Assembly (NCBI RefSeq): GCF_054482595.1
Contig: NZ_CM137008.1
Reading direction: 5' to 3' (one strand)
DNA: 64,000 nt
The position numbers and the translations under genes were made by a program. The notes beneath the pieces were generated by a model. That model had not been told where the DNA came from. It did no database searches and was given only the letters and a program-made list of their open reading frames with translations. Below are positions 1 through 64,000 of the stretch, one piece after another. Numbering within the stretch: position 1 is the stretch's first letter; every line of letters starts with the position of its first letter.

Positions 1-328
1 CACGATGTGATTTCAGCGTCCACGGCAGGTTGCGGGCAAAACCGTGCGCAGGCAGGCCTCGTTGTGCCGCCGGACCAAACCACGGCCAGCAAACCGGTAC
101 GCCACCGCGAATAGCGACGCCATTTTTGAACGGTGTGTTGTTGCTCAACCACAGAACTTCTTCTTCACCCGCAGGTTTCCACGAGAGAAGGTGTGCGCCC
201 TGTAATGCAAAAGAGGCTTTTACCTGGGGATGATCGACCACAATGAGGTCCAGTTCATCCAGTTTACGACGGGAGAGGACAGGGGAGATTTGTTCGATGA
301 CCGGAAGGGCAAAAATTTTCTTAATCAT
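1..328 (-). CDS. yeaD: Glucose-6-phosphate 1-epimerase YeaD, N-terminal part (gene runs off the window start)
   Basis: Reverse-strand translation from ATG at 326-328 gives MIKKIFALPVIEQISPVLSRRKLDELDLIVVDHPQVKASFALQGAHLLSW..., recognised as YeaD; no stop within window so not in the ORF track. Confidence 0.8.
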   Translation of the reverse strand, partial: MIKKIFALPVIEQISPVLSRRKLDELDLIVVDHPQVKASFALQGAHLLSWKPAGEEEVLWLSNNTPFKNGVAIRGGVPVCWPWFGPAAQRGLPAHGFARNLPWTLKSHR

Positions 329-359
329 GACGCAGTCCTTTAACTTCATTTTATCAGGT

Positions 360-390
360 AAAAAAAAGAGCGACCGAAGTCGCTCTTTTT
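360..390 (-). terminator. Rho-independent terminator downstream of gapA (hairpin gagcgac/cgaa/gtcgctc flanked by A-run and T-run, so potentially bidirectional)
   Basis: Perfect 7-bp stem with 4-nt loop, followed by a U-tract on the minus-strand transcript, 22 bp after the gapA stop. Confidence 0.75.
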
Positions 391-411
391 AGATCACAGT
401 GTCATCTCAAC

Positions 412-1419
<1,008 letters not shown>

Positions 1420-1538
1420 CTATTTGTTAGTGAATAAAAGGTTGCCTGTAAAATTACAAAAACCTTACGCAGCGTCAAGCGGAATCGTGTCAATCATTGC
1501 GACAAATCAATCCTGTGCCTAAGCATAACGCGACTGAC

Positions 1539-1568
1539 TCGCCTCACTCTTCCTCGCCTCACTCTTCC
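1539..1568. repeat. Perfect 15-bp tandem direct repeat (tcgcctcactcttcc x2) in the gapA upstream region
   Basis: Two identical adjacent 15-mers read directly from the sequence, about 130-160 bp upstream of the gapA start codon. Confidence 0.8.
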
Positions 1569-1763
1569 TTTGGGCTTGAGACCACATGGGGTCGGCGCCC
1601 CGAATTTTAAAGGGCAATTAAGATAAAAATGTGATTTTCATCACGATTTAGGTGCAGCCATTTCGTCGAGATCAAGTTTAGGACAAAATTTTGCCAGTTG
1701 GTGTTAATGTTTTGTTAGAATCAGTCACGTAATGTGAGCACGATTAAAGTGAGATGTGAGCAA

Positions 1764-2177
1764 ATGGCTAATAAACCTTCGGCAGAAGAACTGAAAAAAA
1801 ATTTGTCCGAGATGCAGTTTTACGTGACGCAGAATCATGGGACAGAGCCGCCATTTACGGGTCGTTTACTGCATAACAAGCGTGACGGCGTATATCACTG
1901 TTTGATCTGCGATGCCCCGCTGTTTCATTCCCAAACCAAGTATGATTCCGGCTGTGGCTGGCCCAGTTTCTACGAACCGGTGAGTGAAGAATCCATTCGT
2001 TATATCAAAGACTTGTCACATGGAATGCAGCGCATAGAAATTCGTTGCGGTAACTGTGATGCCCATCTGGGGCATGTCTTCCCCGACGGGCCGCAGCCAA
2101 CGGGCGAACGTTATTGTGTTAACTCTGCTTCTTTACGCTTCACTGATGGCGAAAACGGCGAAGAAATCAATGGTTGA
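1764..2177 (+). CDS. msrB: Peptide methionine sulfoxide reductase MsrB
   Basis: Translation [21 protein letters not shown]... with two CxxC zinc motifs ([19 protein letters not shown]) and catalytic RYCVNSASL; start taken at MANKP (137 aa). Confidence 0.92.
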
Positions 2178-2218
2178 AAAAACGATTCAGCAACTTATTC
2201 CACAGGAGCGGAAAAATT

Positions 2219-2491
2219 ATGAATCTTGATGACATTATCAACAGCATGACGCCTGAGGTATACCAGCGTTTGTCGACCGCCGTTGAACTGGGGAAATGGC
2301 CTGATGGCGTTGCGTTGACCGAGGAACAAAAAGAGAACTGCCTGCAACTGGTGATGCTGTGGCAAGCCCGCAATAATACCGAAGCACAGCATATGACAAT
2401 TGACACAAATGGTCAGATGGTCATGAAGAGCAAACAACAGTTAAAAGAAGATTTTGGTATCTCAGCAAAGCCTATTGCCATGTTTAAGTAA
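2219..2491 (+). CDS. yeaC: DUF1315-family protein YeaC
   Basis: ORF 2174-2491; start placed at the internal MNLDDIINSMTPEVYQ to give 90 aa, matching recalled YeaC. Confidence 0.8.
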   Translation: MNLDDIINSMTPEVYQRLSTAVELGKWPDGVALTEEQKENCLQLVMLWQARNNTEAQHMTIDTNGQMVMKSKQQLKEDFGISAKPIAMFK

Positions 2492-2750
2492 GTGGTTTGT
2501 CCCCTTTTTGCCGCGGTTATAAAGGGGATAGCCAACAATAACCCCACGACTCATCTCAATTATCTCGTCACGACCAGGCAAAGCCCCAGCCCGGTCTCTT
2601 GCCGTCGCGTTCACGCCTGAATGACTTCTCCTGAACTTAAGTCTCAGACCTATTTGGCCGGTAATCCCTCTCAAATTTGCTCCTTTTGCGTTCAGCCTTC
2701 CATCAACCTGTAACAGAACCAGCCATTTTCTGCGTAATTGTGATCTGAGT

Positions 2751-2782
2751 TGTAAAACGCAGATCATTATCTGTGTTTTACA
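2751..2782. promoter_or_regulatory. 32-bp near-perfect palindrome (tgtaaaacgcagatca / ttatctgtgttttaca) about 80 bp upstream of ydjL; candidate operator
   Basis: 14 of 16 positions are self-complementary; outer 8-bp arms TGTAAAAC/GTTTTACA are perfect. No flanking T-run, so unlikely to be a terminator. Confidence 0.4.
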
Positions 2783-2860
2783 GATTTAATGTTGACCTCA
2801 AAAATCATGTGGGTAAGTATGATGACCATCTAAGCAAAACAAAACACAGAGGATGACGCA

Positions 2861-3937
2861 ATGAAAGCACTGGCTCGGTTTGGCAAAGCCTTTGGCGGCT
2901 ACAAGATGATTGATGTCCCACAACCCATGTGTGGCCCGGAAGATGTAGTGATTGAAATTAAAGCCGCGGCAATCTGCGGCGCAGACATGAAGCACTACAA
3001 TGTCGATAGCGGTTCTGATGAGTTTAACTCTATCCGCGGCCATGAGTTCGCAGGTTGTATTGCGCAGGTTGGTGAAAAAGTCAAAGACTGGAAAGTGGGG
3101 CAACGCGTCGTATCGGATAACAGCGGTCACGTTTGCGGCGTTTGTCCGGCCTGTGAACAAGGTGATTTTCTGTGTTGTACAGAAAAAGTAAACCTTGGTC
3201 TGGATAATAATACCTGGGGCGGTGGTTTTTCCAAATATTGTCTGGTTCCTGGTGAAATTCTCAAAATTCATCGTCATGCGTTGTGGGAAATCCCTGATGG
3301 TGTTGATTATGAGGACGCAGCCGTACTTGACCCTATCTGTAATGCCTACAAATCCATCGCGCAGCAATCGAAATTCCTTCCTGGTCAGGATGTGGTCGTC
3401 ATCGGCACTGGCCCACTCGGGCTGTTCTCCGTACAAATGGCGCGAATTATGGGGGCGGTAAATATCGTCGTCGTTGGTCTGCAAGAAGATGTGGCGGTCC
3501 GCTTCCCGGTTGCAAAAGAACTGGGTGCGACGGCAGTAGTAAATGGTTCTACCGAAGATGTGGTGGCGCGCTGCCAGCAAATTTGTGGCAAAGACAATCT
3601 GGGACTGGTGATTGAATGCTCCGGTGCCAATATCGCACTGAAACAAGCCATCGAAATGCTCCGCCCGAACGGGGAAGTTGTACGCGTTGGAATGGGCTTC
3701 AAACCTCTTGATTTCTCGATTAATGACATTACCGCCTGGAACAAAAGCATCATTGGGCATATGGCCTATGACTCCACCTCATGGCGTAACGCTATCAGGC
3801 TATTAGCCAGCGGCGCTATCAAAGTCAAACCGATGATCACGCATCGTATCGGCCTGTCGCAATGGCGCGAAGGGTTTGATGCGATGGTCGATAAAACCGC
3901 AATCAAAGTGATCATGACTTACGACTTTGATGAATAA
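2861..3937 (+). CDS. ydjL: Zn-dependent medium-chain alcohol/polyol dehydrogenase YdjL
   Basis: 358-aa ORF with GHEFAGCI zinc-ADH motif, Cys-rich structural zinc site (CGVCPACEQGDFLCC) and GTGPLG Rossmann motif. Confidence 0.9.
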   Translation: MKALARFGKAFGGYKMIDVPQPMCGPEDVVIEIKAAAICGADMKHYNVDSGSDEFNSIRGHEFAGCIAQVGEKVKDWKVGQRVVSDNSGHVCGVCPACEQGDFLCCTEKVNLGLDNNTWGGGFSKYCLVPGEILKIHRHALWEIPDGVDYEDAAVLDPICNAYKSIAQQSKFLPGQDVVVIGTGPLGLFSVQMARIMGAVNIVVVGLQEDVAVRFPVAKELGATAVVNGSTEDVVARCQQICGKDNLGLVIECSGANIALKQAIEMLRPNGEVVRVGMGFKPLDFSINDITAWNKSIIGHMAYDSTSWRNAIRLLASGAIKVKPMITHRIGLSQWREGFDAMVDKTAIKVIMTYDFDE

Positions 3938-3963
3938 CCACTCTCCTGAAGGAACGTTATCGC

Positions 3964-5343
3964 ATGGAACAGATAACAAAACCGCATTGTGGTGCACGGC
4001 TGGATCGCTTACCGGATTGCCGCTGGCATTCATCAATGTTTGCCATCGTCGCGTTTGGCTTGCTTGTCTGCTGGAGTAATGCCGTTGGTGGCTTGATCCT
4101 CGCGCAGCTGAAAGCGTTGGGCTGGACAGATAATTCCACCACAGCCACATTCTCAGCAATCACGACCGCCGGAATGTTTCTCGGTGCGCTGGTGGGCGGC
4201 ATCATTGGCGACAAAACCGGTCGCAGAAATGCGTTCATCCTCTATGAGGCCATTCATATTGCCTCGATGGTTGTCGGTGCTTTCTCACCGAATATGGATT
4301 TCCTTATTGCCTGCCGTTTTGTGATGGGAGTTGGGCTGGGAGCTTTACTGGTTACGCTGTTTGCTGGTTTCACCGAATATATGCCCGGTAGAAATCGTGG
4401 AACGTGGTCAAGTCGGGTTTCCTTTATTGGCAACTGGTCATATCCGCTCTGTTCATTGATAGCGATGGGACTCACGCCGCTGATTAGTGCAGAGTGGAAC
4501 TGGCGGGTACAACTGCTTATCCCTGCAATATTGTCGCTTATCGCTACGGCGCTGGCCTGGCGCTACTTTCCTGAATCCCCGCGCTGGCTGGAATCGCGCG
4601 GACGGTATCAGGAAGCCGAGAAAGTCATGCGGAGTATAGAAGAAGGCGTCATACGCCAGACAGGTAAACCTTTGCCGCCCGTGGTTATTGCTGATGACGG
4701 TAAAGCACCACAAGCGGTGCCATATTCAGCCTTACTGACAGGAGTATTACTGAAACGCGTGATATTAGGCTCTTGTGTGCTGATTGCCATGAACGTTGTG
4801 CAGTACACACTAATTAACTGGTTGCCAACGATATTCATGACCCAGGGGATTAATTTAAAAGACTCGATTGTTTTAAATACCATGAGTATGTTTGGCGCGC
4901 CATTTGGCATTTTTATTGCCATGCTGGTGATGGATAAAATTCCGCGTAAAACAATGGGTGTGGGGCTATTAATCCTGATTGCGGTGCTCGGATATATCTA
5001 TTCACTGCAAACCAGCATGTTGCTCATAACGTTGATTGGTTTCTTCCTGATTACTTTCGTCTATATGTACGTTTGCTATGCCTCGGCAGTGTATGTCCCT
5101 GAGATCTGGCCGACAGAGGCCAAACTCCGTGGCTCCGGTCTGGCGAATGCGGTAGGGCGAATCAGTGGTATTGCCGCACCTTATGCCGTTGCAGTGCTGC
5201 TCAGTAGTTATGGCGTTACGGGAGTCTTTATTCTTCTGGGGGCGGTTTCAATTATTGTCGCAATTGCTATCGCCACCATTGGAATCGAAACCAAAGGTGT
5301 CTCCGTTGAAAGTTTAAGTATTGATGCAGTAGCCAATAAATAA
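3964..5343 (+). CDS. ydjK: MFS-family transporter YdjK (sugar-porter-like)
   Basis: 459-aa hydrophobic ORF with MFS signature GDKTGRRNA after TM2 and a repeated 6+6 TM layout; starts 27 bp after ydjL. Confidence 0.88.
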   Translation: MEQITKPHCGARLDRLPDCRWHSSMFAIVAFGLLVCWSNAVGGLILAQLKALGWTDNSTTATFSAITTAGMFLGALVGGIIGDKTGRRNAFILYEAIHIASMVVGAFSPNMDFLIACRFVMGVGLGALLVTLFAGFTEYMPGRNRGTWSSRVSFIGNWSYPLCSLIAMGLTPLISAEWNWRVQLLIPAILSLIATALAWRYFPESPRWLESRGRYQEAEKVMRSIEEGVIRQTGKPLPPVVIADDGKAPQAVPYSALLTGVLLKRVILGSCVLIAMNVVQYTLINWLPTIFMTQGINLKDSIVLNTMSMFGAPFGIFIAMLVMDKIPRKTMGVGLLILIAVLGYIYSLQTSMLLITLIGFFLITFVYMYVCYASAVYVPEIWPTEAKLRGSGLANAVGRISGIAAPYAVAVLLSSYGVTGVFILLGAVSIIVAIAIATIGIETKGVSVESLSIDAVANK

Positions 5344-5359
5344 TACGGGTGGATTCAAA

Positions 5360-6403
5360 ATGAAAAATTCAAAAGCAATATTGCAGGTGCCGGGCACAAT
5401 GAAAATTATTTCAGCAGAAATACCAGTGCCTAAAGAAGATGAAGTTTTGATTAAAGTAGAATATGTCGGTATTTGTGGTTCAGATGTACATGGTTTTGAA
5501 TCAGGTCCGTTTATTCCGCCTAAAGACCCAAATCAAGAAATTGGCCTGGGTCATGAATGCGCCGGGACGGTTGTGGCTGTGGGAAGCCGCGTGCGCAAAT
5601 TTAAACCGGGGGATCGGGTAAATATCGAACCTGGCGTTCCTTGCGGTCACTGTCGTTACTGTCTGGAAGGCAAATATAACATCTGCCCGGACGTTGATTT
5701 TATGGCGACACAACCCAACTACCGCGGCGCATTAACGCACTATCTGTGTCATCCGGAGAGCTTTACTTACAAACTGCCCGACAATATGGACACGATGGAA
5801 GGGGCGCTGGTGGAGCCTGCCGCAGTCGGGATGCATGCCGCGATGCTGGCAGATGTTAAACCGGGTAAGAAGATAATTATTCTGGGAGCGGGTTGTATTG
5901 GTTTGATGACGTTGCAAGCGTGCAAATGCCTGGGAGCAACGGAAATTGCCGTCGTTGATGTGCTGGAAAAACGTCTGACAATGGCGGAACAGCTTGGTGC
6001 GACAGTGGTTATTAACGGCGCAAAAGAAGACACTATTGCACGCTGTCAGCAATTTACCGAAGACATGGGCGCAGATATTGTTTTCGAAACAGCGGGTTCT
6101 GCGGTCACCGTTAAACAGGCACCTTATCTGGTAATGCGCGGCGGTAAAATTATGATTGTTGGTACTGTACCCGGCGATTCGGCAATCAATTTCCTCAAAA
6201 TCAATCGCGAAGTCACTATCCAGACGGTATTCCGCTATGCCAATCGTTATCCGGTCACGATTGAAGCTATTTCTTCAGGGCGATTCGATGTGAAATCGAT
6301 GGTGACACATATTTACGATTACCGTGATGTACAACAGGCATTTGAAGAGTCGGTTAACAACAAACGCGACATTATTAAAGGCGTTATTAAGATTAGCGAT
6401 TAA
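5360..6403 (+). CDS. ydjJ: Zn-dependent alcohol/polyol dehydrogenase YdjJ
   Basis: 347-aa ORF; GHECAGTV zinc-ADH motif, CGHCRYCLEGKYNIC structural zinc site, GAGCIG Rossmann motif. Confidence 0.9.
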   Translation: MKNSKAILQVPGTMKIISAEIPVPKEDEVLIKVEYVGICGSDVHGFESGPFIPPKDPNQEIGLGHECAGTVVAVGSRVRKFKPGDRVNIEPGVPCGHCRYCLEGKYNICPDVDFMATQPNYRGALTHYLCHPESFTYKLPDNMDTMEGALVEPAAVGMHAAMLADVKPGKKIIILGAGCIGLMTLQACKCLGATEIAVVDVLEKRLTMAEQLGATVVINGAKEDTIARCQQFTEDMGADIVFETAGSAVTVKQAPYLVMRGGKIMIVGTVPGDSAINFLKINREVTIQTVFRYANRYPVTIEAISSGRFDVKSMVTHIYDYRDVQQAFEESVNNKRDIIKGVIKISD

Positions 6404-6423
6404 TTAATACGGGAGAACAGAAC

Positions 6424-7260
6424 ATGCTCGCAGATATCAGATATTGGGAAAACGATGCCACAAATAAACGTTATGCTATTGCCCATTTTAATGTATGGAA
6501 TGCAGAAATGTTGATGGGCGTTATCGACGCAGCCGAAGAAGCGAAATCACCGGTTATTATTTCTTTTGGCACAGGTTTTGTCGGCAACACCTCATTTGAA
6601 GATTTCTCTCACATGATGGTATCAATGGCACAAAAAGCAACGGTGCCGGTAATAACTCATTGGGATCATGGTCGGAGTATGGAGATTATTCATAACGCCT
6701 GGGCTCATGGTATGAATTCATTAATGCGTGATGCTTCCGCATTTGATTTCGAAGAAAATATTCGCTTAACCAAAGAGGCTGTCGATTTCTTCCATCCGCT
6801 GGGTATTCCGGTAGAGGCGGAATTAGGGCATGTCGGTAATGAAACCGTTTATGAGGAAGCGCTGGCGGGCTATCACTATACCGATCCTGACCAGGCGGCT
6901 GAATTTGTTGAACGTACGGGCTGTGACTCATTGGCTGTCGCCATCGGCAACCAGCATGGGGTTTATACGTCAGAGCCACAATTGAACTTTGAGGTCGTCA
7001 AACGCGTACGCGATGCCGTGTCTGTTCCGCTGGTTTTGCATGGCGCATCGGGGATCAGTGATGCCGACATTAAAACTGCAATTTCGTTGGGTATCGCGAA
7101 AATCAACATCCATACGGAGCTCTGTCAGGCCGCAATGGTCGCAGTGAAAGAAAACCAGGATCAGCCTTTCCTGCATTTAGAACGTGAAGTACGTAAAGCT
7201 GTAAAAGAACGGGCATTGGAAAAAATTAAACTGTTCGGTTCTGATGGCAAAGCGGAATAA
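6424..7260 (+). CDS. ydjI: Class II ketose-bisphosphate aldolase family protein YdjI
   Basis: 278-aa ORF recognised as a GatY/KbaY/FbaA-like class II aldolase (HxDH and His-rich metal site). Confidence 0.88.
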   Translation: MLADIRYWENDATNKRYAIAHFNVWNAEMLMGVIDAAEEAKSPVIISFGTGFVGNTSFEDFSHMMVSMAQKATVPVITHWDHGRSMEIIHNAWAHGMNSLMRDASAFDFEENIRLTKEAVDFFHPLGIPVEAELGHVGNETVYEEALAGYHYTDPDQAAEFVERTGCDSLAVAIGNQHGVYTSEPQLNFEVVKRVRDAVSVPLVLHGASGISDADIKTAISLGIAKINIHTELCQAAMVAVKENQDQPFLHLEREVRKAVKERALEKIKLFGSDGKAE

Positions 7261-7264
7261 TGAT

Positions 7265-8212
7265 ATGGATAATCTCGACGTTATTTGTATAGGTGCCGCT
7301 ATTGTTGATATTCCATTGCAACCGGTCAGTAAAAATATCTTTGATGTGGATTCTTATCCTCTTGAAAGAATCGCAATGACCACCGGGGGTGATGCAATAA
7401 ATGAAGCAACAATTATTTCTCGTCTGGGCCATCGTACAGCATTAATGAGGCGTGTTGGTAAAGATGCCGCAGGACAATTTATTCTCGACCATTGCCGCAA
7501 AGAGAATATTGATATTCAAAGCCTGAAACAGGACGTCAGCATAGATACCTCTATTAATGTTGGACTGGTGACGGAGGATGGCGAGCGGACGTTTGTCACA
7601 AACCGTAACGGCAGTCTGTGGAAATTGAATATTGACGATGTTGATTTTGCTCGGTTTTCCCAGGCAAAATTATTATCACTGGCCAGTATTTTCAACAGTC
7701 CACTATTGGATGGTAAAGCGCTAACAGAAATTTTTACGCAAGCTAAAGCCCGGCAGATGATTATCTGTGCCGATATGATCAAACCGCGGTTGAATGAAAC
7801 GCTGGATGATATTTGCGAAGCATTGAGTTATGTCGATTATCTGTTTCCTAATTATGCCGAGGCAAAATTACTCACCGGGAAAGAGACACTGGATGAAATT
7901 GCTGACTGCTTTCTTGCGTGCGGCGTAAAAACGGTGGTGATTAAAACGGGTAAAGACGGCTGCTTTATCAAGCGTGGTGACATGACGATGAAGGTGCCGG
8001 CGGTCGCAGGAATAACCGCCATCGACACCATTGGCGCGGGCGATAACTTTGCTTCAGGTTTTATTGCGGCACTGTTAGAAGGCAAAAATCTGCGTGAATG
8101 CGCACGCTTTGCCAATGCAACGGCGGCTATCTCGGTTCTAAGCGTCGGTGCCACCACCGGCGTAAAAAACAGAAAGCTGGTCGAACAATTGCTGGAAGAA
8201 TACGAAGGATAA
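7265..8212 (+). CDS. ydjH: PfkB-family carbohydrate kinase YdjH
   Basis: ORF 7244-8212; start placed at MDNLDVICIGAAIVD (315 aa); C-terminal GAGDNFASGF ribokinase/PfkB motif. Confidence 0.88.
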   Translation: MDNLDVICIGAAIVDIPLQPVSKNIFDVDSYPLERIAMTTGGDAINEATIISRLGHRTALMRRVGKDAAGQFILDHCRKENIDIQSLKQDVSIDTSINVGLVTEDGERTFVTNRNGSLWKLNIDDVDFARFSQAKLLSLASIFNSPLLDGKALTEIFTQAKARQMIICADMIKPRLNETLDDICEALSYVDYLFPNYAEAKLLTGKETLDEIADCFLACGVKTVVIKTGKDGCFIKRGDMTMKVPAVAGITAIDTIGAGDNFASGFIAALLEGKNLRECARFANATAAISVLSVGATTGVKNRKLVEQLLEEYEG

Positions 8213-8221
8213 TGAAGGCAA

Positions 8222-9202
8222 ATGAAAAAGATACCTTTAGGCACAACGGATATTACGCTTTCGCGAATGGGGTTGGGGACATGGGCCATTGGCGGCGGTC
8301 CTGCATGGAATGGCGATCTCGATCGGCAAATATGTATTGATACGATTCTTGAAGCCCATCGTTGCGGCATTAATCTGATTGATACTGCACCAGGATATAA
8401 TTTTGGCAATAGTGAAGTTATCGTCGGTCAGGCGTTAAAAAAACTGCCCCGTGAACAGGTTGTAGTAGAAACCAAATGCGGCATTGTCTGGGAACGAAAA
8501 GGAAGTTTATTCAACAAAGTTGGCGATCGGCAGTTGTATAAAAACCTTTCCCCGGAATCTATCCGCGAAGAGGTAGAAGCCAGCTTGCAACGTCTGGGTA
8601 TTGATTACATCGATATCTACATGACGCACTGGCAGTCGGTGCCGCCATTTTATACGCCGATCGCTGAAACTGTCGCAGTGCTTAATGAGTTAAAGGCTGA
8701 AGGGAAAATTCGCGCTATAGGCGCTGCTAACGTCGATGCCGACCATATCCGCGAGTATCTGCAATATGGTGAACTGGATATTATTCAGGCGAAATACAGT
8801 ATCCTCGACCGGGCAATGGAAAACGAACTGCTGCCGCTATGTCGTGATAATGGCATTGTGGTTCAGGTTTATTCCCCGCTAGAGCAGGGATTGTTGACCG
8901 GCACCATCACTCGTGATTACGTTCCGGGCGGCGCTCGGGCAAATAAAGTCTGGTTCCAGCGTGAAAACATGCTGAAAGTGATTGATATGCTTGAACAGTG
9001 GCAGCCACTTTGTGCTCGATATCAGTGCACAATTCCCACTCTGGCACTGGCGTGGATATTAAAACAGAGTGATTTAATCTCCATTCTTAGTGGGGCTACT
9101 GCACCGGAACAGGTACGCGAAAATGTCGCAGCACTGAATATCAACTTATCGGATGCAGACGCAACATTGATGAGGGAAATGGCAGAGGCCCTGGAGCGTT
9201 AA
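8222..9202 (+). CDS. ydjG: Aldo-keto reductase YdjG
   Basis: 326-aa ORF with AKR fold hallmarks (IDTAPGY, catalytic tetrad context); starts 10 bp after ydjH. Confidence 0.88.
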   Translation: MKKIPLGTTDITLSRMGLGTWAIGGGPAWNGDLDRQICIDTILEAHRCGINLIDTAPGYNFGNSEVIVGQALKKLPREQVVVETKCGIVWERKGSLFNKVGDRQLYKNLSPESIREEVEASLQRLGIDYIDIYMTHWQSVPPFYTPIAETVAVLNELKAEGKIRAIGAANVDADHIREYLQYGELDIIQAKYSILDRAMENELLPLCRDNGIVVQVYSPLEQGLLTGTITRDYVPGGARANKVWFQRENMLKVIDMLEQWQPLCARYQCTIPTLALAWILKQSDLISILSGATAPEQVRENVAALNINLSDADATLMREMAEALER

Positions 9203-9228
9203 ATACTCAACACGATTCACCTCTGTTT

Positions 9229-9256
9229 CTGTGAAAACTGTGATGAAAATCTGTGA
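9229..9256. promoter_or_regulatory. Three direct CTGTGA repeats (starts 9229, 9238, 9251) upstream of ydjF; candidate operator or CRP half-sites
   Basis: Read directly: ctgtgaaaa / ctgtgatgaaaat / ctgtgattcaaa, between the ydjG stop and the ydjF GTG start. Confidence 0.3.
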
Positions 9257-9338
9257 TTCAAACAGGTTATTTTGAAAGTAAACATCGGTTATGCGATAAT
9301 CGCGCTAATGTGATGTAAAAAGATACAGGGGTGTAATC

Positions 9339-10097
9339 GTGGCGGCAAAAGACAGGATTCAGGCAATTAAGCAAATGGTTGCCAACGATAAAAAGGTGAC
9401 AGTCTCAAATTTGAGTGGGATTTTTCAGGTAACCGAAGAAACCATTCGCCGCGATCTTGAGAAGCTGGAAGATGAAGGCTTTTTGACCAGAACCTATGGT
9501 GGTGCTGTTTTAAATACAGCGATGTTGACGGAGAATATCCATTTTTATAAGCGCGCTTCATCGTTTTATGAAGAGAAGCAGCTTATTGCACGCAAGGCAC
9601 TACCCTTTATCGACAATAAAACCACCATGGCAGCCGATTCCAGTAGTACCGTAATGGAATTGCTCAAATTGTTACAGGACCGTAGTGACCTGACGTTGCT
9701 AACCAACTCGGCGGAAGCGATTCATGTTCTGGCTCAGTCAGAAATTAAAGTCGTTTCAACGGGTGGGGAACTAAACAAAAATACACTTTCACTGCAAGGA
9801 AGAATTACTAAAGAGATCATCAGCCGCTACCATGTCGATATCATGGTAATGAGTTGTAAAGGTCTTGATATTAACAGCGGCGCGCTGGACTCTAATGAAG
9901 CGGAAGCTGAAATCAAAAAGACAATGATCCGTCAGGCGACAGAAGTTGCGTTATTGGTTGATCACTCTAAGTTTGATCGCAAAGCTTTTGTCCAGTTAGC
10001 TGACTTTAGTCATATTAATTACATAATAACTGATAAATCACCGGGTGCAGAGTGGATAGCATTTTGCAAAGACAATAATATCCAGCTGGTGTGGTAA
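9339..10097 (+). CDS. ydjF: DeoR-family transcriptional regulator YdjF (GTG start)
   Basis: 252-aa ORF; N-terminal HTH (TVSNLSGIFQVTEETIRRDLEKLE) and DeoR C-terminal sugar-phosphate-binding domain; initiation codon is GTG. Confidence 0.88.
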   Translation: MAAKDRIQAIKQMVANDKKVTVSNLSGIFQVTEETIRRDLEKLEDEGFLTRTYGGAVLNTAMLTENIHFYKRASSFYEEKQLIARKALPFIDNKTTMAADSSSTVMELLKLLQDRSDLTLLTNSAEAIHVLAQSEIKVVSTGGELNKNTLSLQGRITKEIISRYHVDIMVMSCKGLDINSGALDSNEAEAEIKKTMIRQATEVALLVDHSKFDRKAFVQLADFSHINYIITDKSPGAEWIAFCKDNNIQLVW

Positions 10098-10214
10098 TTT
10101 AAGCACACGTTGTCAATATTATTTGTTCCTGCGCCTGGAAATAAAATGATGATAAAGATGCGGCAAGTGAATTTGCCGCAATTGCTACCTTTTTTAGCAA
10201 ATCCGAGGCACCCA

Positions 10215-11573
10215 ATGGAACAATATGATCAAATTGGCGCAAGACTGGACCGCTTGCCTTTGGCCCGGTTTCATTATCGTATATTTGGTATTATAAGCTT
10301 TAGTCTGTTATTAACAGGGTTTTTGAGTTACTCCGGTAATGTCGTCTTAGCAAAGCTGGTAAGCAATGGATGGTCAAATAATTTCCTCAATGCCGCCTTT
10401 ACCTCGGCATTAATGTTTGGTTATTTCATCGGCTCTCTTACCGGTGGGTTCATCGGTGATTACTTTGGGCGGCGCAGGGCGTTTCGCATAAATCTTCTCA
10501 TCGTCGGTATTGCTGCAACAGGGGCCGCTTTTGTCCCTGATATGTACTGGCTCATCTTCTTTCGCTTCCTGATGGGAACAGGAATGGGGGCGCTGATTAT
10601 GGTTGGCTATGCCTCATTTACGGAGTTTATCCCCGCGACGGTGCGTGGAAAATGGTCCGCGCGGCTCTCATTTGTTGGTAACTGGTCGCCCATGCTGTCT
10701 GCGGCGATAGGTGTGGTGGTTATCGCTTTTTTTAGTTGGCGGATAATGTTTCTGCTGGGTGGTATTGGCATACTGTTAGCCTGGTTTCTTTCAGGTAAAT
10801 ACTTTATTGAGTCGCCACGATGGCTGGCAGGGAAAGGGCAAATCGCAGGTGCAGAAAGCCAACTTCGTGAAGTAGAGCAGCAAATTGAAAGAGAGAAGAG
10901 TATTCGTTTACCCCCGCTTACTTCGTATCAGAGCAACAGCAAGGTTAAAGTAATCAAGGGTACTTTCTGGCTCCTGTTTAAAGGTGAAATGTTACGACGT
11001 ACATTAGTCGCGATTACTGTTTTAATTGCAATGAACATTTCGCTTTATACCATCACCGTATGGATACCGACCATATTTGTTAACTCCGGCATTGATGTCG
11101 ATAAATCAATATTAATGACCGCTGTTATTATGATTGGCGCTCCGGTAGGAATATTTATTGCGGCATTAATTATTGATCATTTTCCTCGTCGGTTATTTGG
11201 CTCCACCTTACTTATTATTATTGCCGTGTTAGGCTATATCTATTCAATTCAGACTACAGAGTGGGCGATTTTAATCTATGGCCTGGTGATGATATTCTTT
11301 TTATACATGTATGTTTGCTTCGCGTCGGCGGTTTATATCCCGGAGCTTTGGCCAACGCATTTACGCCTGCGCGGTTCGGGTTTCGTTAATGCCGTCGGAC
11401 GGATCGTCGCAGTCTTCACGCCCTATGGCGTTGCGGCATTATTAACACATTATGGGTCGATCACGGTGTTTATGGTACTTGGTGTCATGTTATTGCTCTG
11501 TGCGCTGGTTCTCTCCATTTTTGGCATCGAAACGCGAAAGGTGTCGTTGGAAGAGATTTCTGAGGTGAATTAA
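10215..11573 (+). CDS. ydjE: MFS-family transporter YdjE
   Basis: ORF 10110-11573; start placed at MEQYDQIGARLDRL (452 aa); GDYFGRRRA MFS motif; paralogous in layout to YdjK. Confidence 0.85.
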   Translation: MEQYDQIGARLDRLPLARFHYRIFGIISFSLLLTGFLSYSGNVVLAKLVSNGWSNNFLNAAFTSALMFGYFIGSLTGGFIGDYFGRRRAFRINLLIVGIAATGAAFVPDMYWLIFFRFLMGTGMGALIMVGYASFTEFIPATVRGKWSARLSFVGNWSPMLSAAIGVVVIAFFSWRIMFLLGGIGILLAWFLSGKYFIESPRWLAGKGQIAGAESQLREVEQQIEREKSIRLPPLTSYQSNSKVKVIKGTFWLLFKGEMLRRTLVAITVLIAMNISLYTITVWIPTIFVNSGIDVDKSILMTAVIMIGAPVGIFIAALIIDHFPRRLFGSTLLIIIAVLGYIYSIQTTEWAILIYGLVMIFFLYMYVCFASAVYIPELWPTHLRLRGSGFVNAVGRIVAVFTPYGVAALLTHYGSITVFMVLGVMLLLCALVLSIFGIETRKVSLEEISEVN

Positions 11574-11665
11574 ATCTTTCGTTGATGGCATCAATTGCCA
11601 GATGTGCCACTGACGTGTTTTATTTGGCCTACAATGCCAGTACAGAATTGTAGGCCAGCGTAAAA

Positions 11666-12307
11666 TTACCCCTGCGTCTCTTCCCAGTCTGCCAGCGTAT
11701 ATAGCGTTGCCCCAGCTGCTGACATCTCCATAAACGCGTGCGCACTGTCCTGGGGCTGGATATTCACGCCACGACAACCATCGGTAATCACGTTTACCTT
11801 ATAACCTAACTGTAACGCGTCCAGCACGGTAAACTTCACGCAATAGTCAGTAGCCAGGCCCATAACGATCAATTCATCGATTTCATGATCGCGTAACCAG
11901 TCATCGAGAGAGGTTTTCTGCCGACGGCCGTTATCAAAAAAGGCACTGTAACTGTCAACTAAAGGATTTTCGCCTTTATGGAACACCGCTGCGATCGCTT
12001 TTTGGTTCAGTAACGGATGTAATTGTGCGCCTTCACTGTTCTGCACACAGTGATCTGGCCAGAAGGTTTGTGGCAAACCGTCGAGTTGGCCTGGCGTATA
12101 AGGCTCTACACCGTGCTGGCTGGCAAAACTGCCGTGATTCGCCGGGTGCCAGTCCTGACTGGCGATAACCGCTTCACCGCGCGACTGGCACCAGTCAATC
12201 AGGCGGTTAGCGACATCCACCGTACTGTCACCTTCCGGCACGGCGAGCGCGCCACCAGCACAGAAATCATTTTGTAAATCGACCAGTAACAGGGCGCGAG
12301 GGGGCAT
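11666..12307 (-). CDS. pncA: Nicotinamidase / pyrazinamidase
   Basis: Isochorismatase-fold ORF (LLLVDLQNDFC; catalytic Cys in DYCVKFT); start placed at MPPRALLL (213 aa). Confidence 0.9.
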   Translation of the reverse strand: MPPRALLLVDLQNDFCAGGALAVPEGDSTVDVANRLIDWCQSRGEAVIASQDWHPANHGSFASQHGVEPYTPGQLDGLPQTFWPDHCVQNSEGAQLHPLLNQKAIAAVFHKGENPLVDSYSAFFDNGRRQKTSLDDWLRDHEIDELIVMGLATDYCVKFTVLDALQLGYKVNVITDGCRGVNIQPQDSAHAFMEMSAAGATLYTLADWEETQG

Positions 12308-12317
12308 TGCAGTCTCC

Positions 12318-13334
12318 TTAATCATCTGGCGTCAGTTCGCCGCGCAGGTTTTGGCTCATGGCCTTGCGAATGGTTTCAGTATCCAGTTCCTGGCTAAGCA
12401 GGTAATGCAGTTTGGTTAGCGTGGCTTCTACAGTCATATCTGCACCGCCAATAACGCCAGCATGGGCGAGGGCGTTACCGGTGGCATAACCACCCATATT
12501 CACTTTACCGGACATACATTGTGTCAGGTTGACCACCACAATACCGCGATCGCTGGCTTCTTGTAATTCCTGCAGGAAGGCTTTGTTTTGTGGCGCATTA
12601 CCCACGCCATATGAGCGCAGAATCAATGCTTTCACCGGTTGGCGCAGAAAATTGCGCACGACGTCAGCAGAAATCCCTGGATAAATCGTCACTACGCCAA
12701 TTGGTTGTGGGGTGATTGGATGAACGATTAATTCCCCTTCACCGTGCGGGGCGGGTGGCGTATTCAAACGACGAATATGGATACCTGCTTCCAGTAACGG
12801 AGGAAGGTTTGGAGAGGCAAACGCATCAAAACCATCGGCATGGGCTTTGGTAGTGCGGTTGCCGCGATACAATCGGTTATTGAAAAAGAGCGTTACTTCG
12901 TTGATCGGATAATTCGCCGCAACGTACAACGCATTCAGCAGATTAATTTGTCCGTCAGAGCGTAACTCAGCCAGCGGGATTTGTGACCCTGTCACAATGA
13001 CCGGTTTACCGAGATTTTCGAGCATGAACGACAGCGCAGAGGCGGTATATGCCATCGTATCGGTGCCGTGCAGAATGACAAAACCATCATAGTCGTCATA
13101 GTGCGCTTTAATATCTTCAGCAATATGCTGCCAGTCTTCCGGCGTCATGTCTGAAGAATCCATCAGCGGCGTATATTCATGAATGGTGAAATCTGGCATC
13201 TCCGGACGATGGAATTCCGGCATCAGCGCCAGTTGGCGTTGTAGATGACCTGACACCGGTATATAACCCTGCTCGGAACGCTGCATCCCGATGGTCCCGC
13301 CCGTGTAGGCGACGTAAATTGATTTCTTTTGCAT
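12318..13334 (-). CDS. ansA: Cytoplasmic L-asparaginase I
   Basis: Asparaginase signature YTGGTIGM near the N-terminus; start placed at MQKKSIYVAYTGG (338 aa), not the upstream in-frame Met of the 385-aa ORF. Confidence 0.9.
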   Translation of the reverse strand: MQKKSIYVAYTGGTIGMQRSEQGYIPVSGHLQRQLALMPEFHRPEMPDFTIHEYTPLMDSSDMTPEDWQHIAEDIKAHYDDYDGFVILHGTDTMAYTASALSFMLENLGKPVIVTGSQIPLAELRSDGQINLLNALYVAANYPINEVTLFFNNRLYRGNRTTKAHADGFDAFASPNLPPLLEAGIHIRRLNTPPAPHGEGELIVHPITPQPIGVVTIYPGISADVVRNFLRQPVKALILRSYGVGNAPQNKAFLQELQEASDRGIVVVNLTQCMSGKVNMGGYATGNALAHAGVIGGADMTVEATLTKLHYLLSQELDTETIRKAMSQNLRGELTPDD

Positions 13335-13487
13335 GATATTGATATGAATGATATCGAAAGAGCAAAAGTATATACGTGAGGCAGGGGGAGCGCACCTGAT
13401 ACTATGCGGATAAGGAAATATGGGGCGAGACAGCGGGAAGAGGATTAAAAATATGGCCGACGATCTGTCGGCCACTCAGTACAAGAC

Positions 13488-15344
13488 TTAACGCACGTTG
13501 GCGCAGGTCAGGCAAAACGCATAACGGTTTTGTGGGTCGTTAAACGCCGCCAGCTTGTCGCTTTCACTTTTAACGGTAGAGGCTACCGAGGCCAGCGGTG
13601 CAGGTAACATGGCCTGGAACGCATCTGGCAACATTGCCCGGACAGAACCAGACATGTTGTCCATCACTTTGTCGAAGAAGGTCGGTTCATCAACGTAGTA
13701 TTCCAGATGCCACTGTTTCACTTTTGCCAGCTCTGCTGCTTTGGCAACCGCATCATCGAAATCCCCGAGACTATCGACCAGCCCGTTAGCTTTTGCGTCC
13801 TGACCGGTCCAGACGTGGCCCTGGGCGATTTTATCAATCTGCTCCGGCGTCGAATGACGCGCATCAGCAACCAGCGTGATAAAGCGTTTATAGCCATTCT
13901 CAATGCTTAACTGCATCATCTGCTGCGCTTCCGGCGGCAGTGCCTTGGTGATAGAAACATCCGCCAGCGGTGAAGTTGAGACACCATCAGTATGAACACC
14001 AATCGAATCCAGACTATTTTCTACGGTGGTGATCACGCCGAAGATACCGATAGAACCGGTCAGGGTGCTGGGGTTAGCCACAATGTAATTAGCTGGCGTG
14101 GAAATCCAGTAACCACCAGATGCCGCCATGCCGCCCATCGATACAACCACAGGCTTACCCGCTGCCCGGGCTGCTGCCAGTTCAGCGCGAATCACTTCAG
14201 ACGCGGTAACGCTGCCGCCTGGGCTATTAACACGCAGGACAATCGCTTTCACTTTCGGGTCAAGGCGAGCGTCGCGGATTTGTGCCGCAGTGGTATCACC
14301 GCCAACATTCCCCTGAGTTTCCTCGCCATCCATAATTGCGCCATTAGCGAAGACGACACCGATGCTGTCACCGGTATCTGCCGGCGTTTTCAATGCGTAA
14401 TCGTAATAACTGATGGCGCGATAATTTTTATCAGCCTTGCTCCAGCCAAACTCTTTGGTCAGGGCTTTTTCAATTTCGGCATTCGTTGCCAGCGCGTCGA
14501 CCAGTTTGTTTTCCAGCGCGTACTTCGCAGTATCGCCACCCGTTTTGGTTAAGCCAGCCAGTAGCCCTTGCGCCCCAGGGAATACCTGCTGAGCAGGGAT
14601 CTGCCGGTTAGCGGCAACAGTATTCAGATAGTTTTGCCACAGCTCACCAATCCAGCGGCTGTCAGCTTCGCGGGCTGCCGGTGACATATCATCACGAATA
14701 AATGGTTCAACGGCAGATTTATACGTACCCACACGGAACACATGGGTGGAAACTTTCAGCTTATCCAGCAACGATTTGTAGTACAGACCGTTGGTAGCAA
14801 AACCGTGCAGATCAACCACGCCTTGCGGTGACAGCCAAATTTTATTGGCGAAACTGGCGAGATAATATTGCCCCTGGCTGTAGTTCTCGCCAACGGCATA
14901 AACCGGTTTCCCGCTGTCACGAAACTCTTTCAGGGCTTTGCCGATGTACTGCATAGACGGCTGGTCGCCGCCTGCGAAGTTTTTCAGATCCATCACGATA
15001 CCGGTGATATTGCGGTCGTCCTTCGCCTGGCGAATGGTGTTGACGATATCAAACAGTGAGTTTTCCTGCAGACGATCGGAACTGGCACCAAGTAGTTGGC
15101 GGCTTAATTTACTAAACCGCTGAGAACTGTCGGGTTTATCGACGATCACACCAGAAATGTCCAGCAGCAGTGCACAACGACTGGCCGTTTCTTTCGAATC
15201 ACCACCACTGACCTGCATCCAGATCCCCACACCAACCAGCACGAGAAAAATAAAGAACAGGTTAAGTACCATTTCACGGACGAAATTCAGCAGACGCCAC
15301 GTCCATTTAAAAAATCCGGCAATAAATCGCCAAAGGGTTCGCAT
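13488..15344 (-). CDS. sppA: Signal peptide peptidase A (protease IV)
   Basis: Tandem S49 peptidase domains; start placed at [12 protein letters not shown] (618 aa) within the 666-aa ORF. Confidence 0.9.
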
Positions 15345-15504
15345 GTATTCTCCCAACTTAAGGTCACACCTGTCACAGGCGCAATAGATGTGGTTATCGT
15401 AATGACCCAACCGACACTTGTCAGCAGGAATTGCGGACTGTGCTGTAACAAAATCCACTCTCGTGTTAATTTTGTGAATAAATATCATGACAGGAGTTAA
15501 TCAA

Positions 15505-16056
15505 ATGGATGCACTCGAACTATTGATCAATCGCCGTAGCGCCTCCCGCCTGGCTGAACCCGCGCCAACGGGTGAACAACTGCAAAACATCCTGCGTGCG
15601 GGTATGCGTGCGCCGGACCATAAGTCCATGCAACCGTGGCATTTTTTTGTGATTGAAGGGGAAGGGCGCGAGCGTTTCAGCGCCGTACTGGAGCAGGGGG
15701 CGATTGCTGCCGGTAGTGATGACAAAGCCATCGACAAAGCGCGTAATGCGCCGTTCCGCGCACCGCTCATCATCACGGTGGTGGCGAAATGCGAAGAAAA
15801 TCATAAAGTCCCGCGCTGGGAACAGGAAATGTCTGCCGGATGCGCGGTCATGGCGATGCAAATGGCAGCCGTTGCCCAGGGTTTTGGCGGCATCTGGCGC
15901 AGTGGCGCATTAACTGAAAGCCCGGTAGTGCGTGAAGCATTCGGTTGCCGTGAGCAGGATAAAATTGTCGGTTTTCTCTACCTCGGTACGCCGCAGTTGA
16001 AAGCATCTACGTCGATAAACGTCCCGGACCCGACGCCGTTTGTGACTTATTTCTGA
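15505..16056 (+). CDS. ydjA: NAD(P)H nitroreductase-family protein YdjA
   Basis: Nitroreductase-fold ORF; start placed at [12 protein letters not shown] (183 aa). Confidence 0.88.
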
Positions 16057-16172
16057 TAATTGTCGCGAAACTGTCTGGATTGTGAGCAAAGGCGCAGGAA
16101 TTCAGACACTCTCACTTATCACTTCACGGAATGAGGGTTACCATACCCGGATTGCATTGACAGGAGATGTCC

Positions 16173-17216
16173 ATGAGCGAGAACTCGATTCGTTTGACCC
16201 AATACAGCCACGGAGCTGGTTGCGGCTGTAAAATTTCCCCAAAAGTGTTGGAAACCATCCTGCACAGTGAGCAGGCGAAGTTTGTTGATCCGAATTTGCT
16301 TGTGGGTAATGAAACCCGCGACGATGCGGCGGTGTACGATCTGGGCAATGGCACCAGCGTTATCAGTACTACCGACTTCTTTATGCCGATCGTTGATAAT
16401 CCTTTCGATTTTGGCCGCATTGCGGCGACTAACGCCATCAGCGATATCTTCGCGATGGGGGGCAAACCGATTATGGCGATTGCGATCCTCGGCTGGCCGA
16501 TTAACAAACTTTCCCCAGAAATTGCCCGCGAAGTAACCGAAGGTGGACGCTATGCATGCCGTCAGGCGGGTATTGCGCTGGCTGGCGGTCACTCCATCGA
16601 TGCGCCGGAGCCGATTTTTGGTCTGGCGGTAACGGGGATCGTACCGACCGAGCGGGTGAAGAAAAACAGTACCGCACAAGCCGGATGCAAACTGTTCCTG
16701 ACGAAACCGCTGGGGATCGGCGTTCTTACCACGGCTGAGAAAAAATCACTGCTGAAACCAGAACATCAGGGACTGGCGACGGAAGTGATGTGCCGGATGA
16801 ACATCGCAGGCGCGTCCTTTGCCAACATTGAAGGCGTAAAAGCGATGACCGACGTAACGGGCTTTGGCCTGCTGGGCCATTTGAGCGAAATGTGTCAGGG
16901 CGCAGGTGTGCAGGCGCGTGTTGACTATGACGCGATCCCGAAATTGCCGGGGGTTGAAGAGTACATTAAGTTGGGTGCAGTGCCTGGCGGCACCGAACGT
17001 AACTTTGCCAGCTACGGTCATCTGATGGGTGAAATGCCGCGTGAAGTGCGCGATTTGCTGTGCGATCCGCAAACTTCTGGCGGTTTGCTGCTGGCGGTCA
17101 TGCCGGAAGCAGAAAATGAGGTTAAAGCTACAGCCGCCGAGTTTGGCATTGAACTGACGGCGATTGGCGAACTGGTGCCAGCGCGCGGCGGTCGTGCCAT
17201 GGTTGAGATCCGTTAA
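16173..17216 (+). CDS. selD: Selenide, water dikinase (selenophosphate synthetase)
   Basis: [12 protein letters not shown]-terminal active-site loop and AIR-synthase-like fold; start at MSENSIRL (347 aa). Confidence 0.92.
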
Positions 17217-17220
17217 TTCA

Positions 17221-19182
17221 ATGCGGTTGTTTATTGCCGAAAAACCGAGTCTGGCGCGCGCCATTGCTGATGTCCTGCCCAAACCGCACCGTAAAGGCGA
17301 TGGCTTTATCGAGTGCGGTAATGGTCAGGTGGTGACCTGGTGTATCGGTCACCTGCTTGAGCAGGCGCAGCCAGACGCCTACGACAGCCGCTATGCGCGC
17401 TGGAATCTTGCGGATTTGCCGATTGTCCCGGAAAAGTGGCAATTACAGCCCCGACCCTCCGTGACCAAACAACTTAACGTCATCAAACGGTACCTGCATG
17501 AAGCCAGCGAAATCGTTCACGCCGGGGACCCGGATCGCGAAGGGCAACTGCTGGTGGATGAAGTGCTGGACTATCTACAACTGGCACCGGAAAAGCGCCA
17601 GCAGGTGCAGCGTTGCTTGATAAACGACCTGAACCCGCAGGCGGTTGAGCGGGCGATCGACCGTCTTCGTTCCAACAGTGAGTTTGTACCGCTGTGCGTT
17701 TCTGCGCTGGCGCGAGCGCGTGCCGACTGGCTGTACGGCATCAATATGACCCGTGCGTATACCATTCTCGGTCGCAATGCCGGTTATCAGGGCGTACTTT
17801 CTGTGGGACGCGTGCAGACGCCCGTGCTTGGGCTGGTGGTGCGCCGCGATGAAGAGATTGAAAACTTCGTGGCGAAAGACTTCTTTGAAGTCAAAGCACA
17901 TATCGTGACACCTGCCGATGAGCGGTTTACCGCTATCTGGCAACCGAGCGAAGCGTGTGAACCGTACCAGGATGAAGAAGGGCGCTTGTTACATCGTCCA
18001 CTGGCAGAACATGTGGTTAACCGCATTAGTGGTCAACCGGCTATTGTCACCAGCTATAACGATAAACGGGAATCAGAATCCGCGCCGCTGCCGTTTTCGC
18101 TTTCGGCGTTGCAGATTGAAGCGGCAAAACGTTTTGGTCTGAGTGCGCAGAACGTGCTTGATATCTGCCAGAAGCTGTACGAAACGCACAAGCTAATCAC
18201 TTATCCGCGTTCCGATTGTCGCTATTTGCCAGAAGAACATTTTGCCGGACGCCACGCGGTGATGAATGCCATCAGCGTTCATGCACCAGATCTGTTGCCG
18301 CAGCCAGTGGTAGATCCAGATATACGCAACCGCTGTTGGGATGACAAAATGGTCGATGCGCACCACGCCATCATCCCGACCGCACGGAGTTCTGCGATCA
18401 ACCTGACGGAGAACGAAGCGAAGGTCTATAACCTTATTGCCCGTCAGTACTTGATGCAGTTCTGCCCGGATGCGGTGTTCCGCAAGTGTGTTATCGAACT
18501 GGACATTGCCAAAGGCAAATTTGTCGCTAAAGCGCGTTTTCTTGCTGAAGCAGGTTGGCGCGCGCTGTTAGGCAGCAAAGAGCGCGATGAAGAAAACGAC
18601 GGCACGCCACTGCCTGTGGTGGCGAAAGGCGATGAGTTGCTGTGTGAAAAAGGTGAAGTGGTAGAGCGGCAAACCCAGCCGCCTCGCCATTTTACCGATG
18701 CAACACTGCTTTCGGCGATGACCGGGATCGCGCGCTTTGTGCAGGACAAAGATCTGAAAAAGATCCTTCGTGCGACCGATGGCCTGGGGACAGAAGCAAC
18801 GCGTGCCGGGATTATTGAACTGTTGTTCAAGCGTGGTTTCCTGACCAAAAAAGGGCGCTATATCCACTCTACCGACGCCGGAAAAGCGCTATTCCATTCG
18901 CTGCCGGAGATGGCTACGCGACCGGACATGACCGCGCACTGGGAATCAGTGCTGACGCAAATCAGCGAAAAGCAGTGTCGCTATCAGGACTTTATGCAGC
19001 CGCTGGTGGGGACGCTATATCAGCTTATTGATCAAGCCAAACGTACTCCGGTGCGGCAGTTTCGCGGCATTGTGGCTCCGGGCAGTGGTGGCAGTGCTGA
19101 TAAGAAAAAGGCTGCACCGCGTAAACGTAGTGCGAAAAAAAGTCCGCCAGCAGATGAAGCCGGAAGCGGGGCGATAGCGTAA
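17221..19182 (+). CDS. topB: DNA topoisomerase III
   Basis: Toprim N-terminus [14 protein letters not shown], type IA topoisomerase core, Lys/Arg-rich C-terminal tail; 653 aa from the internal Met. Confidence 0.92.
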
Positions 19183-19308
19183 GCGAGCGAATCTTTCGTG
19201 CTATTCGAGTCATATTCTGAAATATCCAGCGGATCAAGAAAATTCGTTGGATATTTTTTTGCATGGATAAAATTATCGCCTCTAAAGTATGTAATAACAG
19301 GGAATGTG

Positions 19309-20349
19309 ATGAAAAAAGTTTTATTACAAAACCATCCTGGGAGCGAGAAGTATTCTTTTAATGGCTGGGAAATATTTAATAGTAATTTTGAACGGATGAT
19401 TAAAGAAAATAAGGCCATGCTGCTTTGTAAGTGGGGAGGTTATTTAACATGTGTTGTCGCTGTAATGTTTGTATTCGCAGCGATAACATCCAACGGTTTG
19501 AATGAAAGAGGCCTGATTACTGCGGGATGCTCTTTTCTTTATCTATTAATTATGATGGGGCTTATTGTTCGGGCCGGTTTTAAAGCAAAAAAAGAACAAC
19601 TGCATTATTATCAGGCTAAAGGTATTGAGCCGCTCAGTATCGAGAAGTTACAGGCGCTACAATTGATCGCACCTTATCGATTCTATCATAAGCAATGGTC
19701 TGAAACGCTGGAGTTCTGGCCGCGAAAGCCTGAACCTGGCAAAGATACCTTCCAATATCATGTGCTTCCTTTTGACTCGATCAATATCATTAGTAAAAGA
19801 CGCGAGTCTTTAGAGGATCAATGGGGTATCGAAGATAGCGAAAGTTATTGTGCCTTAATGGAGCATTTTCTTTCTGGCGACCATGGAGCCAATACCTTTA
19901 AAGCAAACATGGAGGAAGCCCCAGAGCAGGTTATCGCCTTGTTGAATAAATTTGCTGTTTTTCCCTCAGATTATATCTCTGATTGCGCTAATAATCGCTC
20001 CGGTAAATCCTCGGCGAAGCTAATATGGGCGGCGGAATTATCATGGATGATCTCGATATCAAGCACAGCTTTTCAAAACGGGACAATTGAAGAAGAACTG
20101 GCCTGGCATTATATAATGCTTGCTTCTCGAAAGGCGCACGAGTTGTTCGAAAGCGAAGAAGATGATCAAAAAAATAGTCTAATGGGATTTCTTTACTGGC
20201 ATATCTGCTGCTATCGCAGAAAGTTAACGGATGCTGAACTTGAAGCGTGTTATCGTTACGACAAGCAGTTTTGGGAGCACTACAGTAAGAAATGCCGTTG
20301 GCCCATAAGAAATGTTCCCTGGGGAGCATCATCCGTTAAATACTCATAA
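19309..20349 (+). CDS. ynjI: Inner-membrane DUF1266-family protein YnjI
   Basis: ORF 19198-20349; start placed at MKKVLLQNHPG (346 aa); two predicted TM segments near the N-terminus. Confidence 0.8.
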   Translation: MKKVLLQNHPGSEKYSFNGWEIFNSNFERMIKENKAMLLCKWGGYLTCVVAVMFVFAAITSNGLNERGLITAGCSFLYLLIMMGLIVRAGFKAKKEQLHYYQAKGIEPLSIEKLQALQLIAPYRFYHKQWSETLEFWPRKPEPGKDTFQYHVLPFDSINIISKRRESLEDQWGIEDSESYCALMEHFLSGDHGANTFKANMEEAPEQVIALLNKFAVFPSDYISDCANNRSGKSSAKLIWAAELSWMISISSTAFQNGTIEEELAWHYIMLASRKAHELFESEEDDQKNSLMGFLYWHICCYRRKLTDAELEACYRYDKQFWEHYSKKCRWPIRNVPWGASSVKYS

Positions 20350-20361
20350 ACGCCTGAAATT

Positions 20362-20457
20362 TTGCCGGGGGCGCTGCGCTTGCCCGGCCTACATTAGAGC
20401 GTAACTGCAATGAATTGTGCCCATTTGTAGGCCTGATAAGCGTAGCGCCATCAGGCA
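20362..20457. repeat. Pair of REP (repetitive extragenic palindromic) units, BIME-like, between convergent ynjI and gdhA
   Basis: ttgccgggggcgctgcgcttgcccggcctaca and tgtaggcctgataagcgtagcgccatcaggca match the enterobacterial REP consensus (GCCTGATGCGACGCT.../CCGGCCTAC). Confidence 0.8.
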
Positions 20458-20465
20458 TTTACAAC

Positions 20466-21809
20466 TTAAATCACACCCTGCGCCAGCATCGCATCGGCAA
20501 CCTTCACAAAACCGGCAATGTTCGCGCCCTGCACGTAGTTGGTTTGCTCACCTTCACCACCATGCTCAACACAGGCATGGTGGATATCCAGCATGATGTG
20601 ATGCAAACGTGCGTCAACTTTCTCGGCTTTCCAGCCCAGGCGCGCAGCGTTTTGTGCCATTTCCAGGCCTGACGTTGCTACACCGCCAGCATTAGCCGCT
20701 TTACCCGGTGCAAACAGTACGCCTGCCTGCTGGAACAGTTCAGTCGCTTCGATGGTGGTCGGCATATTTGCCCCTTCGGCGACGGCTTTAACGCCATTGG
20801 CGATAAGCTGATGCGCGGCGTCAACATCCAGTTCGTTCTGGGTAGCGCAAGGCAGGGCGATATCAACCGGTACAGACCACGGCTGTTGGCCTTCGAGATA
20901 GACCAGACCAAATTCTTTGGCGTAATCTGCCACTCGACCATCGCGGCTGGCTTTGATTTCGATAAGACGTGCCAGTTTCTCTTTCGTGAATCCGCTTTCA
21001 TCAACTACAGTGCCGCTGGAGTCTGACGCAGTGATCACACGAGCACCAAATTCCATCGCTTTTTCGATAGCGTACTGGGCGACGTTGCCGGAGCCAGAAA
21101 CGGAAACGCGCATCCCTTCAAAACCCATACCGTGGCGTTTTAGCATTGCTTCTGTGAAATAAACCAGACCGTAGCCGGTAGCTTCCGGGCGAATAAGACT
21201 GCCGCCAAATGAAAGGCCCTTACCGGTGAAGACGCAGGCGGTATTGTTGGAGAGCTTTTTCATCATCCCCGCCATAAAGCCGACTTCACGACCACCAACC
21301 CCGATATCACCTGCCGGAACGTCGGTATCCGCGCCCAGGTGGCGATACAGTTCAGTCATCAGCGCCTGGCAAAAACGCATCACTTCACCTTCGCTTTTTC
21401 CTTTCGGATCGAAATCGCTGCCGCCTTTACCACCGCCCATCGGCAGAGTAGTCAGGGCATTTTTGAAGGTTTGTTCAAAGCCGAGGAATTTGAGAATGGA
21501 AAGGTTAACTGACGGATGGAAGCGCATACCGCCTTTGTACGGGCCGATGGCAGAGCTGAACTGCACACGCCATGCACGGTTGACCTGTACCTGATTGCGA
21601 TCATCAACCCATACCACGCGAAACTGGATCACGCGCTCCGGTTCAACCAGACGCTCCAGTAATGACATCTGGCGATATTTTGGATTTTGTTCAAGAAAAG
21701 GCCAGAGTGTGGTCATTACTTCACGAACGGCTTGCGCGAACTCGGTTTGATTCGGGTCGCGCTTTTGGACATGGTTGAGGAATGACTCCAGAGAATATGT
21801 CTGATCCAT
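20466..21809 (-). CDS. gdhA: NADP-specific glutamate dehydrogenase
   Basis: 447-aa ORF with GDH signature LPMGGGKGGSDFDPKGKS and C-terminal NAD(P) Rossmann domain. Confidence 0.95.
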   Translation of the reverse strand: MDQTYSLESFLNHVQKRDPNQTEFAQAVREVMTTLWPFLEQNPKYRQMSLLERLVEPERVIQFRVVWVDDRNQVQVNRAWRVQFSSAIGPYKGGMRFHPSVNLSILKFLGFEQTFKNALTTLPMGGGKGGSDFDPKGKSEGEVMRFCQALMTELYRHLGADTDVPAGDIGVGGREVGFMAGMMKKLSNNTACVFTGKGLSFGGSLIRPEATGYGLVYFTEAMLKRHGMGFEGMRVSVSGSGNVAQYAIEKAMEFGARVITASDSSGTVVDESGFTKEKLARLIEIKASRDGRVADYAKEFGLVYLEGQQPWSVPVDIALPCATQNELDVDAAHQLIANGVKAVAEGANMPTTIEATELFQQAGVLFAPGKAANAGGVATSGLEMAQNAARLGWKAEKVDARLHHIMLDIHHACVEHGGEGEQTNYVQGANIAGFVKVADAMLAQGVI

Positions 21810-22044
21810 AGATATAAAACCCTTATATATTAATACGATTGTGCTTATGTTGTTTATGTGATGTGCTTTTGCAGTTTTCGACTATACCATCAAGAATGTG
21901 ACGGTAAGCAAGAAAAAAATGACCCAGGAAAGCAAATTAATAACGAGAGTAATCTCATAACCAAATGCGATAACTCAGACGCTAAAGTTTTGCCACCCGG
22001 CTACCGTTATCAGTAGCAGAGACAATAACGTTAAGGAGTTCCCT

Positions 22045-22317
22045 GTGAGTCGAGCATTGTTCGCCGTAGTATTAGCATTTCCATTAATTGCACTGGCTAA
22101 CCCGCATTATCGTCCGGACGTGGAGGTAAACGTACCGCCAGAAGTGTTCAGTTCAGGCGGGCAGTCAGCGCAGCCCTGTACTCAGTGCTGCGTTTATCAG
22201 GATAAAAATTATTCTGAAGGGGCGGTAATTAAAGCCGAAGGAATACTGCTGCAATGCCAGCGGGATGACAAAACCCTTAGCACTAATCCGCTGGTCTGGC
22301 GGCGCGTAAAGCCATAA
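22045..22317 (+). CDS. ynjH: Small secreted DUF1496 protein YnjH
   Basis: 90-aa ORF with N-terminal signal peptide (MSRALFAVVLAFPLIALA) and four Cys; 3' end overlaps nudG by 35 bp. Confidence 0.75.
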   Translation: MSRALFAVVLAFPLIALANPHYRPDVEVNVPPEVFSSGGQSAQPCTQCCVYQDKNYSEGAVIKAEGILLQCQRDDKTLSTNPLVWRRVKP

Positions 22318-22690
22318 ACGCCTCTAATAATGGAATGTCAGCAGGAGCCAGCGGATATTGCAGCGCCTCTTCAGGTGAGCACCAGACCAGCGCCTGATGT
22401 TCATGTGCCTGTAACGTCCCGTGGAAGTCGGGTACGTGCCAGGCATGAAGATGGATAATCCGCCCCGAAACTTCTCGCTGATGGCTGGCAACATACTCAC
22501 CCACAGTTGCTTCGATGCCCAATTCTTCGTTTAACTCACGCACCAGCGCCTGCTGCTGGCTTTCATCCAGCTCGACTTTACCACCGGCAAACTCCCATAA
22601 TCCCGCCTGATCGCTCTGGGCGGGGCGTTGCGCGAGTAAAATTTTGCCATCACGTTCAATGATGGCGGCAACAACTTCAATCATTTTCAT
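22283..22690 (-). CDS. nudG: Nudix hydrolase NudG (CTP/5-methyl-dCTP pyrophosphohydrolase)
   Basis: 135-aa ORF with Nudix box GGKVELDESQQQALVRELNEELGI. Confidence 0.9.
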   Translation of the reverse strand: MKMIEVVAAIIERDGKILLAQRPAQSDQAGLWEFAGGKVELDESQQQALVRELNEELGIEATVGEYVASHQREVSGRIIHLHAWHVPDFHGTLQAHEHQALVWCSPEEALQYPLAPADIPLLEAFMALRAARPAD

Positions 22691-22770
22691 AAATTACACA
22701 CGGGCAGATAAGCGAAAAATGCCATAATATCCGCACTGTTGCTCAATTAGAAAGGCTTTATATTTAAGGA

Positions 22771-23397
22771 GTGCCTGTGCTAGACCGCCATCTTCATCCC
22801 CGGATTAAACCGTTGTTGCATCAGTGCGTGCGGGTTCTTGATAAACCGGGCATTACGCCAGATGGTTTAACATTAGTGGGATTTGCCATCGGCGTGCTGG
22901 CTCTGCCGTTTCTGGCTCTGGGCTGGTATCTGGCGGCGCTTGTCGTCATTTTGTTGAATCGTCTGCTTGATGGTCTGGATGGCGCACTGGCGCGGCGCAG
23001 AGGGCTTACCGACGCGGGCGGCTTTCTTGATATTTCTCTCGATTTTCTCTTTTACGCGCTGGTGCCGTTTGGTTTTATTCTTGCTGCACCGGAGCAAAAT
23101 GCGCTGGCAGGCGGCTGGTTGTTGTTTGCGTTTATCGGTACGGGCAGCAGTTTTCTCGCCTTTGCTGCGCTGGCGGCGAAACATCAGATTGATAATCCCG
23201 GTTATGCGCATAAATCGTTTTATTATCTGGGGGGATTAACCGAAGGCACAGAAACGATCTTACTGTTTGTGCTGGGATGTTTATTCCCTGCATGGTTTGC
23301 GTGGTTTGCGTGGATCTTCGGTGCGTTGTGCTGGATGACGACCTTTACGCGGGTGTGGAGTGGGTATCTGACGCTGAAGTCGCTCCAGCGTCAGTAA
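22771..23397 (+). CDS. ynjF: CDP-alcohol phosphatidyltransferase-family membrane protein YnjF (GTG start; the true start may be the second GTG at 22777)
   Basis: Polytopic membrane ORF with the CDP-OH phosphotransferase motif region DGxxAR (LDGLDGALARRRGLTDAGG); no ATG at the 5' end. Confidence 0.8.
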   Translation: MPVLDRHLHPRIKPLLHQCVRVLDKPGITPDGLTLVGFAIGVLALPFLALGWYLAALVVILLNRLLDGLDGALARRRGLTDAGGFLDISLDFLFYALVPFGFILAAPEQNALAGGWLLFAFIGTGSSFLAFAALAAKHQIDNPGYAHKSFYYLGGLTEGTETILLFVLGCLFPAWFAWFAWIFGALCWMTTFTRVWSGYLTLKSLQRQ

Positions 23398-23405
23398 TTG
23401 CAATG

Positions 23406-24713
23406 TTATTTGCTGCTGTCCGGGCCGCGTTCACCGGTTGCTACCGGATTTTTTGGATCGCTGCTCCATTCGTACCAGCCGCCGTCGTAAACGGAGACGT
23501 TATTCCAGCCCATTGCTCGTGCGTACATAAAGGTTTCGGACGCGCGCCAGCCGGTGCCGCAGTAGAATGAAACTTGCTGATCTGGTTTGATATTCCATGC
23601 TTTCCACATAGCGGTAATATCATCGGCGCTACGCATGGTGCCATCCGGGTTATGGAAATCTTCCATATGCGTCGAGTCGCTACCAGCGTGTCCCCAACGT
23701 GCTCCGGCTATTTCACCTTTTGGTTTAATATAGCTGTAACCGCTGGTCGTACCGATAAACTCCGGCCACGAACGAATGCTCACCAGCGATGCATCCTGGC
23801 GATGCAGCAGTCCACGGGCCTGTTCCATATCGAGCATCAACTGCGGTTGTGCCGGGATCTTCACGCCGAAATCCGGTTCCGCTTTCACTTTCGGTGGCGT
23901 TCCTCGCTCAACAGGCAGTCCCGCGTCGGACCAGGTTTGCCAGCCGCCATCCAGCAGGCGCACATCTTTCACGCCTGCATACAGCATAATCTGCGCCACA
24001 CGCGCTGCAGCGTATACGTCACGCCCGTACAGAATGACCGTGGTGTCATGGCGAATGCCGTGTTTTGCCAGCATCGCTTTTAGTTGTTCATCAGAAACTT
24101 TGTTCCACAGCGGTTCGCTTTCCACTTCGTTGGTATCGATGTAGTCAGCACCGGGAATATGGCTGATAAGGTAAAGCTTAGGAGCGCCCCAGGCCGCTTC
24201 AATGACTTTCCAGTCTCCGGCAGGTTTCGCCGTAACCTCTTTACCTTGTTGCAGGTCGTGCAGCCATTGCGGATAAACCAGCTGCTCAAAGTGCGGCAGT
24301 TTTTGTAGACGGGAAGGTTCGCTTAGCGCGTCACTCAGAATGGAGATATGCGTAAAACCTGCTTTTTGCAGTCGCGTTTTGACGGCGTCGACATCTTTGC
24401 CATTACCGTACAGCGCCACCGGGGCATCGGCTTTCAGGTTATGTTGCTTGATCCACGCGTTGAGCTGTTCGGTGCTCATTTTGTCAAGCCAGCTAGCAGA
24501 GAGGTTTAAGGCGGCAGGTTCATGACCAGAAGGGCCATTTAAGGTTTGTGGCCAGCCGTTATAAAACGCGCTGGGGCGAGTATCTATCGCTTTGCCATTT
24601 TGTTGTTGAAGCTGGTCAAGTGTAAGAGGCTTCGCCAGTTCAGCGGCCCACGAAGAAGCGCAAGCCAGCCCTAAAGCCATTGCCAGCGCGGTCATTTGAG
24701 AAACACGTTTCAT
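23406..24713 (-). CDS. ynjE: Periplasmic triple-rhodanese thiosulfate sulfurtransferase YnjE
   Basis: Signal peptide MKRVSQMTALAMALGLACASSWA and a C-terminal rhodanese active site CGTGWRAS; start at MKRVSQ (435 aa). Confidence 0.88.
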   Translation of the reverse strand: MKRVSQMTALAMALGLACASSWAAELAKPLTLDQLQQQNGKAIDTRPSAFYNGWPQTLNGPSGHEPAALNLSASWLDKMSTEQLNAWIKQHNLKADAPVALYGNGKDVDAVKTRLQKAGFTHISILSDALSEPSRLQKLPHFEQLVYPQWLHDLQQGKEVTAKPAGDWKVIEAAWGAPKLYLISHIPGADYIDTNEVESEPLWNKVSDEQLKAMLAKHGIRHDTTVILYGRDVYAAARVAQIMLYAGVKDVRLLDGGWQTWSDAGLPVERGTPPKVKAEPDFGVKIPAQPQLMLDMEQARGLLHRQDASLVSIRSWPEFIGTTSGYSYIKPKGEIAGARWGHAGSDSTHMEDFHNPDGTMRSADDITAMWKAWNIKPDQQVSFYCGTGWRASETFMYARAMGWNNVSVYDGGWYEWSSDPKNPVATGERGPDSSK

Positions 24714-24779
24714 CGAAAATCCCGACATTGTAGTTTTGAGTGCGCCATTCTGAACTGACGCATTGAGAAAAACTTTGCG

Positions 24780-25433
24780 TTATCGCAGTTTGTTGTAATT
24801 TTCTGACCACTGAGCCATATCCAGAACAGAACTATCAGCAGGAACATCCTGGAGATCGTGCGTTACCTGAACGACGGGGATCGCCAGGGCGCGAACTTCG
24901 CTGAACACCCACTGGCGAAAATTATCGCGCAGAGCCACATCAAGACGGCTGAATGGCTCATCCAGTAGCAACGCTTTTGGCTGAGCGAGAAGGGCGCGAA
25001 GCAGAGCAACGCGCGCTCGCTGACCGCCAGACAAAGTGGCAGGATCCTGATGGAAAGCTCCGTCAAGGCCTGAACGCTCAAGTGCATCATTCACGGCATT
25101 ACGTCGGGCATTCCCCTTAAGTGTCGCCGGTAGCGCCAGCAGTAAATTTTGCCCGACACTGAACTGGTCAAATAACAGTGCATCCTGAAAAAGAATGCCA
25201 ATCTGACGCTGTGCGGTGGGTAGCATGTCAATCCGTTGCTCATTGAGCCATAGCTCACCTGTACAAGAAAACTGTCCGGCCAGTGCACCAATCATCCATG
25301 AAAACAGAGTGGATTTTCCACAGCCAGACGGCCCCATTAACGTGACAATGTCACCTTTATCCACCGTAAAGTTAACGTTTGTCAGCAAGCGGCTTTCTGG
25401 TAAACGTAGCGAAACATTTTTCACGCAGAGCAT
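24780..25433 (-). CDS. ynjD: ABC transporter ATP-binding protein YnjD
   Basis: Walker A GPSGCGKST, ABC signature LSGGQRARVAL, Walker B LLLDEPFS; start at MLCVKNVSL (217 aa), overlapping the ynjC stop. Confidence 0.88.
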   Translation of the reverse strand: MLCVKNVSLRLPESRLLTNVNFTVDKGDIVTLMGPSGCGKSTLFSWMIGALAGQFSCTGELWLNEQRIDMLPTAQRQIGILFQDALLFDQFSVGQNLLLALPATLKGNARRNAVNDALERSGLDGAFHQDPATLSGGQRARVALLRALLAQPKALLLDEPFSRLDVALRDNFRQWVFSEVRALAIPVVQVTHDLQDVPADSSVLDMAQWSENYNKLR

Positions 25434-26968
25434 TAGCGGAGTCCTTGTCTGACATAACCTACCCATTTTGCGACTAACGCGGTCAGGGCAAAAATAATAA
25501 GCGGTAATAGCAGTTGCCATAAAGCCTGGGCGGCGAGAATACCGTTGCTGCCGCCGCTGCTTAATGCCACCGCCTCAGTGGTGAGCGTCGGAAAACGCCC
25601 CGCGCCCAGCCACAGCGTCGGCATATACTGCGCAATACTGACTGAAAATCCCACTGCGAAGGCAATCAGCGTAGGGCGTAGCATAAACGGACATTTCACG
25701 TAAAAGAAGATTTTGACACGCGACCAGCCCAGCGTTTGCGCAATCAAAATTAACCGTGAATCAATGCGCTGCCAGGCGGGTTGCAGGATAAACAGCATCC
25801 ACGGTATTACCCACAGCAGATGCCCCCAGACCACCGCCGTCCAGCTCCCATCCAGGTTCAGCCAGAGCGCCAGCGTGTACTGGCCCGCCACCAGCGGCAG
25901 TGCCGGTAATAAAATGGGCAACCATAACCACAACTGGCGACGCTGTGGCCCCCATTCCAGCCACAGCAGTAACAGGAGCAAAGCGATGAATGTCGCCACC
26001 AGCCCCATTGTCAGGCTGTTGATGAGCGCTTCACTATTGATCGTTGATTGATCCGCGAGGATCGCCAGCAGAACCACACACAGCACACCGGTCAAGGGTA
26101 AAAAACTCGCCAGCGTAATGCCTGGCAATAAAGGCGTGGCAAGCTTGCGAACGCCATCTACGCGGGGAATAGTACGCCGCCAGCTACGCCATAGCAGATA
26201 GCCCAGCAAAACGTAGGCGGCGAGTAACAGCATCAGCAGCAGGCTGGCGAGTGCGCCTTTAATCTGTTGATCGGTATCGCCCTGGGTTAACCACTGCCAG
26301 CTAATTACCGCAAGCGTCGGTGGATTACCTGGCCCAAGAATAATCGCCACATCCACGACCGACAGCGACCAGGCAACAATCGCCAGCATCGCCATTGCAA
26401 GTGCAGGAGCAACGGAGGGCAACAGCAGCCAGTTCAAACATTGCCAACGGCTGTAACCCAGCGAATCCAGCACAATGACCTGCTGCAACAGCCGTTTTTC
26501 ACTCAATACCGCTGCTAAGATCCACAGCAGAAATGCGCTTTCTTTCACCGCCAGCGTGAAGCCCAGCCCAATACCCAATTTGTCCATTGGCGGAGTGAAA
26601 TACGGGAAATAGTCATAAAGCAGCCCTCCGTCAGCAAAGAGCAGAAGGGCGCTGGTGGCAAAAGCCACATGGGGAATGGCGAGCAGCCACGGCAGACGGG
26701 TGCACATACGCTGCCATTTCGGCCCAGGCCACAGCGCCACAATCACCAGCAGGGCAATCAACAACGCCCCGACCGCCGCGATGGTTGTCGACACCAGCGT
26801 TGCCAGTAATGCCTGCGGTAACTGTGGATCGGCAAATAACGCCTGCCAGTGTGTCAACGACAAAGCAGGCGATATCAGCGTGAGAGCTGCCGGGATCAGC
26901 GGTGCATAAATCACCGCCACCATCGCCCACAGCAAAAAGATTAATGCGTACCGTAACGGTGTAGCCAT
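25433..26968 (-). CDS. ynjC: ABC transporter permease YnjC (duplicated six-TM permease, fused type)
   Basis: About 511 aa, highly hydrophobic, two permease repeats as in ThiP/FbpB-type importers; start overlaps the ynjB 3' end by 28 bp. Confidence 0.85.
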   Translation of the reverse strand: MATPLRYALIFLLWAMVAVIYAPLIPAALTLISPALSLTHWQALFADPQLPQALLATLVSTTIAAVGALLIALLVIVALWPGPKWQRMCTRLPWLLAIPHVAFATSALLLFADGGLLYDYFPYFTPPMDKLGIGLGFTLAVKESAFLLWILAAVLSEKRLLQQVIVLDSLGYSRWQCLNWLLLPSVAPALAMAMLAIVAWSLSVVDVAIILGPGNPPTLAVISWQWLTQGDTDQQIKGALASLLLMLLLAAYVLLGYLLWRSWRRTIPRVDGVRKLATPLLPGITLASFLPLTGVLCVVLLAILADQSTINSEALINSLTMGLVATFIALLLLLLWLEWGPQRRQLWLWLPILLPALPLVAGQYTLALWLNLDGSWTAVVWGHLLWVIPWMLFILQPAWQRIDSRLILIAQTLGWSRVKIFFYVKCPFMLRPTLIAFAVGFSVSIAQYMPTLWLGAGRFPTLTTEAVALSSGGSNGILAAQALWQLLLPLIIFALTALVAKWVGYVRQGLR

Positions 26969-28107
26969 TCTTGTTCCAGCGCATTTACCCAACCTGCGTG
27001 CGGTTCAGCCAGTACTGGCGGCAGATCTTGAGGCATTCTTGATTGCAATGTTTCGCGCTGCCCATCAGGCAGTTTTTGCGGATCGAGAACAGAAGGATCG
27101 CCCCAGACAGCGGGATCTGCTTTACGCAATTGCGCATCGGGTGAGAGCAAGAAATTGGCAACTACCTTCGCCGCAGCACTGGCATTCGCGTTGGCAGGAA
27201 TGGTGACGAAATGCACGTTGCCAATCATCCCCTCGCGAAAGCCAAAACTGTAACTGCTTGCAGGCAAATCGCCGCTGGCGATTTTTTGCTGCGCATGCGC
27301 GGGGTTAAAGGTCAGCGACAGGCGCAATGTGCCGGATTTCAGCAGAGCATCCATCCGCGCGGGCGAAGGCGGGAAATCCTTTCCTTCGCGCCACAAATAC
27401 GGATGCAGCGCATCAAGATATTGCCACAAGGGAGCAGTGACACGGGCGAAAGTCGCATCGTCCGGCGCTTCTTTTAATGCGGCGGGATCGGGCGTCAGCA
27501 TAATCAGCAACTGTTCAAGAAACGCCGTGCCGGTAAAGTCCGGTGGGCGCGGATAGGTAACCGTGCCGGGATTGGCTTTAGCAAACTCCAGTAAGGCTTG
27601 CGGCGTTTGTGGTGGCTGTGGCGTAACATCGCGGCGGGCGATAAATGTCAGTTGTGCGCCCCCCCAGGGCGATTCAGCCCCTTCTGTAGGCACTGAAAAA
27701 TCTTCCCGCACCGGCAGCTGTGTGTCGACATAGCGCCAGTTGGGCAGAGTCTCTGCCCAGTCGGTTTGCAGTAAATTGGCCTCTTTTAAGGTGCGGAAGT
27801 TTTCGCCGTTCACCCAGAGCAGATCCACCGAGCCGCCCGTTTTACGTCCGGCAGCAGCTTCGGTCTGAATGCGCTTCACCGCGTCTGCGGCATCCGCCAG
27901 ACGAACAATCTTCAGGTTTATAGCGTAATGGGTTTTCATCTCGCCGCTCACCCAGTCGAGATAGCGGTTAATTGCGGTATCGCCGCCCCAGGCGTTAAAC
28001 CAGACAGTTTGCCCTTTGGCCTCATTATTAATTTCTTGCCAGTCACTGGCATGTGTTGCCAGAGAAAACAGCGAGAACAATCCCAGCAACCACCCACAAT
28101 GGCGCAT
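26941..28107 (-). CDS. ynjB: ABC transporter periplasmic substrate-binding protein YnjB
   Basis: 388-aa ORF with an N-terminal signal peptide (MRHCGWLLGLFSLFSLATHA) and a thiamine/iron/sulfate-type binding-protein fold by recollection. Confidence 0.85.
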   Translation of the reverse strand: MRHCGWLLGLFSLFSLATHASDWQEINNEAKGQTVWFNAWGGDTAINRYLDWVSGEMKTHYAINLKIVRLADAADAVKRIQTEAAAGRKTGGSVDLLWVNGENFRTLKEANLLQTDWAETLPNWRYVDTQLPVREDFSVPTEGAESPWGGAQLTFIARRDVTPQPPQTPQALLEFAKANPGTVTYPRPPDFTGTAFLEQLLIMLTPDPAALKEAPDDATFARVTAPLWQYLDALHPYLWREGKDFPPSPARMDALLKSGTLRLSLTFNPAHAQQKIASGDLPASSYSFGFREGMIGNVHFVTIPANANASAAAKVVANFLLSPDAQLRKADPAVWGDPSVLDPQKLPDGQRETLQSRMPQDLPPVLAEPHAGWVNALEQEWLHRYGTH

Positions 28108-28116
28108 CATCTCTCC

Positions 28117-28665
28117 TTAAGAACGTTTTTCCGGAATACGGCACAGCCCCTGAGCGGGAATGTCCATGGCAGAATTAAAACGGGCTGACAGATTTTGCAG
28201 GCCGATCAATGCCGTCAGTTCGGTGAGCGCCTGAGCGTCAAAATGCGCAGCCAGTCGGGTGCGCAGGGCATCATCGACCGTTGGCGGTGTGACGCTTGCG
28301 GCTTCGGCGTACTCCAGCGCCAGCCGTTCTTCATCGCTGAAGAGCGGGCTTTGCCGCCAGTCAGCCACTGCCAGCAGTTTATCGCTGCTGCCGGTGCGCT
28401 CGGCGACTTTCATACTGGTGATATCCACGCAAAACTCACACAGGCACATTTGCGCAATGCGCGCGCTGACAAGCGATCGTACTACCGGATCGAGCGGTGA
28501 GCGTTTGCGCTCCAGCCAGCCAACAAACATCGACACCAGATAAAAGATAAACGGGATCCGCCCCCACCAGCGAATGGGGCTTAGCACCTCGCCGTAATGG
28601 CGACGATGCAGCCACGCCTGCGGACGTAAAATGAAAGGAATTTTGCTAAGCGGCGGTAAACCCAT
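28117..28665 (-). CDS. ynjA: AhpD-like / carboxymuconolactone decarboxylase-family protein YnjA
   Basis: 182-aa ORF containing the Cys-rich core MCLCEFCVDITS typical of the AhpD-like fold; its stop overlaps the ydjZ region (ATGA junction at 28665). Confidence 0.8.
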   Translation of the reverse strand: MGLPPLSKIPFILRPQAWLHRRHYGEVLSPIRWWGRIPFIFYLVSMFVGWLERKRSPLDPVVRSLVSARIAQMCLCEFCVDITSMKVAERTGSSDKLLAVADWRQSPLFSDEERLALEYAEAASVTPPTVDDALRTRLAAHFDAQALTELTALIGLQNLSARFNSAMDIPAQGLCRIPEKRS

Positions 28666-29372
28666 CAGGCATTCCTCTTCTGGCGCTCAAGCCATATTTT
28701 CTTCGCCATAAAAATCACCACGCTCAGGGCAAACAGAATAAACAGTCCGGTGACAAACCAGAAGGTACCGCCTGTTAACATGCTGCCCGCCCAGGAATAA
28801 ACAATAGTCGCCGGTAACTGACCAAGCCCGGTGGCGATAAAAAACGAGCGAAAACGGATTGAAGTCAAACCGGCAGCATAGCTGATTGGATCGAAAGGGA
28901 CAAAAGGCAATAACCGACAGACCAGGATAGTGTGTTTGCCGTAGCGAGTGAAAAAGCCGTCCATACTGTCAAGTACGGTTTTGCCGGTTAATTTTTCCAC
29001 CACTTCGCGGCCCATCACTCTGGCGATAAAAAAGCACAGCGCCGCGCCGGCCATCGAACTGGTCCACGACAGCAAGCCGCCCCAGAGCGCGCCAAACAGC
29101 GACGCATTGGCAAAGGTGATCAAAAACGCAGGTAGCGGTGCAGCAATGGCCTGCAAAATCATCAACAAGAACGAGACAACTGCCGCCAGTGCGCCGTAAG
29201 ACTGAATAAAGCGTTCTATACCCTGTTGGTCCACGGCGGCAAACGCCGCAACGCTGCGATTGATAAACTCATGGACGCTGGGAAGCAGCGCCCATGCCAG
29301 CAGCATAGCGAACAACAGGATGATGAGGGTTATACGGTAGTACCAGATTTTTCGCGATTGCATCTTCATCAT
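28665..29372 (-). CDS. ydjZ: DedA/TVP38-family inner-membrane protein YdjZ
   Basis: 235-aa polytopic ORF with the DedA-family core (…RLLPFVPFDPISYAAGLT…). Confidence 0.85.
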   Translation of the reverse strand: MMKMQSRKIWYYRITLIILLFAMLLAWALLPSVHEFINRSVAAFAAVDQQGIERFIQSYGALAAVVSFLLMILQAIAAPLPAFLITFANASLFGALWGGLLSWTSSMAGAALCFFIARVMGREVVEKLTGKTVLDSMDGFFTRYGKHTILVCRLLPFVPFDPISYAAGLTSIRFRSFFIATGLGQLPATIVYSWAGSMLTGGTFWFVTGLFILFALSVVIFMAKKIWLERQKRNA

Positions 29373-29386
29373 CCTTTATCCTGGCT

Positions 29387-30064
29387 TTATTCGGTGATTT
29401 TAAAGGTAACCGTTGCCAGCGTGTTATCCGCCGGGAGAACCGAGGCATTGCCTTTGAATTTAACTTCACCTCGTTTTTCAACCGCACCATAAGTGTATGT
29501 TGCATTGCTGACGATGCCGACCGGGCAGCTATCCAGACACACCAGGCAACCCGTTTTCTTCTCTTCTGCTGCCGTTAAATTACCGCCAAAGCGCATGTCC
29601 AGTTTCTTGCCATTACTGTCAACAATCACTTCATCGAAGGAATACGTTTTTGCCGCCCCTTGCCAGTTGACCGAAATATCCAGTTTGCTGCCCGTGACAT
29701 GAGTCGTTTCTTTATTATCCATCGTCATGTTTTCGCCCGGCGTACCACCTGCCTCTTTCAGGGCTTCATAAAATGCTTTCGGGGTCGCATAACCCATAAA
29801 CAGCGATTTATGTCCGTTGGAGCCATCTTTAAACACAATACCGTGACGAGTGTCGTCGGTGAGGAAACGACCATTAATTTGCACCAGCATGGTTACCGTA
29901 TGGTTATTGGCATCGACGCGCAGCGGTTGGCTGTTCGAAAGTCCGTCGTATTCCACTTTTGCCGCCGCATTCTCTTTTTGATCACAGCCGCTAAGCCCAG
30001 CAACAGCCAGTAAGCAGAGTGCAGTCAGTCCTTTTTTCCATGACACTGAATAATGTTGCAACAT
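29387..30064 (-). CDS. ydjY: Periplasmic lipoprotein YdjY with a C-terminal CxxCxxxC motif
   Basis: Start placed at MLQHYSVSWKKGLTALCLLAVAGLSGC (lipobox LSGC, 225 aa); C-terminal CLVCLDSC metal-binding-like motif. Confidence 0.8.
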   Translation of the reverse strand: MLQHYSVSWKKGLTALCLLAVAGLSGCDQKENAAAKVEYDGLSNSQPLRVDANNHTVTMLVQINGRFLTDDTRHGIVFKDGSNGHKSLFMGYATPKAFYEALKEAGGTPGENMTMDNKETTHVTGSKLDISVNWQGAAKTYSFDEVIVDSNGKKLDMRFGGNLTAAEEKKTGCLVCLDSCPVGIVSNATYTYGAVEKRGEVKFKGNASVLPADNTLATVTFKITE

Positions 30065-30068
30065 CGTT

Positions 30069-30779
30069 CTATCCTTCATTTTTTGGGTGAGTAAGTGGGT
30101 TGCGGCGCGAAGCAGACAGATCCACATGTTTGTGTCGGGCGTAGAGTTTGGCGAGCTGGACGAGAATAAACAGCGCCAGGCCCGCCAGACAGAGTTGTAA
30201 AATAAAGCGCAGCGTAATGCCTTCATTGGCGAGATCGCTTGCCATCACGGTATAAATAACAATACCGGGCAGGGTCGTGAGTGCCGAAATAAGGATATAA
30301 GGCCAGAAGGCGATTGTGGTTAATCCGTAAGCGTAATTTTGAATATTGTAAGGAAACAACGGGATTAAGCGGGTCAGAATAAGAAAATCAATACCGTTAC
30401 GCGCAATGCCTTTTTCAATGGCCTGGAAGGTATGGCTATGGCCAACGTATTTCAGCAGTAAATCACGTCCCAGCCAGCGCGCCAGCAGGAATGAGCACGA
30501 GGAGGCCAGCGTAGCGGCAATTAATGAGAGTAGTGTCCCTAAGAGCGGGCCAAAAACTATTCCTCCCGCGATCACCAGTATGCTTCCTGGTAACAGAAAG
30601 AGGGTGGCAATAATGAATAACAGAATATAGAGGCTATAACCGAACAATCCGCTCTGGCGAATGAGTGTCTGTAAGTGGGGTAAATCGGTGAGCAGATCGA
30701 ATAAACCGAAAGCGTGGATAGCGTAAATGACCAGCGCAAAAATAAGACAGGCAAAAAGAAATTTACGCTCAGCGTTCAT
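30069..30779 (-). CDS. ydjX: DedA/TVP38-family inner-membrane protein YdjX
   Basis: Start placed at MNAERKFLFA (236 aa); paralogous to YdjZ (…RLIPLFPYNIQNYAYGLT… versus …RLLPFVPFDPISYAAGLT…). Confidence 0.85.
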   Translation of the reverse strand: MNAERKFLFACLIFALVIYAIHAFGLFDLLTDLPHLQTLIRQSGLFGYSLYILLFIIATLFLLPGSILVIAGGIVFGPLLGTLLSLIAATLASSCSFLLARWLGRDLLLKYVGHSHTFQAIEKGIARNGIDFLILTRLIPLFPYNIQNYAYGLTTIAFWPYILISALTTLPGIVIYTVMASDLANEGITLRFILQLCLAGLALFILVQLAKLYARHKHVDLSASRRNPLTHPKNEG

Positions 30780-30945
30780 CGTGGAGTTTCCTATATCAAA
30801 CTTGATAATAGAGAAGTGGTCAGACAACTAAAAACGCAGAGACGGTATAACAAAGGACGGCAGGCAACAAATCATTACTGACAGTTTGTTGATTTTTCTC
30901 AAGGTTAATTCTCCTGGCCCAGTTTGAGCCAGGAGAGCTGCTAAA

Positions 30946-31752
30946 TTAGCGGCGGAAGGTCGCCCAGACGGGGGCGTGATCGGACGGTTTTTCCATGCTG
31001 CGAATTTCATAGTCGATGCCGGTTTCTACGCAACATTCTGCCAGCGGTTGGCTGGCGAGCAGCAGGTCGATGCGCAGACCACGGTTATCGTCAAAACCTT
31101 TTGAGCGGTAATCAAACCATGAGAAACGATCTGCTGTTTGCGGATTCGCATGGCGGAAGGTATCGACCAACCCCCAGCTCATCAGTCTCTCCATCCATTC
31201 GCGTTCCTCCGGAAGGAAAGAACATTTTCCGGTACGCAGCCAGCGCTTACGGTTCTCTTCGCCAATGCCAATATCCAGGTCGCCAGGACTGATATTCATA
31301 TCGCCCATAATCAGCACCGGATTTTCACGCTTGAGTTCGGTTTCCAGGTAGTTTTGCAGGTTCTGATAAAACTGCGCTTTTGCCGGGAATTTTATCGGAT
31401 GGTCGCGGCTTTCACCCTGCGGGAAGTAACCGTTGATCACGGTGACATTACCCAGCGGTGAGGGGATTTCCGCCATAATAATCCGCCGCTGCGCCTCTTC
31501 GTCGTCACCGGGAAAGCCGCGACGCACGGCAATCGGCGTCTCTTTGGTCAGCAGCGCCACGCCATAATGGCCTTTCTGCCCGTGATAAAACACGTTGTAG
31601 CCGAGCTTCGCCACCTCTTCGAGCGGAAACATATCGTCATGAACTTTTGTCTCCTGCAGGCCAATCACATCCGGTTGGTGCTTTTCGACGATGGCTTCAA
31701 GCTGGTGGGGCCTGGCGCGCAGGCCGTTGATATTAAAAGAGACAAATTTCAT
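30946..31752 (-). CDS. xthA: Exodeoxyribonuclease III (AP endonuclease VI)
   Basis: Start at [14 protein letters not shown] (268 aa); EEP-family nuclease motifs (GLQETK, GDMNISP, SDHAPV). Confidence 0.93.
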
Positions 31753-32109
31753 AGTCGCTGCCATTTATTCAGATAAAGAGTGCGTGGATGGTAGCAGAAT
31801 TTCGCTTTGCTTACCGCCTGTTGTTAAGTGATTTGATCGATGGTTGTTAATGATGTCAACGATGGCGCAAAAAATGCCCGCTTTTGGTGCGCGCTGCGTC
31901 AGAATGGCGCAGTAATTTCCAGTAAATTTCGTCAATGATCACAATTCCAGAATTATATTTTACTTCTGCATAACATTGCGTTTTTTATTCTTTTTATTCA
32001 CCCACATCGCAAACGTATTCACTTAATATGCACTTTAAATGCATATGGTTTGGTTATAACTCCTTGATTTCCAGTTAGCCTCCGCGGTTTATGCACTTTT
32101 ATCACTGGC

Positions 32110-32125
32110 TGGCACGAACCCTGCA
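32110..32125 (+). promoter_or_regulatory. Sigma-54 (-24/-12) promoter upstream of astC: TGGCAC-gaacc-CTGCA
   Basis: The sequence matches the TGGCAC-N5-TTGCA consensus with one mismatch and lies about 70 bp upstream of the astC ATG. Established knowledge: the ast operon has an NtrC/sigma-54 promoter. Confidence 0.7.
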
Positions 32126-32161
32126 ATCTACATTTACAGCGCAAACATTACTTATTATTAA

Positions 32162-33414
<1,253 letters not shown>

Positions 33415-33418
<4 letters not shown>

Positions 33419-34445
33419 TGGTCATCCGTCCCGTTGAACGCTCAGATGTCTCGGCGCTGATGCAGCTTGCCAGCAAAACGGGCGGCGGCCTGACGTCGCT
33501 TCCCGCCAATGAAGCCACGCTTTCGGCGCGTATCGAAAGGGCAATCAAAACCTGGCAAGGCGAACTGCCCAAAAGTGAGCAGGGCTATGTGTTCGTGCTG
33601 GAAGATAGCGAGACAGGCACCGTGGCGGGGATTTGTGCCATTGAGGTGGCAGTTGGGCTGAACGATCCCTGGTACAACTATCGCGTCGGCACGCTGGTTC
33701 ACGCTTCGAAAGAGCTGAATGTCTATAACGCGCTGCCGACGCTGTTTCTCAGTAACGATCACACCGGCAGCAGCGAGCTGTGCACGCTGTTTCTCGACCC
33801 GGACTGGCGCAAAGAGGGCAACGGCTATTTGCTGTCGAAATCGCGCTTTATGTTTATGGCGGCTTTTCGCGACAAGTTTAATGACAAAGTGGTTGCTGAA
33901 ATGCGCGGGGTGATTGACGAACACGGCTATTCACCGTTCTGGCAAAGCCTCGGTAAACGCTTCTTTTCGATGGATTTTAGCCGCGCCGATTTTCTCTGCG
34001 GCACCGGGCAAAAGGCATTTATTGCAGAACTGATGCCGAAACATCCGATCTATACGCACTTTTTATCCCAGGAAGCCCAGGACGTCATCGGTCAGGTACA
34101 TCCGCAAACCGCGCCTGCCCGCGCGGTGCTGGAGAAAGAAGGTTTTCGTTACCGCAACTATATCGACATCTTCGACGGTGGGCCGACGCTTGAGTGTGAC
34201 ATCGACCGCGTGCGCGCCATCCGTAAAAGTCGGCTGGTGGAAGTGGCAGAAGGGCAGCCTGCGCAGGGCGATTTTCCGGCCTGCCTGGTCGCCAATGAAA
34301 ATTATCACCATTTCCGCGTGGTGCTGGTGCGTACCGATCCGGCAACCGAGCGTTTGATTTTAACCGCCGCACAACTCGATGCCCTCAAATGCCACGCAGG
34401 GGATCGCGTTCGTCTGGTGCGCCTGTGCGCAGAGGAGAAAACAGT

Positions 34446-34449
<4 letters not shown>
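33415..34449 (+). CDS. astA: Arginine N-succinyltransferase
   Basis: 344-aa ORF ([19 protein letters not shown]...); ATGA overlap with the astC stop. Confidence 0.92.
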
Positions 34450-38259
<3,810 letters not shown>

Positions 38260-38263
38260 TACT

Positions 38264-38300
38264 TACCCGCAGAAATCATTCTGCGGGTATTAAGTTACTT
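38264..38300 (+). terminator. Hairpin terminator after astE (tacccgcagaa / ttctgcgggta)
   Basis: 11-bp perfect stem immediately after the astE stop, followed by a moderately T-rich tract. Confidence 0.5.
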
Positions 38301-38588
38301 TCTTATAAATTAATACAGATTAATCCTGGTTATTTGCTTTATTTATCACCAGTCATCCGGTATAGTTCTTCATAATCTCTGCAAAATCATCGTGTTGTAA
38401 TATTCTCTCATCACTCTCCATCAAATTTTCTTTTTTTCTCCATAATTGGCGCAAAAGTGTTTTTTACACTTTCATTGTTTTACCGTTGCTCTGATTAATT
38501 GACGCTAAAGTCAGTAAAGTTAATCTCGTCAACACGGCACGCTACTTAAGAAAGCCGTAATAAATAACTGAAAGGAAGGATATAGAAT

Positions 38589-39074
38589 ATGCGTAAATTA
38601 ACTGCACTGTTTGTTGCCTCTACCCTGGCTCTTGGCGCGGCTAACCTGGCCCATGCCGCAGACACCACTACCGCAGCACCGGCTGACGCGAAGCCGATGA
38701 TGCACCATAAAGGCAAGTTCGGTCCGCATCAGGACATGATGTTCAAAGACCTGAACCTGACCGACGCGCAAAAACAGCAGATCCGCGAAATCATGAAAGG
38801 CCAGCGTGACCAGATGAAACGTCCGCCGCTGGAAGAACGTCGCGCAATGCATGACATCATTGCCAGCGATACCTTCGATAAAGCAAAAGCTGAAGCGCAG
38901 ATCGCAAAAATGGAAGAACAGCGCAAAGCTAACATGCTGGCGCACATGGAAACCCAGAACAAAATTTACAACATCCTGACGCCGGAACAGAAAAAGCAAT
39001 TTAATGCTAATTTTGAGAAGCGTCTGACAGAACGTCCAGCGGCAAAAGGTAAAATGCCTGCAACTGCTGAATAA
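38589..39074 (+). CDS. spy: Periplasmic ATP-independent chaperone Spy
   Basis: 161-aa ORF with signal peptide and paired LTxxQ motifs (LNLTDAQKQQI, LTPEQKKQF). Confidence 0.93.
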   Translation: MRKLTALFVASTLALGAANLAHAADTTTAAPADAKPMMHHKGKFGPHQDMMFKDLNLTDAQKQQIREIMKGQRDQMKRPPLEERRAMHDIIASDTFDKAKAEAQIAKMEEQRKANMLAHMETQNKIYNILTPEQKKQFNANFEKRLTERPAAKGKMPATAE

Positions 39075-39096
39075 TCTTTCAGCCAAAAAACTTAAG

Positions 39097-39165
39097 ACCG
39101 CCGGTCTTGTCCACTACCTTGCAGTAATGCGGTGGACAGGATCGGCGGTTTTCTTTTCTCTTCTC
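39097..39165 (+). terminator. Rho-independent terminator of spy (long imperfect hairpin accgccggtcttgtcc…ggacaggatcggcggt followed by a T-rich run)
   Basis: Extended stem-loop plus tttcttttctcttc tract directly after the spy stop. Confidence 0.7.
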
Positions 39166-39198
39166 AAACAGTTGTAAAAAAAGCCTGATCACCACTAA

Positions 39199-40699
<1,501 letters not shown>

Positions 40700-40712
40700 T
40701 GTTGACTCCGAA

Positions 40713-40732
40713 TGCTGGTTATCTATCCAGTG
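40713..40732. promoter_or_regulatory. LexA (SOS) box variant upstream of cho: CTGG-ttatctat-CCAG
   Basis: 16-bp CTGx-N8-xCAG palindrome 14 bp upstream of the cho start. Established knowledge: cho is SOS-regulated with a non-canonical box. Confidence 0.65.
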
Positions 40733-40847
40733 TAACAGGCGGGAAGCGATTAAAAAAGAGGCGGGTCGATGACAAAGGTTACACCGTCTGACGTGCTACG
40801 CCTGTCAGGCCTATTCGACTCCTGCAATGTATTGAATTTGCATAGTT

Positions 40848-40891
40848 TTGTAGGTCGAACAAGGCGTTCACGCCGCATCCGGCGTGAACAA
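40848..40891. repeat. REP element between nadE and cho (…cacgccgcatccggcgtgaac… hairpin)
   Basis: The reverse strand reads GCCGGATGCGGCGTGAACGCCTTGTTCGACCTACA, close to the REP consensus GCCGGATGCGGCGTGAACGCCTTATCCGGCCTACA. Confidence 0.7.
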
Positions 40892-40928
40892 ATTACTCTT
40901 TTTCGCACAATCCAATAGGTGCAAATTA

Positions 40929-41756
40929 TTACTTTTTCCAGAAATCATCGAAAACGGTAATTGGCGGACGGCGTTTATGTTCGGTTTTCAGATACCAGTT
41001 CTCTATTGTTCTGGCGACCTGTTCAGGTACGTTTTTCCCTTCCAGATAGTCGTCGATATTGTCATAGGTCACGCCGAGTGCCACTTCATCTGGCAGAGAA
41101 GGGCGATCATCTTCCAGATCGGCCGTTGGCGCTTTCTTATAAAGGTGTTCCGGGCAACCTAATGCCGCCAGTAACTGTTTACCCTGACGTTTGTTGAGAC
41201 GATACAGCGGATTAATGTCCGTACCGCCGTCACCATATTTAGTGAAGAATCCGGTAATGGCTTCTGCTGCATGATCGGTGCCCACCACGACACCGCTGGT
41301 CATACCCGCAATGCTATATTGTGCTTTCATCCGCTCACGCGCTTTTTCATTGCCACGGACAAAATCGCTCAGTTCAATGCCTGCTTCCCGCAATGCCTGC
41401 TCGCTAGCCAATACCGCGCCCTTGATATTAACGGTTAATACGCGATCCGGTTGAATAAAGGCAATGGCATCCTGGCAATCTTGTTCGTCGGCCTGAACAC
41501 CATAGGGCAGGCGTACGGCAATAAATTGCAGTGATTCGTTGCCAGTTTCCTGGCGCAGCTCATTAATCGCCATCTGGCACAGCTTTCCGGCAAGCGTGGA
41601 GTCCTGACCGCCGCTGATCCCGAGCACCAGTGATTTAATGAACGGATAAGTTTGCAGGTAGCTTTTCAGAAAATCGACACTACGACGAATTTCCTCTTCA
41701 GCATTAATCTGCGGTTTTGCGCCCAGCGCCTTTATTATTTGTTGTTGCAATGTCAT
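40929..41756 (-). CDS. nadE: NH3-dependent NAD+ synthetase
   Basis: 275-aa ORF with PP-loop ATP pyrophosphatase motif SGGQDS. Confidence 0.93.
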
Positions 41757-41957
41757 TGAACCCCTCCAGACAGAAAAGACAAAACTTCCTTAAAGCTAAC
41801 CCGTTGCTACTGAAACGACAAGCGACAGCGGGCTGAATGGTGGTTAAAACATCATACAGGAATCCTCTGAAAGCGGAGCCGTTTCGTTCACGGGCTTGAA
41901 AAAGCGCCCAATGTATTCCAGGCTTATCTAACACGCTGATAAACAAGAGGACGGAAT

Positions 41958-42296
41958 ATGAACAAGAATATGGCAGGAATTCTGAGTGCAGCGGCGGTAT
42001 TAACCATGCTGGCGGGTTGTACGGCTTATGATCGTACTAAAGACCAGTTTGTACAGCCTGTGGTGAAAGACGTCAAAAAAGGCATGAGCCGGGCGCAGGT
42101 TGCACAAATTGCAGGTAAGCCTTCGTCTGAAGTGAGCATGATCCATGCTCGTGGTACTTGCCAGACCTACATCCTGGGTCAACGTGATGGTAAAGCAGAA
42201 ACCTACTTTGTCGCGTTAGATGATACCGGACATGTCATCAACTCCGGTTATCAGACCTGTGCTGAATACGACACTGATCCACAGGCTGCGAAGTAA
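41958..42296 (+). CDS. osmE: Osmotically inducible lipoprotein OsmE
   Basis: 112-aa ORF with lipoprotein signal peptide (…AVLTMLAGC). Confidence 0.88.
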
Positions 42297-42328
42297 TCAC
42301 TTCGCCTGAAAGCTTGAGTTACAACGGA

Positions 42329-42354
42329 AACCGGCCATTGCGCCGGTTTTTTTT
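42329..42354 (+). terminator. Rho-independent terminator of osmE (aaccggc / cattgc / gccggtt + T8)
   Basis: Perfect 7-bp stem, 6-nt loop, followed by tttttttt. Confidence 0.8.
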
Positions 42355-42396
42355 GGCCTGAGTTCTTAATTATCTTCGCGAATTATTTGCCCGAAA

Positions 42397-42412
42397 TGTG
42401 AAGAGGGTCATA
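42397..42412. promoter_or_regulatory. CRP-like site TGTGA-agaggg-TCATA in the chb operon promoter region
   Basis: Matches TGTGA-N6-TCACA with one mismatch, about 180 bp upstream of chbB. Established knowledge: chb is CRP/NagC/ChbR-regulated. Confidence 0.4.
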
Positions 42413-42594
42413 ACCGCAGGTCAAGGAGAGACAATTTATAAGGTCAAAGAAATACTATTGCTCAGGTCTATACCGTATACTCCTTTCAGCCACAAAAAAA
42501 GTCATGTTGGTTTCGCAAGTTACCCAGAGCATGGAAGCAGGTTAAGGCTTGCGGAGTGTCTGGCTGACAGATAATCGTCGATGAGGGCAGTTTT

Positions 42595-42915
42595 ATGGAA
42601 AAGAAACACATTTATCTGTTTTGTTCTGCGGGCATGTCTACCTCTTTACTGGTATCAAAAATGCGCGCACAGGCAGAAAAATATGAAGTTCCGGTCATTA
42701 TTGAAGCATTTCCGGAAACACTGGCTGGTGAAAAAGGTCAGAATGCCGATGTCGTGTTATTAGGGCCGCAGATTGCTTATATGTTGCCCGAAATCCAGCG
42801 TTTGTTACCCAACAAACCGGTTGAAGTAATTGACTCGCTGCTTTATGGCAAAGTCGATGGTTTAGGCGTGCTTAAGGCTGCGGTTGCAGCGATTAAAAAA
42901 GCCGCAGCAAATTAA
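42595..42915 (+). CDS. chbB: PTS chitobiose-specific EIIB component
   Basis: 106-aa ORF with phospho-Cys loop CSAGMSTS. Confidence 0.92.
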
Positions 42916-42999
42916 TTTATTTTAAATTTTCCCGTCAAAGAGTTATTTCATAAATCAATACCGCAATATTTAAATTGCGGTTTTTAAGGGTATTTTTCT

Positions 43000-44355
43000 A
43001 TGAGTAATGTTATTGCATCGCTTGAAAAGGTACTCCTCCCTTTTGCAGTTAAAATAGGAAAGCAGCCACACGTTAATGCAATCAAAAATGGCTTTATTCG
43101 CTTAATGCCGTTAACCCTTGCGGGGGCCATGTTTGTATTAATTAACAACGTTTTTCTAAGCTTTGGGGAGGGGTCGTTTTTTTATTCCTTAGGTATTCGC
43201 CTCGACGCCTCCATTGAAACACTTAATGGTCTGAAAGGTATTGGCGGCAACGTATATAACGGAACATTAGGGATAATGTCTTTAATGGCACCGTTCTTTA
43301 TTGGCATGGCGCTGGCAGAAGAGCGTAAAGTCGATGCGCTGGCGGCTGGGTTGTTATCCGTTGCAGCATTTATGACCGTCACCCCATATAGTGTCGGTGA
43401 GGCCTATGCGGTTGGCGCAAACTGGTTAGGTGGGGCGAATATCATCTCCGGGATTATTATTGGCCTGGTGGTGGCAGAAATGTTTACCTTTATTGTCCGC
43501 CGCAATTGGGTCATTAAACTGCCCGACAGCGTACCTGCTTCAGTATCGCGTTCCTTCTCGGCATTAATTCCCGGCTTTATTATTCTTTCCGTGATGGGGA
43601 TTATTGCCTGGGCGTTGAATACCTGGGGCACCAACTTCCATCAGATCATTATGGATACCATCTCAACCCCACTGGCATCGTTGGGTAGCGTGGTGGGCTG
43701 GGCCTATGTGATCTTTGTTCCACTGCTCTGGTTCTTCGGTATTCATGGCGCGCTGGCGCTGACCGCACTGGACAACGGCATTATGACGCCGTGGGCGCTG
43801 GAAAATATCGCGACCTATCAGCAATATGGTTCCGTCGAAGCGGCGCTGGCAGCCGGTAAGACCTTCCATATCTGGGCCAAGCCGATGCTGGACTCCTTTA
43901 TTTTCCTTGGGGGCAGTGGTGCGACTTTAGGCCTGATCCTGGCTATCTTTATCGCCTCTCGCCGTGCTGATTATCGTCAGGTGGCAAAACTGGCGCTGCC
44001 GTCCGGCATCTTCCAGATTAACGAACCGATTCTGTTTGGTCTGCCAATTATTATGAACCCGGTGATGTTTATCCCGTTTGTACTGGTACAACCGATTCTG
44101 GCGGCAATCACCCTGGCAGCGTACTACATGGGCATTATTCCTCCGGTGACCAATATTGCACCGTGGACCATGCCAACCGGTCTGGGAGCCTTCTTTAACA
44201 CCAACGGTAGCGTCGCCGCATTGCTGGTTGCACTCTTCAACCTTGGTATCGCAACGTTAATTTATCTGCCCTTTGTTGTGGTGGCTAACAAAGCACAAAA
44301 CGCGATTGATAAAGAAGAGAGCGAAGAAGATATCGCTAACGCCCTGAAATTTTAA
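43000..44355 (+). CDS. chbC: PTS chitobiose-specific EIIC permease
   Basis: 451-aa polytopic ORF of the lactose/cellobiose EIIC family. Confidence 0.92.
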
Positions 44356-44405
44356 TCGATGCCGGTACGGGTAATCGTGCCGGTAAGAATAGAGAGGAAC
44401 GATAT

Positions 44406-44756
44406 ATGATGGATCTCGATAATATTCCCGATACGCAAACGGAAGCTGAAGAGCTGGAAGAAGTGGTGATGGGGCTTATCATCAACTCCGGACAAGCGCG
44501 CAGCCTGGCGTATGCGGCACTGAAACAGGCGAAGCAGGGCGATTTTGCCGCAGCAAAAGCCATGATGGATCAGTCACGGATGGCATTGAATGAAGCGCAT
44601 CTGGTACAGACGAAACTGATTGAAGGCGATGCGGGCGAAGGTAAGATGAAAGTGAGTCTGGTGCTGGTCCACGCTCAGGATCATTTAATGACGTCCATGC
44701 TTGCGCGTGAACTGATTACAGAATTAATTGAGCTTCATGAAAAACTGAAGGCATAA
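44406..44756 (+). CDS. chbA: PTS chitobiose-specific EIIA component
   Basis: 116-aa helical EIIA of the Lac family. Confidence 0.9.
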
Positions 44757-44763
44757 GGAGTCG

Positions 44764-45606
44764 ATGATGCAGCCAGTGATTAACGCGCCGGAAATTGCCA
44801 CTGCCCGAGAACAGCAGTTGTTTAATGGCAAAAACTTCCATGTGTTTATCTATAACAAAACTGAGAGTATCAGCGGACTGCATCAGCACGACTATTATGA
44901 ATTTACTCTGGTATTAACCGGGCGTTATTTCCAGGAGATTAACGGTAAGCGCGTGTTACTGGAACGGGGCGATTTTGTTTTTATTCCGTTAGGTTCGCAC
45001 CATCAAAGTTTTTATGAGTTTGGTGCCACGCGTATATTGAACGTTGGGATCAGTAAACGCTTTTTTGAGCAGCATTACCTGCCGTTGTTGCCTTATTGCT
45101 TTGTAGCTTCGCAGGTATACCGGACCAATAACGCTTTTCTCACCTATGTGGAAACAGTGATTTCTTCATTGAATTTCCGCGAAACAGGGCTGGAAGAGTT
45201 TGTTGAGATGGTTACTTTTTATGTCATTAACCGTTTACGTCATTACCGCGAAGAACAGGTGATTGATGATGTACCGCAGTGGCTGAAAAGTACGGTAGAA
45301 AAGATGCATGATAAAGAGCAGTTTAGTGAATCGGCGCTGGAGAATATGGTGACGTTGTCAGCCAAATCACAGGAATATTTGACGCGGGCGACTCAACGAT
45401 ATTATGGCAAAACGCCAATGCAGATTATTAATGAAATCCGTATTAATTTTGCCAAAAAACAACTGGAAATGACCAACTATTCAGTGACGGATATTGCGTT
45501 TGAGGCCGGTTATAGTAGCCCGAGTTTGTTTATTAAAACGTTTAAGAAATTAACGTCCTTTACGCCTAAGAGCTATCGTAAGAAATTGACTGAATTTAAT
45601 CAGTAA
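44764..45606 (+). CDS. chbR: AraC-family dual regulator of the chb operon
   Basis: 280-aa ORF with cupin-like N-domain and C-terminal AraC HTH. Confidence 0.9.
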
Positions 45607-45710
45607 GTCGTTATACCTGACAATTCACATATCTGTCCTGTTGCTGGATTATTTATGTCCGGGGGGGCAGATATGCCAGATATCAGTATTCTGTACTGAA
45701 GGGAGAAATT

Positions 45711-47063
45711 ATGAGCCAGAAATTAAAAGTCGTCACTATTGGTGGCGGGAGCAGCTATACCCCGGAGTTACTGGAAGGATTTATTAAGCGTTATCACGAA
45801 TTGCCGGTCAGCGAATTATGGCTGGTGGATGTCGAAGGTGGCAAAGCTAAACTGGATATTATTTTCGATCTCTGCCAACGGATGATTGATAACGCTGGCG
45901 TCCCGATGAAGCTTTATAAAACGCTGGATCGCCGCGAAGCATTGAAAGATGCTGATTTCGTTACTACCCAACTGCGCGTAGGCCAATTACCGGCGCGCGA
46001 ACTGGATGAACGTATTCCATTAAGTCATGGTTATCTTGGTCAGGAAACCAACGGCGCGGGCGGTCTGTTTAAAGGTCTGCGTACCATTCCGGTGATTTTT
46101 GACATCGTAAAAGATGTCGAAGAACTTTGTCCGAATGCATGGGTGATTAACTTCACTAACCCGGCGGGAATGGTCACTGAAGCCGTTTATCGTCATACCG
46201 GATTTAAACGCTTTATCGGCGTGTGTAATATTCCGATCGGCATGAAGATGTTTATTCGCGATGTTCTGATGCTGAAAGACAGCGATGATTTATCTATCGA
46301 TCTGTTCGGCCTCAACCATATGGTGTTCATTAAGGATGTGCTGGTAAATGGCAAATCTCGCTTTGCCGAATTACTTGATGGTGTGGCATCCGGGCAGTTA
46401 AAAGCATCTGGCGTTAAAAATATTTTCGATCTGCCATTTAGCGAAGGCTTAATTCGTTCGCTGAATCTGTTGCCGTGTTCTTATTTGCTTTATTACTTCA
46501 AGCAAAAAGAGATGCTGGCTATTGAAATGGGCGAATACTACAAAGGCGGCGCACGAGCGCAGGTAGTACAGAAAGTCGAGAAACAACTTTTTGAGCTGTA
46601 TAAAAACCCGGAGTTGAAAGTTAAGCCGAAAGAACTGGAACAGCGCGGTGGGGCTTATTACTCTGATGCAGCGTGCGAAGTGATCAACGCTATCTACAAC
46701 GACAAGCAAGCAGAACATTACGTTAATATCCCGCATCATGGGCATATTGATAATATTCCGGCAGACTGGGCGGTAGAAATGACCTGTAAGCTGGGGCGCG
46801 ATGGCGCGACGCCACATCCGCGCATTACGCATTTCGATGATAAAGTGATGGGGCTGATTCACACCATTAAAGGCTTCGAGATTGCTGCCAGCAACGCCGC
46901 ACTTAGCGGAGAATTTAACGATGTGTTACTGGCGCTAAACCTTAGTCCGTTGGTGCATTCCGATCGCGATGCTGAGCTGCTGGCACGCGAGATGATTCTG
47001 GCGCACGAGAAATGGCTGCCAAATTTTGCCGACTGCATCGCAGAGCTTAAAAAAGCACATTAA
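45711..47063 (+). CDS. chbF: 6-phospho-beta-glucosidase (GH4, NAD/Mn-dependent)
   Basis: 450-aa ORF with N-terminal NAD-binding KVVTIGGGSSYTPEL and GH4 catalytic region. Confidence 0.92.
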   Translation: MSQKLKVVTIGGGSSYTPELLEGFIKRYHELPVSELWLVDVEGGKAKLDIIFDLCQRMIDNAGVPMKLYKTLDRREALKDADFVTTQLRVGQLPARELDERIPLSHGYLGQETNGAGGLFKGLRTIPVIFDIVKDVEELCPNAWVINFTNPAGMVTEAVYRHTGFKRFIGVCNIPIGMKMFIRDVLMLKDSDDLSIDLFGLNHMVFIKDVLVNGKSRFAELLDGVASGQLKASGVKNIFDLPFSEGLIRSLNLLPCSYLLYYFKQKEMLAIEMGEYYKGGARAQVVQKVEKQLFELYKNPELKVKPKELEQRGGAYYSDAACEVINAIYNDKQAEHYVNIPHHGHIDNIPADWAVEMTCKLGRDGATPHPRITHFDDKVMGLIHTIKGFEIAASNAALSGEFNDVLLALNLSPLVHSDRDAELLAREMILAHEKWLPNFADCIAELKKAH

Positions 47064-47834
<771 letters not shown>

Positions 47835-47844
47835 GTAAGGTGGT

Positions 47845-47872
47845 AAGGTCACTCCCCAGGGGACGTGACCTT
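47845..47872. terminator. Hairpin between convergent chbG and katE (aaggtcac…gtgacctt); possible terminator lacking a clear U-tract
   Basis: Perfect 8-bp outer stem with inner tcccc/gggga pairing; no adjacent T-run on either strand. Confidence 0.35.
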
Positions 47873-47880
47873 ATCCATAT

Positions 47881-50142
47881 TTACGCCGGAATTTTGTCAA
47901 TCTTAGGAATGCGTGACCACACGCGGTGTGCTGCCATCAGCGTTAACAGTTCATCCATAAAACTACCGTCGGCGCTGTCAGCTTCCACAATCCCTTCTTC
48001 ACCCTGGTCAGCGACCTTGATTGTTGCTTTGAACTTGCGCGCGTCTCCCGCCAGCGCAATCGGTTTAAGGTGTTTGTAGGCTTCCATCAGGTAGTAGTTG
48101 GCATCGCCGTTGTCAGCGATATCCGCGATATTGCCGCAAGGGACAATGACCGCATCGACCGTCAGCGAAGGCGCACCGGCAAAGGTAGCGGCTATAGGCA
48201 ACACCGTACCGTCATCCGCAGTCACTTCACCCATTCGGGAGTAGAGCAGTTTGGCATGAACGCCTTTGGCCTTCAGGGCCTTGAGAATGGCCAGAAGGTC
48301 TGCCGATCTCACTTCATCATTAAGTAAAATCGCTACCACGCGACCTTTCACATCACCGTCAGGAATGGCGTACAAACTTAAGGATGGATCCTTTTTCAGA
48401 CCGTTGACGTCCGGAGGTGGGGTGATATTCAGCTGGTCGTCAGTTAGTTCGATACCGAGATTTTTCGCCACCGCCTTGGCCAGAGTGAGATCAATATGCG
48501 CCAGCTGGTCAACAACGCGCTCACGAATATAGGGACGAACGACTTTGCTTAACTCAAAACTGAAACCATCGACAATATGACGCTGCTCGAATGGCGTCTG
48601 ACTTAGCCAGAACAGACGCGGATGGGAATAATATTCGCCAAACGATGGGCTGCGCTCGCGAACTTTATTGCCTTCCACGCGCTCCTGGTATGATTCAAAA
48701 CCGCCGCGTTTCGGCCCCGGTGGTGTTTCGCGCGGCCAGTTATCGTTGATCGAGTTCGGTTCATAATTCGCCGGGTTAGTGTCGATCCCCATACGATGCA
48801 TGCCGTCACGCTGGAAATTATGGTAAGGGCAGGTCGGGCGGTTAATCGGAATCTCATGGAAATTCGGCCCACCAAGACGACTGATTTGTGTATCGGTATA
48901 GGAGAACAAACGTCCCTGCAACAGGGGATCGTTGGTGAAGTCCAGACCAGGAACAATATGACCTGGATGGAATGCTGCTTGTTCGTTTTCGGCAAAGAAG
49001 TTATCCGGATTGCGATTGAGCACCATTTTGCCGACACGCTGAACGGGCACCAGTTCTTCCGGGATCAGTTTGGTTGGATCGAGAAGATCGAAGTCGAACT
49101 TGAATTCATCTTCTTCAGGAATCAACTGGAAGCCCAGTTCGTATTCCGGAAAATCGCCTGCTTCAATGGCTTCCCACAACTCGCGGCGGTGGAAGTCCGG
49201 GTCACGTCCGGTTAGTTTTTGTGCTTCATCCCAAACGAGTGAGGCTTTACCTGCCAGTGGTTTCCAGTGGAAACGTACAAACGTTGCCTTCCCTTCGGCA
49301 TTAATCAGGCGGAAGGTATGAATACCAAAGCCTTCCATGGTGCGGTAACTGCGGGGGATGCCGCGATCCGACATCGCCCACATCACGTTGTGCAGAGTTT
49401 CAGGTTGCAGAGAAACATAATCCCAGAAAGTATCGTGGGCGCTTTGCCCTTGTGGAATTGCCCAGTGTGGTTCTGGTTTTACCGCATGAACAAAATCGGG
49501 GAATTTATGCGCATCCTGGATAAAGAAGATTGGCGTGTTATTGCCAACGAGGTCAAAAATACCCTCTTCAGTATAGAACTTGGTGGCAAAGCCACGGATA
49601 TCACGCACGGTATCGGCAGAGCCAGCACCACCCTGAACGGTAGAGAAACGTACAAATACTGGGGTGATTTTGTTCGGATCTGAGAGGAAATCCGCTTTGG
49701 TGATATCGCTTAAGCTTTTATATGGCTGGAAATAACCGTGAGCTGCTGATCCACGTGCATGAACAATACGTTCCGGGATGCGCTCATGGTCAAAGTGGGT
49801 GATTTTCTCGCGCAGAATAAAATCTTCCAGCAGCGTTGGACCACGGCTACCGGCACGCAGTGAGTTTTGATCGTCGGCGATGCGCACGCCCTGATTAGTG
49901 GTCAGCGCATAATTTTCACTGCCTTTGCGTACGTCTTCCAGAGAATTAAGTTTTTCGTTACGCGTATCAGGGGCTTTCAGGCTCCCTGGGGCGGTAGGTT
50001 GTGCACCTGGCGGTGTTGGTTCAGCCGCTGGACGATGAGAGCCGTCCTCAGGTGCCAGTGAGTCCATCCCCGGTTTCGCTTCGCTGGAATCGTGTAGTGG
50101 TGACTGGTGCTGATGTGGGTTCTTTTCGTTTTGTTGCGACAT
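47881..50142 (-). CDS. katE: Catalase HPII (large-subunit monofunctional catalase)
   Basis: 753-aa ORF with catalase core and C-terminal flavodoxin-like extension. Confidence 0.95.
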
Positions 50143-50345
50143 TGAACTCGTCTCCTTAATTTATTACTGAAAGGGCCGCTGTTTTGGTCAAAAAACTCTC
50201 TAACTATAGACCACCAGCCAGACCCCGCTTCGGAGACTATTCTGGAAACGGTGTTATGAAATACACGCAAAGCGGGACGTACAGGGGCTAAATCGGCTAA
50301 ACTACAGTTTTTCTGATTTTTAATATGCGTTTAGTGAAGCCAGTA

Positions 50346-50588
50346 ATGAAGAAACCGCTCCGCCAGCAAAACCGCCAGATTATTAGCTATGTCCCACGCA
50401 CGGAACCCGCGCCGCCAGAACATGCGATAAAGATGGATTCGTTTCGTGATGTCTGGATGCTGCGTGGCAAATATGTTGCGTTTGTACTGATGGGAGAGTC
50501 ATTTCTGCGCTCACCGGCGTTTACTGTGCCTGAATCCGCCCAGCGTTGGGCAAATCAGATCCGCCAGGAAGGGGAAGTGACTGAGTAA
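50346..50588 (+). CDS. cedA: Cell-division modulator CedA
   Basis: Start placed at MKKPLRQQNRQIISYV (80 aa) within the 87-aa ORF. Confidence 0.8.
   Translation: MKKPLRQQNRQIISYVPRTEPAPPEHAIKMDSFRDVWMLRGKYVAFVLMGESFLRSPAFTVPESAQRWANQIRQEGEVTE

Positions 50589-64000: not shown

What the first reader, a model, noticed from the sequence alone, without database searches (positions are those of the whole stretch)
1539..1568. 15-bp perfect tandem repeat in the gapA regulatory region
tcgcctcactcttcc is present twice in tandem, about 130-160 bp upstream of gapA, in a region that also serves the divergent msrB promoter. Short tandem duplications in promoters can change spacing of regulator sites and are prone to copy-number slippage.
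Basis: seen in the sequence. Interest (0 to 1): 0.25.

Follow-up and report, generated by a model that had tools for sequence, protein, structure and literature searches.

The report
Private 15-bp duplication upstream of gapA
This E. coli strain carries a recent 15-base tandem duplication between the main and the upstream promoters of the glycolysis gene gapA; it was found in no other genome searched, is probably a slippage mutation with little or no effect, and is notable mainly because it breaks a promoter spacing that enterobacteria otherwise keep almost constant.

Summary
Window 1539-1568 holds two perfect head-to-tail copies of TCGCCTCACTCTTCC, 132-161 bp upstream of the gapA start codon.

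It is not a conserved regulatory repeat. It is a derived insertion.
- All 5,425 complete E. coli genomes with this intergenic region have one copy (341 bp against 356 bp here).
- All 77 metagenome contigs and the nearest draft relative also have one copy.

Published start sites place the repeat at -96 to -125 of the main promoter P1. That is +8 to +37 of the sigma-32 promoter P2, so it lies in the leader of P2-P4 transcripts. All core promoter elements, the CRP site and the near-invariant P1 block are intact. Predicted ribosome-site accessibility is unchanged.

The one-copy ancestor has a 2-bp direct repeat at the junction, which fits slippage (microhomology-mediated tandem duplication). This is a common class of strain-specific variant in E. 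coli.

One point is noteworthy. The CRP-site-to-P1 spacing is 150-153 bp in 50 enterobacterial species and 166 bp here. A regulatory effect cannot be excluded.

The same window holds a second derived tandem duplication: 34 bp, truncating astD.

Verdict: real, ordinary in kind, low interest.

The parts
1539..1553 (-). Copy 1 of the 15-bp unit, proximal to gapA (gapA-strand sequence GGAAGAGTGAGGCGA). It corresponds to the single ancestral copy at -146..-132 from the ATG.
   Evidence: alignment to K-12.
1554..1568 (-). Copy 2 of the unit, the extra 15 bp that is absent from all other genomes examined. Which copy counts as 'new' is arbitrary.
1538..1569 (.). Full extent of period-15 identity (32 bp). 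The extra 2 bp (CT on the plus strand, AG on the gapA strand) is the microhomology that flanks the unit in the one-copy ancestor.
   Evidence: Tandem Repeats Finder, 2.1 copies; K-12 sequence ...CCCAA AGGAAGAGTGAGGCG AG TCAG....
1443..1478 (-). gapA P1 core promoter: start site A at 1443 (-36 from ATG), -10 AATTTT at 1450-1455, TG extension at 1457-1458, -35 TTGACG at 1473-1478. Intact. The repeat lies at -96..-125 from this start site.
   Evidence: Promoter sequence and -36 start site from PMC2759082 Table 1, mapped on the window.
1575..1612 (-). gapA P2 (sigma-32): start site G at 1575, -10 CCCCATGT at 1584-1591, -35 CTTTAAA at 1606-1612. Intact. The repeat lies at +8..+37 of its transcript.
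   Evidence: PMC2759082 Table 1, P2 at -153 in K-12; it is -168 here.
1596..1645 (-). gapA P3 start site (1596) and its CRP site TGTGATTTTCATCACG (1630-1645, centred at -41.5 from P3). Intact but moved 15 bp further from P1.
   Evidence: PMC2759082 Table 1, P3 at -174 and Crp-regulated; site read from the sequence; spacing measured.
1667..1667 (-). gapA P4 start site (-245 in K-12, -260 here).
   Evidence: PMC2759082 Table 1, mapped.
412..1407 (-). gapA coding sequence (glyceraldehyde-3-phosphate dehydrogenase A).
   Evidence: Annotation of K-12, W619 and XH990.
1764..2177 (+). msrB coding sequence, divergent from gapA.

Best explanation
The second copy is a recent, lineage-private tandem duplication of 15 bp in the msrB-gapA intergenic region. 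It most likely arose by replication slippage or flap misprocessing at a 2-bp microhomology (microhomology-mediated tandem duplication). It lies between the strong housekeeping promoter gapA P1 (at -96 to -125) and the start site of the heat-shock promoter P2 (at +8 to +37). It has two direct consequences. It adds 15 nt to the leaders of the minor P2, P3 and P4 transcripts. It also moves the whole upstream module (P2, P3 with its CRP site, P4) 15 bp, about 1.4 helical turns, away from P1. No core promoter element, CRP site or ribosome-binding region is altered, so the most likely outcome is little or no change in gapA expression (inferred, not shown). A perfect 2 x 15 bp repeat should be less stable than single-copy sequence and able to revert (inferred from published work on such duplications).
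For: Shown:
- The two copies are perfect and adjacent.
- K-12 has 341 bp and one copy, and the only length difference is this 15 bp.
- None of the 5,425 complete E. coli genomes carrying the region has the insertion. The best identity to the window is 95.8% (341/356), the junction query never spans 70 bp, and a K-12 query gives at least 99% identity in 5,417 genomes, with the weakest at 98.5% and a 341-bp span.
- The 30-mer has no hit in metagenome contigs, while a flank-gap-flank pattern finds 77 contigs, all with a 15-bp gap.
- The closest complete genomes (W619, XH990) and the draft GCA_021915125.1 differ from the window in this stretch only by the 15 bp plus 1-3 SNPs.
- The ancestor has the dinucleotide AG at both ends of the unit.
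- Promoter positions come from PMC2759082 Table 1.
- Folding P2, P3 and P4 leaders with one or two copies leaves the probability that the Shine-Dalgarno-to-AUG region is unpaired at 0.45-0.47.
- No promoter-like site is created at the junction.
- A published working 'gapA P1' promoter fragment starts at GAGGCGAGTCAG, inside the proximal copy, so sequences upstream of the junction are not required for P1 to function (PMC3831814).
- Strain-specific tandem duplications are frequent in E. coli: about 13,000 variable loci, mostly with microhomology (bioRxiv 10.64898/2026.02.28.708716).
- A second derived perfect tandem duplication (34 bp, with 8-bp microhomology) lies in astD in the same window. 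It is present on 16 independent public contigs, so such events are real in this lineage.
Against: - The allele is seen in this one sequence only. I could not inspect reads or the draft genomes of the sister clone.
- Two bp of microhomology is weak evidence (1 in 16 by chance).
- Neutrality is not shown. The CRP-site-to-P1 -35 distance is 150-153 bp in 50 enterobacterial species, even where the intervening sequence has diverged, and 166 bp here. The msrB-side spacing varies more, 112-127 bp. This argues that spacing across the insertion site is under selection, so the insertion may have an effect.
Confidence: 0.7

Rival explanations
1. The duplication is a functional regulatory variant. By moving the CRP/P2-P4 module 15 bp (about 0.43 of a helical turn out of phase) from P1, it changes gapA expression, and it may have been selected in this lineage.
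For: The CRP-to-P1 spacing is held at 150-153 bp and the sigma-32 -10 to P1 spacing at 97-100 bp across 50 species. This includes Serratia, where the unit itself is unrecognisable. The window's values are 166 and 113 bp. The total intergenic length is 334-350 bp in 44 species and 356 bp here, and the msrB-side spacing is looser. No indel longer than 5 bp occurs in 5,425 E. coli genomes.
Against: All core elements are intact. P1 functions without anything upstream of the unit (PMC3831814). P1 provides the only transcripts detected on glucose (PMC2759082). There is a single carrier genome. The allele co-occurs with other private indels, which suggests mutation pressure rather than selection. No expression data exist.
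Confidence: 0.2
2. The extra copy is an assembly, sequencing or editing artefact of this particular sequence and does not exist in the organism.
For: It was found in no other dataset searched. A second change private to this sequence, a 3-bp deletion in chbC, is also not on record anywhere. About half of the window-private differences are indels.
Against: Over 64 kb the window differs from W619 by only 5 SNPs and has no homopolymer-type errors. The duplication is perfect, in register and flanked by microhomology. The neighbouring 34-bp astD duplication, of the same kind, is confirmed on 16 independent contigs including a metagenome assembly.
Confidence: 0.1
3. The site is a contingency (phase-variable) repeat, or a conserved two-site operator whose copy number toggles gapA or msrB expression.
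Against: There are only two copies of a long unit. The locus has one copy in 5,425 genomes, 77 metagenome contigs and all 41 Enterobacteriaceae sequences where it is recognisable, always at -146 or -145. It is not inside any promoter spacer. Its conservation, 0.63, is no higher than that of its flanks.
Confidence: 0.02

Closest known systems
Microhomology-mediated tandem duplications ('variable TD loci') in microbial genomes (Dan et al. 2021, PMC8639346; Wei et al. 2026, bioRxiv 10.64898/2026.02.28.708716)
   Same: A single-copy segment flanked by a short direct repeat becomes a perfect two-copy tandem in one strain only. About 13,000 such loci are reported for E. coli. They are reversible by slippage.
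   Different: The microhomology here is only 2 bp. About half of reported loci have more than 3 bp, and 25-30% have none. The origin is inferred from sequence and was not observed.
The E. coli gapA multi-promoter region P1-P4 (Charpentier & Branlant 1994; Thouvenot et al. 2004; positions as tabulated in PMC2759082)
   Same: Same locus. All four promoters, the CRP site and the leader are present and unchanged in sequence.
   Different: This allele has 15 extra bp between P1 and the P2 start site. This variant is not described in the papers I could read and is absent from all other genomes searched.
Engineered helical-phase (spacing) mutants of activator-dependent promoters, such as CRP site displacement experiments (recalled from general knowledge, not tested here)
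   Same: An insertion of a non-integral number of helical turns between an upstream protein-binding module and a core promoter.
   Different: It is natural rather than engineered. The CRP site is about 180 bp from the P1 start site and acts on P3, and no dependence of P1 on it has been shown.
Simple-sequence contingency loci in promoters of Haemophilus, Neisseria and Mycoplasma (general knowledge)
   Same: A tandem repeat in a regulatory region that could change copy number by slippage.
   Different: The unit is long (15 bp), there are only two copies, there is no population polymorphism, and it is not in a -35/-10 spacer.

Membership tests
Strain-specific microhomology-mediated tandem duplication | The segment is single-copy in close relatives and in the species at large. 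| tested here: met
   One copy in 5,425 complete genomes, 77 metagenome contigs and the nearest relatives W619, XH990 and GCA_021915125.1.
Strain-specific microhomology-mediated tandem duplication | Two adjacent head-to-tail copies with 100% identity and no spacer. | tested here: met
   Tandem Repeats Finder: period 15, 100% matches, 0 indels.
Strain-specific microhomology-mediated tandem duplication | A direct repeat (microhomology arm) flanks the unit in the one-copy ancestor. | tested here: met
   The arm is 2 bp (AG...AG on the gapA strand), giving a 32-bp array of 2.1 copies. This is weak, since a 2-bp arm is expected by chance 1 time in 16.
Strain-specific microhomology-mediated tandem duplication | The allele is physically present in the organism, not an assembly error. 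| not testable with these tools
   No reads are available. There is indirect support from the clean 64-kb comparison and from the confirmed astD duplication.
Phase-variable contingency repeat | Copy number is polymorphic among closely related strains. | tested here: not met
   The locus is uniformly one copy everywhere else, and no 3-copy or 0-copy allele was found.
Phase-variable contingency repeat | The repeat lies in a promoter spacer or reading frame, so that copy number switches expression. | tested here: not met
   It lies at -96..-125 of P1 and +8..+37 of P2, outside every -35/-10 spacer.
Conserved direct-repeat operator for a transcription factor | Two copies are conserved in orthologous promoters. 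| tested here: not met
   There is one copy at -146 or -145 in all 41 Enterobacteriaceae sequences. The unit's conservation of 0.63 is about equal to its flanks at 0.55-0.64.
Dispersed repetitive extragenic element (REP/BIME/ERIC-like) | Many copies per genome, usually palindromic. | tested here: not met
   There is no other copy in the window and one place per genome. The unit is not palindromic.
Known structured RNA (Rfam) | A match reaching the family's gathering score. | tested here: not met
   The only hit is twister-P1 at 21.1 bits against a gathering score of 67.2, E = 0.068.

The most novel reading that the evidence does not exclude
The gapA upstream region is a phase-locked composite promoter. 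The distance between the CRP/P2-P4 module and P1 is functionally constrained: it is 150-153 bp across Enterobacterales regardless of the intervening sequence. On this reading the 15-bp duplication is a natural spacing mutant that measurably alters gapA expression or its heat-shock or catabolite response, and it may have been selected in this lineage.
Probability: 0.2. Interest if true: 0.4.

Novelty: new member of a known kind. Interest (0 to 1): 0.2.

Why it matters
In itself it matters little. It is one more strain-specific short tandem duplication, a variant class already catalogued by the thousand in E. coli. Its modest value is as a ready-made natural experiment. It inserts 1.4 helical turns into a stretch of the gapA control region whose length is almost invariant in more than 5,400 E. 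coli genomes and about 50 enterobacterial species. Comparing one-copy and two-copy alleles would test whether the upstream promoters and CRP site are functionally coupled to the main promoter P1. gapA is also widely used as a 'constitutive' reference gene and its promoter as an expression part, so a naturally altered promoter is worth knowing about in this strain.

Tried and rejected
- **Known RNA families.** An Rfam scan of 1300-1900 gave only a far-sub-threshold twister-P1 hit, which I treated as chance.
- **New promoter at the junction.** The scan found none. Its single hit is inside the gapA start region on the other strand.
- **Leader structure and translation.** Folding the P2, P3 and P4 leaders with one or two copies predicted no change at the ribosome-binding site. 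A predicted 13-pair hairpin involving the last 5 nt of the unit has an invariant 3' arm and non-compensating changes in the 5' arm across genera, so I did not pursue it.
- **Small ORFs across the repeat** (37 aa on the plus strand, 32 aa on the minus strand). Neither product is on record in public gene calls.
- **Finding the source genome or sister genomes with the allele.**
  - The exact 30-mer has no hit in metagenome contigs.
  - The private ChbC variant is not on record.
  - The lookup with the window's YdjH variant (R62), which is not private to this genome, returned a one-copy relative.
  - The astD-duplication clone (16 contigs) could not be inspected at gapA, because astD is 33 kb away and the flanks are capped at 10 kb.
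- **Primary gapA promoter papers** (PMC205121, PMC1134079, PMC107748). These are not held. I took positions from PMC2759082 Table 1 instead.
- **Position of the Cra site at gapA.** I could not obtain it. The text says only 'downstream of the gapA promoter', and no supplements are held.
- **First cross-species conservation estimate.** It was biased because I had selected sequences by similarity to the unit. I redid it with unit-independent selection.

Full report
**Observation**

Window 1539-1568 reads TCGCCTCACTCTTCC twice with no spacer. Tandem Repeats Finder reports 1538-1569, period 15, 2.1 copies, 100% matches, score 64. The 15-mer, allowing up to two mismatches, occurs nowhere else in the 64 kb. 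Dinucleotide-preserving shuffles give 0.04 matches on average and never two. The repeat is real and not a chance match.

**Context**

gapA is on the minus strand (412-1407, ATG at 1407). msrB is on the plus strand (1764-2177). These assignments follow the annotation of K-12 and of the two closest complete genomes.

**The repeat is a derived insertion**

- The intergenic region is 356 bp here and 341 bp in K-12. The alignment shows a single 15-bp gap at the repeat plus two SNPs.
- Against 5,426 complete RefSeq E. coli genomes, 5,425 carry the region. The best identity to the window is 95.8%, exactly 341/356, and every listed hit spans 341 bp.
- With a 70-bp query centred on the junction, no record spans 70 bp. 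The 33 'full-coverage' hits are two overlapping pieces spanning 55 bp, which means one copy.
- With K-12's 341 bp as query, 5,417 genomes are at least 99% identical. The weakest is 98.5% with a 341-bp span, so no genome has an indel longer than 5 bp.
- The two-copy 30-mer has no match in the metagenome contig collection.
- A flank-N{15,45}-flank pattern finds 77 contigs, all with a 15-bp gap, which serves as a positive control.
- The window's nearest complete relatives (W619, XH990, O157:H16 Santai and others) are 99.9% identical over 25 kb, with a record span of 24,985 bp.
- Base-by-base, the only differences from W619 in the first 35 kb are three SNPs and this 15-bp insertion.
- The draft genome GCA_021915125.1, which shares a YdjH variant with the window, differs over 18 kb only by the 15 bp and one SNP.

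**Position relative to known promoters**

The primary papers were not held. Table 1 of PMC2759082 reproduces the four gapA promoters of Charpentier & Branlant:

| Promoter | Note | Start site in K-12 (from ATG) | Window coordinate (minus strand) |
|---|---|---|---|
| P1 | main promoter | -36 | 1443 |
| P2 | sigma-32 | -153 | 1575 |
| P3 | Crp-regulated | -174 | 1596 |
| P4 | | -245 | 1667 |

- The repeat occupies -96 to -125 relative to P1 and +8 to +37 relative to P2.
- The P1 elements are untouched: -35 TTGACG at 1473-1478, TG at 1457-1458, -10 AATTTT at 1450-1455.
- The P2 elements are untouched: CTTTAAA at 1606-1612 and CCCCATGT at 1584-1591.
- The CRP site is untouched: TGTGATTTTCATCACG at 1630-1645, centred at -41.5 from P3.
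- The insertion has two effects. It lengthens the P2-P4 leaders by 15 nt, and it moves the upstream module 15 bp (about 1.4 helical turns) away from P1.

**Likely origin**

In the one-copy sequence the unit AGGAAGAGTGAGGCG is followed by AG. This 2-bp direct repeat is why the array measures 32 bp rather than 30. It fits slipped misalignment, that is, microhomology-mediated tandem duplication. Two bp is only weak evidence, being expected 1 time in 16 by chance.

A 2026 preprint reports about 13,000 strain-specific tandem-duplication loci in E. coli. Of these, 25-30% have no microhomology and about half have more than 3 bp. Such duplications revert about 100 times faster than they form in fission yeast, and they were detected in the E. 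coli genome at a lower frequency than in yeast (PMC8639346).

**Is the unit a functional element?**

A scan of species-representative genomes for the first 26 nt of gapA returned 120 loci.
- In every Enterobacteriaceae sequence where the unit is recognisable (41 distinct sequences), it is single and sits at -146 or -145. It is exact in E. albertii, Citrobacter, Salmonella arizonae and Phytobacter.
- Those sequences had been selected by similarity to the unit, so I repeated the analysis with 78 sequences chosen only on the P1 block:

| Segment | Conservation |
|---|---|
| 15-bp unit | 0.63 |
| Flanks of the unit | 0.55-0.64 |
| CRP site | 0.72 |
| Sigma-32 -10 | 0.80 |
| -106..-37 block | 0.94 |
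| P1 leader | 0.99 |

The unit behaves like linker sequence, not like a binding site.

**Predicted consequences**

- Folding the P2, P3 and P4 leaders with one or two copies leaves the downstream structure unchanged. The probability that the Shine-Dalgarno-to-AUG region is unpaired stays at 0.45-0.47.
- No promoter-like hexamer pair is created at the junction.
- Rfam gives only a sub-threshold twister-P1 hit, 21 bits against a gathering score of 67.
- A published, working 'gapA P1' expression fragment begins at GAGGCGAGTCAG, inside the proximal copy. P1 therefore does not need anything upstream of the junction (PMC3831814).
- On glucose only P1 transcripts were detected (PMC2759082).

Together these points favour a small or null effect. 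That conclusion is inferred, not measured.

**A reason for caution: spacing is conserved**

| Distance | Other species | This window |
|---|---|---|
| CRP-like site to P1 -35 | 150-153 bp (mode 151), 50 species | 166 bp |
| Sigma-32 -10 to P1 -35 | 97-100 bp | 113 bp |
| msrB ATG to CRP site | 112-127 bp, 44 species | |
| Whole intergenic length | 334-350 bp, 44 species | 356 bp |

The 50 species include Serratia, Acerihabitans and Shimwellia, where the intervening sequence has diverged beyond recognition. Spacing across the insertion site therefore looks selected. The duplication places this strain well outside the natural range and nearly on the opposite helical face. This keeps open the reading that the allele has a regulatory effect. 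I put that at about 0.2.

**Artefact?**

I cannot see reads.

Against an artefact:
- Over 64 kb the window differs from W619 by only five SNPs and three indels, with no homopolymer noise.
- One of those indels is a perfect 34-bp tandem duplication in astD (35512-35587), bounded by an 8-bp direct repeat. It is absent from all complete genomes. Its exact truncated product is encoded on 16 independent public contigs, including a metagenome assembly. Duplications of this kind are therefore real in this lineage.

For an artefact:
- The gapA duplication and a 3-bp chbC deletion are unique to this sequence.

I put the artefact reading at about 0.1.

**Verdict**

The allele is a new member of a well-known class of mutation, located in a very well-characterised promoter region. 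Interest is low. The one testable point is the conserved spacing that it breaks.

Noticed in passing
window 35512-35587 (inside astD, window 34446-35958): A second perfect tandem duplication: period 34, 2.2 copies, score 152, bounded by an 8-bp direct repeat CGTTGCTG in the ancestor. It shifts the astD reading frame at codon 370 and stops at 375 of 492, so the gene is truncated. It is absent from all complete RefSeq E. coli genomes, but the exact 374-aa product is encoded on 16 public contigs (for example GCA_958334905.1 and ERZ15849865), which marks a circulating clone.
   Followed up: yes
window ~43208-43212 (chbC): An in-frame 3-bp deletion (AAC) removes Thr72 of the chitobiose PTS IIC protein, relative to W619 and to the astD-duplication clone. 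The resulting 451-aa protein is not on record in the public gene-call collection.
   Followed up: partly
whole window compared with L002, L003, L201, L202 and L204: Differences from the nearest relatives are 5 SNPs (3679, 7450, 32774, 52790, 63344) against 3 indels (+15, +34, -3). Where the very closest relatives are available, the window-private changes are 2 SNPs and 2 indels. This indel share is unusually high. It could reflect a mutational bias of the lineage, selection, or sequence quality.
   Followed up: partly
window 1408-1513 (gapA -106..-1) and 1473-1645: The 106 bp upstream of gapA (the P1 promoter, its upstream 70 bp and the leader) is 94-99% invariant across 78 Enterobacterales species chosen on that block. 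The CRP-site-to-P1 distance is fixed at 150-153 bp in 50 species, although the sequence between them diverges. The invariant stretch GATTGATTTGTCGCAATGATTGACACGATTC upstream of the P1 -35 looks like an uncharacterised binding region.
   Followed up: partly
window 1552-1612, minus strand: A sub-threshold Rfam hit to the twister-P1 ribozyme (21.1 bits, gathering score 67.2, E = 0.068). It overlaps the repeat and the GGGGCGCCGACCCC palindrome in the P2 spacer. Judged to be chance.
   Followed up: partly
E. coli genome searches: Two plasmid records carry a copy of the msrB-gapA intergenic region, and one of the 5,426 genomes lacks it altogether. Neither was examined.
   Followed up: no
window 1713-1721, plus strand: TGTTAGAAT, an extended -10-like sequence about 43 bp upstream of the msrB ATG, is the likely msrB core promoter. 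If so, the shared CRP site would lie near -92 from its start, a class I-like position. This is inferred from sequence only.
   Followed up: no

Follow-up and report, generated by a model that had tools for sequence, protein, structure and literature searches.

We consider it probable, from comparative sequence analysis, that the 32-bp palindrome at positions 2751-2782 of the window (the whole 64-kb stretch of DNA analysed here) belongs to the operator region that serves the ydjLKJIHG promoter, and that the operon's own DeoR/GlpR-family regulator, YdjF, is the protein that binds and represses there. The first-pass annotation had put the palindrome forward as a candidate operator whose length and symmetry fit a dimeric repressor. 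One part of that proposal stands, namely that the ydjL promoter carries a conserved cis-regulatory DNA element; the other part does not, for the 32-bp palindrome is not itself the functional unit. Cross-phylum comparison places the recognition unit of one dimer in a 17-19 bp palindrome centred on 2777, rather than in 32 bp centred on 2766/2767.

The ydjL promoter region and its conservation

2751..2782, no strand assigned: the reported palindrome, comprising two adjacent operator-like units in mirror orientation
2792..2797, plus strand: predicted -35 hexamer TTGACC of the ydjL promoter, from conservation in 21 species
2815..2820, plus strand: predicted -10 hexamer AAGTAT, after a 17-bp spacer, with the AAnTAT pattern conserved across species
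2861..9202, plus strand: ydjL-ydjK-ydjJ-ydjI-ydjH-ydjG operon, the presumed target, from the annotation

The palindrome, TGTAAAACGCAGATCATTATCTGTGTTTTACA, is located in the 369-bp yeaC-ydjL spacer, and the K-12 copy (NC_000913.3 1861411-1861442) is identical to it. Its geometry proved to be as first described: of the 16 pairs formed between its halves 14 are complementary, the exceptions being 2765/2768 and 2759/2774, the outer 8-bp arms (TGTAAAAC / GTTTTACA) match throughout, the symmetry ends at 2751 and 2782, and the distance from the end of the palindrome to the ydjL ATG (2861) is 78 bp, where about 80 bp had been estimated. A search for the same structure elsewhere, which had been suggested as a check, returned it as the sole ungapped 16+16 site with at least 14 matches in the 64 kb, and it is single-copy in E. 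coli. The chance expectation for a palindrome of at least 14/16, as set by 200 dinucleotide-preserving shuffles of the 64-kb window, is a mean of 0.03 per window, 3% of the shuffles having one.

Downstream of the palindrome, TTGACC and AAnTAT are predicted from their conservation to constitute a sigma-70 promoter with a transcription start site (TSS) near 2827-2828 (K-12 about 1861365, minus strand), relative to which the palindrome spans about -77 to -46. Across the 21 species the TTGA of the -35 hexamer (2792-2795) never varies, and conservation reaches at least 90% at G2791 and C2796. The supplement text of the Cappable-seq and SMRT-Cappable-seq studies contains no entry for coordinates or genes of the ydjL region. 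The ydjL promoter has been found to be inactive in culture and to come on in the mouse gut, in a study that described its regulation as unknown (PMC6561318).

An alignment of upstream regions from 21 Enterobacterales revealed a conserved block at approximately 2735-2797, TATTTGTGATCTGAGTTGTGAAATGCAGATCAATATCTGTGTTTTAAAGATTTnATGTTGACC, with sequence further upstream being unrelated between genera. K-12 and this strain show about 20 differences within 2492-2718 and are identical over 2719-2824. A 66-bp probe covering 2735-2800 was recovered from 4207 of 5426 complete E. coli genomes, in one copy each and always at 90% identity or more, whereas a control 66-mer from the same spacer (2560-2625, megablast) was recovered from only 1293 genomes, 757 of them at 80-90% identity. 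The palindrome is invariant among the sampled E. coli variants, and the commonest polymorphism of the block, G2747A, falls outside it.

Two features of the surrounding DNA were also observed in E. coli. The part of the spacer near yeaC (2492-2718) is hypervariable, with many genomes at 80-90% identity or under the megablast threshold; and about 1200 of the 5426 complete genomes are without the whole ydjL-ydjE island and its upstream spacer (window 2492-11573), as in strain E47, where pncA comes straight after yeaC.

Symmetry as high as 14/16 is confined to Escherichia; the arms of Citrobacter, Klebsiella and Raoultella, TGTGAAAT and GTTTTAAA, are complementary at 11/16. Positions 2754, 2758 and 2781 differ between Escherichia and the Citrobacter/Klebsiella consensus; all three lift the complementarity, from 11/16 to 14/16, and at least two seem to represent derived states in Escherichia. 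Such lineage-specific symmetry would be in keeping with a chance palindrome or a neutral remnant devoid of function, an explanation that we nevertheless regard as scarcely credible in view of the very low number of such sites expected per window, the conservation, which is much stronger than that of the flanks both within E. coli and from species to species, and the match to the cross-phylum motif described below.

Three further identities for the element were rejected. A repetitive extragenic or mobile-element inverted repeat is ruled out by the occurrence of the palindrome at one place per genome in 4207 genomes. The arms of a TyrR box (TGTAAA-N6-TTTACA) are present, but here they lie 20 bp apart, and other genera have TGTGAA/TTTAAA instead. 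FNR-like core and Cra/LacI-type readings of the arms are ruled out by spacing and non-conservation.

Predicted operator units shared across phyla and the YdjF regulator

We located YdjL orthologues in 58 loci. Enterobacterales have the ydjL(K)JIHG...F cluster intact, and so do Firmicutes, Atopobiaceae and Megamonas. Versions of the cluster containing ydjF (loci L024-L047) occur in Lachnospiraceae, Eubacteriaceae, Anaerococcus, Megamonas, Enterococcus and Atopobiaceae, with YdjL at 76-85% amino-acid identity; that such distant taxa have the cluster in common at this level of identity implies horizontal transfer.

A motif was learned by expectation-maximisation on 13 ydjL upstream regions from Firmicutes and Actinobacteria, with no Enterobacterales input. 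It has the form TTTGTTTGTTTCACAGATT (reverse complement AATCTGTGAAACAAACAAA) and occurs in tandem copies 20-21 bp apart. The unit underlying it is a 7-3-7 palindrome, seen in its perfect form, TTCTGTG-AAA-CACAGAA, in locus L038, with perfect versions being present in Serratia and Enterobacillus as well. Two units were distinguished at the ydjL promoter:

2768..2786, no strand assigned: strong operator unit C, the predicted primary YdjF site (core 2769-2785, centre 2777)
2748..2764, no strand assigned: weak operator-like unit B, AGTTGTA-AAA-CGCAGAT (centre 2756, 21 bp or two helical turns upstream of unit C)

When both strands of the window (128 kb) were scanned with the learned motif, the best site was 2768-2786, TATCTGTGTTTTACAGATT, at 25.1 bits, with the runner-up at 13.9 bits; an arms-only symmetric matrix likewise ranked unit C first in the window. 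This unit is a 17-19 bp palindrome of the 7-3-7 form (A)ATCTGTG-N3-CACAGAT(T). Its core, ATCTGTG-TTT-TACAGAT, consists of the right half of the 32-bp palindrome plus 3 bp, the unit extending 3-4 bp past the end of that palindrome. The position of unit C was also the top match in 11 of the 13 other Enterobacterales loci scanned (12-21 kb each), at ydjL -91 to -95, and in a held-out Lachnospiraceae locus, outside the training set, the top match was upstream of the first gene of the ydjL-containing operon, 16 bp before a -35-like TTGATT.

Unit B scores 2.3 bits and ranks 176th in the window with the arms-only matrix, which is not significant alone; it is conserved in Enterobacteriaceae, and in Serratia sp. 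H1w the aligned unit B is a good copy of the motif (18.5 bits), 21 bp from unit C. Tandem 20-21 bp arrays are clear in Firmicutes and Serratia, and in E. coli the second unit is weak. As the two roughly palindromic units stand side by side, they mimic one long palindrome about the midpoint 2766.5, and this arrangement accounts for the long palindrome noticed in the first-pass annotation. A third unit 21 bp upstream of unit B (centre ~2735) was considered and rejected as a poor match that is not conserved outside Escherichia. A full-text literature search for the palindrome and operator strings returned no match.

The centre of unit C (2777) lies 15 bp before the ydjL -35 hexamer (2792), near -50, so that the unit sits upstream of the -35 and leaves the core promoter uncovered. 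This operator-to-(-35) geometry travels with the cluster: in Firmicutes the distance from the operator centre to the -35 is 16 bp, with even the ATG-TTGA in between being kept.

The regulator gene and the elements upstream of it are as follows:

9339..10097, plus strand: ydjF, encoding a DeoR/GlpR-family regulator, the predicted binder (Pfam HTH_DeoR, 2.9e-17; DeoRC, 2.4e-49)
9248..9266, no strand assigned: operator-like site AATCTGTGATTCAAACAGG in the ydjG-ydjF spacer, upstream of ydjF (centre 9257)
9272..9300, plus strand: ydjF promoter TTGAAA-17-GATAAT, as read from the sequence

YdjF, which had been named at the outset as a protein to try against the palindrome, emerges from gene context as the best candidate binder: the regulator is encoded within the cluster and the motif co-occurs with the cluster across phyla. 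A ydjF orthologue is present in the cluster at 37 of the 39 ydjL loci with cluster context, the contigs of the other two ending inside ydjK. Three features expected of a DeoR/GlpR operator were found here: a cognate regulator accompanying the operon, a palindromic site of about 16-20 bp, and co-occurrence of the motif with the regulator's operon across distant genomes. Conservation of the helix-turn-helix among YdjF orthologues was not taken as proof of a shared specificity; it does not discriminate, because all of the DeoR family have the TIRRDL recognition helix. Published accounts (PMC4797297; PMC6055005) list YdjF as uncharacterised, and our literature search for YdjF binding, knockout, ChIP-exo or iModulon data found nothing specific.

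The operator-like site upstream of ydjF ranks sixth in the window with the arms-only matrix and, with the full matrix, scores 9.6 bits; it is almost unchanged across 20 Enterobacterales. Its centre lies 15 bp before the -35, the same geometry as at ydjL, and a similar second box, TCTG-N4/5-TGTGWAAA, is found upstream of both strong sites (ydjL and ydjF). The ydjF promoter is a constitutive sigma-70 promoter identified by genomic SELEX with RNA polymerase only (PMC3946193). Since RNA polymerase alone recognises this promoter, an operator-like site there fits negative autoregulation.

CRP at the ydjL promoter and the RNA reading of the palindrome

2736..2757, no strand assigned: CRP-like site AATTGTGATCTGAGTTGTAAAA (centre 2746.5, about -81), overlapping unit B and the palindrome's first 7 bp

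Binding of CRP had also been suggested as a point to examine, and the answer is available in the literature: ydjLKJIHG is Crp-activated in vivo, and its promoter was bound by Crp-cAMP in an electrophoretic mobility shift assay (EMSA; Li et al. 2021, PMC8085971). Within the spacer, 2736-2757 has the best CRP-like score, 8.8 bits by a rough home-made matrix, and is positionally conserved. Its TGTGA half-site (2739-2743) is perfect and invariant in 21 Enterobacterales, with a poor right half. The invariant TTGTGATC was tried as a YdjF half-site and rejected; as it fits the 7-3-7 unit in no register, it is read instead as a CRP half-site. We regard 2736-2757 as a putative CRP site, its invariant TGTGA half being immediately upstream of the palindrome. 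By the same rough matrix, the best CRP-like site of the window by far is a near-consensus one in the gapA-msrB spacer (1627-1648, AAATGTGATTTTCATCACGATT, 20.6 bits).

It could be asked whether the palindrome is itself the CRP site, or that of another global or unrelated regulator, with YdjF not being the binder. Binding of CRP to the promoter fragment in EMSA is compatible with this, as is the perfect TGTGA found at the start of the left arm in other genera, the 22-mers from that point scoring 6-8 bits with the rough matrix. We nonetheless hold it to be improbable, on the following grounds: 1) The 22-mer centred on the palindrome (2756-2777) is outside the eight best CRP-like sites of the spacer and thus scores below 1.3 bits. 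2) CRP half-sites at 6-bp spacing are not found inside the palindrome, the inner arms being GCAGA/TCTGT. 3) The strongest and most widely conserved part, ATCTGTG-N3-CACAGAT, is mis-spaced relative to TGTGA-N6-TCACA. 4) The motif recurs with ydjF-containing clusters in Firmicutes, which, to our knowledge, are without the enterobacterial CRP system.

The original description also held that the palindrome has no U-tract and is not a terminator, which is essentially right: the tail ATTTAATGTT has 5 T in 8, and the stem has 4 G-C pairs out of 15. A consensus terminator scanner rated the palindrome as weakly terminator-like, and Term-seq shows no 3' end at K-12 18613xx-18615xx, a range that covers it. 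The Term-seq 3' end of yeaC is at K-12 1861655 (window 2538), where it follows a hairpin, TCCCCTTT...AAAGGGGA, that lacks a T-tract (window 2500-2538). Adams et al. used a ydjL leader construct that began at window 2384, inside yeaC, and observed strong Rho-dependent termination at K-12 1861188 (about window 3005), approximately 145 nt into ydjL; their LB OD 0.4 set had no detectable ydjL 3' end. A start at 2384 together with termination at about 3005 implies that the palindrome is transcribed in some RNAs, and, with the start inside yeaC and the termination Rho-dependent, the read-through RNA would cross the operator and die inside ydjL.

Given such transcripts, the palindrome could act as an RNA hairpin, serving for attenuation, termination or RNA stability, within a long ydjL leader arising by read-through from msrB-yeaC or from the yeaC-internal start, which Adams et al. 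took as the ydjL 5' end. Beyond the weak flag of the terminator scanner, this reading draws on the predicted fold of the region (-18.4 kcal/mol, z = -3.8), on the pairing of 83% of cells across 21 species (plus strand, G-U allowed), and on a second palindrome, TGATCTGAGTTGT/AAAACGCAGATCA (2741-2766, 11/13), which overlaps the left half of the first, has the left arm in common with it and would be mutually exclusive with it as a hairpin. The pairing value, though, equals that of the column-shuffle control and includes one compensatory change; the columns are conserved rather than covarying, so the covariation test is uninformative. We found no evidence for an RNA switch between the 2741-2766 and 2751-2782 hairpins, and Rfam gave no match at E<=1 in 2300-3000. 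The lack of a Term-seq 3' end over the palindrome, and of a ydjL 3' end in the LB OD 0.4 set, also speaks against a hairpin of this kind. Further, the conserved sequence has an abrupt beginning at about 2735 and each genus has its own upstream genes, so that no conserved upstream promoter could feed the hairpin. Complementarity between the left and right halves is lacking in Serratia and Enterobacillus, where unit C is a perfect DNA palindrome. Hence, an RNA role for the palindrome is unlikely, and we attach very little probability to the leader-hairpin explanation.

Mode of regulation and comparison with known systems

3167..3185, no strand assigned: candidate auxiliary operator TTTCTGTGTTGTACAGAAA in ydjL codons 103-108 (centre 3176, 12.1 bits)

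The motif has a further copy inside ydjL, 399 bp downstream of unit C, a distance equal to 38 turns of 10.5 bp. It is present at +306 in all 13 other Enterobacterales loci that were scanned and in further ones that were read, and its distance to the main site is 397-401 bp in most species. Synonymous codon variability, computed on 23 Enterobacterales ydjL sequences, is lowest in the entire gene in the 7-codon window over this site (0.117 against a mean of 0.63, rank 1 of 349). In Firmicutes the internal site is not retained. A site of this kind, inside a gene and downstream of the promoter, is easier to reconcile with a looping repressor than with an activator, and the spacing suggests that it is an auxiliary operator for DNA looping.

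The most likely mechanism is repression by YdjF, probably by blocking CRP-dependent activation and possibly by looping. In the absence of inducer, YdjF oligomers would occupy roughly -80 to -41, and this occupancy would exclude CRP and the C-terminal domain of the RNA polymerase alpha subunit, thereby blocking CRP-dependent activation. The third copy of the motif, 399 bp downstream in ydjL, might stabilise YdjF binding through a loop. A sugar-phosphate of the pathway, such as L-glycero-L-galacto-octuluronate 1-phosphate, the product of the kinase YdjH, would then be expected to release YdjF, which may also regulate its own synthesis through the matching site upstream of ydjF.

The same sites could instead serve YdjF as an inducer-dependent activator or dual regulator, with CRP further upstream; from about -50 YdjF would touch sigma region 4 or the alpha subunit of RNA polymerase. 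The DeoR family includes the activator FucR, and several features of the ydjL promoter would suit such a role: the operator centre is fixed at 15-16 bp from the -35 in both Enterobacterales and Firmicutes although their sequences have diverged, the -10 hexamer AAGTAT is a weak one, the site leaves the core promoter uncovered, and an operon that is off in culture and on in the gut is an equally good fit to activation. We see this as a real, if minor, possibility, against which four points can be set: 1) The same site is found upstream of ydjF, whose promoter RNA polymerase recognises unaided. 2) The constrained copy 399 bp downstream in ydjL has no obvious role for an activator. 3) In some Firmicutes loci (L025) the tandem array runs into the -35. 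4) Most members of the DeoR/GlpR family are repressors.

The predicted arrangement has counterparts in three kinds of known system. GlpR binds ~20-bp palindromic operators that lie in tandem, about two helical turns apart, near a CRP-dependent promoter. The ydj system resembles the glp regulon in comprising a sugar-catabolic operon, a DeoR/GlpR-type regulator, a CRP-dependent promoter and, by expectation, a sugar-phosphate inducer, and in its tandem arrays of 20-21 bp operators, which are here found mainly in Firmicutes. It differs from GlpR in that the motif is ATCTGTG-N3-CACAGAT and not the GlpR consensus, with binding being predicted only, and in that E. coli ydjL has a single strong unit, placed upstream of the -35 and not over the core promoter.

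Looping operators are known from DeoR (deoO1/O2/OE), LacI (lacO1-O2, 401 bp apart) and GalR (galOE-OI), with OE of GalR sitting upstream of the -35 at about -60. As in these systems, the ydj operon combines a promoter operator with a candidate auxiliary operator about 399 bp away in the first structural gene, at a spacing near a whole number of helical turns; unlike in these systems, looping at ydj is deduced from the motif match and synonymous-site constraint, and the internal site is restricted to Enterobacterales. The third parallel is with anti-activation by CytR, a member of the LacI family that requires protein-protein contact with CRP. At ydjL too a predicted repressor site is interleaved or overlapping with a CRP site upstream of the -35 of a CRP-activated promoter, but here competition for overlapping DNA would be the simpler reading. 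The predicted ydjL operator is an element of an ordinary kind that was previously undescribed, a repressor or activator site of a local regulator and not a new mechanism.

A broader evolutionary scenario can be offered tentatively, and we think it somewhat less probable than not. The ydj cassette, including its regulator, operator and -35 geometry, may have moved among Firmicutes, Actinobacteria and Enterobacterales, and the Enterobacterales may then have added an interleaved CRP half-site, allowing anti-activation, and the operator in ydjL codons 103-108, allowing a 399-bp repression loop similar to that of lacO1-O2. If this were true, the palindrome would offer a ready means of identifying the gut-derived inducer of the operon, which is expressed in the mouse gut and not in culture.

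YdjF is among the remaining uncharacterised transcription factors of E. coli, and the ydj operon, silent in the laboratory and reliably induced in the mouse gut, has been used as the trigger of a gut biosensor. The operator motif, the predicted promoter layout, the CRP overlap and the candidate looping site make the regulation of ydj directly testable, and the motif allows a genome-wide search for further YdjF targets.

Follow-up and report, generated by a model that had tools for sequence, protein, structure and literature searches.

The locus analysed here raises the question of what E. coli does with eight neighbouring genes that read like a sugar pathway, and whether all eight belong to it. 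An earlier note, made from the DNA alone, had marked them out in the window (the whole 64,000-nt stretch that was analysed) as a complete catabolic pathway. The region that it marked runs exactly from the ydjL start codon at 2861 to the end of the ydjE stop codon at 11573.

Eight genes on one presence/absence island

All eight genes are intact and on the plus strand: ydjL (2861–3937, 358 aa), ydjK (3964–5343, 459 aa), ydjJ (5360–6403, 347 aa), ydjI (6424–7260, 278 aa), ydjH (7265–8212, 315 aa), ydjG (8222–9202, 326 aa), ydjF (9339–10097, 252 aa, GTG start) and ydjE (10215–11573, 452 aa). These are the RefSeq starts. Two of the open reading frames are longer, 7244–8212 for ydjH (RefSeq ATG at 7265) and 10110–11573 for ydjE (TTG at 10110, RefSeq ATG at 10215).

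The cluster is real annotated gene content and not a chance pattern. With 9.5 kb around the genes as a megablast query, 5425 of 5426 complete E. coli genomes gave a match. Strain XH990 and others are 100% identical, and RefSeq annotates ydjL, K, J, I, H, G, F and E there in the same order, flanked by yeaC and pncA (100% coverage at 99–100% identity). This is the same locus as ydjLKJIHG, ydjF and ydjE of E. coli K-12 (b1776–b1769 region), with identical gene order and lengths. K-12 MG1655 is 99.0% identical over the 9.5 kb and differs by strain-level substitutions only, while the window allele is 100% identical to those of XH990 and O157:H16 Santai. The names, order and families given in the earlier note agree with RefSeq and with Pfam (E-values 1e-17 to 1e-89), and all five enzymes retain their catalytic and metal-binding motifs. 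The observation is correct and the cluster was already annotated and known in E. coli, so there is no novelty in that part.

The tight spacing claimed for the first six genes is there as well. The gaps from ydjL to ydjG are 26, 16, 20, 4 and 9 bp; ydjF follows after 136 bp, and 117 bp separate it from ydjE. A search of the L-to-G gaps and the ydjG–ydjF gap for plus-strand terminator-like sites gave none, and one weak terminator-like site lies inside ydjG (8630–8644). The literature treats ydjLKJIHG as a single operon.

What is new here is that all eight genes form one presence/absence island of about 9 kb between yeaC and pncA (approximately 2490–11607). It is missing from about 21% of complete E. 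coli genomes; these match only the pncA end of the query, and in them yeaC abuts pncA. In one such genome (L082), homology ends at 2489, is weak (80%) at 11608–11658 and is full again from 11661. The GC content is 0.44–0.50 inside the island vs 0.51–0.53 downstream.

Between the convergent ydjE and pncA there is a REP-like hairpin, GGCCTACAAT...ATTGTAGGCC (11626–11656). It is partly retained, at 80%, in island-less strains, and a chance match to a miRNA model covers it.

Protein families and a probable substrate class

YdjL and YdjJ are Zn-dependent medium-chain dehydrogenases, only 28% identical to each other. Both have the ADH_N and ADH_zinc_N domains (PF08240 and PF00107), the catalytic Cys/His/Glu, the structural-Zn cysteines and a GxGxxG motif. 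In YdjL these are Cys39, His61, Glu62, four structural-Zn cysteines and GTGPLG; YdjJ has the Zn ligands and GAGCIG. Neither protein scores as a Tdh, IolM or IdnD equivalog (best 218 vs a cut-off of 380, 197 vs 450 and 176 vs 469).

YdjI is a class II (Zn) DHAP-dependent aldolase, with full-length matches to PF01116 (298 bits, cut-off 25.5) and TIGR00167 (323.8 bits, cut-off 215.6). The catalytic Asp-His pair (Asp81-His82) and the three zinc-ligand histidines (His82, His178 and His206) are present, and we take these four residues to be D82, H83, H180 and H208 of AgaY (1GVF). It matches PDB 6OFU, "YdjI aldolase" (K-12 sequence), over its full length. As an FBP- or tagatose-bisphosphate aldolase equivalog it falls short (TIGR01859, 246 vs 343; TIGR01858, 226 vs 443.6), as it does for KbaY (NF009375, 186 vs 542).

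The PfkB-family sugar kinase YdjH matches PF00294 at 245 bits, with the GG switch at 41–42 and the anion-hole/catalytic-Asp motif DTIGAGD at 254–260, and is a full-length match to PDB 3H49/3IN1, "sugar kinase ydjH" (K-12 sequence). Its scores as ribokinase (TIGR02152, 132 vs 299.65) and IolC (TIGR04382, 141 vs 300) are below the cut-offs. The aldo-keto reductase YdjG (PF00248, 226 bits) is the one protein here that NCBIfam (June 2026) and the source names describe in other than generic terms. It passes the equivalog model NF049922, "NADH-dependent methylglyoxal reductase", at 628.6 bits vs 550, and this activity has been confirmed and is the sole one shown for it.

YdjK and YdjE have full-length MFS_1 and Sugar_tr matches (PF07690 and PF00083) and are 44% identical over their full length, so the paralogy that had been proposed for them holds. 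The aromatic acid/H+ symporter model TIGR00895 is the best-scoring one for both, yet they reach only 147 and 156 vs 418.55. YdjF is a DeoR/GlpR-family regulator, with PF08220 (HTH_DeoR) at residues 6–60 and the PF00455 DeoRC sensor at 77–233. Its GTG start, also noted earlier, is the one in RefSeq and is supported by related regulator models, which align from residue 1.

Sugar phosphates are the typical ligands of DeoR-family sensors, among them DeoR, GlpR, AgaR and UlaR. The catalytic efficiency of the enzymes on their best in vitro substrate is reportedly modest, a point against the reading proposed below.

A 2022 paper summarizes Huddleston & Raushel 2019, the only enzymology of the operon, and calls the operon's functions only partially determined. 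As that paper summarizes the work, the YdjH kinase and YdjI aldolase reactions take place in vitro, with a preference for long-chain (C7–C9) monosaccharides that have a carboxylate terminus. The best substrate was the synthetic L-glycero-L-galacto-octuluronate, which the same summary describes as having no natural abundance. Structures are available for YdjI (6OFU) and YdjH (3H49/3IN1). Within the literature accessible to our search, later papers name no natural substrate or YdjF effector, and we found no YdjF binding or effector data there. The earlier note said that the physiological substrate was not established, and this agrees with the accessible literature, which gives neither a natural substrate nor a regulator-effector pair. 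It overlooked the published YdjH and YdjI in vitro specificities and the solved structures.

We think it probable that the cluster is an optional island, spread horizontally, for the catabolism of an acidic gut sugar or sugar acid of higher carbon number (about C7–C9). YdjK, and possibly its paralogue YdjE, would import the anionic substrate. YdjL, YdjJ and YdjG would set the oxidation state, either by producing a 2-ketose that bears a negative charge at its far end or by processing the aldehyde product. YdjH would then phosphorylate the C1 hydroxyl of the ketose, and YdjI would split the ketose-1-phosphate into DHAP and an aldehyde-acid. Of the earlier claim of a complete pathway, the enzyme and transporter families are confirmed, while completeness was read from family membership. 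Among the points against our reading, the best in vitro substrate has no known natural source, and the roles of YdjL, YdjJ and YdjG in the route are ones that we infer.

The methylglyoxal reductase activity of YdjG, which has an NCBIfam equivalog of its own, could mean that the cluster serves mainly in stress or detoxification, against methylglyoxal, other reactive aldehydes, or acid or osmotic stress, and not as a nutrient pathway. According to the literature, ydjK overexpression raises growth in high salt, and lactic-acid-resistant E. coli from meat plants are enriched in ydj genes. We regard this as very improbable. Phylogroup confounds the acid-resistance link, with ydjI found in 96.6% of A vs 29.9% of B1, and detoxification leaves unexplained the kinase-plus-aldolase core, the dedicated permease, the DeoR sugar-phosphate-type regulator and the single gene order across phyla.

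Related clusters and the candidate operator

The order L-K-J-I-H-G-F recurs in Lachnospiraceae, Veillonella, Anaerococcus and Atopobiaceae, and in at least four phyla. YdjI is 73–87% identical in these taxa, which points to horizontal spread of the cluster among gut bacteria. Outside Enterobacterales, YdjK is supplemented or replaced by transporters of the Na+:dicarboxylate symporter family (27 loci) or of the Liv type of ABC transporter (12 loci). Since these are carboxylate or amino-acid families, the exchanges fit with an anionic substrate. The cross-phylum synteny and the transporter swaps are new here, as is the co-occurrence of a palindrome with YdjF that is described below.

Many Firmicutes versions carry one more enzyme. 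In 29 non-enterobacterial clusters a homologue of AlsE-like D-allulose-6-phosphate 3-epimerase lies between ydjL and ydjK (254.5 bits vs a cut-off of 271), and it is a hint that the substrate bears phosphate, not carboxylate, at its far end. The substrate could then be neutral, a polyol or ketose that acquires two phosphates as in the galactitol/tagatose-1,6-bisphosphate route or in one through a heptulose or octulose bisphosphate. YdjI would in that case be a true ketose-bisphosphate aldolase, with its uronate activity a surrogate for the phosphate terminus. YdjI does pass TIGR00167, which is a "ketose-bisphosphate aldolase" subfamily model, and models for polyol, idonate and galactitol-1-phosphate dehydrogenases match YdjL and YdjJ, though below threshold. 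The 2019 YdjI abstract is also said to report that a phosphate terminus is accepted. We nevertheless consider double phosphorylation unlikely: the island has no PTS and no second kinase, all three alternative transporter types come from families for anionic or zwitterionic acids, and YdjI is below the cut-offs of every FBP- and tagatose-bisphosphate aldolase equivalog. The preference relayed in the 2022 summary, for carboxylate-terminated long sugars, also stands against it.

Upstream of ydjL is a perfect palindrome, ATCTGT-GTTTT-ACAGAT (2769–2785), that is conserved in Enterobacterales. It stands next to the -35 box of what we predict to be the ydjL promoter (2792–2820, plus strand), which would consist of TTGACC (2792–2797), a 17-nt spacer and AAGTAT (2815–2820). 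In a 14-genus alignment TTGA and positions A2, A5 and T6 of the -10 box vary little or not at all, and the sequence further upstream is unconserved. An arm on the plus strand at 2751–2764, TGTAAAACGCAGAT, is an inverted copy of 2769–2782, giving 14-nt arms that are 93% complementary and 4 nt apart. There is a third copy of the half-site on the minus strand at 2842–2850 (TCTGTGTTT), overlapping the ydjL Shine-Dalgarno region. Within ydjL, the operator-like palindrome TCTGTGTTGTACAGA (3169–3183) covers the codons F-L-C-C-T-E; its synonymous positions are almost unchanged across Enterobacterales, and it is absent from Firmicutes orthologues.

The palindrome has a 15-nt core, TCTKT-N5-AMAGA, a short way upstream of the ydjL -35 box. 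In 1.26 Mb of related loci this core was counted 102 times vs 4.8 times in shuffles, a 20-fold excess that is inflated by relatedness among the Lachnospiraceae loci. Forty-one of the 102 copies are upstream of ydjL orthologues, and copies are also concentrated upstream of an SDF transporter gene. Among non-enterobacterial loci, 32 of the 42 that have a YdjF orthologue contain the core, and none of the 7 that lack one does (Fisher p = 2e-4, uncorrected for relatedness and likewise inflated by it). Its recurrence across phyla in front of ydjL orthologues, confined to loci that also have a YdjF orthologue, makes the palindrome a candidate YdjF operator. YdjF would control the ydjL promoter through it, probably in response to a phosphorylated intermediate. 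The centre of the operator is about 15 nt upstream of the -35 box, a placement equally typical of an activator and of a repressor, and YdjF may be either. Expression would be off in broth and on in the mouse gut; the literature describes the ydjL promoter as off before gavage and on during mouse gut transit.

A TGTGATC box (2739–2745, plus strand) is a weak possible CRP half-site. Across 14 Enterobacterales ydjL upstream regions it shows six invariant bases out of seven, and T65, the remaining one, is at least 90% conserved. No full CRP consensus with two or fewer mismatches is present. Crp activation of ydjLKJIHG has been predicted (PMC8085971).

The region upstream of ydjF (9249–9300, plus strand) has a geometry that resembles the ydjL promoter. 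A looser palindrome, ATCTGT-N7-ACAGGT (9249–9267), adjoins TTGAAA-17-GATAAT (9272–9300). With 10 of 12 and a TG, the latter matches sigma-70 better than any other site in the region. Judging by this arrangement, ydjF may regulate itself.

The place of ydjE is less clear. The earlier note had put it in the pathway, and in favour of that it is gained and lost with the island: it goes with the other seven genes in the approximately 21% of E. coli genomes that lack them, and it adjoins ydjF in all 22 Enterobacterales loci that cover that side of the cluster. Against it, ydjE has its own upstream region, where we looked for an operator-like element and found none, and most non-enterobacterial loci have the cluster without it. 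Only distant copies (35–52% identity) occur there, in Veillonella, Clostridium puniceum and Gilliamella. The 117-bp gap after ydjF holds a GC-rich hairpin with an 8-bp perfect stem (10159–10180), possibly a weak terminator; it is not a canonical one, as the plus-strand T-run is about 11 nt downstream. ydjE could thus be a paralogue that is expressed on its own, takes another substrate and, in Enterobacterales, is only a passenger of the island. This is a real possibility, although we lean towards a shared role given its 44% identity to YdjK over the full length and its linkage.

Comparison with known systems

The sugar-acid routes idn (L-idonate/5-ketogluconate) and uxa/uxu (hexuronate) resemble ydj in that sugar acids enter through secondary carriers and conversion between aldonate and keto-uronate falls to a Zn- or SDR-type dehydrogenase. 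YdjJ scores 176 bits against the IdnD model. The idn and uxa/uxu routes end, however, in a dehydratase and KDPG aldolase or in gluconate kinase, and not in C1 phosphorylation and class II DHAP-releasing cleavage.

The galactitol and N-acetylgalactosamine systems of E. coli (gat and aga/kba) share several elements with ydj: the aldolases GatY, KbaY and AgaY belong to the same class II subfamily as YdjI, GatD is a Zn-dehydrogenase, GatR and AgaR are DeoR-type regulators, and the operons are tight. The AgaY (1GVF) and KbaY structures match YdjI with E-values near 1e-49, but YdjI is under the tagatose-bisphosphate aldolase cut-off. In contrast to these systems, ydj uses an MFS permease in place of a PTS, needs no GatZ/KbaZ partner and has another reported substrate class.

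The myo-inositol pathway of Bacillus subtilis follows the same chemical logic as the route that we favour. There the PfkB kinase IolC (5-dehydro-2-deoxygluconokinase) phosphorylates the CH2OH beside the keto group, with a carboxylate at the far end, and the PF01116 class II aldolase IolJ releases DHAP and an aldehyde-acid, malonate semialdehyde. The best NCBIfam match of YdjH is the IolC N-domain, YdjL and YdjJ match the IolM model, and the second-best PDB match of YdjG, after GSP69, is the AKR IolS. With scores so far under the equivalog cut-offs (141 vs 300 for IolC, 182–197 vs 450 for IolM), the ydj proteins are not orthologues of the Iol proteins. The ydj cluster also differs from the inositol route in having no inositol dehydrogenase, dehydratase or hydrolase genes, and its in vitro substrates, as summarized in the 2022 paper, are C7–C9 sugars and not C6 deoxy acids.

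Gene content and known biochemistry

Eight plus-strand ORFs between 2861 and 11573 are the RefSeq genes ydjL, ydjK, ydjJ, ydjI, ydjH, ydjG, ydjF and ydjE of E. coli. The earlier note had described this interval as the ydjLKJIHG carbohydrate operon with the DeoR regulator ydjF and a second MFS transporter, ydjE, and both the observation and its limits hold, as they coincide with the annotation from the exact ydjL start to the exact ydjE stop. The GTG start assigned to ydjF (9339) is borne out as well, with the DeoR helix-turn-helix beginning at residue 6 and models of related regulators aligning from residue 1. RefSeq starts ydjH at ATG 7265 and ydjE at ATG 10215, both inside the longest ORF. 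The first six genes are separated by 26, 16, 20, 4 and 9 bp, and there are larger gaps ahead of ydjF (136 bp) and ydjE (117 bp). Upstream lie gapA, msrB and yeaC; downstream, and convergent, lie pncA, ansA and sppA. We took antisense ORFs over the ydj genes, such as a 320-aa minus-strand ORF at 2798-3760, as shadows of the annotated genes.

Pfam and NCBIfam bear out, gene by gene, the protein families that had been named. YdjL and YdjJ are Zn-dependent medium-chain dehydrogenases with 28% mutual identity, and YdjK and YdjE are MFS transporters, 44% identical over their full length. YdjI is a class II aldolase that passed TIGR00167 (323.8 vs 215.6 bits) and failed every FBP- and tagatose-bisphosphate equivalog cut-off, that is, the score needed for assignment to one defined function. 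The PfkB kinase YdjH scored under the ribokinase and IolC cut-offs. YdjG, an aldo-keto reductase, passed the equivalog "NADH-dependent methylglyoxal reductase YdjG" (628.6 vs 550 bits), and the DeoR regulator YdjF has HTH_DeoR and DeoRC domains. This copy has kept all its metal ligands, nucleotide-binding motifs and catalytic residues, and no gene is disrupted. Full-length PDB matches were found for YdjI (6OFU) and YdjH (3H49/3IN1).

The enzymology is that of Huddleston et al. and Huddleston & Raushel (Biochemistry 2019), as relayed in PMC9602453 and PMC11194214. According to PMC9602453, YdjH and YdjI favour long-chain monosaccharides with carboxylate termini in vitro, and YdjI worked best on L-glycero-L-galacto-octuluronate, a sugar without natural abundance; the functions of the operon are "only partially determined". 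YdjF appears in the literature as an uncharacterised DeoR-family factor and nothing more. The literature that we searched gave no natural substrate or effector for the operon or YdjF, and database names of the ydj proteins are still generic, so the claim that the physiological substrate is not established stands. The operon itself is known and has been characterised in part, and the earlier finding as written adds nothing to the annotation or the literature.

A presence/absence unit in E. coli and a module across phyla

Window 2500-12000 was matched in 5425 of 5426 complete E. coli genomes. Several strains are 100% identical over it (e.g. XH990 and O157:H16 Santai), and K-12 MG1655 is 99.0% identical. 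At least 80% of this query was present in 4260 of the 5426; the island is kept in about four of five genomes and missing in about 21%. The lowest-ranked genomes match solely the pncA end of the query. In the island-less strain STEC1589 (locus L082), yeaC is followed directly by pncA without ydj genes, with about 160 bp between them (L082:8846-9005). Homology to the window ends at 2489 and restarts at about 11608-11661. About 95 bp of the L082 spacer have no match in the window, and the remainder is 80% like the REP-like hairpin region at 11608-11658. Because yeaC abuts pncA in this strain and homology breaks at these points, the promoter region and all eight genes, ydjF and ydjE included, are one presence/absence unit of about 9.1 kb. 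This behaviour of all eight genes is a new observation of our analysis. It agrees with the phylogroup-dependent ydj prevalence given in PMC9602453, and with a pan-genome study in which ydjH drew "true deletion" calls. GC is 0.44-0.50 inside the island, against 0.51-0.53 downstream.

In several E. coli match records (H13, H22, H31, H36, H41 and H42; O157:H7 ATCC 43890 and strain 200088 are examples) the island is interrupted by IS3, IS1 or IS5 or has lost some of its sequence, which suggests that decay is ongoing in some lineages. Between the convergent ydjE and pncA there is a REP-like hairpin, GGCCTACAAT...ATTGTAGGCC, at 11626-11656, which drew a chance sub-threshold match to a microRNA model in Rfam.

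Outside E. coli, we scanned for YdjI with one genome per species and confirmed 148 loci, of which we compared 80. YdjI identity reaches 91-98% among other Enterobacterales, with 73% for Gilliamella. The values are 74-87% for Lachnospiraceae and other Clostridia, 79% for Veillonella, 77% for Anaerococcus, 77-80% for Atopobiaceae and 82% for a Synergistaceae MAG. Most compared loci retain the order L-K-J-I-H-G-F, with YdjL 70-86% and YdjJ 54-80% identical, and this order also occurs in Erysipelotrichaceae (examples among loci L022-L081 are L022:3215-11900, L040, L055, L064 and L066). We excluded contamination as the source of these loci because they include large contigs of cultured isolates (Schaedlerella arabinosiphila, Clostridium puniceum, Lachnotalea glycerini) whose gene content differs from that of E. 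coli. Since YdjI identity between phyla is unusually high, the comparison indicates that the whole module spread horizontally among gut or host-associated bacteria. This cross-phylum conservation is new here, as are the accessory genes and the regulatory DNA.

We clustered all ORFs of the compared loci and then scanned them against protein families. A ribulose-phosphate-3-epimerase-family gene is inserted between ydjL and ydjK in 29 loci (e.g. L022:4304-4999), and it is closest to D-allulose-6-phosphate 3-epimerase AlsE at 254.5 bits, under the 271 cut-off. A sodium:dicarboxylate-symporter-family (SDF) transporter gene adjoins ydjF in 27 loci (L064:11645-13003), and 12 loci have Liv-type ABC permease and ATPase genes in versions without ydjK (L049:11920-12780). 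Over the loci as a whole there are three unrelated transporter solutions, each belonging to a family whose known substrates are anionic or zwitterionic organic acids, and they point to an anionic substrate; the swaps fit the preference for carboxylates that has been described for YdjH and YdjI. The AlsE-like epimerase, for its part, keeps a phosphate-terminated ketose open as an alternative, which is a point in favour of a bisphosphate or polyol substrate. We consider such a substrate unlikely and prefer the acidic sugar.

ydjE adjoins ydjF in 22 of 22 Enterobacterales loci covering that side, and only distant copies (35-52% identical) lie near the clusters of Veillonella, C. puniceum and Gilliamella. 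That ydjE has a role of its own we rate as less likely than not. We did not retain the idea, prompted by the neighbouring pncA, that it is a NiaP-type niacin transporter: ydjE is lost with the ydj genes and not with pncA, its names in the source databases are generic, and in the literature searched no paper linked ydjE and NiaP.

Two further observations concern the surroundings of the module. In a few non-enterobacterial loci, genes for an RraA-like aldolase and a class I/II aminotransferase lie close to the cluster. Twelve Citrobacter/Klebsiella-type loci, among them L005 (2882-4135, minus strand), encode a secreted-looking 417-aa protein, divergent and just upstream of ydjL, that is absent from the E. 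coli window; its motif DGIDLDWEYP is like that of glycoside hydrolase family 18 chitinases.

Regulatory DNA and expression

Conservation upstream of ydjL is confined to the last 125 bp or so across 14 Enterobacterales genera. The conserved block includes a TGTGATC box (2739-2745), of which 6/7 bases are invariant in the 14 genera, and a 14-nt inverted repeat (2751-2764 and 2769-2782). The right part of this repeat is itself a perfect palindrome, ATCTGT-GTTTT-ACAGAT (2769-2785). A -35-like TTGACC (2792-2797) and a -10-like AAGTAT (2815-2820) with conserved key positions follow, and a third half-site (2842-2850) overlaps the ydjL ribosome-binding site. In Firmicutes and Actinobacteria, the DNA ahead of ydjL orthologues has one to four copies of a near-identical 15-22-nt element (AATCTTTRAAACAMAGAAAAT), there again just upstream of a TTGACA box.

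We counted 99 copies of the 9-mer TCTKTGTTT in 78 upstream regions, where 1.5 would be expected. For the strict palindrome TCTKT-N5-AMAGA the count was 102 in 1.26 Mb of loci, compared with 4.8 after local shuffling of the sequence. Forty-one of the 102 precede ydjL orthologues and 14 precede the SDF transporter gene. The palindrome was upstream of ydjL in 17/21 Enterobacterales loci and 22/56 others (39/56 for the 9-mer), compared with about 2-3% of 260-bp tiles. Among the non-enterobacterial loci judged, the element was in 32/42 with a YdjF orthologue and 0/7 without (Fisher p = 2e-4, not corrected for relatedness). Because of this enrichment, placement and co-occurrence with YdjF orthologues, we propose the palindrome as a candidate YdjF operator. 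A looser version, ATCTGT-N7-ACAGGT (9249-9267), adjoins the best promoter match of the whole region, upstream of ydjF, which suggests that ydjF may be autoregulated. Within ydjL, an operator-like palindrome TCTGTGTTGTACAGA (3169-3183, codons F-L-C-C-T-E) is nearly invariant at synonymous sites in Enterobacterales. We do not claim it as a second operator, as it is absent at the same codons of Firmicutes orthologues and sits on the conserved Zn-binding Cys motif.

PMC8085971 newly predicts ydjLKJIHG as a Crp-activated unit. We found no TGTGA-N6-TCACA site with up to two mismatches in the regions upstream of ydjL, ydjF or ydjE, and the total in the window was below chance; with only a conserved half-site found, the sequence alone does not support the prediction. 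An Rfam scan of 2000-12500 gave no real family, and the inferred ydjL 5' leader did not fold better than its shuffled versions (z = +1.5). Positions 2764-2779, which overlap the operator, form a 16-nt stretch with 88% complementarity to the ydjL Shine-Dalgarno region (2841-2856). We set aside sequestering of the ribosome-binding site by this stretch, as it needs a transcript start upstream of the inferred promoter. A 3'-end mapping study reports that termination by Rho occurs in the leader of ydjL or early in its ORF. The ydjL promoter was silent before gavage and turned a memory circuit on during mouse gut transit (PMC6561318); the same paper cites higher YdjG abundance in the cecum.

A probable catabolic pathway and its relation to known systems

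The catabolic-pathway interpretation is supported by the protein families, the published kinase and aldolase chemistry, the synteny and the transporter swaps. Taken as a whole, from uptake to control by YdjF, it is the best supported reading and probably correct; we think it very improbable that the cluster serves in detoxification or stress. YdjK, and perhaps YdjE, would take up an acidic higher-carbon sugar or sugar acid, whose oxidation state YdjL, YdjJ and YdjG would adjust. YdjH would phosphorylate at C1, YdjI would cleave to give DHAP and an aldehyde-acid, and YdjF, responding to a phosphorylated intermediate, would use the palindrome to control the promoter. Kinase and aldolase chemistry has been demonstrated in vitro, according to PMC9602453; all other steps we infer from families, synteny and transporter swaps.

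We tentatively go further, with slightly less confidence than doubt. The cluster may be a self-contained mobile "gut nutrient" module of enzymes, permease, and DeoR regulator with the palindrome as its operator, exchanged among Enterobacteriaceae and strict anaerobes (Lachnospiraceae, Veillonella, Anaerococcus, Atopobiaceae) and catabolising an acidic C7-C9 sugar. This sugar might be of host, dietary or microbial-envelope origin, e.g. Kdo-, heptose- or uronate-derived. If this is true, the natural inducer could be sought in gut contents with a reporter built on YdjF and its operator.

The ydj genes belong to those E. coli "y-gene" carbohydrate operons that still have no physiological substrate assigned. 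About four of five E. coli genomes have them, as do many dominant gut Firmicutes, and the ydjL promoter has been validated for sensing the healthy mouse gut. The identity of the substrate would expose a nutrient niche shared or contested by E. coli and Lachnospiraceae. New handles on it are the candidate operator, the cross-phylum synteny, the transporters that point to an anionic substrate, the AlsE-like epimerase of Firmicutes and the clean island deletion. The observation is confirmed, its interpretation is supported and the finding was already known; the substrate question is now somewhat more testable.

Because the ydj proteins fail the equivalog tests for both the IolC/IolJ and the gat/aga systems, we do not count them as members of either. 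The likeness is one of pathway logic, to the inositol-catabolic steps of IolC/IolJ and, to a lesser degree, to the gat/aga tagatose-bisphosphate routes.

Follow-up and report, generated by a model that had tools for sequence, protein, structure and literature searches.

Local regulators of the DeoR/GlpR family, such as GlpR, AgaR, SrlR, and FucR, control an adjacent sugar operon as well as their own gene. Some members of the family, e.g., AgaR and SugR, use direct repeats, and FucR is an activator. In class I CRP promoters of the lac type, CRP is centred at -61.5. In IS10/Tn10, a segment located upstream of the element's own promoter is complementary to the ribosome-binding site, and the occluding helix is possible only in transcripts entering from upstream; IS10 read-through transcripts reportedly sequester the transposase translation signals. 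We show here how the control region of the E. coli gene ydjF compares with these three kinds of systems.

We analysed a 64-kb stretch of DNA (hereafter, the window) that carries the E. coli ydjLKJIHG-ydjF-ydjE cluster, all genes of which lie on the + strand (Table 1). The cluster includes an L-glycero-L-galacto-octuluronate kinase. Its operon promoter is active in the mouse gut, with a regulation described as unknown (2019), and YdjF was listed as uncharacterized as late as 2016. The ydjG-ydjF region (8700-9900) has no match in 1,097 of 5,426 complete E. coli genomes, so the cluster is accessory within the species. Like the systems governed by GlpR, AgaR, SrlR, or FucR, the ydj cluster has a DeoR-family gene at the end of a set of genes for sugar-acid catabolism, and it presents a conserved box at two places, before the operon and before the regulator gene, this box being palindromic at the operon promoter. 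It differs from the known DeoR/GlpR-family systems in three respects, i.e., the candidate operator, ATCTGTG...TTTTACA, is previously undescribed; the box is located upstream of the -35 hexamer and not over the core promoter; and YdjF, whose best NCBIfam matches are GlpR, AgaR, SrlR, and FucR, falls below the equivalog cut-off of every one of them.

Three copies of the hexamer CTGTGA lie in this control region. The reading that we prefer, to which we give a probability of about one half, is that these copies arose by coincidence, from distinct elements superimposed in the control region upstream of the ydjF sigma-70 promoter.

The three CTGTGA copies and the ydjF promoter

An earlier note on this locus had described three phased CTGTGA direct repeats in front of ydjF and had proposed that they could be an autoregulatory operator of YdjF or a catabolite-control element. 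The three copies are confirmed from the sequence: they are found within 28 bp (starts 9229, 9238, and 9251), 83-110 bp 5' of the ydjF GTG at 9339, in a ydjG-ydjF spacer of 136 bp that is identical to that of a K-12 substrain. The term "phased" does not hold, their start-to-start spacings being unequal (9 and 13 bp). With a further TGTGA at 9309, the spacer contains four of these pentamers (9230, 9239, 9252, and 9309), all in the same orientation, versus 1.2 half-sites per kb in the window. CTGTGA itself is not enriched in the window, with 18 matches on both strands versus 24.9 expected. At the + strand rate of CTGTGA, the expected number of such triplets is 6e-5. When any hexamer is considered, three non-overlapping occurrences within 28 bp are obtained in 30% of Markov-1 simulated 64-kb windows (mean of 0.38 per window), and two are observed in the real window. 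Thus, once this look-elsewhere effect is allowed for, the CTGTGA triplet is only mildly unusual. The sole other cluster of this kind in the window consists of three TGATAT (13334-13354), which abut the ansA start codon on the opposite strand.

Downstream of the copies, the ydjF promoter (TTGAAA-17-GATAAT) matches the sigma-70 promoter at 10 of 12 positions. The same hexamers were reported as a constitutive promoter for ydjF from RpoD holoenzyme SELEX (Shimada 2014, PMC3946193), and both are conserved across genera in 22 orthologous spacers. The predicted start site falls at about 9307-9308, which places the CTGTGA copies at about -78 to -51; no mapped start site was found in the ROSE supplement or in a part of the Cappable-seq supplement. 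Scanning for terminator-like sites gave none in 9000-9500, including between ydjG and ydjF, so transcription of the ydjLKJIHG operon is likely to read through into ydjF. In the following spacer, between ydjF and ydjE (10160-10195), we observed the hairpin GCGGCAA-GTGAAT-TTGCCGC, followed 10 nt later by a T6 run. Most of the orthologous ydjF-ydjE spacers have a G+C-rich stem at the same place, with different loops; the structure could serve either to terminate ydjF transcription or as a regulatory element.

Two other elements were considered in the same region and rejected. A LexA box requires an N8 spacing, and the CTGT-N7-ACAG found at 9251-9265 has the wrong one. A published degenerate LexA site is located instead at 9311-9330, where TGATGTAAAAAGATACAGGG is the reverse complement of the site proposed from LexA ChIP-chip data for the unconventional target "ydjF, ydjK" (PMC3542263); this site falls 3' of the predicted start site and 5' of the start codon, and genera other than Escherichia do not conserve it. 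The second element, a possible leader peptide of 10 codons (9243-9275, MKICDSNRLF), has no Shine-Dalgarno sequence, takes its ATG from the non-conserved copy 2, and is found in E. coli only.

Table 1. Features of the ydj cluster and of its control regions (positions in the window)
Feature	Positions	Strand	Description
TGTGATC upstream of ydjL	2739-2745	+	6/7 columns invariant across genera; resembles a CRP half-site
ydjL palindrome, 32 bp	2751-2782	+	TGTAAAACGCAGAT-CATT-ATCTGTGTTTTACA; right half matches box 2
ydjL	2861-3937	+	
ydjK	3964-5343	+	
ydjJ	5360-6403	+	
ydjI	6424-7260	+	
ydjH	7265-8212	+	
ydjG	8222-9202	+	
Helix 5' arm (predicted)	9211-9230	+	core ACCUCUGUUUC; just 3' of the ydjG stop; only in read-through transcripts from ydjG
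Conserved box 1	9219-9237	+	ACCTCTGTTTCTGTGAAAA; alignment form ACCTCTGTTTCTGTGTAAAA
CTGTGA copy 1	9229-9234	+	CTGTGT in other genera; 3' edge of conserved box 1
CTGTGA copy 2	9238-9243	+	E. coli-specific; left half of published CRP box
Weak CRP box	9239-9254	+	TGTGATGAAAATCTGT; copy 2 plus TCTGT of copy 3; 7/10 core positions
Conserved box 2	9247-9268	+	AAATCTGTGATTCAAACAGGTT; alignment form AAATCTGTGATTCAGACATGTT; candidate operator of a ydj-specific regulator
CTGTGA copy 3	9251-9256	+	invariant core of conserved box 2
ydjF sigma-70 promoter	9272-9300	+	TTGAAA (9272-9277)-17-GATAAT (9295-9300), TG before -10; promoter scan
Helix 3' arm (predicted)	9321-9341	+	ydjF Shine-Dalgarno region and GUG start
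ydjF	9339-10097	+	GTG start; DeoR/GlpR-family regulator (HTH_DeoR and DeoRC domains)
ydjE	10215-11573	+	

A conserved box in front of ydjF and ydjL

To follow the copies through evolution, we used 22 loci recovered by a YdjF scan, with one genome per species, 20 of which have the full ydjLKJIHGFE cluster. They belong to the genera Escherichia, Citrobacter, Klebsiella, Raoultella, Budvicia, Yokenella, Intestinirhabdus, Symbiopectobacterium, and Serratia. Once aligned, the spacers display a succession of conserved blocks, i.e., box 1, a variable stretch of 9-10 bp, box 2, the -35, the -10, and the Shine-Dalgarno region. The three CTGTGA copies behave differently in this alignment. In copy 3, the first three bases (CTG, 9251-9253) do not vary among the 22 sequences, and each of the last three (TGA, 9254-9256) reaches a conservation of at least 90%. 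For copy 1, at least 90% of the orthologs have a T at 9234, which gives CTGTGT. Copy 2, located in the variable stretch, has no conserved column among the 22 non-E. coli sequences; in the nearest Escherichia (E. whittamii and Escherichia sp. E1V33), its position is occupied by CTATGA or CGATGA, CTATGA being the form of E. whittamii. Within E. coli, all three copies are intact in five of the six sampled variants, the sixth being a frameshifted assembly. As a unit, then, the three direct repeats of the earlier note do not stand: the copies are unevenly spaced, conservation is lacking for the middle one, and the last base of copy 1 differs elsewhere. Box 1 is itself composite, its 5' part being the anti-Shine-Dalgarno core discussed below and its 3' part, TGTG(A/T)AAA, aligning with a similar box upstream of ydjL. 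The sole ortholog with a mutated box 2 (TGCTA for TGTGA) is that of Klebsiella michiganensis (locus L017, 7850-8012), which also has a disrupted -10 and a truncated ydjK match that begins at residue 202; this suggests a relaxed constraint in a decaying cluster.

Box 2 contains a 17-mer, ATCTGTGATTCA (9249-9265), whose core is copy 3. We found that ATCTGTGNTTNANA has exactly two exact matches in the 64-kb window, at 2769 and 9249, and that in the 22 orthologous loci all of its exact matches but one are at the ydjF or ydjL promoter positions. Moreover, the two sites are in the same register: at both loci, the 17-mer ends 6 bp before a TTGA hexamer, i.e., TTGAAA at 9272, the ydjF -35, and TTGACC at 2792-2797 for the 17-mer of the ydjL palindrome (2769-2785). 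When the upstream regions of ydjF and ydjL are aligned on this hexamer, they have a 16/22 block in common. A 16/22 match to the block is reached by just 10 of 127,872 window segments, and among the 169 other TTGA-anchored segments, the ydjL segment alone attains at least 14. Taken as a 22-mer in the E. coli sequence alone, box 2 has about 20 other sites in the window that are as close to it as the ydjL site, and the operator case rests on register and conservation.

At ydjL, the arms of the 32-bp palindrome (2751-2764/2769-2782) are 93% complementary and are conserved across genera. A second palindrome (2741-2751/2756-2766) overlaps it, and both are just 5' of the conserved TTGACC, which we regard as the putative ydjL -35; the ydjL -10 is weak and below the scan threshold. 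The larger palindrome was also flagged as terminator-like by the scan, with just four G-C pairs. In Citrobacter FP75 and C. gillenii, the inner 17-mer keeps complementary arms that use another base pair, ATCTTT...AAAGAT versus ATCTGT...ACAGAT in E. coli. Serratia H1w was rejected as an independent second promoter, its cluster being rearranged and the motif being found upstream of ydjF only.

YdjF carries the domains of its family (HTH_DeoR, E = 2.9e-17; DeoRC, E = 2.4e-49). A DeoR-family protein encoded in the cluster, together with a box that is conserved and in register at ydjL, fits a cluster-specific operator, and we infer that the regulator of the cluster, a DeoR-family protein that is most likely YdjF itself, has its candidate operators in box 2 and in the ydjL palindrome. 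Thus, the proposal of a YdjF autoregulatory operator gains some support for the box built on copy 3, through the family of the protein, the cross-genus conservation, and the in-register match at ydjL, and loses it for three copies acting together, given the 9- and 13-bp spacings and the non-conserved copy 2. The position of the box, upstream of the -35, is an unusual place for a simple repressor. In the published literature searched, we found no report of DNA binding by YdjF and no earlier description of the candidate operator or of the anti-Shine-Dalgarno helix presented below.

A predicted anti-Shine-Dalgarno helix

The ydjF Shine-Dalgarno region has its complement in ACCTCTGTTTC, a conserved sequence at the 5' side of box 1. 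In K. oxytoca, ACCTCTGTTTC is the exact reverse complement of GAAACAGAGGT, the Shine-Dalgarno region located 93 nt downstream, with a core of 11/11. The E. coli read-through RNA has a predicted fold of -44.8 kcal/mol (z = -4.94), in which 9211-9230 pairs with 9321-9341, and the probability of the core helix is about 1.0 in transcripts of 148-551 nt. By folding, the Shine-Dalgarno and start bases are free at 0.00 in the read-through RNA versus 0.36-0.46 in RNA beginning at the predicted start site. The helix is present in the MFE fold of all 14 orthologs that were folded, RNAalifold returns a consensus helix of 12 bp, and 94.1% of the cells are paired in register versus 48-64% with a slid partner. 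There is little covariation, with changes on both sides in only 2 pairs and 3 cells; a flank-swap test gave p = 0.02, a value that owes to Serratia, Symbiopectobacterium, and E. coli. In Serratia, the occlusion is retained with another register (GTTTACCTCTG/CAGGGGTAAAC), and in E. coli and Symbiopectobacterium the helix reaches the start codon, through sequences that differ between the two. A search of Rfam gave nothing relevant in 9100-9450.

As the 5' arm precedes the ydjF promoter and its predicted start site, the helix could form only in read-through transcripts. Hence a possible function, which we put forward tentatively and at somewhat less than even odds: the conserved segment 9211-9230 would act as an anti-Shine-Dalgarno, blocking ydjF translation in the operon read-through mRNA, while transcripts from ydjF's own promoter would be translated, so that synthesis of the regulator would be insulated from induction of the operon. 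This arrangement resembles that of IS10/Tn10, whose protection from external promoters is credited to Davis, Simons and Kleckner 1985, as cited in PMC13181058. The two cases share a complement to the ribosome-binding site that is placed 5' of the gene's own promoter, and an occluding helix that would be possible only in transcripts entering from upstream. Unlike IS10, which is a mobile element, ydjF is a chromosomal regulator gene located downstream of its own operon, and the entire promoter lies inside its predicted helix, which bridges about 95 nt. Copy 1 contributes just 2 nt to the helix, which is thus a neighbouring feature and does not explain the repeats.

The CRP box, the competing readings and their meaning

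The gene ydjF was reported as a new CRP target on the basis of a cAMP-CRP SELEX-chip peak in the ydjG-ydjF spacer (Shimada 2011, PMC3105977). The CRP box given for ydjF in Table S3 of PMC3105977, ACAGATTTTCATCACA, is the reverse complement of positions 9239-9254 of the window. We scored CRP sites on the 10 core positions of the palindromic consensus TGTGA-N6-TCACA. The positive control, TGTGATTTTCATCACG at 1630-1645, is a near-consensus box (9/10 core) that corresponds to the known gapA/msrB CRP site in the PMC3105977 table. At ydjF, 9239-9254 and 9230-9245 each reach 7/10 core positions, with a perfect left half and a right half of 2/5. This is the level of chance, as 220 matches of at least 7/10 are found in the window versus 224.6 expected. 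Canonical CRP sites on copy 1 or copy 3 were rejected, with right halves of 2/5 and 0/5, respectively.

The ydjF box resembles class I promoters of the lac type by its perfect left half-site (TGTGA), by its predicted centre (9246.5, i.e., -60.5/-61.5 from the predicted start site at 9307/9308, a class I position), and by the cAMP-dependent in vitro binding published for the spacer (PMC3105977). It differs from them by its right half (TCTGT versus TCACA), by an overall match at chance level, by its lack of conservation beyond E. coli, the left half (copy 2) being absent in 22/22 non-E. coli sequences, and in that neither in vivo CRP binding nor functional evidence was found, the supplement of a Crp ChIP-exo study having no ydj entry. 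Most simply, this would be a weak CRP site that is specific to E. coli and was made by the base changes behind copy 2. This box was already published; its origin in E. coli is recent. The catabolite-control element suggested earlier thus finds some support in the published peak and box, and is weakened by a match at chance level that depends on the E. coli-specific copy. Moreover, the CRP box and box 2 have 6 bp in common, which would force CRP and the box 2 protein to compete or cooperate.

Could catabolite control account for the whole region? In such a reading, the TGTGA half-sites (9230, 9239, 9252, and perhaps 9309) would recruit cAMP-CRP for class I activation, and no cluster-specific regulator would be involved. 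The SELEX-chip peak with its box, the density of TGTGA in the 136-bp spacer, and the position of the box centre all agree with it. In addition, ydjL, preceded by a single invariant TGTGATC, is not in the cAMP-CRP SELEX table (PMC3105977), so the extra half-sites may be what gives binding at ydjF. However, every candidate 16-mer has a poor right half and does not exceed 7/10, the half-sites are all in one orientation whereas CRP recognizes a palindrome, copy 2 is missing from the other genera and from the nearest Escherichia species, and the Crp ChIP-exo supplement gave no in vivo binding. The conservation of the 22 bp of box 2 and its match at ydjL are left unexplained, and we consider this reading unlikely, with a modest chance of being right. 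The same two observations bear on the opposite idea, that the triple repeat has no function and arose by chance in an A+T-rich spacer, its conserved parts being kept for promoter upstream contacts or for the RNA helix. Triplets of some hexamer are frequent in the simulated windows, CTGTGA is not enriched, and one copy is lineage-specific, as this idea would have it. Yet copy 3 is invariant across genera inside a 22-bp conserved block, this block is in register at the ydjL promoter region too, and CRP binds the spacer in vitro, which makes a functionless triplet quite unlikely.

The two remaining readings give the repeats a function of another kind. That the three CTGTGA are direct-repeat half-sites bound by a YdjF oligomer, after the operator proposal of the earlier note, would suit a member of the DeoR family, with AgaR and SugR as precedents for direct repeats, and conserved TCTGT(T/G) units do occur in one orientation at 9222, 9228, and 9250. 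These conserved direct units are, however, TCTGTK spaced 6 and 22 bp apart, and not CTGTGA; the CTGTGA copies themselves are unevenly spaced, with a copy 2 that is not conserved and a copy 1 that ends in T elsewhere, and the related units at ydjL are inverted repeats, so that we hold this model to be very unlikely. Finally, the repeats might act as RNA, within a structured ydjG-ydjF read-through transcript, and not as DNA sites. The stability of the predicted read-through fold is in line with this, the 5' arm of the conserved helix extends to 9230, and in E. coli, copy 3 and ACAG pair into a small hairpin. But copy 1 brings only its 2 nt to the helix, other genera have ACAT for ACAG and lack the copy 3 hairpin, and box 2 is conserved as sequence and not as pairing. 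Box 2 is also found upstream of ydjL, where no read-through from upstream is expected, and a role of the repeats as RNA seems most improbable.

We return to the overlay of separate elements. Copy 3 would be the core of the candidate operator of the cluster regulator, most probably bound by YdjF, which would then act on its own gene as well as on the ydjLKJIHG operon. Located upstream of the -35, such a box would fit an activator like FucR, or a repressor that blocks upstream contacts. Copy 2 is an E. coli-only change that, together with copy 3, makes the weak CRP box bound by cAMP-CRP in vitro; near -61, i.e., in a class I position, this box may add or strengthen catabolite control in E. coli. 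Copy 1 is the E. coli variant of the conserved CTGTGT, beside the conserved segment with the putative anti-Shine-Dalgarno. As a whole, the region is ordinary control DNA of the kind found upstream of promoters, with one conserved flank that probably works as RNA. The sequence itself, its conservation, the layout common to the two promoter regions, and the published in vitro binding of CRP and of RNA polymerase are established; the start site, the protein bound at box 2, and any effect in the cell are inferred.

An operator candidate common to two promoter regions, together with a dated CRP site, offers a small and directly testable regulatory model for the uncharacterized YdjF. It also calls for caution with SELEX-based CRP targets, as the published ydjF box depends on an E. 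coli-specific base change. Finally, the anti-Shine-Dalgarno helix, if true, would show how a regulator gene located downstream of its target operon, with no terminator between them, escapes co-induction, and it would give a chromosomal parallel to the way in which IS10 defends itself against transcription from outside.

Follow-up and report, generated by a model that had tools for sequence, protein, structure and literature searches.

The 33-nt palindrome located between the convergent genes ydjE and pncA, at positions 11625-11657 of the 64,000-nt stretch of DNA analyzed here (referred to as the window), is very probably the inner GTAG-to-GTAG, i.e., tail-to-tail, junction of an ancient and decayed REP dimer (BIME) downstream of pncA, as judged from comparison of its arms and flanks with REP sequences. 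An apparent orphan palindrome is thereby explained as an unrecognized, eroded REP dimer, and such REP remnants slip past simple REP or terminator scans; overall, this represents ordinary E. coli intergenic repeat biology. By analogy with REP elements, the hairpin probably still caps the 3′ ends of two converging mRNAs, and the combination of a decayed-REP-dimer identity with a mechanism that blocks exonucleases is considered, with moderate confidence, to be the best explanation as a whole.

The sequence ggcctacaat/gccagtacaga/attgtaggcc, which the original prediction had placed at 11626-11656 as a perfect 10-bp stem between convergent ydjE and pncA, is found in the sequence at exactly these positions, and the gene coordinates bear out its placement: ydjE (10215-11573, + strand) is the last gene of the ydjLKJIHGFE cluster, while the nicotinamidase gene pncA (11666-12307, - strand) is the last gene of ansA-pncA, whose transcript runs into the hairpin. 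The pairing is indeed perfect, though the stem is longer than predicted: a perfect-stem scan showed that T11625 and A11657 also pair, which results in a palindrome (11625-11657, both strands) with a perfect 11-bp stem, TGGCCTACAAT / ATTGTAGGCCA, and an 11-nt loop, corresponding to K-12 coordinates 1852537-1852569. Transcripts of either strand form this same hairpin, with RNA folds of -16.2 kcal/mol (+) and -17.0 kcal/mol (-) and a z-score of about -4.5 relative to dinucleotide shuffles. In the 64-kb window, perfect stems of 10 bp or longer (loop 3-15) number five when counted as distinct, this one included, and 10 with nested hits included, for which dinucleotide shuffles average 0.93. Between the convergent genes, the hairpin is the only strong symmetric stem-loop, in haplotypes with and without the ydj cluster alike.

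For comparison with REP elements, reference REPs were taken from a 50-kb K-12 segment, from which consensus sequences were derived for Z2 (GTAGGCCTGATAAGACGCGTCAGCGTCGCATCAGGCA) and Y (GTAGGCCGGATAAGGCGTTTACGCCGCATCCGGCA). The two arms of the hairpin, GGCCTAC and GTAGGCC, consist of a GTAG tag plus GCC and are identical to the tags of real K-12 REPs, with GTAGGCC being read at 11626-11632 on the - strand and at 11650-11656 on the + strand. The frequencies of such words in the window are at chance level (the arm 10-mer occurs 4 times versus 3.8 expected, and the GTAGGCC 7-mer 5 times versus 7.5 expected), and since word counts alone are insufficient, an in-register match of the REP body is needed for REP membership. 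Such a match exists on the left side, where a degenerate Z2-type REP occupies 11596-11632 (- strand; GTAGGCCAAATAAAACACGTCAGTGGCACATCTGGCA when read from its GTAG tag) and its GTAGGCC end constitutes the left arm of the hairpin. The body of this unit matches the K-12 Z2 consensus at 22/30 positions, in register with GTAGGCC (binomial 3.8e-8); among all 30-mers on the two strands of 114 kb, only the true REPs score higher, and the background does not exceed 20. The 37-nt unit including its tag matches real Z2 copies at 29/37. The corresponding body matches at 24/30 in Escherichia sp. E1V33, a representative of a cryptic clade, and at 18-19/30 in ydj-less haplotypes. The hairpin had been described as isolated, a view that does not hold, given that its left arm is the end of this degenerate REP. 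The stem-loop of the relic itself retains a REP-like fold on the + strand by means of G-U pairs (-11.6 kcal/mol, z -2.5) and is near background on the - strand (-8.6 kcal/mol, z -1.1); real REP copies fold at -19 to -22 kcal/mol. Two further structures are predicted in the same region, i.e., a second hairpin in the 3′ UTR of ydjE (11580-11615), which coincides in part with the distal half of the relic, in competition with its REP-like fold, and a + strand alternative in which the T-rich half of the relic lengthens the main stem, with UUUUA pairing to UAAAA.

On the right side, the arm is formed by an orphan GTAG-tagged end, GTAGGCCA (11650-11657, + strand), and the body of an inverted partner REP is absent: the sequence that follows this arm matches the consensus at just 6-10/30 positions in all nine sequences examined, and it contains no hairpin body (-1.8 kcal/mol). 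The body consensus is therefore one that the left unit matches and the right unit does not. Because the second body is absent from these nine sequences, the element is filed as a dimer remnant and not as a tail-to-tail dimer, and with the partner body missing in every sampled lineage, its former existence is something that we infer. Between the two tagged ends lies a 17-nt spacer, aatgccagtacagaatt (11633-11649), whose complementary ends, AAT and ATT, provide the inner 3 bp of the stem. Both the orientation of the tags and the length of this spacer fit those of real dimers, in which spacers of 14, 15 and 34 nt are found; for example, Z2 and Y copies of K-12 face each other at malE-malF and lamB-malM, with their GTAG ends 15 and 14 nt apart, respectively. 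Di Nocera et al. term the GTAG end of a REP its ‘tail’ and dimers with GTAG inside ‘TT’ dimers, which are frequent in the enterobacterial GTAG-3 family; these authors also describe REP-dimer spacers with complementary ends and singletons that are often dimer remnants. The window itself harbors a genuine REP dimer at 20364-20470 (gdhA-ynjI intergenic region, K-12 coordinates), GGCCTAC-attagagcgtaactgcaatgaattgtgcccattt-GTAGGCC, with the GTAG ends inside and a 34-nt spacer. Both of its bodies fold, at -13.5 to -15.5 kcal/mol, and this dimer served as an internal positive control. In addition, a Y-type REP with the variant tag GTAGGTC (ttGTAGGTCGAACAAGGCGTTCACGCCGCATCCGGCG) is located at approximately 40848-40890, the core of which is a perfect 10-bp hairpin at 40866-40889.

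The element thus resembles REP/BIME sequences (GTAG-3, Z2, TT dimers) in carrying tags plus GCC on both arms, in their inverted orientation, in its extragenic position between convergent genes, in its spacer length, and in that the same slot holds full dimers in other genera. It differs from them in that its sole recognizable body is degraded and has a weak stem, its partner is bodyless and the 33-nt hairpin is single-copy, while the stable hairpin is built by two tags and a spacer and not by a REP palindrome. REPs are multi-copy elements, whereas this hairpin occurs once per genome in 4,328 ydj-plus and 1,090 ydj-less genomes; its membership of the REP family is consequently derived from the similarity of the relic to a multi-copy consensus and not from repetition of the relic itself. 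A degenerate REP-like element had been one of the options in the original prediction, which counted a lack of sequence family membership among its grounds for refutation. The Z2 body match establishes such a membership, and the option can now be specified: the arms would be the GTAG-tagged ends of a decayed TT dimer of which one body is recognizable (22-24/30) and the other is missing. The hairpin as a whole, for which a search elsewhere in the genome had also been proposed, is single-copy. An Rfam match to naRNA4, which is REP325-derived, was obtained at 11563-11629 (22 bits, E = 0.09); it is sub-threshold and was dropped as REP evidence, as the genuine BIME at 20364-20470 has no naRNA4 match. 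A search of Rfam with the hairpin yielded mir-2796 at 24 bits, which is likewise sub-threshold.

The hairpin was found in 5,418 of 5,426 E. coli genomes, both ydj-plus and ydj-less, and always as a single copy. Three alleles predominate, i.e., the exact K-12-type 33-mer (3,744 genomes), the same sequence with one loop SNP (554 genomes) and the exact ydj-less allele (1,087 genomes). In the latter, the element reads GGCCTACAAT-12 nt-ATGTAGGCC (L001, 2954-2986), with loop and flanks having diverged and the REP relic being present. The only clearly disrupted allele seen is that of E. coli CP131_Sichuan (NZ_CP053720.1, 1978506-1978831), where an IS1 end adjoins ...CAATGCCAGTACAGAATTGTAGGCCA and the left arm and leftward sequence are replaced by IS1. 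The element is also carried by two cryptic-clade genomes, one with ydj (L005) and one without (L007), and is missing from Escherichia albertii, in which the first ~80 nt after the pncA stop codon consist of unrelated sequence. The E. albertii slot contains a hairpin followed by a T-run (cagacttaatttagcaccggatataaattaagtctgttttttt), indicating that a conventional terminator fills the position that is taken by the REP remnant in E. coli.

Outside Escherichia, full REP dimers with a GGCCTAC-spacer-GTAGGCC core occupy the same post-pncA slot in Lelliottia, several Enterobacter species and others, and a half-deleted partner is present at this locus in one Lelliottia sequence (L012). In Citrobacter sp. 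On2M, a long post-pncA hairpin, agCCTACAGATTTGC-gcatttc-TGCAAATCTGTAGGcc (L032, 3167-3202; about -24 kcal/mol), is composed of GTAG-tagged ends (GCCTAC...GTAGGC) and a self-complementary spacer, with no recognizable REP body on either side. On these features, the On2M hairpin may be a second, independent body-less junction, and the forms of E. coli, Lelliottia, Enterobacter and Citrobacter look like stages of one decay.

The element is positioned at the edge of a large presence/absence polymorphism. The ydjLKJIHGFE cluster, about 9.1 kb in length (~2503-11595, from the yeaC stop codon to the edge of the relic), is located between yeaC and pncA in 4,323-4,328 of the 5,426 complete E. coli genomes and is absent in 1,090 (about 20%), where the distance between yeaC and pncA is 160 bp. 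Of the intergenic sequence in ydj-less strains, about 85-95 nt is without counterpart in ydj-carrying strains. Among 80 Enterobacterales species, the ancestral order is that of ansA-pncA convergent with yeaC, and the inserted cargo differs by lineage; adjacency of pncA and ydjE is also encountered in some Citrobacter, in Klebsiella spallanzanii and in Yokenella. The pncA-side edge of the variable segment, as defined by haplotype homology, falls at 11574-11595, and homology between ydj-plus and ydj-less haplotypes begins at the outer border of the REP relic, from which it follows that the hairpin lies just outside the variable segment and is older than the polymorphism. Being situated at the fixed edge of a common 9-kb polymorphism, the element supplies pncA with the same 3′ structure whichever gene converges on it. 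The hairpin and pncA are intact in E. coli O157:H7 Sakai (NC_002695.2), the annotation of which gives ydjE as a pseudogene 5′-truncated beside a copy of IS1203 (IS3 family).

The coincidence of the ydj boundary with the outer edge of the relic, together with the genus-dependent cargo in the pncA-yeaC gap, would suit a role at the DNA level, in which the palindrome or relic is a candidate protein-binding or recombination site (for TnpA_REP/RAYT, gyrase, IHF or HU) that marks the boundary of ydj gain and loss. Conservation of both arms at the sequence level, as expected of a dyad-symmetric site, and the fact that GTAG is a base-specific determinant for TnpA_REP point in the same direction. The determinants of TnpA_REP are, however, single-stranded GTAG followed by a REP stem with a conserved bulge, with cleavage at flanking CT, and the E. 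coli enzyme requires this GTAG and bulged stem on single-stranded DNA, whereas the tag at this locus is an orphan without a body and the stem of the relic is degraded. Furthermore, the other boundary of the island (yeaC-ydjL) shows no REP-like sequence, the best match being 17/37, and the hairpin is not a junction product, given that both haplotypes share it and the variable segment does not include it. A role of this type is accordingly regarded as quite improbable, and the protein-binding site that had been offered as an option in the original prediction found no support, as the hairpin itself does not possess the TnpA_REP determinants.

The gap between the hairpin and the pncA stop codon (11658-11665, - strand), as seen in the alignment and in the downstream sequences, also differs between lineages. 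An 11-nt deletion in this gap distinguishes the E. coli lineages with ydj from all other Escherichia lineages, such that the distance from the pncA stop codon to GGCCTAC is 9 nt in ydj-carrying E. coli and 20 nt elsewhere in Escherichia (L001, 2987-3005; L005; L007). As a result of the deletion, the stem falls within the region covered by a ribosome that terminates at the stop codon. REPs that lie up to about 15 nt from a stop codon reportedly lower protein output, and one may envisage a translation-coupled control of pncA, in which the terminating ribosome must melt a stem located 8-9 nt after the stop codon, thereby lowering PncA output. The shorter distance in K-12-type strains is consistent with such control, but conservation of the hairpin is no weaker in the other lineages, where the distance is 20 nt, and this is therefore not its general role, and a literature search turned up no pncA data; there is accordingly little reason to expect that this control operates.

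The conservation of the hairpin is concentrated in its tags. Across four deep lineages, the 16 positions of T-GGCCTAC / GTAGGCC-A are invariant, while 25 of 45 other alignable non-coding positions vary among the same lineages, with pairwise differences of 24-44%. Invariant positions therefore amount to 16/16 in the tags versus 20/45 elsewhere (Fisher p = 3.6e-5), in a comparison of related lineages whose alignment was anchored on the conserved arms. The loop and inner stem pairs differ between lineages. No covariation was observed in the stem, of which 9 of the 11 pairs never vary; one of the two varying pairs changes from A-U to G-U, which is a valid pair on the + strand only, and the other is a mismatch. 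The tags are conserved at the sequence level, and the data fit selection for pairing or selection for sequence alike.

These data bear directly on the reading that the hairpin is a neutral relic, i.e., a decayed REP dimer without present function whose hairpin persists through short time or chance. Decay of the adjoining REP body (18-24/30 to the consensus, depending on the lineage), the lack of covariation and of a mapped 3′ end, the tolerance of one strain for IS1 in the left arm, and the complete absence of the element from E. albertii are all in keeping with neutrality. It is nevertheless considered unlikely: adjacent positions, REP body included, differ by 24-44% between lineages in which none of the 16 tag positions varies (p = 3.6e-5), the arms are intact in at least 5,385 of the 5,418 genomes, and E. 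albertii, which is without the element, has another stem-loop with a T-run in the slot. Since the GTAG-tagged ends are far better kept than the adjoining REP body, the locus lends itself to testing which part of a REP dimer is selected, and why. It is conceivable, though we hold it to be rather doubtful, that once the REP bodies had eroded, the tags and spacer were kept by selection as a symmetric, U-tract-less stem-loop in its own right, serving both converging transcripts. A tail-to-tail unit selected in this manner might, with similar reservation, block exonucleases or serve as a point at which polymerases pause or collide. If this were true, selection on a BIME could act on its tail-to-tail junction and not on the REP palindromes, and the hairpin of Citrobacter sp. 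On2M would be a second, independent example.

With regard to transcript ends, the sequence 3′ of the stem is AAATAAAAC in the pncA sense and AGCGTAAAAT in the ydjE sense, neither of which contains a T-run, and a scan of both strands detected no terminator-like or promoter-like sites at the locus. The original prediction had noted that there is no T-run on either side of the hairpin. This is not literally so, as the T-rich run GTGTTTTATTT (11614-11624, + strand), a decayed remnant of the REP body's 3′ half (consensus GCGTCTTATCA), adjoins the left arm; as this run precedes the stem on the + strand and, on the - strand, follows it as a run of A, it provides no terminator U-tract in either direction, and the conclusion that the hairpin is not a canonical intrinsic terminator is upheld. 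The hairpin shares with intrinsic terminators a stable stem-loop downstream of a stop codon, while it differs from them in having no 3′ U-tract on either strand, its only T-run being 5′ of the stem on the + strand. A canonical Rho-independent terminator for pncA or ydjE, to which a GC-containing, stable stem-loop directly after two stop codons would conform, was ruled out, and hardly any credence is given to it, in view of the absence of a T-run 3′ of the stem on either strand, the negative scan and Rho-dependent read-through beyond the stem.

Evidence for the latter is found in the data of Adams et al. (2021), whose Supplementary file 2 lists, on the strand antisense to ydjE, a region of Rho termination at K-12 1852976 (+), with 42/18 reads in untreated cells and 57/99 reads with bicyclomycin (Rho score 4.05; p = 1.5e-5). 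This region is about 410 nt past the hairpin in the pncA sense, at a resolution within 800 nt, and the antisense-ydjE RNA could originate from an unmapped promoter instead of from pncA read-through. In both senses, the sequence downstream of the stem is C-rich and G-poor, with a C/G ratio of 1.4-1.9 (90th-97th percentile). The complete Term-seq lists of Adams et al., covering three conditions, hold no RNA 3′ ends at or near the hairpin (K-12 18524xx-18526xx) and no pncA or ydjE entries, and the TERMITe supplements hold no 3′ end for the locus; with expression as weak as 42 reads per 800 nt, the Term-seq negative has low power. The 3′-end mapping by Term-seq that had been proposed as a check of the original prediction thus lists none at this hairpin, in a locus of low expression. 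In a set of 80 species, a stable hairpin of whatever origin is contained in the 90 nt that follow the pncA stop codon, with a median of -17.1 kcal/mol versus -13.1 kcal/mol in coding controls (p = 2.8e-8).

Rho-dependent transcripts have been shown to end at stable, U-less stem-loops that block PNPase and RNase II, of which REPs are the classic case (Dar and Sorek 2018). The pncA hairpin is similar to these protective 3′ stem-loops, and to the REP stabilizers of Newbury et al. (1987), in being stable, devoid of a U-tract and located just after a stop codon, in having more C than G directly downstream, and in the presence of a Rho region a few hundred nucleotides further, in agreement with Rho dependence. 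It is unlike them in that their defining steady-state 3′ end is unmapped at this weakly expressed locus. By this analogy, we tentatively propose, at slightly under an even chance, that the hairpin, a 3′ stem-loop lacking a U-tract, blocks exonucleases in the manner of a REP. Erosion of the REP bodies would have left the tags and spacer as the sole strong stem-loop between the convergent units, i.e., ansA-pncA and ydjE, or ansA-pncA and msrB-yeaC in ydj-less strains. Without a U-tract, the hairpin alone would terminate transcription inefficiently, and RNA polymerase in the pncA sense would continue into antisense ydjE, where it would be stopped by Rho. The 3′-to-5′ exonucleases PNPase and RNase II would then trim the RNA back to the stem-loop, which would stabilize the 3′ end of the mRNA, as is the case for REPs and for the U-less stem-loops of Rho-dependent transcripts, and the opposite transcript would undergo the same trimming and stabilization. 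Among the roles that had initially been suggested, that of an RNA-stability determinant is therefore the most plausible by analogy with REPs and fits the Rho region, although no Term-seq 3′ end is listed for it.

A stem-loop shared by two converging units may also act through the polymerases themselves. Ju et al. (2019) reported bidirectional terminators at convergent gene pairs, explained by a model of RNAP collision and described as Rho-independent. A collision-type bidirectional terminator at the present locus would pause or position the converging polymerases, such that head-on collision ends transcription without a U-tract or Rho, the partners being pncA-sense and ydjE- or yeaC-sense polymerases. 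As in that class, a single symmetric stem-loop, which does not resemble an intrinsic terminator, is common to two converging units: it is strong, lies exactly between the convergent genes and has no U-tract. The read-through in LB, where ydj is presumably silent, is moreover what would be expected of a collision-dependent element. Both a terminator of this kind and the proposed pairs of colliding polymerases are nonetheless deemed improbable, since Rho dependence is seen downstream in the pncA sense, unlike in the Rho-independent class of Ju et al., and both partners are weakly expressed under the tested conditions.

A literature search for pncA plus ydjE retrieved one unrelated genome announcement and no publication on the element, and these coordinates do not appear in the supplementary REP catalogues of Di Nocera et al. 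The K-12 annotation table examined contains no REP features anywhere, malE-malF included, for which reason the missing REP label at this locus is uninformative; the element may already be annotated in EcoCyc or U00096.

Apart from the hairpins described above, the window has perfect stems of at least 10 bp at 38264-38289 and 53929-53958, and one at 363-390, aaaaagagcgac-CGAA-gtcgctcttttt, just 3′ of the gapA stop codon. The latter is flanked on both sides by A and T runs, on account of which it looks like a bidirectional intrinsic terminator.

Follow-up and report, generated by a model that had tools for sequence, protein, structure and literature searches.

The convergent genes ynjH and nudG share their last 35 bp in the 64,000-nucleotide stretch of DNA that we analyzed (the window). 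This ancient tail-to-tail overlap of functional genes is probably a by-product of gene packing under protein-level constraints and not a dedicated RNA device. The ynjH gene (22045..22317, plus strand) starts with GTG and codes for a FliA/sigma28-dependent protein of 90 amino acids with a signal peptide and a DUF1496 domain. Its partner nudG (22283..22690, minus strand) codes for a Nudix CTP/5-hydroxy-CTP pyrophosphohydrolase of 135 amino acids. The shared segment (22283..22317, both strands) includes the stop codons of the two genes, TAA of ynjH at 22315-22317 (plus strand) and TAG of nudG at 22283-22285 (minus strand). Within it, the sequence places ynjH codon positions 1, 2 and 3 opposite nudG positions 1, 3 and 2, respectively.

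The initial annotation had reported the 35-bp convergent overlap, and we found the same ends in the open reading frame listing, in the RefSeq/PGAP annotation and in K-12. Strain XH990, which is 100% identical over positions 21800-22800, has the same PGAP coordinates for both genes. The overlap is also the same in K-12 MG1655 (b1759, nudG, 1841490-1841897, plus strand; b1760, ynjH, 1841863-1842135, minus strand). The window is E. coli chromosomal DNA, and 5423 of 5426 complete genomes of this species carry the locus. The overlap is already known from annotations and publications alike. For example, the "overlapping genes nudG and ynjH" illustrate strand-specific ribosome profiling in Figure 1 of GWIPS-viz (2018, PMC5753223). 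Furthermore, nudG-ynjH is one of the 165 convergent excludons in Table 1 of ExcludonFinder (NAR 2025, PMC12288877), which lists pairs scored as convergent excludons in at least 50% of 58 MG1655 transcriptomes. Being part of the reference annotation, a textbook-style browser example and a catalogued excludon, the overlap matters little as a discovery. It does have a practical consequence, as deletions of ynjH or nudG must leave 22283-22317 intact; the primers used for the ynjH::thyA deletion retain roughly the last 24 nt of ynjH (Fitzgerald et al., 2014).

Both partners are bona fide genes. The Pfam model DUF1496 matches YnjH residues 33-89 (E 1.7e-24), the NUDIX model matches NudG residues 4-125 (E 4.7e-22), and the structure of full-length NudG has been solved (PDB 2RRK). 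Orthologs of the two genes span about 20 genera. Sense RNA-seq reads exist for each gene (Huang et al., 2020, PMC7373196), and ribosome-profiling tracks of both are displayed in GWIPS-viz Fig. 1 (PMC5753223). The ends of the reading frames are fixed by stop codons, so the tail-to-tail overlap is not an artifact of start-codon annotation. We found no point in favor of one frame being spurious or ending earlier, and the domains, the solved structure, the fixed stops and the selection in both frames of the overlap (see below) led us to reject this reading, whose chance of being correct is practically nil. Each tail is conserved and subject to selection, which rules out a re-annotation of either gene with a shorter C-terminus, an outcome that the initial annotation had allowed for.

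Constraints on the length and sequence of the overlap

We scanned for YnjH in one genome per species and recovered 58 loci, to which the window and one Salmonella locus were added for a total of 60. Of these 60 Enterobacteriaceae loci, 49 retain the overlap, whose length is always 35 bp (21 loci), 41 bp (27 loci) or 44 bp (1 locus). A random sequence has a chance of ~0.6, or (61/64)^10, of keeping a frame open for 10 more codons; at ~60%, the overlap is by itself statistically unremarkable. Chance does not account for its retention in 49 of the 60 loci, which represent about 20 genera.

The remaining loci lack an adjacent nudG (9 loci) or carry degraded genes (2 loci). The first group includes the T. 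guamensis locus (L010, 3255-3400), where ynjH is intact and the adjoining nudG remnant is internally deleted, and a locus (L028) with nudG 1.9 kb away, which codes for the only unlinked NudG, a protein of 130 amino acids. Degraded genes were found in C. koseri NCTC10786 (L009, 3225-3600), in which NudG is frameshifted ahead of its last helix and ends in ...PLAPADIRC*, and in Enterobacter sp. EA-1 (L054, 3001-3565), where ynjH is interrupted by an in-frame stop and nudG by a frameshift. The pair has decayed independently in T. guamensis, C. koseri and Enterobacter sp. EA-1. In loci without the neighboring nudG, ynjH is directly followed by a terminator-like hairpin in L028 and L042, by REP-like palindromes in L025, L030 and L048, and by another tightly convergent gene in L029 and L031. 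The product of the latter gene has a C-terminus (…SDHAPVW…) that we recognized by eye as exonuclease III-like, and we presume the gene to be xthA.

The lengths of the overlap follow from what the YnjH tail can encode. We enumerated every synonymous coding of this tail for stops in the nudG frame and found them to be possible only at V88|K89 (11-bp overlap), T80|N81 (35 bp), S79|T80 (38 bp) and L78|S79 (41 bp). The N-P-L-V-W-R-R-V codons all start with a base other than A, which leaves no possible stop between 11 and 35 bp. Hence, the overlap length is quantized by the invariant C-terminal beta-strand of YnjH (TNPLVWRRV), which cannot encode a nudG-frame stop between these two positions. The switch between 35 and 41 bp is the silent third base of T80: the codon ACT makes the TAG stop of nudG and is present in 21 loci, exactly those with the 35-bp overlap. 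The 11-bp overlap needs GTT or GTC at V88 and would end NudG at residue 127, within its terminal helix; it is absent wherever nudG is present.

The overlap divides into two parts according to the protein that constrains it. YnjH dominates 22283..22306 (both strands), where its residues T80-V88 lie opposite NudG residues 129-135 and the TAG stop. T80-V88 fall within the DUF1496 model and are invariant or nearly so, also where an adjacent nudG is lacking (9 loci). The AlphaFold2 model of YnjH has a signal peptide followed by a low-confidence linker and a small Cys-containing beta domain at the C-terminus (~45-90, pLDDT 87-93), predicted with confidence and closed by a strand at residues 83-88 (block pLDDT about 89). 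A Foldseek search of the PDB with this model returned nothing significant (best E = 0.63, VWF/mucin Cys-rich modules). The NudG residues encoded in the same part (129-135) vary across loci. Site entropies, averaged over the 49 loci with the overlap, agree with this division. They are 0.58, 0.39 and 1.33 for ynjH positions 1, 2 and 3 in ynjH-only DNA, 0.60, 0.47 and 1.45 for nudG positions 1, 2 and 3 in nudG-only DNA, and 0.29, 0.18 and 0.86 for ynjH positions 1, 2 and 3 in the overlap. The overlap thus keeps the codon periodicity of ynjH and inverts that of nudG.

The influence of NudG is apparent in 22307..22317 (both strands), which comprises the third base of V88, K89, P90 and the TAA stop of YnjH, opposite NudG residues F125-L128. 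F125 is the last invariant residue of NudG across loci, and the NUDIX match also ends there, 2 nt from the ynjH stop codon. The AlphaFold2 model of NudG (pLDDT 94) extends beyond this point with a C-terminal helix (118-130) and a coil of lower confidence (131-135). On the YnjH side, K89 and P90 are variable. Codon choice in ynjH differs between loci with nudG and the control group without it in Fisher tests that ignore phylogeny and draw on only 8 control loci: GTT or GTC at V88 (0/49 vs 3/8, p=0.0019), CGC at R87, which corresponds to NudG R129 (42/49 vs 3/8, p=0.007), A as the third base of P90 (47/49 vs 4/8, p=0.0023) and TAA as the ynjH stop (48/49 vs 4/8, p=0.0008). With A at P90, residue 126 of NudG remains Met or Ile.

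Judging from these alignments, both frames clearly leave signatures of selection inside the overlap. Conservation and structure prediction point to NudG residues 131-135 as a passenger tail under low constraint. The diversity of four-fold sites in ynjH is lower in the overlap than elsewhere (1.18 vs 1.57 bits, n=6 vs 3, p=0.048). Together with the biased silent sites of ynjH, this reduction suggests that constraint on the NudG tail, or on the RNA, may exceed that of a mere passenger.

These observations are consistent with the following scenario for a packing by-product. The ynjH and nudG genes abut without a spacer, and the terminal helix of NudG would have to reach about residue 130. The strand opposite the NudG end is committed to the invariant last beta-strand of YnjH, leaving T80|N81 (35 bp) or L78|S79 (41 bp) as the next nudG stop. 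As no earlier stop is available, NudG would bear a poorly constrained passenger tail of 5-7 residues, and the position of its stop toggles with a silent base of ynjH.

Transcription across the ynjH-nudG locus

We identified a candidate sigma28-like promoter for ynjH by reading the sequence upstream of the gene (TAAAGTTT-N13-CCGTTAT, 21983..22010, plus strand). Eleven loci of Escherichia, Citrobacter and Salmonella carry the exact motif upstream of ynjH, and looser versions ending in CCGTTAT are present in additional genera. In E. coli, FliA ChIP-seq has a site at ynjH, whose expression is 15- to 50-fold FliA-dependent (RNA-seq values of 29 vs 2 in a fliA deletion; 0.02 of the wild type by qRT-PCR) (Fitzgerald et al., 2014). 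The Salmonella gene STM1300 (ynjH) is likewise FliA-dependent. Thus, the membership of ynjH in the FliA (sigma28) regulon is conserved.

The FliA motif given for ynjH in Table 2 of Fitzgerald et al. (2014) (TAACGTTATTGTCTCTGCTACTGATAAC) lies on the opposite strand (22006-22033, minus), directly next to the Shine-Dalgarno sequence. The ynjH-sense motif at 21983-22010 is better placed, and its -10 element overlaps that of the published motif to form a near-palindrome. We also noted that a p19-captured double-stranded RNA (U00096.2 1840194-1840217) maps to window positions 21987-22010, on the ynjH promoter candidate, which implies that both strands are transcribed across it.

Neither strand has an intrinsic-terminator-like site in the region scanned (21700-22900). 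Rfam gave no match at E<=1 in 20000-25000, and the folding of both strands around the overlap did not differ from that of shuffled sequences (z = -1.09 and -0.20). We considered an 11-bp perfect inverted repeat (22289-22299 / 22382-22392) as a long-range stem, and it proved to consist of identical LVW codons of the two proteins. In other genera, silent sites of its nudG arm change with no compensating substitutions, and we therefore rejected it as a chance match. These results bear on the idea that the overlap serves converging polymerases as a site of programmed collision or bidirectional termination. Head-on collisions at convergent E. coli gene pairs can indeed terminate transcription. However, the mechanism requires a stem-loop to position the collision, and the overlap has neither hairpin nor terminator; the only inverted repeat at the locus is not conserved, and antisense reads reach far past the overlap. 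We regard a collision site as highly improbable.

Published total RNA-seq (Table S1c of Huang et al., 2020, PMC7373196) documents transcription of both strands. The values, in RPM from single libraries without gene-length normalization and from a strain and condition not picked for FliA activity, were (sense/antisense) 8.99/45.36 in the wild type, 3.81/29.19 in rnc-14 and 5.58/16.99 in rnc-38 for nudG, and 79.97/2.69, 78.97/0.94 and 27.40/2.48 for ynjH in the same order. Antisense reads on nudG are thus ~5x its sense reads and track the level of ynjH, in a region where antisense in neighboring genes is typically 1-3% of sense (PMC7373196). The excess of antisense over sense reads means that nudG expression needs to be measured in a strand-specific manner. 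Per base pair, we computed densities of about 0.29 RPM/bp for ynjH, 0.11 for nudG antisense and 0.03 for ynjF from the same table, and the first two values indicate that the ynjH transcript extends far past 35 bp. The complementarity of the mRNA 3' ends noted in the initial annotation is therefore sound: at least 35 nt are forced for full-length mRNAs, and the published reads document the transcript overlap. Neither ynjH nor nudG has a mapped 3' end or a full-length transcript in the accessible supplement text of Adams 2021, TERMITe 2025 and SMRT-Cappable-seq 2018.

A regulatory consequence of this pairing is a separate matter. In a functional convergent excludon, FliA-activated ynjH would lower nudG through convergence of polymerases and/or cleavage of the RNA duplex by RNase III, and motility would be coupled to less nucleotide sanitation or (p)ppGpp hydrolysis. 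The ExcludonFinder listing (PMC12288877), the antisense excess on nudG, the p19-captured double-stranded RNA on this gene (6-35 RPM, up to 34.7; Huang et al., 2020, PMC7373196), the conditional expression of ynjH under a sigma28 promoter that is conserved between E. coli and Salmonella, and the persistence of the arrangement across genera are all in line with such a device. However, nudG sense RNA did not rise in the RNase III mutants, the check proposed in the initial annotation, nor did it do so in rnc-38, where ynjH drops 3-fold. Indeed, ynjH and nudG are not anticorrelated over the three libraries (PMC7373196). Furthermore, none of the duplexes listed in the accessible part of Table S3 is a discrete 21/22-bp RNase III duplex inside ynjH, nudG or the overlap (PMC7373196), the accessible supplementary files of the FliA-regulon study have no entry for nudG (Fitzgerald et al., 2014), and protein constraints fully account for the conservation. 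The available numbers weakly disfavor an effect on nudG through RNase III or interference, and we consider a functional excludon unlikely. Excludon pairs as a class do show higher synteny and mutually exclusive expression in single cells (ExcludonFinder, PMC12288877), which would fit selection on the arrangement and counts against a by-product. In sum, the two RNAs show a genuine, asymmetric complementarity, and regulation through it is hypothetical. The step from complementarity to regulation in the initial annotation finds support in the overlapping transcripts and the double-stranded RNA on nudG, and none in a regulatory effect. "Mutual" antisense regulation in particular is unlikely, as read-through goes from ynjH into nudG and makes the interaction strongly one-sided.

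The read-through could also serve the next gene. In a noncontiguous operon, the ynjH transcript would cross and silence nudG and feed the expression of ynjF. The order and strands of ynjH (plus), nudG (minus) and ynjF (plus) fit this proposal, as do the lack of a terminator on the plus strand from ynjH to ynjF and the gradual fall in read density over the three genes. On the other hand, ExcludonFinder reports only three such operons in E. coli and ynjH-nudG-ynjF is not one of them (PMC12288877), ynjF is missing from the accessible FliA supplementary files (Fitzgerald et al., 2014), and Salmonella has an additional gene between ynjF and nudG. Furthermore, a C-rich, G-poor stretch (22460..22620, plus strand), a putative rut-like region located 150-300 nt past the ynjH stop with a GC skew of -0.33 to -0.38 on the ynjH-sense strand, suggests Rho termination ahead of ynjF. 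Weighing these points, we see only a slim chance that the three genes form an operon of this type.

The same C-rich stretch may be an entry region for Rho at which ynjH read-through stops, a plausible role given its composition. The packing by-product that we favor has consequences for transcription. A terminator has no space between ynjH and nudG and none exists, so the stronger, sigma28-driven ynjH transcript runs antisense well into nudG. It probably ends inside nudG by Rho termination or decay, and it pairs in part with the weak nudG mRNA, yielding some double-stranded RNA. Any effect on nudG expression is presumably small.

Other convergent pairs in the window

The window contains a second convergent overlap of coding sequences, 41 bp long (39778-39818), between ves (39243-39818, plus strand) and the excinuclease gene cho (39778-40665, minus strand). 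Like ynjH, ves is reported as a FliA-dependent non-flagellar gene, and cho-ves is also on the ExcludonFinder list (PMC12288877). The sense/antisense values are 7.9/19.2, 6.4/22.0 and 5.7/34.6 RPM for cho and 156.7/4.7 for ves (Huang et al., 2020, Table S1c, PMC7373196). The asymmetry is the same as in ynjH-nudG, and the weak partners, nudG and cho, are both mutation-avoidance genes. The nudG product is a Nudix sanitizer of oxidized or modified pyrimidine nucleotides. Conceivably, read-through from sigma28 class-3 genes acts as conditional antisense against mutation-avoidance genes (ynjH to nudG, ves to cho), and transcriptional interference would then cost motile cells some of their capacity for nucleotide sanitation and repair. 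We give this idea little credence.

Closer to the overlap, ynjF (plus) and ynjE (minus) converge at 23397-23406 with an 8-bp gap and form another ExcludonFinder convergent excludon (PMC12288877). A p19-captured 21/22-bp RNase III duplex (U00096.2 1838676-1838699, PMC7373196) maps to window positions of about 23505-23528, in the 3' part of ynjE and about 110-130 nt beyond the ynjF stop. The strands of ynjH, nudG, ynjF and ynjE alternate with essentially no space for terminators. Inside ynjE and in its sense orientation lies an intragenic sigma54 site, IS23 (U00096.2 1838213; window about 23991, minus strand), and the next gene on the same strand, 1309 bp away, is nudG (Bonocora et al., 2015). 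Transcription from IS23 would cross ynjF in antisense. The longest reading frames of these two neighbors start upstream of the annotated positions, ynjF with a GTG at 22771 (annotated, 22777) and ynjE at 24728 (440 amino acids; annotated, 24713 and 435 amino acids). Farther along, ydjO and tcyP also converge very tightly, with only 3 bp between their ends (51649-51653). The gaps of the nine convergent pairs in the window (92, 116, -35, 8, -41, 46, 3, 40 and 52 bp) indicate that near-zero or negative spacing is common in this region.

Comparison with known systems

The ynjH-nudG pair resembles the convergent excludons described in ExcludonFinder (PMC12288877) in having neighboring genes on opposite strands, overlapping transcripts and double-stranded RNA over nudG. 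It differs from them in that the rnc data reveal no derepression of nudG and in that the overlap includes coding sequence and not only untranslated regions. With the bidirectional intrinsic terminators (Ju et al., 2019; Wang et al., bioRxiv 2022.10.23.513370), the locus shares convergent transcripts whose ends have very little space between them. However, ynjH-nudG lacks the hairpin, A-tract and U-tract, and a hairpin or REP element follows ynjH in relatives without nudG. The concept of the noncontiguous operon reportedly comes from Saenz-Lahoya et al. in 2019. It is also used in ExcludonFinder (PMC12288877), and the layout of ynjH, nudG and ynjF fits it, but the locus is not among the three E. 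coli cases of that study.

The pair is closest to the convergent overlapping genes of bacteria, which are said to have been treated as a class by Rogozin et al. in 2002, Fukuda et al. in 2003, and Johnson and Chisholm in 2004. As in those pairs, two bona fide genes share their 3'-terminal codons on opposite strands, and a tail extension under low constraint is set by the next available stop; we found no essential difference. Overlaps of 35-41 bp are longer than is typical of bacteria. The ynjH-nudG overlap is also unusually well conserved because the tail of one partner is an invariant structural strand. The locus illustrates neatly how the length of a convergent overlap is set by an invariant peptide encoded on one strand, with a passenger tail dragged along on the protein of the other strand, NudG.

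Follow-up and report, generated by a model that had tools for sequence, protein, structure and literature searches.

We read the ynjE locus of Escherichia coli, on balance, as part of a conserved anaerobic envelope gene set of Enterobacterales, in which YnjE is made from its own promoter and takes part in sulfur or selenium trafficking, rather than as a dedicated thiosulfate importer joined to a rhodanese. This exported rhodanese is constantly accompanied by three proteins, namely a lipid-type transferase, a membrane protein of the DedA family and a redox protein with a CxCxxC motif; the ABC transporter is accessory and does not form the centre of the system. The locus itself is already known: its genes are annotated, YnjE has been crystallised, and FNR control and co-expression have been published. 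The comparison reveals no new kind of system. It narrows the question to the role of a roughly ten-gene, anaerobically induced, core-genome cluster, and points to concrete experiments on long-uncharacterised E. coli genes.

Layout of the locus

The window, 64,000 nucleotides of contig NZ_CM137008.1 (RefSeq assembly GCF_054482595.1), is a piece of E. coli chromosome, with 100% identity to E. coli chromosomes. Of 5426 complete E. coli genomes, 5414 carry a 3.5-kb stretch of it at a coverage of at least 80%. The genes considered here are the following.

22777-23397, plus strand: ynjF coding sequence (RefSeq annotation)
23406-24713, minus strand: ynjE coding sequence (RefSeq annotation)
24714-24779, minus strand: ynjD-ynjE spacer of 66 bp, without terminator-like structure
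24780-25433, minus strand: ynjD (RefSeq annotation)
25433-26968, minus strand: ynjC, fused double permease of the ABC importer
26941-28107, minus strand: ynjB, binding protein of the ABC importer
28117-28665, minus strand: ynjA, AhpD-like protein of the CMD family with a conserved CxCxxC motif
28665-29372, minus strand: ydjZ, DedA/VTT membrane protein
29387-30064, minus strand: ydjY, lipoprotein
30069-30779, minus strand: ydjX, DedA/VTT membrane protein

The preliminary description gave 66 bp as the gap between ynjD and ynjE, two genes on the same strand; counted between stop codon and ATG, this is exact. It also called ynjF divergent from ynjE, and this is wrong: ynjF on the plus strand ends at 23397 and ynjE on the minus strand ends at 23406, so the two genes converge tail-to-tail, their stop codons 8 bp apart. 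The divergent partner of ynjF is nudG. Position 22771 is merely the outermost GTG of the ynjF open reading frame; the annotated start is the GTG at 22777, conserved in ynjF orthologues as M-L-D-R-H-L-H-P.

Conservation of the gene set

Co-occurrence was sampled from the ynjE side: the loci are those found through ynjE, and the counts are given among the matches listed. The co-conservation of ynjE with the upstream transporter, which the preliminary description had put forward for checking, is complete in this sample, as ynjBCD lies directly before ynjE on the same strand in the loci of all 51 Enterobacteriaceae species (51/51) among the matches listed. Convergent ynjF follows downstream of ynjE in 54 of the 54 loci long enough to tell, again among the matches listed. 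Six Hafniaceae/Enterobacillus loci among these matches (Hafnia, Edwardsiella, Enterobacillus) lack the ABC genes but hold DedA, ynjE, ynjF and ynjA. They occupy another chromosomal site, between LysR regulator/nuoA and aminotransferase/yfbR-like genes. Plesiomonas shows a further layout, with the ABC genes placed in the ynjF operon and ynjC-ynjD-ynjF forming one strand-block that faces ynjE.

The position of ynjA varies in a regular manner. It occurs exactly once per locus among the matches listed: 9 loci have it in the ABC operon, and in 42 it stands just upstream of ynjF, overlapping this gene by 8-11 nt in 17 of the 18 genera for which the overlap was measured. By comparison, ydjY was present in just 4 species loci among the matches listed. 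Distant ynjE homologues from Aeromonas, Photobacterium and Craterilacuibacter (47-56% identity) are missing all the partners. The better-conserved core is composed of DedA, ynjE and (AhpD-like ynjA)-ynjF. In Enterobacteriaceae this core is joined by YnjBCD, encoded immediately before ynjE, and in Escherichia also by YdjY.

The ynjE promoter and probable read-through from ynjD

Three control elements are relevant to the expression of ynjE and of the operon upstream.

24747-24752, minus strand: -10-like hexamer CAGAAT of the ynjE promoter, with a predicted start near 24740
24775-24788, minus strand: palindrome CTGCGATAACGCAA, overlapping the ynjD stop TAA (24780-24782)
30889-30902, no strand assigned: near-consensus FNR box TTGATTTTTCTCAA upstream of ydjX, from a pattern search with 1 mismatch

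With an FNR-bound promoter of its own, ynjE is an independent transcription unit, co-regulated with the ydjX operon and, as no terminator follows ynjD, probably also reached by read-through. In published ChIP data it has an FNR peak of its own in all four wild-type datasets, with activated expression, and it is listed as a transcription unit apart from ydjXYZ-ynjABCD (PMC3688515). The FNR peak centres lie ~55-79 bp upstream of the ATG, and the site was assigned to -41.5 (PMC3688515). A sigma-70 peak of 10.5 under aerobic and 609 under anaerobic conditions falls at ~24738, ~25 bp upstream of the ATG, and the aerobic/anaerobic expression ratio is 0.044 for ynjE against 0.33 for ynjC and 0.28 for ynjD (PMC3688515).

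Comparison with other genomes singles out the palindrome. As yTGYG-N4-CRCAA, it stands 73-76 bp upstream of the ynjE ATG in 19 of 19 Enterobacteriaceae genera aligned and in Hafnia, which keeps it at -73 to -76 although ynjD is absent and a divergent DedA gene takes its place. The -10-like element reads A[GAC]AAT in most of these genera; two of the 19 deviate from it. Outside these two elements the spacer is not conserved in the 19 genera aligned, and its length ranges over 54-117 bp in the other genera; in the window, the intergenic region upstream of ynjE is base-for-base identical to that of K-12. The first base of CAGAAT is 29.5 bp from the centre of the palindrome, matching the expectation for a -41.5 site with the predicted start, which would give a 5' UTR of ~27 nt.

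We infer that the palindrome serves the ynjE promoter as a class II FNR site of non-canonical sequence. Written as CTGCG-ATAA-CGCAA, it agrees with the FNR consensus TTGAT-N4-ATCAA at 5 of 10 positions, and a pattern search of the spacer returned no FNR-box match with 2 mismatches or fewer. The departures from the consensus (TGYG/CRCA against TTGAT/ATCAA) occur at positions that are themselves conserved, and a regulator other than FNR could be involved. A consensus scan also proposed the pair TTCAGA...TACAAT (24754-24727) as the ynjE promoter; this candidate was set aside, its -10 not being conserved in other genera.

The ydjXYZ-ynjABCD operon, immediately upstream on the same strand, is directly activated by FNR like ynjE and co-expressed with it. 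The FNR box upstream of ydjX belongs to the separate promoter of this operon; the same site has been given as TTGAGAAAAATCAA, with FNR at -60.5 (PMC3688515). The two sites thus differ in kind, a non-consensus palindrome at -41.5 for ynjE and a near-consensus box at -60.5 for ydjX.

A terminator scan of the minus-strand spacer between ynjD and ynjE found none, and the RNA fold of the spacer is no better than those of shuffled sequences (z = -1.27). One paper treats ydjX to ynjE, eight genes, as one operon. The preliminary description had likewise suggested that ynjE may be co-transcribed with the seven-gene module, an idea that it would have given up for a dedicated ynjE promoter with no read-through. 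The shared strand, the 66 bp and the missing terminator favour its suggestion; the dedicated FNR/sigma-70 promoter goes against it. As this promoter exists, half of the objection stands, and ynjE probably also receives read-through from ynjD. The broader claim, a functional tie between ynjE and the neighbouring module, is borne out: their adjacency is conserved, both are activated by FNR and both fall in one co-expression module.

Architecture and active site of YnjE

YnjE is an exported triple-rhodanese sulfurtransferase of 435 amino acids. Its signal peptide, three rhodanese domains and CGTGWRAS sequence had been noticed from the start, and all are present in the translation and the Pfam matches.

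24645-24713, minus strand: Sec-type signal peptide of YnjE, codons 1-23, read from the translation
23736-23738, minus strand: Tyr326 of YnjE, aligned to EanB Tyr353
23538-23561, minus strand: active-site loop C385-G-T-G-W-R-A-S392 of YnjE, from the translation and the EanB alignment

The N-terminus, MKRVSQMTALAMALGLACASSWA, has a predicted AxA-type cleavage site before AELAKP, and crystallised YnjE constructs begin at residues 20-23. Homologues from Hafnia, Edwardsiella, Plesiomonas, Aeromonas, Craterilacuibacter and Photobacterium start with signal-like stretches too, and the export signal is kept in every gammaproteobacterial one inspected. In the literature, YnjE and PspE both count as periplasmic (PMC10215317). 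Pfam rhodanese PF00581 matches in three stretches with 117.7 bits (cut-off 22.2); no NCBIfam equivalog cut-off is reached. The protein is the same as K-12 YnjE (b1757; PDB 2WLR/2WLX/3IPO/3IPP), whose crystallised chains match residues 20-435 with E = 8.5e-287; the few substitutions are L66P, T99A, D109G, L121F, E377D and K404N.

The catalytic cysteine, within FYCGTGWRASE, opens the six-residue loop C385-G-T-G-W-R in the C-terminal domain. By alignment, Cys385 is the predicted persulfide-carrying residue. Together with Y326, W389, R390 and E318, it is invariant in a 28-sequence alignment of the YnjE family, and C385, Y326 and R390 align to Cys412, Tyr353 and Arg417 of EanB.

EanB, the anaerobic ergothioneine synthase of Chlorobium limicola (6KTV, 6H98), is the next-best PDB relative after YnjE itself (E ~1e-88). 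It is a three-domain rhodanese-like protein that shares the FYCGTGWR loop and 39% identity over ~400 residues. YnjE differs in having a signal peptide and in lacking an insertion of ~15 residues that follows domain two in EanB; dozens of other family members are at least as close to YnjE as EanB is. PspE and GlpE, thiosulfate sulfurtransferases of E. coli with one domain each, have the rhodanese fold and a catalytic cysteine in common with YnjE, which carries two additional inactive rhodanese domains. They turn over thiosulfate with glutathione, and YnjE shows no apparent activity in the same assay (PMC10215317).

The upstream module and its sulfur and selenium links

YnjBCD (24780-28107, minus strand) is a binding-protein-dependent ABC importer. 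The preliminary description took the cluster to handle a sulfur compound such as thiosulfate, and for thiosulfate this finds no support either in the enzyme or in the binding protein. Purified YnjE, beyond the lack of apparent thiosulfate:GSH activity, performs poorly with thiosulfate or 3-mercaptopyruvate (PMC10215317). YnjB belongs to Pfam families SBP_bac_8 and SBP_bac_1 only and to NCBIfam subfamily NF008633, and has no PDB relative by sequence. A fold search with its predicted model (pLDDT 83.8) suggests a resemblance to PotD, PhnS, MctA, TbpA and FbpA, likening it to polyamine-, phosphonate- and thiamine-binding proteins; no sulfate/thiosulfate-binding protein (Sbp/CysP) appears among the best 50 fold matches. 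By these family and best-50 fold matches, YnjBCD lacks the Sbp/CysP-type binding protein of a CysPUWA-like sulfate/thiosulfate importer. The similarity of YnjD and YnjC to CysA and CysT is generic, below the NCBIfam cut-offs and shared with many other families.

A broader role in sulfur or selenium metabolism is plausible. The published co-expression module unites ydjXYZ-ynjABCD, ynjE, yedEF and yjiLM (PMC7888660), where YedE is a Sulf_transp protein and YedF a TusA protein; YtiA is a Se_S_carrier protein. The YeeE/YedE-YedF and YjiLM-YtiA carrier genes, co-expressed in E. coli with ynjE and the ydjX operon, are unlike ydjX-ynjE encoded elsewhere on the chromosome. In one Photobacterium, the ynjE homologue adjoins genes for a class-V aminotransferase and for YjiM-like, YjiL-like, Se_S_carrier and DsrE-like proteins, a single case among 22 distant loci. 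We infer anaerobic sulfur/selenium trafficking as the best account of the role of the cluster.

YnjF as a member of the CDP-alcohol phosphatidyltransferase family

There is essentially no literature on ynjF itself. Its product is an integral-membrane protein of 206 amino acids from the CDP-alcohol phosphatidyltransferase family, scoring 43.4 bits against Pfam PF01066 (CDP-OH_P_transf; gathering score 22). The family motif, D-G-x2-A-R-x7/8-G-x3-D-x3-D, is intact in the form D-G-L-D-G-A-L-A-R-(x7)-G-x3-D-x3-D, and DGLDGALARRRGLTDAGGFLDISLD is invariant in 19 orthologues. YnjF fits none of the NCBIfam subfamilies of known substrate (PgsA, PssA, PIP synthase, Pcs and others): its scores against the respective cut-offs are 63/180 for archaetidylinositol-phosphate synthase, the best, then 43/170 and 34/200. 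Phosphatidylinositol-phosphate and archaetidylinositol-phosphate synthases are thus its nearest likeness in NCBIfam, of the same Pfam family and with their catalytic Asp motif complete in YnjF; it nevertheless falls far under their equivalog cut-offs, and its motif spacer is of 7 residues.

Judging by gene order, ynjF appears to belong to the ynjE system, with a stronger link than the preliminary description assumed. The published K-12 lists of genes responding to FNR or O2 do not include ynjF, and the co-expression module does not name it either (PMC7888660); for this reason synteny is all that ties it to the system.

Proposed role and alternatives

Under anoxia, YnjE would be exported by Sec, and its Cys385 would carry sulfane sulfur, possibly selenium, as a persulfide or perselenide. 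At the membrane it may then hand the sulfur or selenium to an acceptor that is a small molecule or is linked to a lipid. YnjBCD would import the substrate or the product, YnjA would perform thiol redox chemistry, and YnjF and DedA would supply or move a membrane-bound partner, the whole working beside the co-expressed YedEF and YjiLM-YtiA sulfur/selenium-carrier genes. Against this speaks the sole published physiological role of YnjE, which is cytoplasmic: transfer of sulfur from IscS to MoaD/MoeB.

That role may be taken as the whole explanation, with YnjE mediating molybdenum cofactor synthesis for anaerobic respiration and ynjBCD and ynjF as incidental neighbours. It has published biochemistry behind it, as well as the K-12 annotation 'molybdopterin synthase sulfurtransferase'; activation by FNR would fit the demand of molybdoenzymes, a MoCF_biosynth-domain gene lies near one Aeromonas locus, and a cysteine-desulfurase-like gene is adjacent in the Photobacterium locus. 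We consider it unlikely all the same. The Sec signal peptide is kept in every gammaproteobacterial homologue inspected, the protein is treated as periplasmic and its biochemistry used signal-less constructs (PMC10215317), and strict synteny with membrane- and periplasm-related genes in at least 20 genera is unexpected for an incidental neighbour. Moreover, a published ynjE deletion mutant was normal for chlorate and hydroxylaminopurine phenotypes, so that the sulfur-carrier role 'may be limited'. The thiosulfate reading, in which a single transcript runs from ydjX to ynjE as its eighth gene, YnjBCD imports thiosulfate or a similar oxyanion and YnjE is a thiosulfate sulfurtransferase, strikes us as very unlikely. 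It draws on the short terminator-free gap on a single strand, the eight-gene operon of one paper, the RefSeq product name 'thiosulfate sulfurtransferase' and the Sulf_transp family of co-expressed YedE. The ynjE promoter is however dedicated, conserved and FNR-bound, the predicted fold of YnjB has no Sbp/CysP among its best 50 matches, and Hafniaceae keep ynjE without the transporter. With signal-less YnjE, which showed no apparent thiosulfate:GSH activity and is poor with thiosulfate, cellular sulfane sulfur from thiosulfate rose little, with overlapping error bars (PMC10215317). Neither label, 'thiosulfate sulfurtransferase' or 'molybdopterin synthase sulfurtransferase', agrees well with the evidence. 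It is still harder to believe that the adjacency is mere inertia among closely related genomes and that the gene functions are unrelated. Most sampled loci do come from one family, and the distant homologues are without all partners; yet the genes recur in three arrangements and at another chromosomal site (Enterobacteriaceae types I/II, Hafniaceae island, Plesiomonas layout), ynjA alternates between two operons, never in both or in neither, and the genes are co-expressed.

A further alternative makes YnjE a C-S bond former of EanB type: the Cys385 persulfide and Tyr326 would thiolate a heterocycle or lipid head group in the periplasm, on an acceptor made by YnjF from a CDP-activated precursor and flipped by DedA. 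EanB is the closest solved relative and its three aligned residues have assigned roles (PMC10903977); its discoverers, citing YnjE, suggest that EanB-like enzymes may sulfurise heterocycles, and the unbroken association of YnjE, YnjF, DedA and YnjA calls for a membrane-linked partner. These shared residues are not discriminating: the entire family keeps them without change, at identities of 31-53%, so that EanB chemistry is not singled out; the position of EanB Tyr375 is a Thr in YnjE and variable across the family. The locus has no histidine methyltransferase gene of EanA/EgtD type: no methyltransferase at all is annotated within 10 kb on either side, nor does one appear in the conserved neighbourhood of 57 loci among the matches listed. 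There is also no known sulfur-containing lipid or heterocycle that depends on these genes, and K-12 does not regulate ynjF together with ynjE. We hold this alternative to be improbable. As for a cytoplasmic ergothioneine synthase of EanB type, acting on trimethylhistidine, the conserved Sec-type signal peptide speaks against it. An equally doubtful proposal sees in DedA, YnjE, YnjA and YnjF an undescribed anaerobic envelope pathway, fed by YnjBCD in Enterobacteriaceae: YnjF would attach a CDP-activated precursor to a membrane carrier, DedA would flip it, and the EanB-type persulfide enzyme would sulfurise or selenise it in the periplasm; or else YnjE would capture extracellular S(0)/Se(0) for import. 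If true, it would link this pathway to the YedEF and YjiLM-YtiA carriers and ultimately to the supply of selenoproteins or thio-cofactors. The envelope set with sulfur or selenium trafficking, stated in general terms, is the reading that we retain.

The tail-to-tail junction of ynjE and ynjF

Two hairpin-forming elements are placed where the genes converge.

23368-23394, no strand assigned: perfect 12-bp inverted repeat CTGACGCTGAAG-TCG-CTCCAGCGTCAG, inside the last ynjF codons
23434-23454, plus strand: terminator-like hairpin and T-run, CCGGTTGCTACCGG ATTTTTT, from the terminator scan

The inverted repeat folds on the minus strand with -22.9 kcal/mol (z = -3.0), and is likely to form a 3'-end hairpin shared by ynjE and ynjF. 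On the ynjE strand there is no U-tract behind it, and it is therefore not a canonical intrinsic terminator. The plus-strand hairpin lies 37 nt past the ynjF stop, within the 3' end of the ynjE coding sequence. A published RNA-seq survey counts ynjE and ynjF among the convergent gene pairs whose transcripts overlap, and the position of this hairpin is consistent with such transcription overlapping at the 3' ends.

Gene organization around ynjE

The window is part of the Escherichia coli chromosome. Its 3.5-kb ynjE/ynjF stretch is 100% identical in several complete genomes, and 5414 of the 5426 complete E. coli genomes carry it at a coverage of at least 80%, which places it in the core genome. 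The RefSeq genes, placed on the window, are as follows.

Genes of the ynjE neighbourhood (coordinates, strand, gene)
22045-22317, plus, ynjH
22283-22690, minus, nudG
22777-23397, plus, ynjF
23406-24713, minus, ynjE
24780-25433, minus, ynjD
25433-26968, minus, ynjC
26941-28107, minus, ynjB
28117-28665, minus, ynjA
28665-29372, minus, ydjZ
29387-30064, minus, ydjY
30069-30779, minus, ydjX
30946-31752, minus, xthA

The annotation agrees with the preliminary description that 66 bp separate the ynjD stop from the ynjE ATG on the same strand. Within the seven-gene ydjXYZ-ynjABCD module, coding regions overlap by 28 nt at ynjB/ynjC (26941-26968) and by 1 nt at ynjC/ynjD (25433) and ydjZ/ynjA (28665), which suggests translational coupling; ynjE, in contrast, is preceded by a 66-bp gap with a promoter.

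YnjF scores above the Pfam threshold as a CDP-alcohol phosphatidyltransferase, as first read, with an intact catalytic motif that is invariant among 19 orthologues. It had been described as divergent from ynjE; the two genes are in fact convergent, their stop codons 8 bp apart, and the gene divergent from ynjF is nudG. Among the convergent pairs of an MG1655 RNA-seq survey, ynjE-ynjF has overlapping transcripts in half or more of the 58 samples. Two hairpins lie at this junction.

Hairpins at the ynjE/ynjF junction (coordinates, feature)
23368-23394, perfect 12-bp hairpin (fold z = -3.0)
23434-23454, terminator-like hairpin for ynjF within the 3' end of ynjE (terminator scan)

Further along, nudG (minus) and ynjH (plus) overlap tail-to-tail by 35 nt (22283-22317) and form another convergent overlapping-transcript pair in the same survey.

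A separate FNR-dependent promoter for ynjE

Myers et al. 2013 (PMC3688515) describe ydjXYZ-ynjABCD and ynjE as two separate units directly activated by FNR, with sites at -60.5 and -41.5, respectively. At ynjE, an FNR ChIP peak of its own occurs in all four wild-type datasets, and the sigma-70 peak stands at 10.5 under aerobic and 609 under anaerobic conditions; once genome versions are converted, this peak lies about 25 bp 5' of the ATG. The aerobic/anaerobic expression ratio in that study is 0.044 for ynjE versus 0.33 for ynjC and 0.28 for ynjD, a difference that read-through by itself does not readily explain.

The ydjX operon has a near-consensus FNR box, found by pattern search. The ynjD-ynjE spacer has no match to the canonical box at up to two mismatches, so a candidate ynjE site was located by phylogenetic footprinting of aligned upstream regions from 19 Enterobacteriaceae genera. 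Across this alignment, spacer length ranges between 54 and 117 bp, and only two blocks are conserved.

Promoter elements (coordinates, strand, feature)
30889-30902, near-consensus FNR box of the ydjX operon
24788-24775, minus, conserved palindrome yTGYG-N4-CRCAA over the ynjD stop codon, in E. coli CTGCGATAACGCAA
24752-24747, minus, conserved -10-like hexamer CAGAAT

The first base of CAGAAT is 29.5 bp from the palindrome centre. This is the spacing required of a class II site at -41.5 and predicts a transcription start near 24740, in agreement with the sigma-70 peak. In Hafnia, the palindrome stands 73-76 bp 5' of ynjE, where a divergent DedA gene takes the place of ynjD; the promoter thus belongs to ynjE. 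We infer that the palindrome is the FNR site of ynjE and that transcription starts near 24740. Compared with the FNR consensus TTGAT-N4-ATCAA, the core TGYG-N4-CRCA carries off-consensus bases that are themselves conserved in the 19 genera and Hafnia. The FNR site may be weak by design, or a second regulator may act here; a co-expression study (PMC7888660) reports no known regulator for the module containing ynjE. The palindrome is absent 5' of yedE and yjiM, the few matches in both loci lying elsewhere.

Other readings of the spacer fit less well. A consensus scan proposes TTCAGA-16-TACAAT as the promoter; its -10 is not kept in other genera and CAGAAT is, and we reject it as the main promoter. 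We also reject the palindrome as a ynjD terminator: its stem is only 4 bp, it folds no better than shuffled sequences, and the T-run is not conserved whereas the palindrome is.

Co-transcription of ynjE with the whole module, as first suggested, is in part consistent with the data. One paper counts all eight genes from ydjX to ynjE as a single operon, and the spacer shows neither a terminator-like element nor significant RNA structure, making read-through from the ydjX promoter likely. Against full dependence stands the FNR-bound promoter of ynjE. The gene is probably partly co-transcribed with the ydjX operon, and is best summarized as co-regulated with it yet an independent unit.

Conservation of the locus

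One genome per species was scanned with a YnjE family alignment, retaining the best 80 loci from at least 600 scan rows, on which the E. coli neighbour genes were placed by tblastn. The scan reports presences, and genera outside the matches listed (e.g. Salmonella) are not to be read as lacking the gene. Among these 80, YnjE has at least 69% identity in 57 loci. Seen from the ynjE side, co-conservation with the upstream module is borne out: ynjBCD lies directly 5' of ynjE on the same strand in all 51 Enterobacteriaceae loci. Convergent ynjF follows ynjE in each of the 54 loci with enough downstream sequence. The gene ydjY was placed in four loci only. A homologue search with YnjB listed relatives that are all at least 76% identical and come from the same genera.

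The six remaining loci, from Hafnia (two), Edwardsiella (three) and Enterobacillus (scan loci L040, L047, L051-L053 and L056), have no transporter. They keep four genes: a divergent DedA gene, ynjE, ynjF and an AhpD-like gene. In Hafnia paralvei (L040:9158-12863), the divergent DedA gene and ynjE are followed by ynjA on the opposite strand, overlapping ynjF. This unit occupies an unrelated chromosomal site, between LysR/nuoA and aminotransferase/yfbR-like genes, so it may be mobile. A Plesiomonas contig is arranged in a third way: ynjC-ynjD-ynjF share one strand and face ynjE. More distant homologues of 47-56% identity (Aeromonas, Photobacterium, Craterilacuibacter) lack such neighbours and keep their signal peptides. 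Of all the neighbours, ynjF, accompanied by ynjA and a DedA protein, is the one most firmly associated with ynjE; the transporter is an addition at the level of the family.

The AhpD-like ynjA occurs exactly once per locus and never at both of its positions. Nine loci have it within the ABC operon, the E. coli arrangement, and 42 have it immediately 5' of ynjF, overlapping ynjF by 8-11 nt in 17 of the 18 genera measured; the four loci without it are truncated contigs. Upstream of the ynjA'-ynjF operon we found no conserved FNR-like site. YnjA (28117-28665 and orthologues) has an invariant C-x-C-x-x-C (QMCLCEFCVD), a C-terminal QGLC and an N-terminal hydrophobic stretch, RWWGR.P..FWLVALFVG. Its best NCBIfam likeness, below the cut-off, is 'YciW-related (seleno)protein'. 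The E. coli type and the ynjF-linked type are about 50-59% identical, compared with about 66-92% for YnjE and YnjF in the same genomes; they look like distinct lineages replacing each other.

The search with YnjB also returned P0271, a cluster of ten 574-residue proteins with CMD and solute-binding domains together. In some E. coli assemblies, a stop-codon change or sequencing error has probably joined ynjA and ynjB in frame across the 9-nt gap, so that their products are called as one protein.

YnjE and its possible substrates

The described features of YnjE all appear in its translation: a Sec-type signal peptide (MKRVSQMTALAMALGLACASSWA followed by AELAKP), three rhodanese stretches found by Pfam, and the active-site motif FYCGTGWRASE. 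PDB entries 3IPO and 2WLR are YnjE itself. An in-frame ATG at 24726-24728, 15 nt 5' of the annotated start, would give MSGFSMKRV...; Citrobacter, Klebsiella and other genera do not share it, and we therefore retain the annotated start at 24713.

After YnjE itself, the nearest solved structures belong to the anaerobic ergothioneine synthase EanB (39% identity, E about 1e-88). In the alignment, catalytic Cys412, Tyr353 and Arg417 of EanB (PMC10903977) correspond to C385, Y326 and R390 of YnjE. These residues are invariant family-wide, whether the member is exported or cytoplasmic, and many other relatives are as near to YnjE as EanB is, on which grounds we reject true orthology. The annotated neighbourhood of ynjE contains no histidine methyltransferase gene. 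The likeness indicates which chemistry is possible; it is not evidence of ergothioneine synthesis by YnjE.

Thiosulfate, first suggested as one sulfur compound that the cluster might handle, is not supported. Signal-less YnjE has no apparent thiosulfate:glutathione activity, produces little extra cellular sulfane sulfur from thiosulfate when expressed in a rhodanese-free strain, and is called poor with thiosulfate and 3-mercaptopyruvate alike (PMC10215317). YnjB falls into the SBP_bac_8/SBP_bac_1 families, and a sequence search of the PDB gives no relative of it. Its AlphaFold model (pLDDT 83.8) has top likenesses of TM 0.5-0.62, the nearest being polyamine-, 2-aminoethylphosphonate-, metal-citrate-, thiamine- and iron-binding proteins; no sulfate/thiosulfate-binding protein is among the top 50 fold matches. 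The annotated role of YnjE in molybdenum-cofactor synthesis conflicts with its predicted, conserved export signal; chlorate and hydroxylaminopurine phenotypes of a ynjE deletion mutant are normal.

Independent hints of a role in sulfur/selenium trafficking come from co-expression and from a Photobacterium neighbourhood. An anaerobically active, uncharacterized module groups ydjXYZ-ynjABCD and ynjE with yedEF and yjiLM (PMC7888660). YedE belongs to the Sulf_transp family and YedF to the TusA family; the gene after yjiL encodes YtiA, a Se_S_carrier protein. In Photobacterium alginatilyticum (L081:9890-15576), a ynjE homologue with a signal peptide heads a same-strand run of genes for a class-V, cysteine-desulfurase-like aminotransferase, a YjiM-like HGD-D protein, an ATPase of the BcrAD/BadFG type that resembles YjiL, a Se_S_carrier and a DsrE-like protein. 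The YjiM- and YjiL-like proteins have about 43% identity, and the layout parallels the co-expression of ynjE with yjiLM in E. coli. As a single case among 22 distant loci, it is a hint, not a pattern.

To the established anatomy, synteny, co-regulation and separate FNR-dependent promoter, a mechanism may be added conditionally. When oxygen is absent, the exported YnjE would bear sulfane sulfur, or possibly selenium, on Cys385 and deliver it to an acceptor that is either a small molecule or linked to the membrane; supply, redox and membrane steps would fall to YnjBCD, YnjA, YnjF and the DedA proteins. In K-12, ynjF is missing from the FNR- and O2-responsive gene lists, so its membership comes from synteny.

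The genes, YnjE structure, FNR control and co-expression are all published, and the finding is therefore already known. The comparison adds four points: a core of four genes, a ynjA that alternates between two operons, a non-canonical palindrome conserved in the ynjE promoter, and two current product names that both fit weakly. These points may guide experiments on this uncharacterized cluster; they define no new kind of system.

The selenophosphate synthetase gene selD lies at 16167-17216, about 5.5 kb from ynjF. The co-expressed partners of the nearby ynjE/ynjF cluster include putative selenium/sulfur carriers; the closeness of selD to ynjF may be coincidence.
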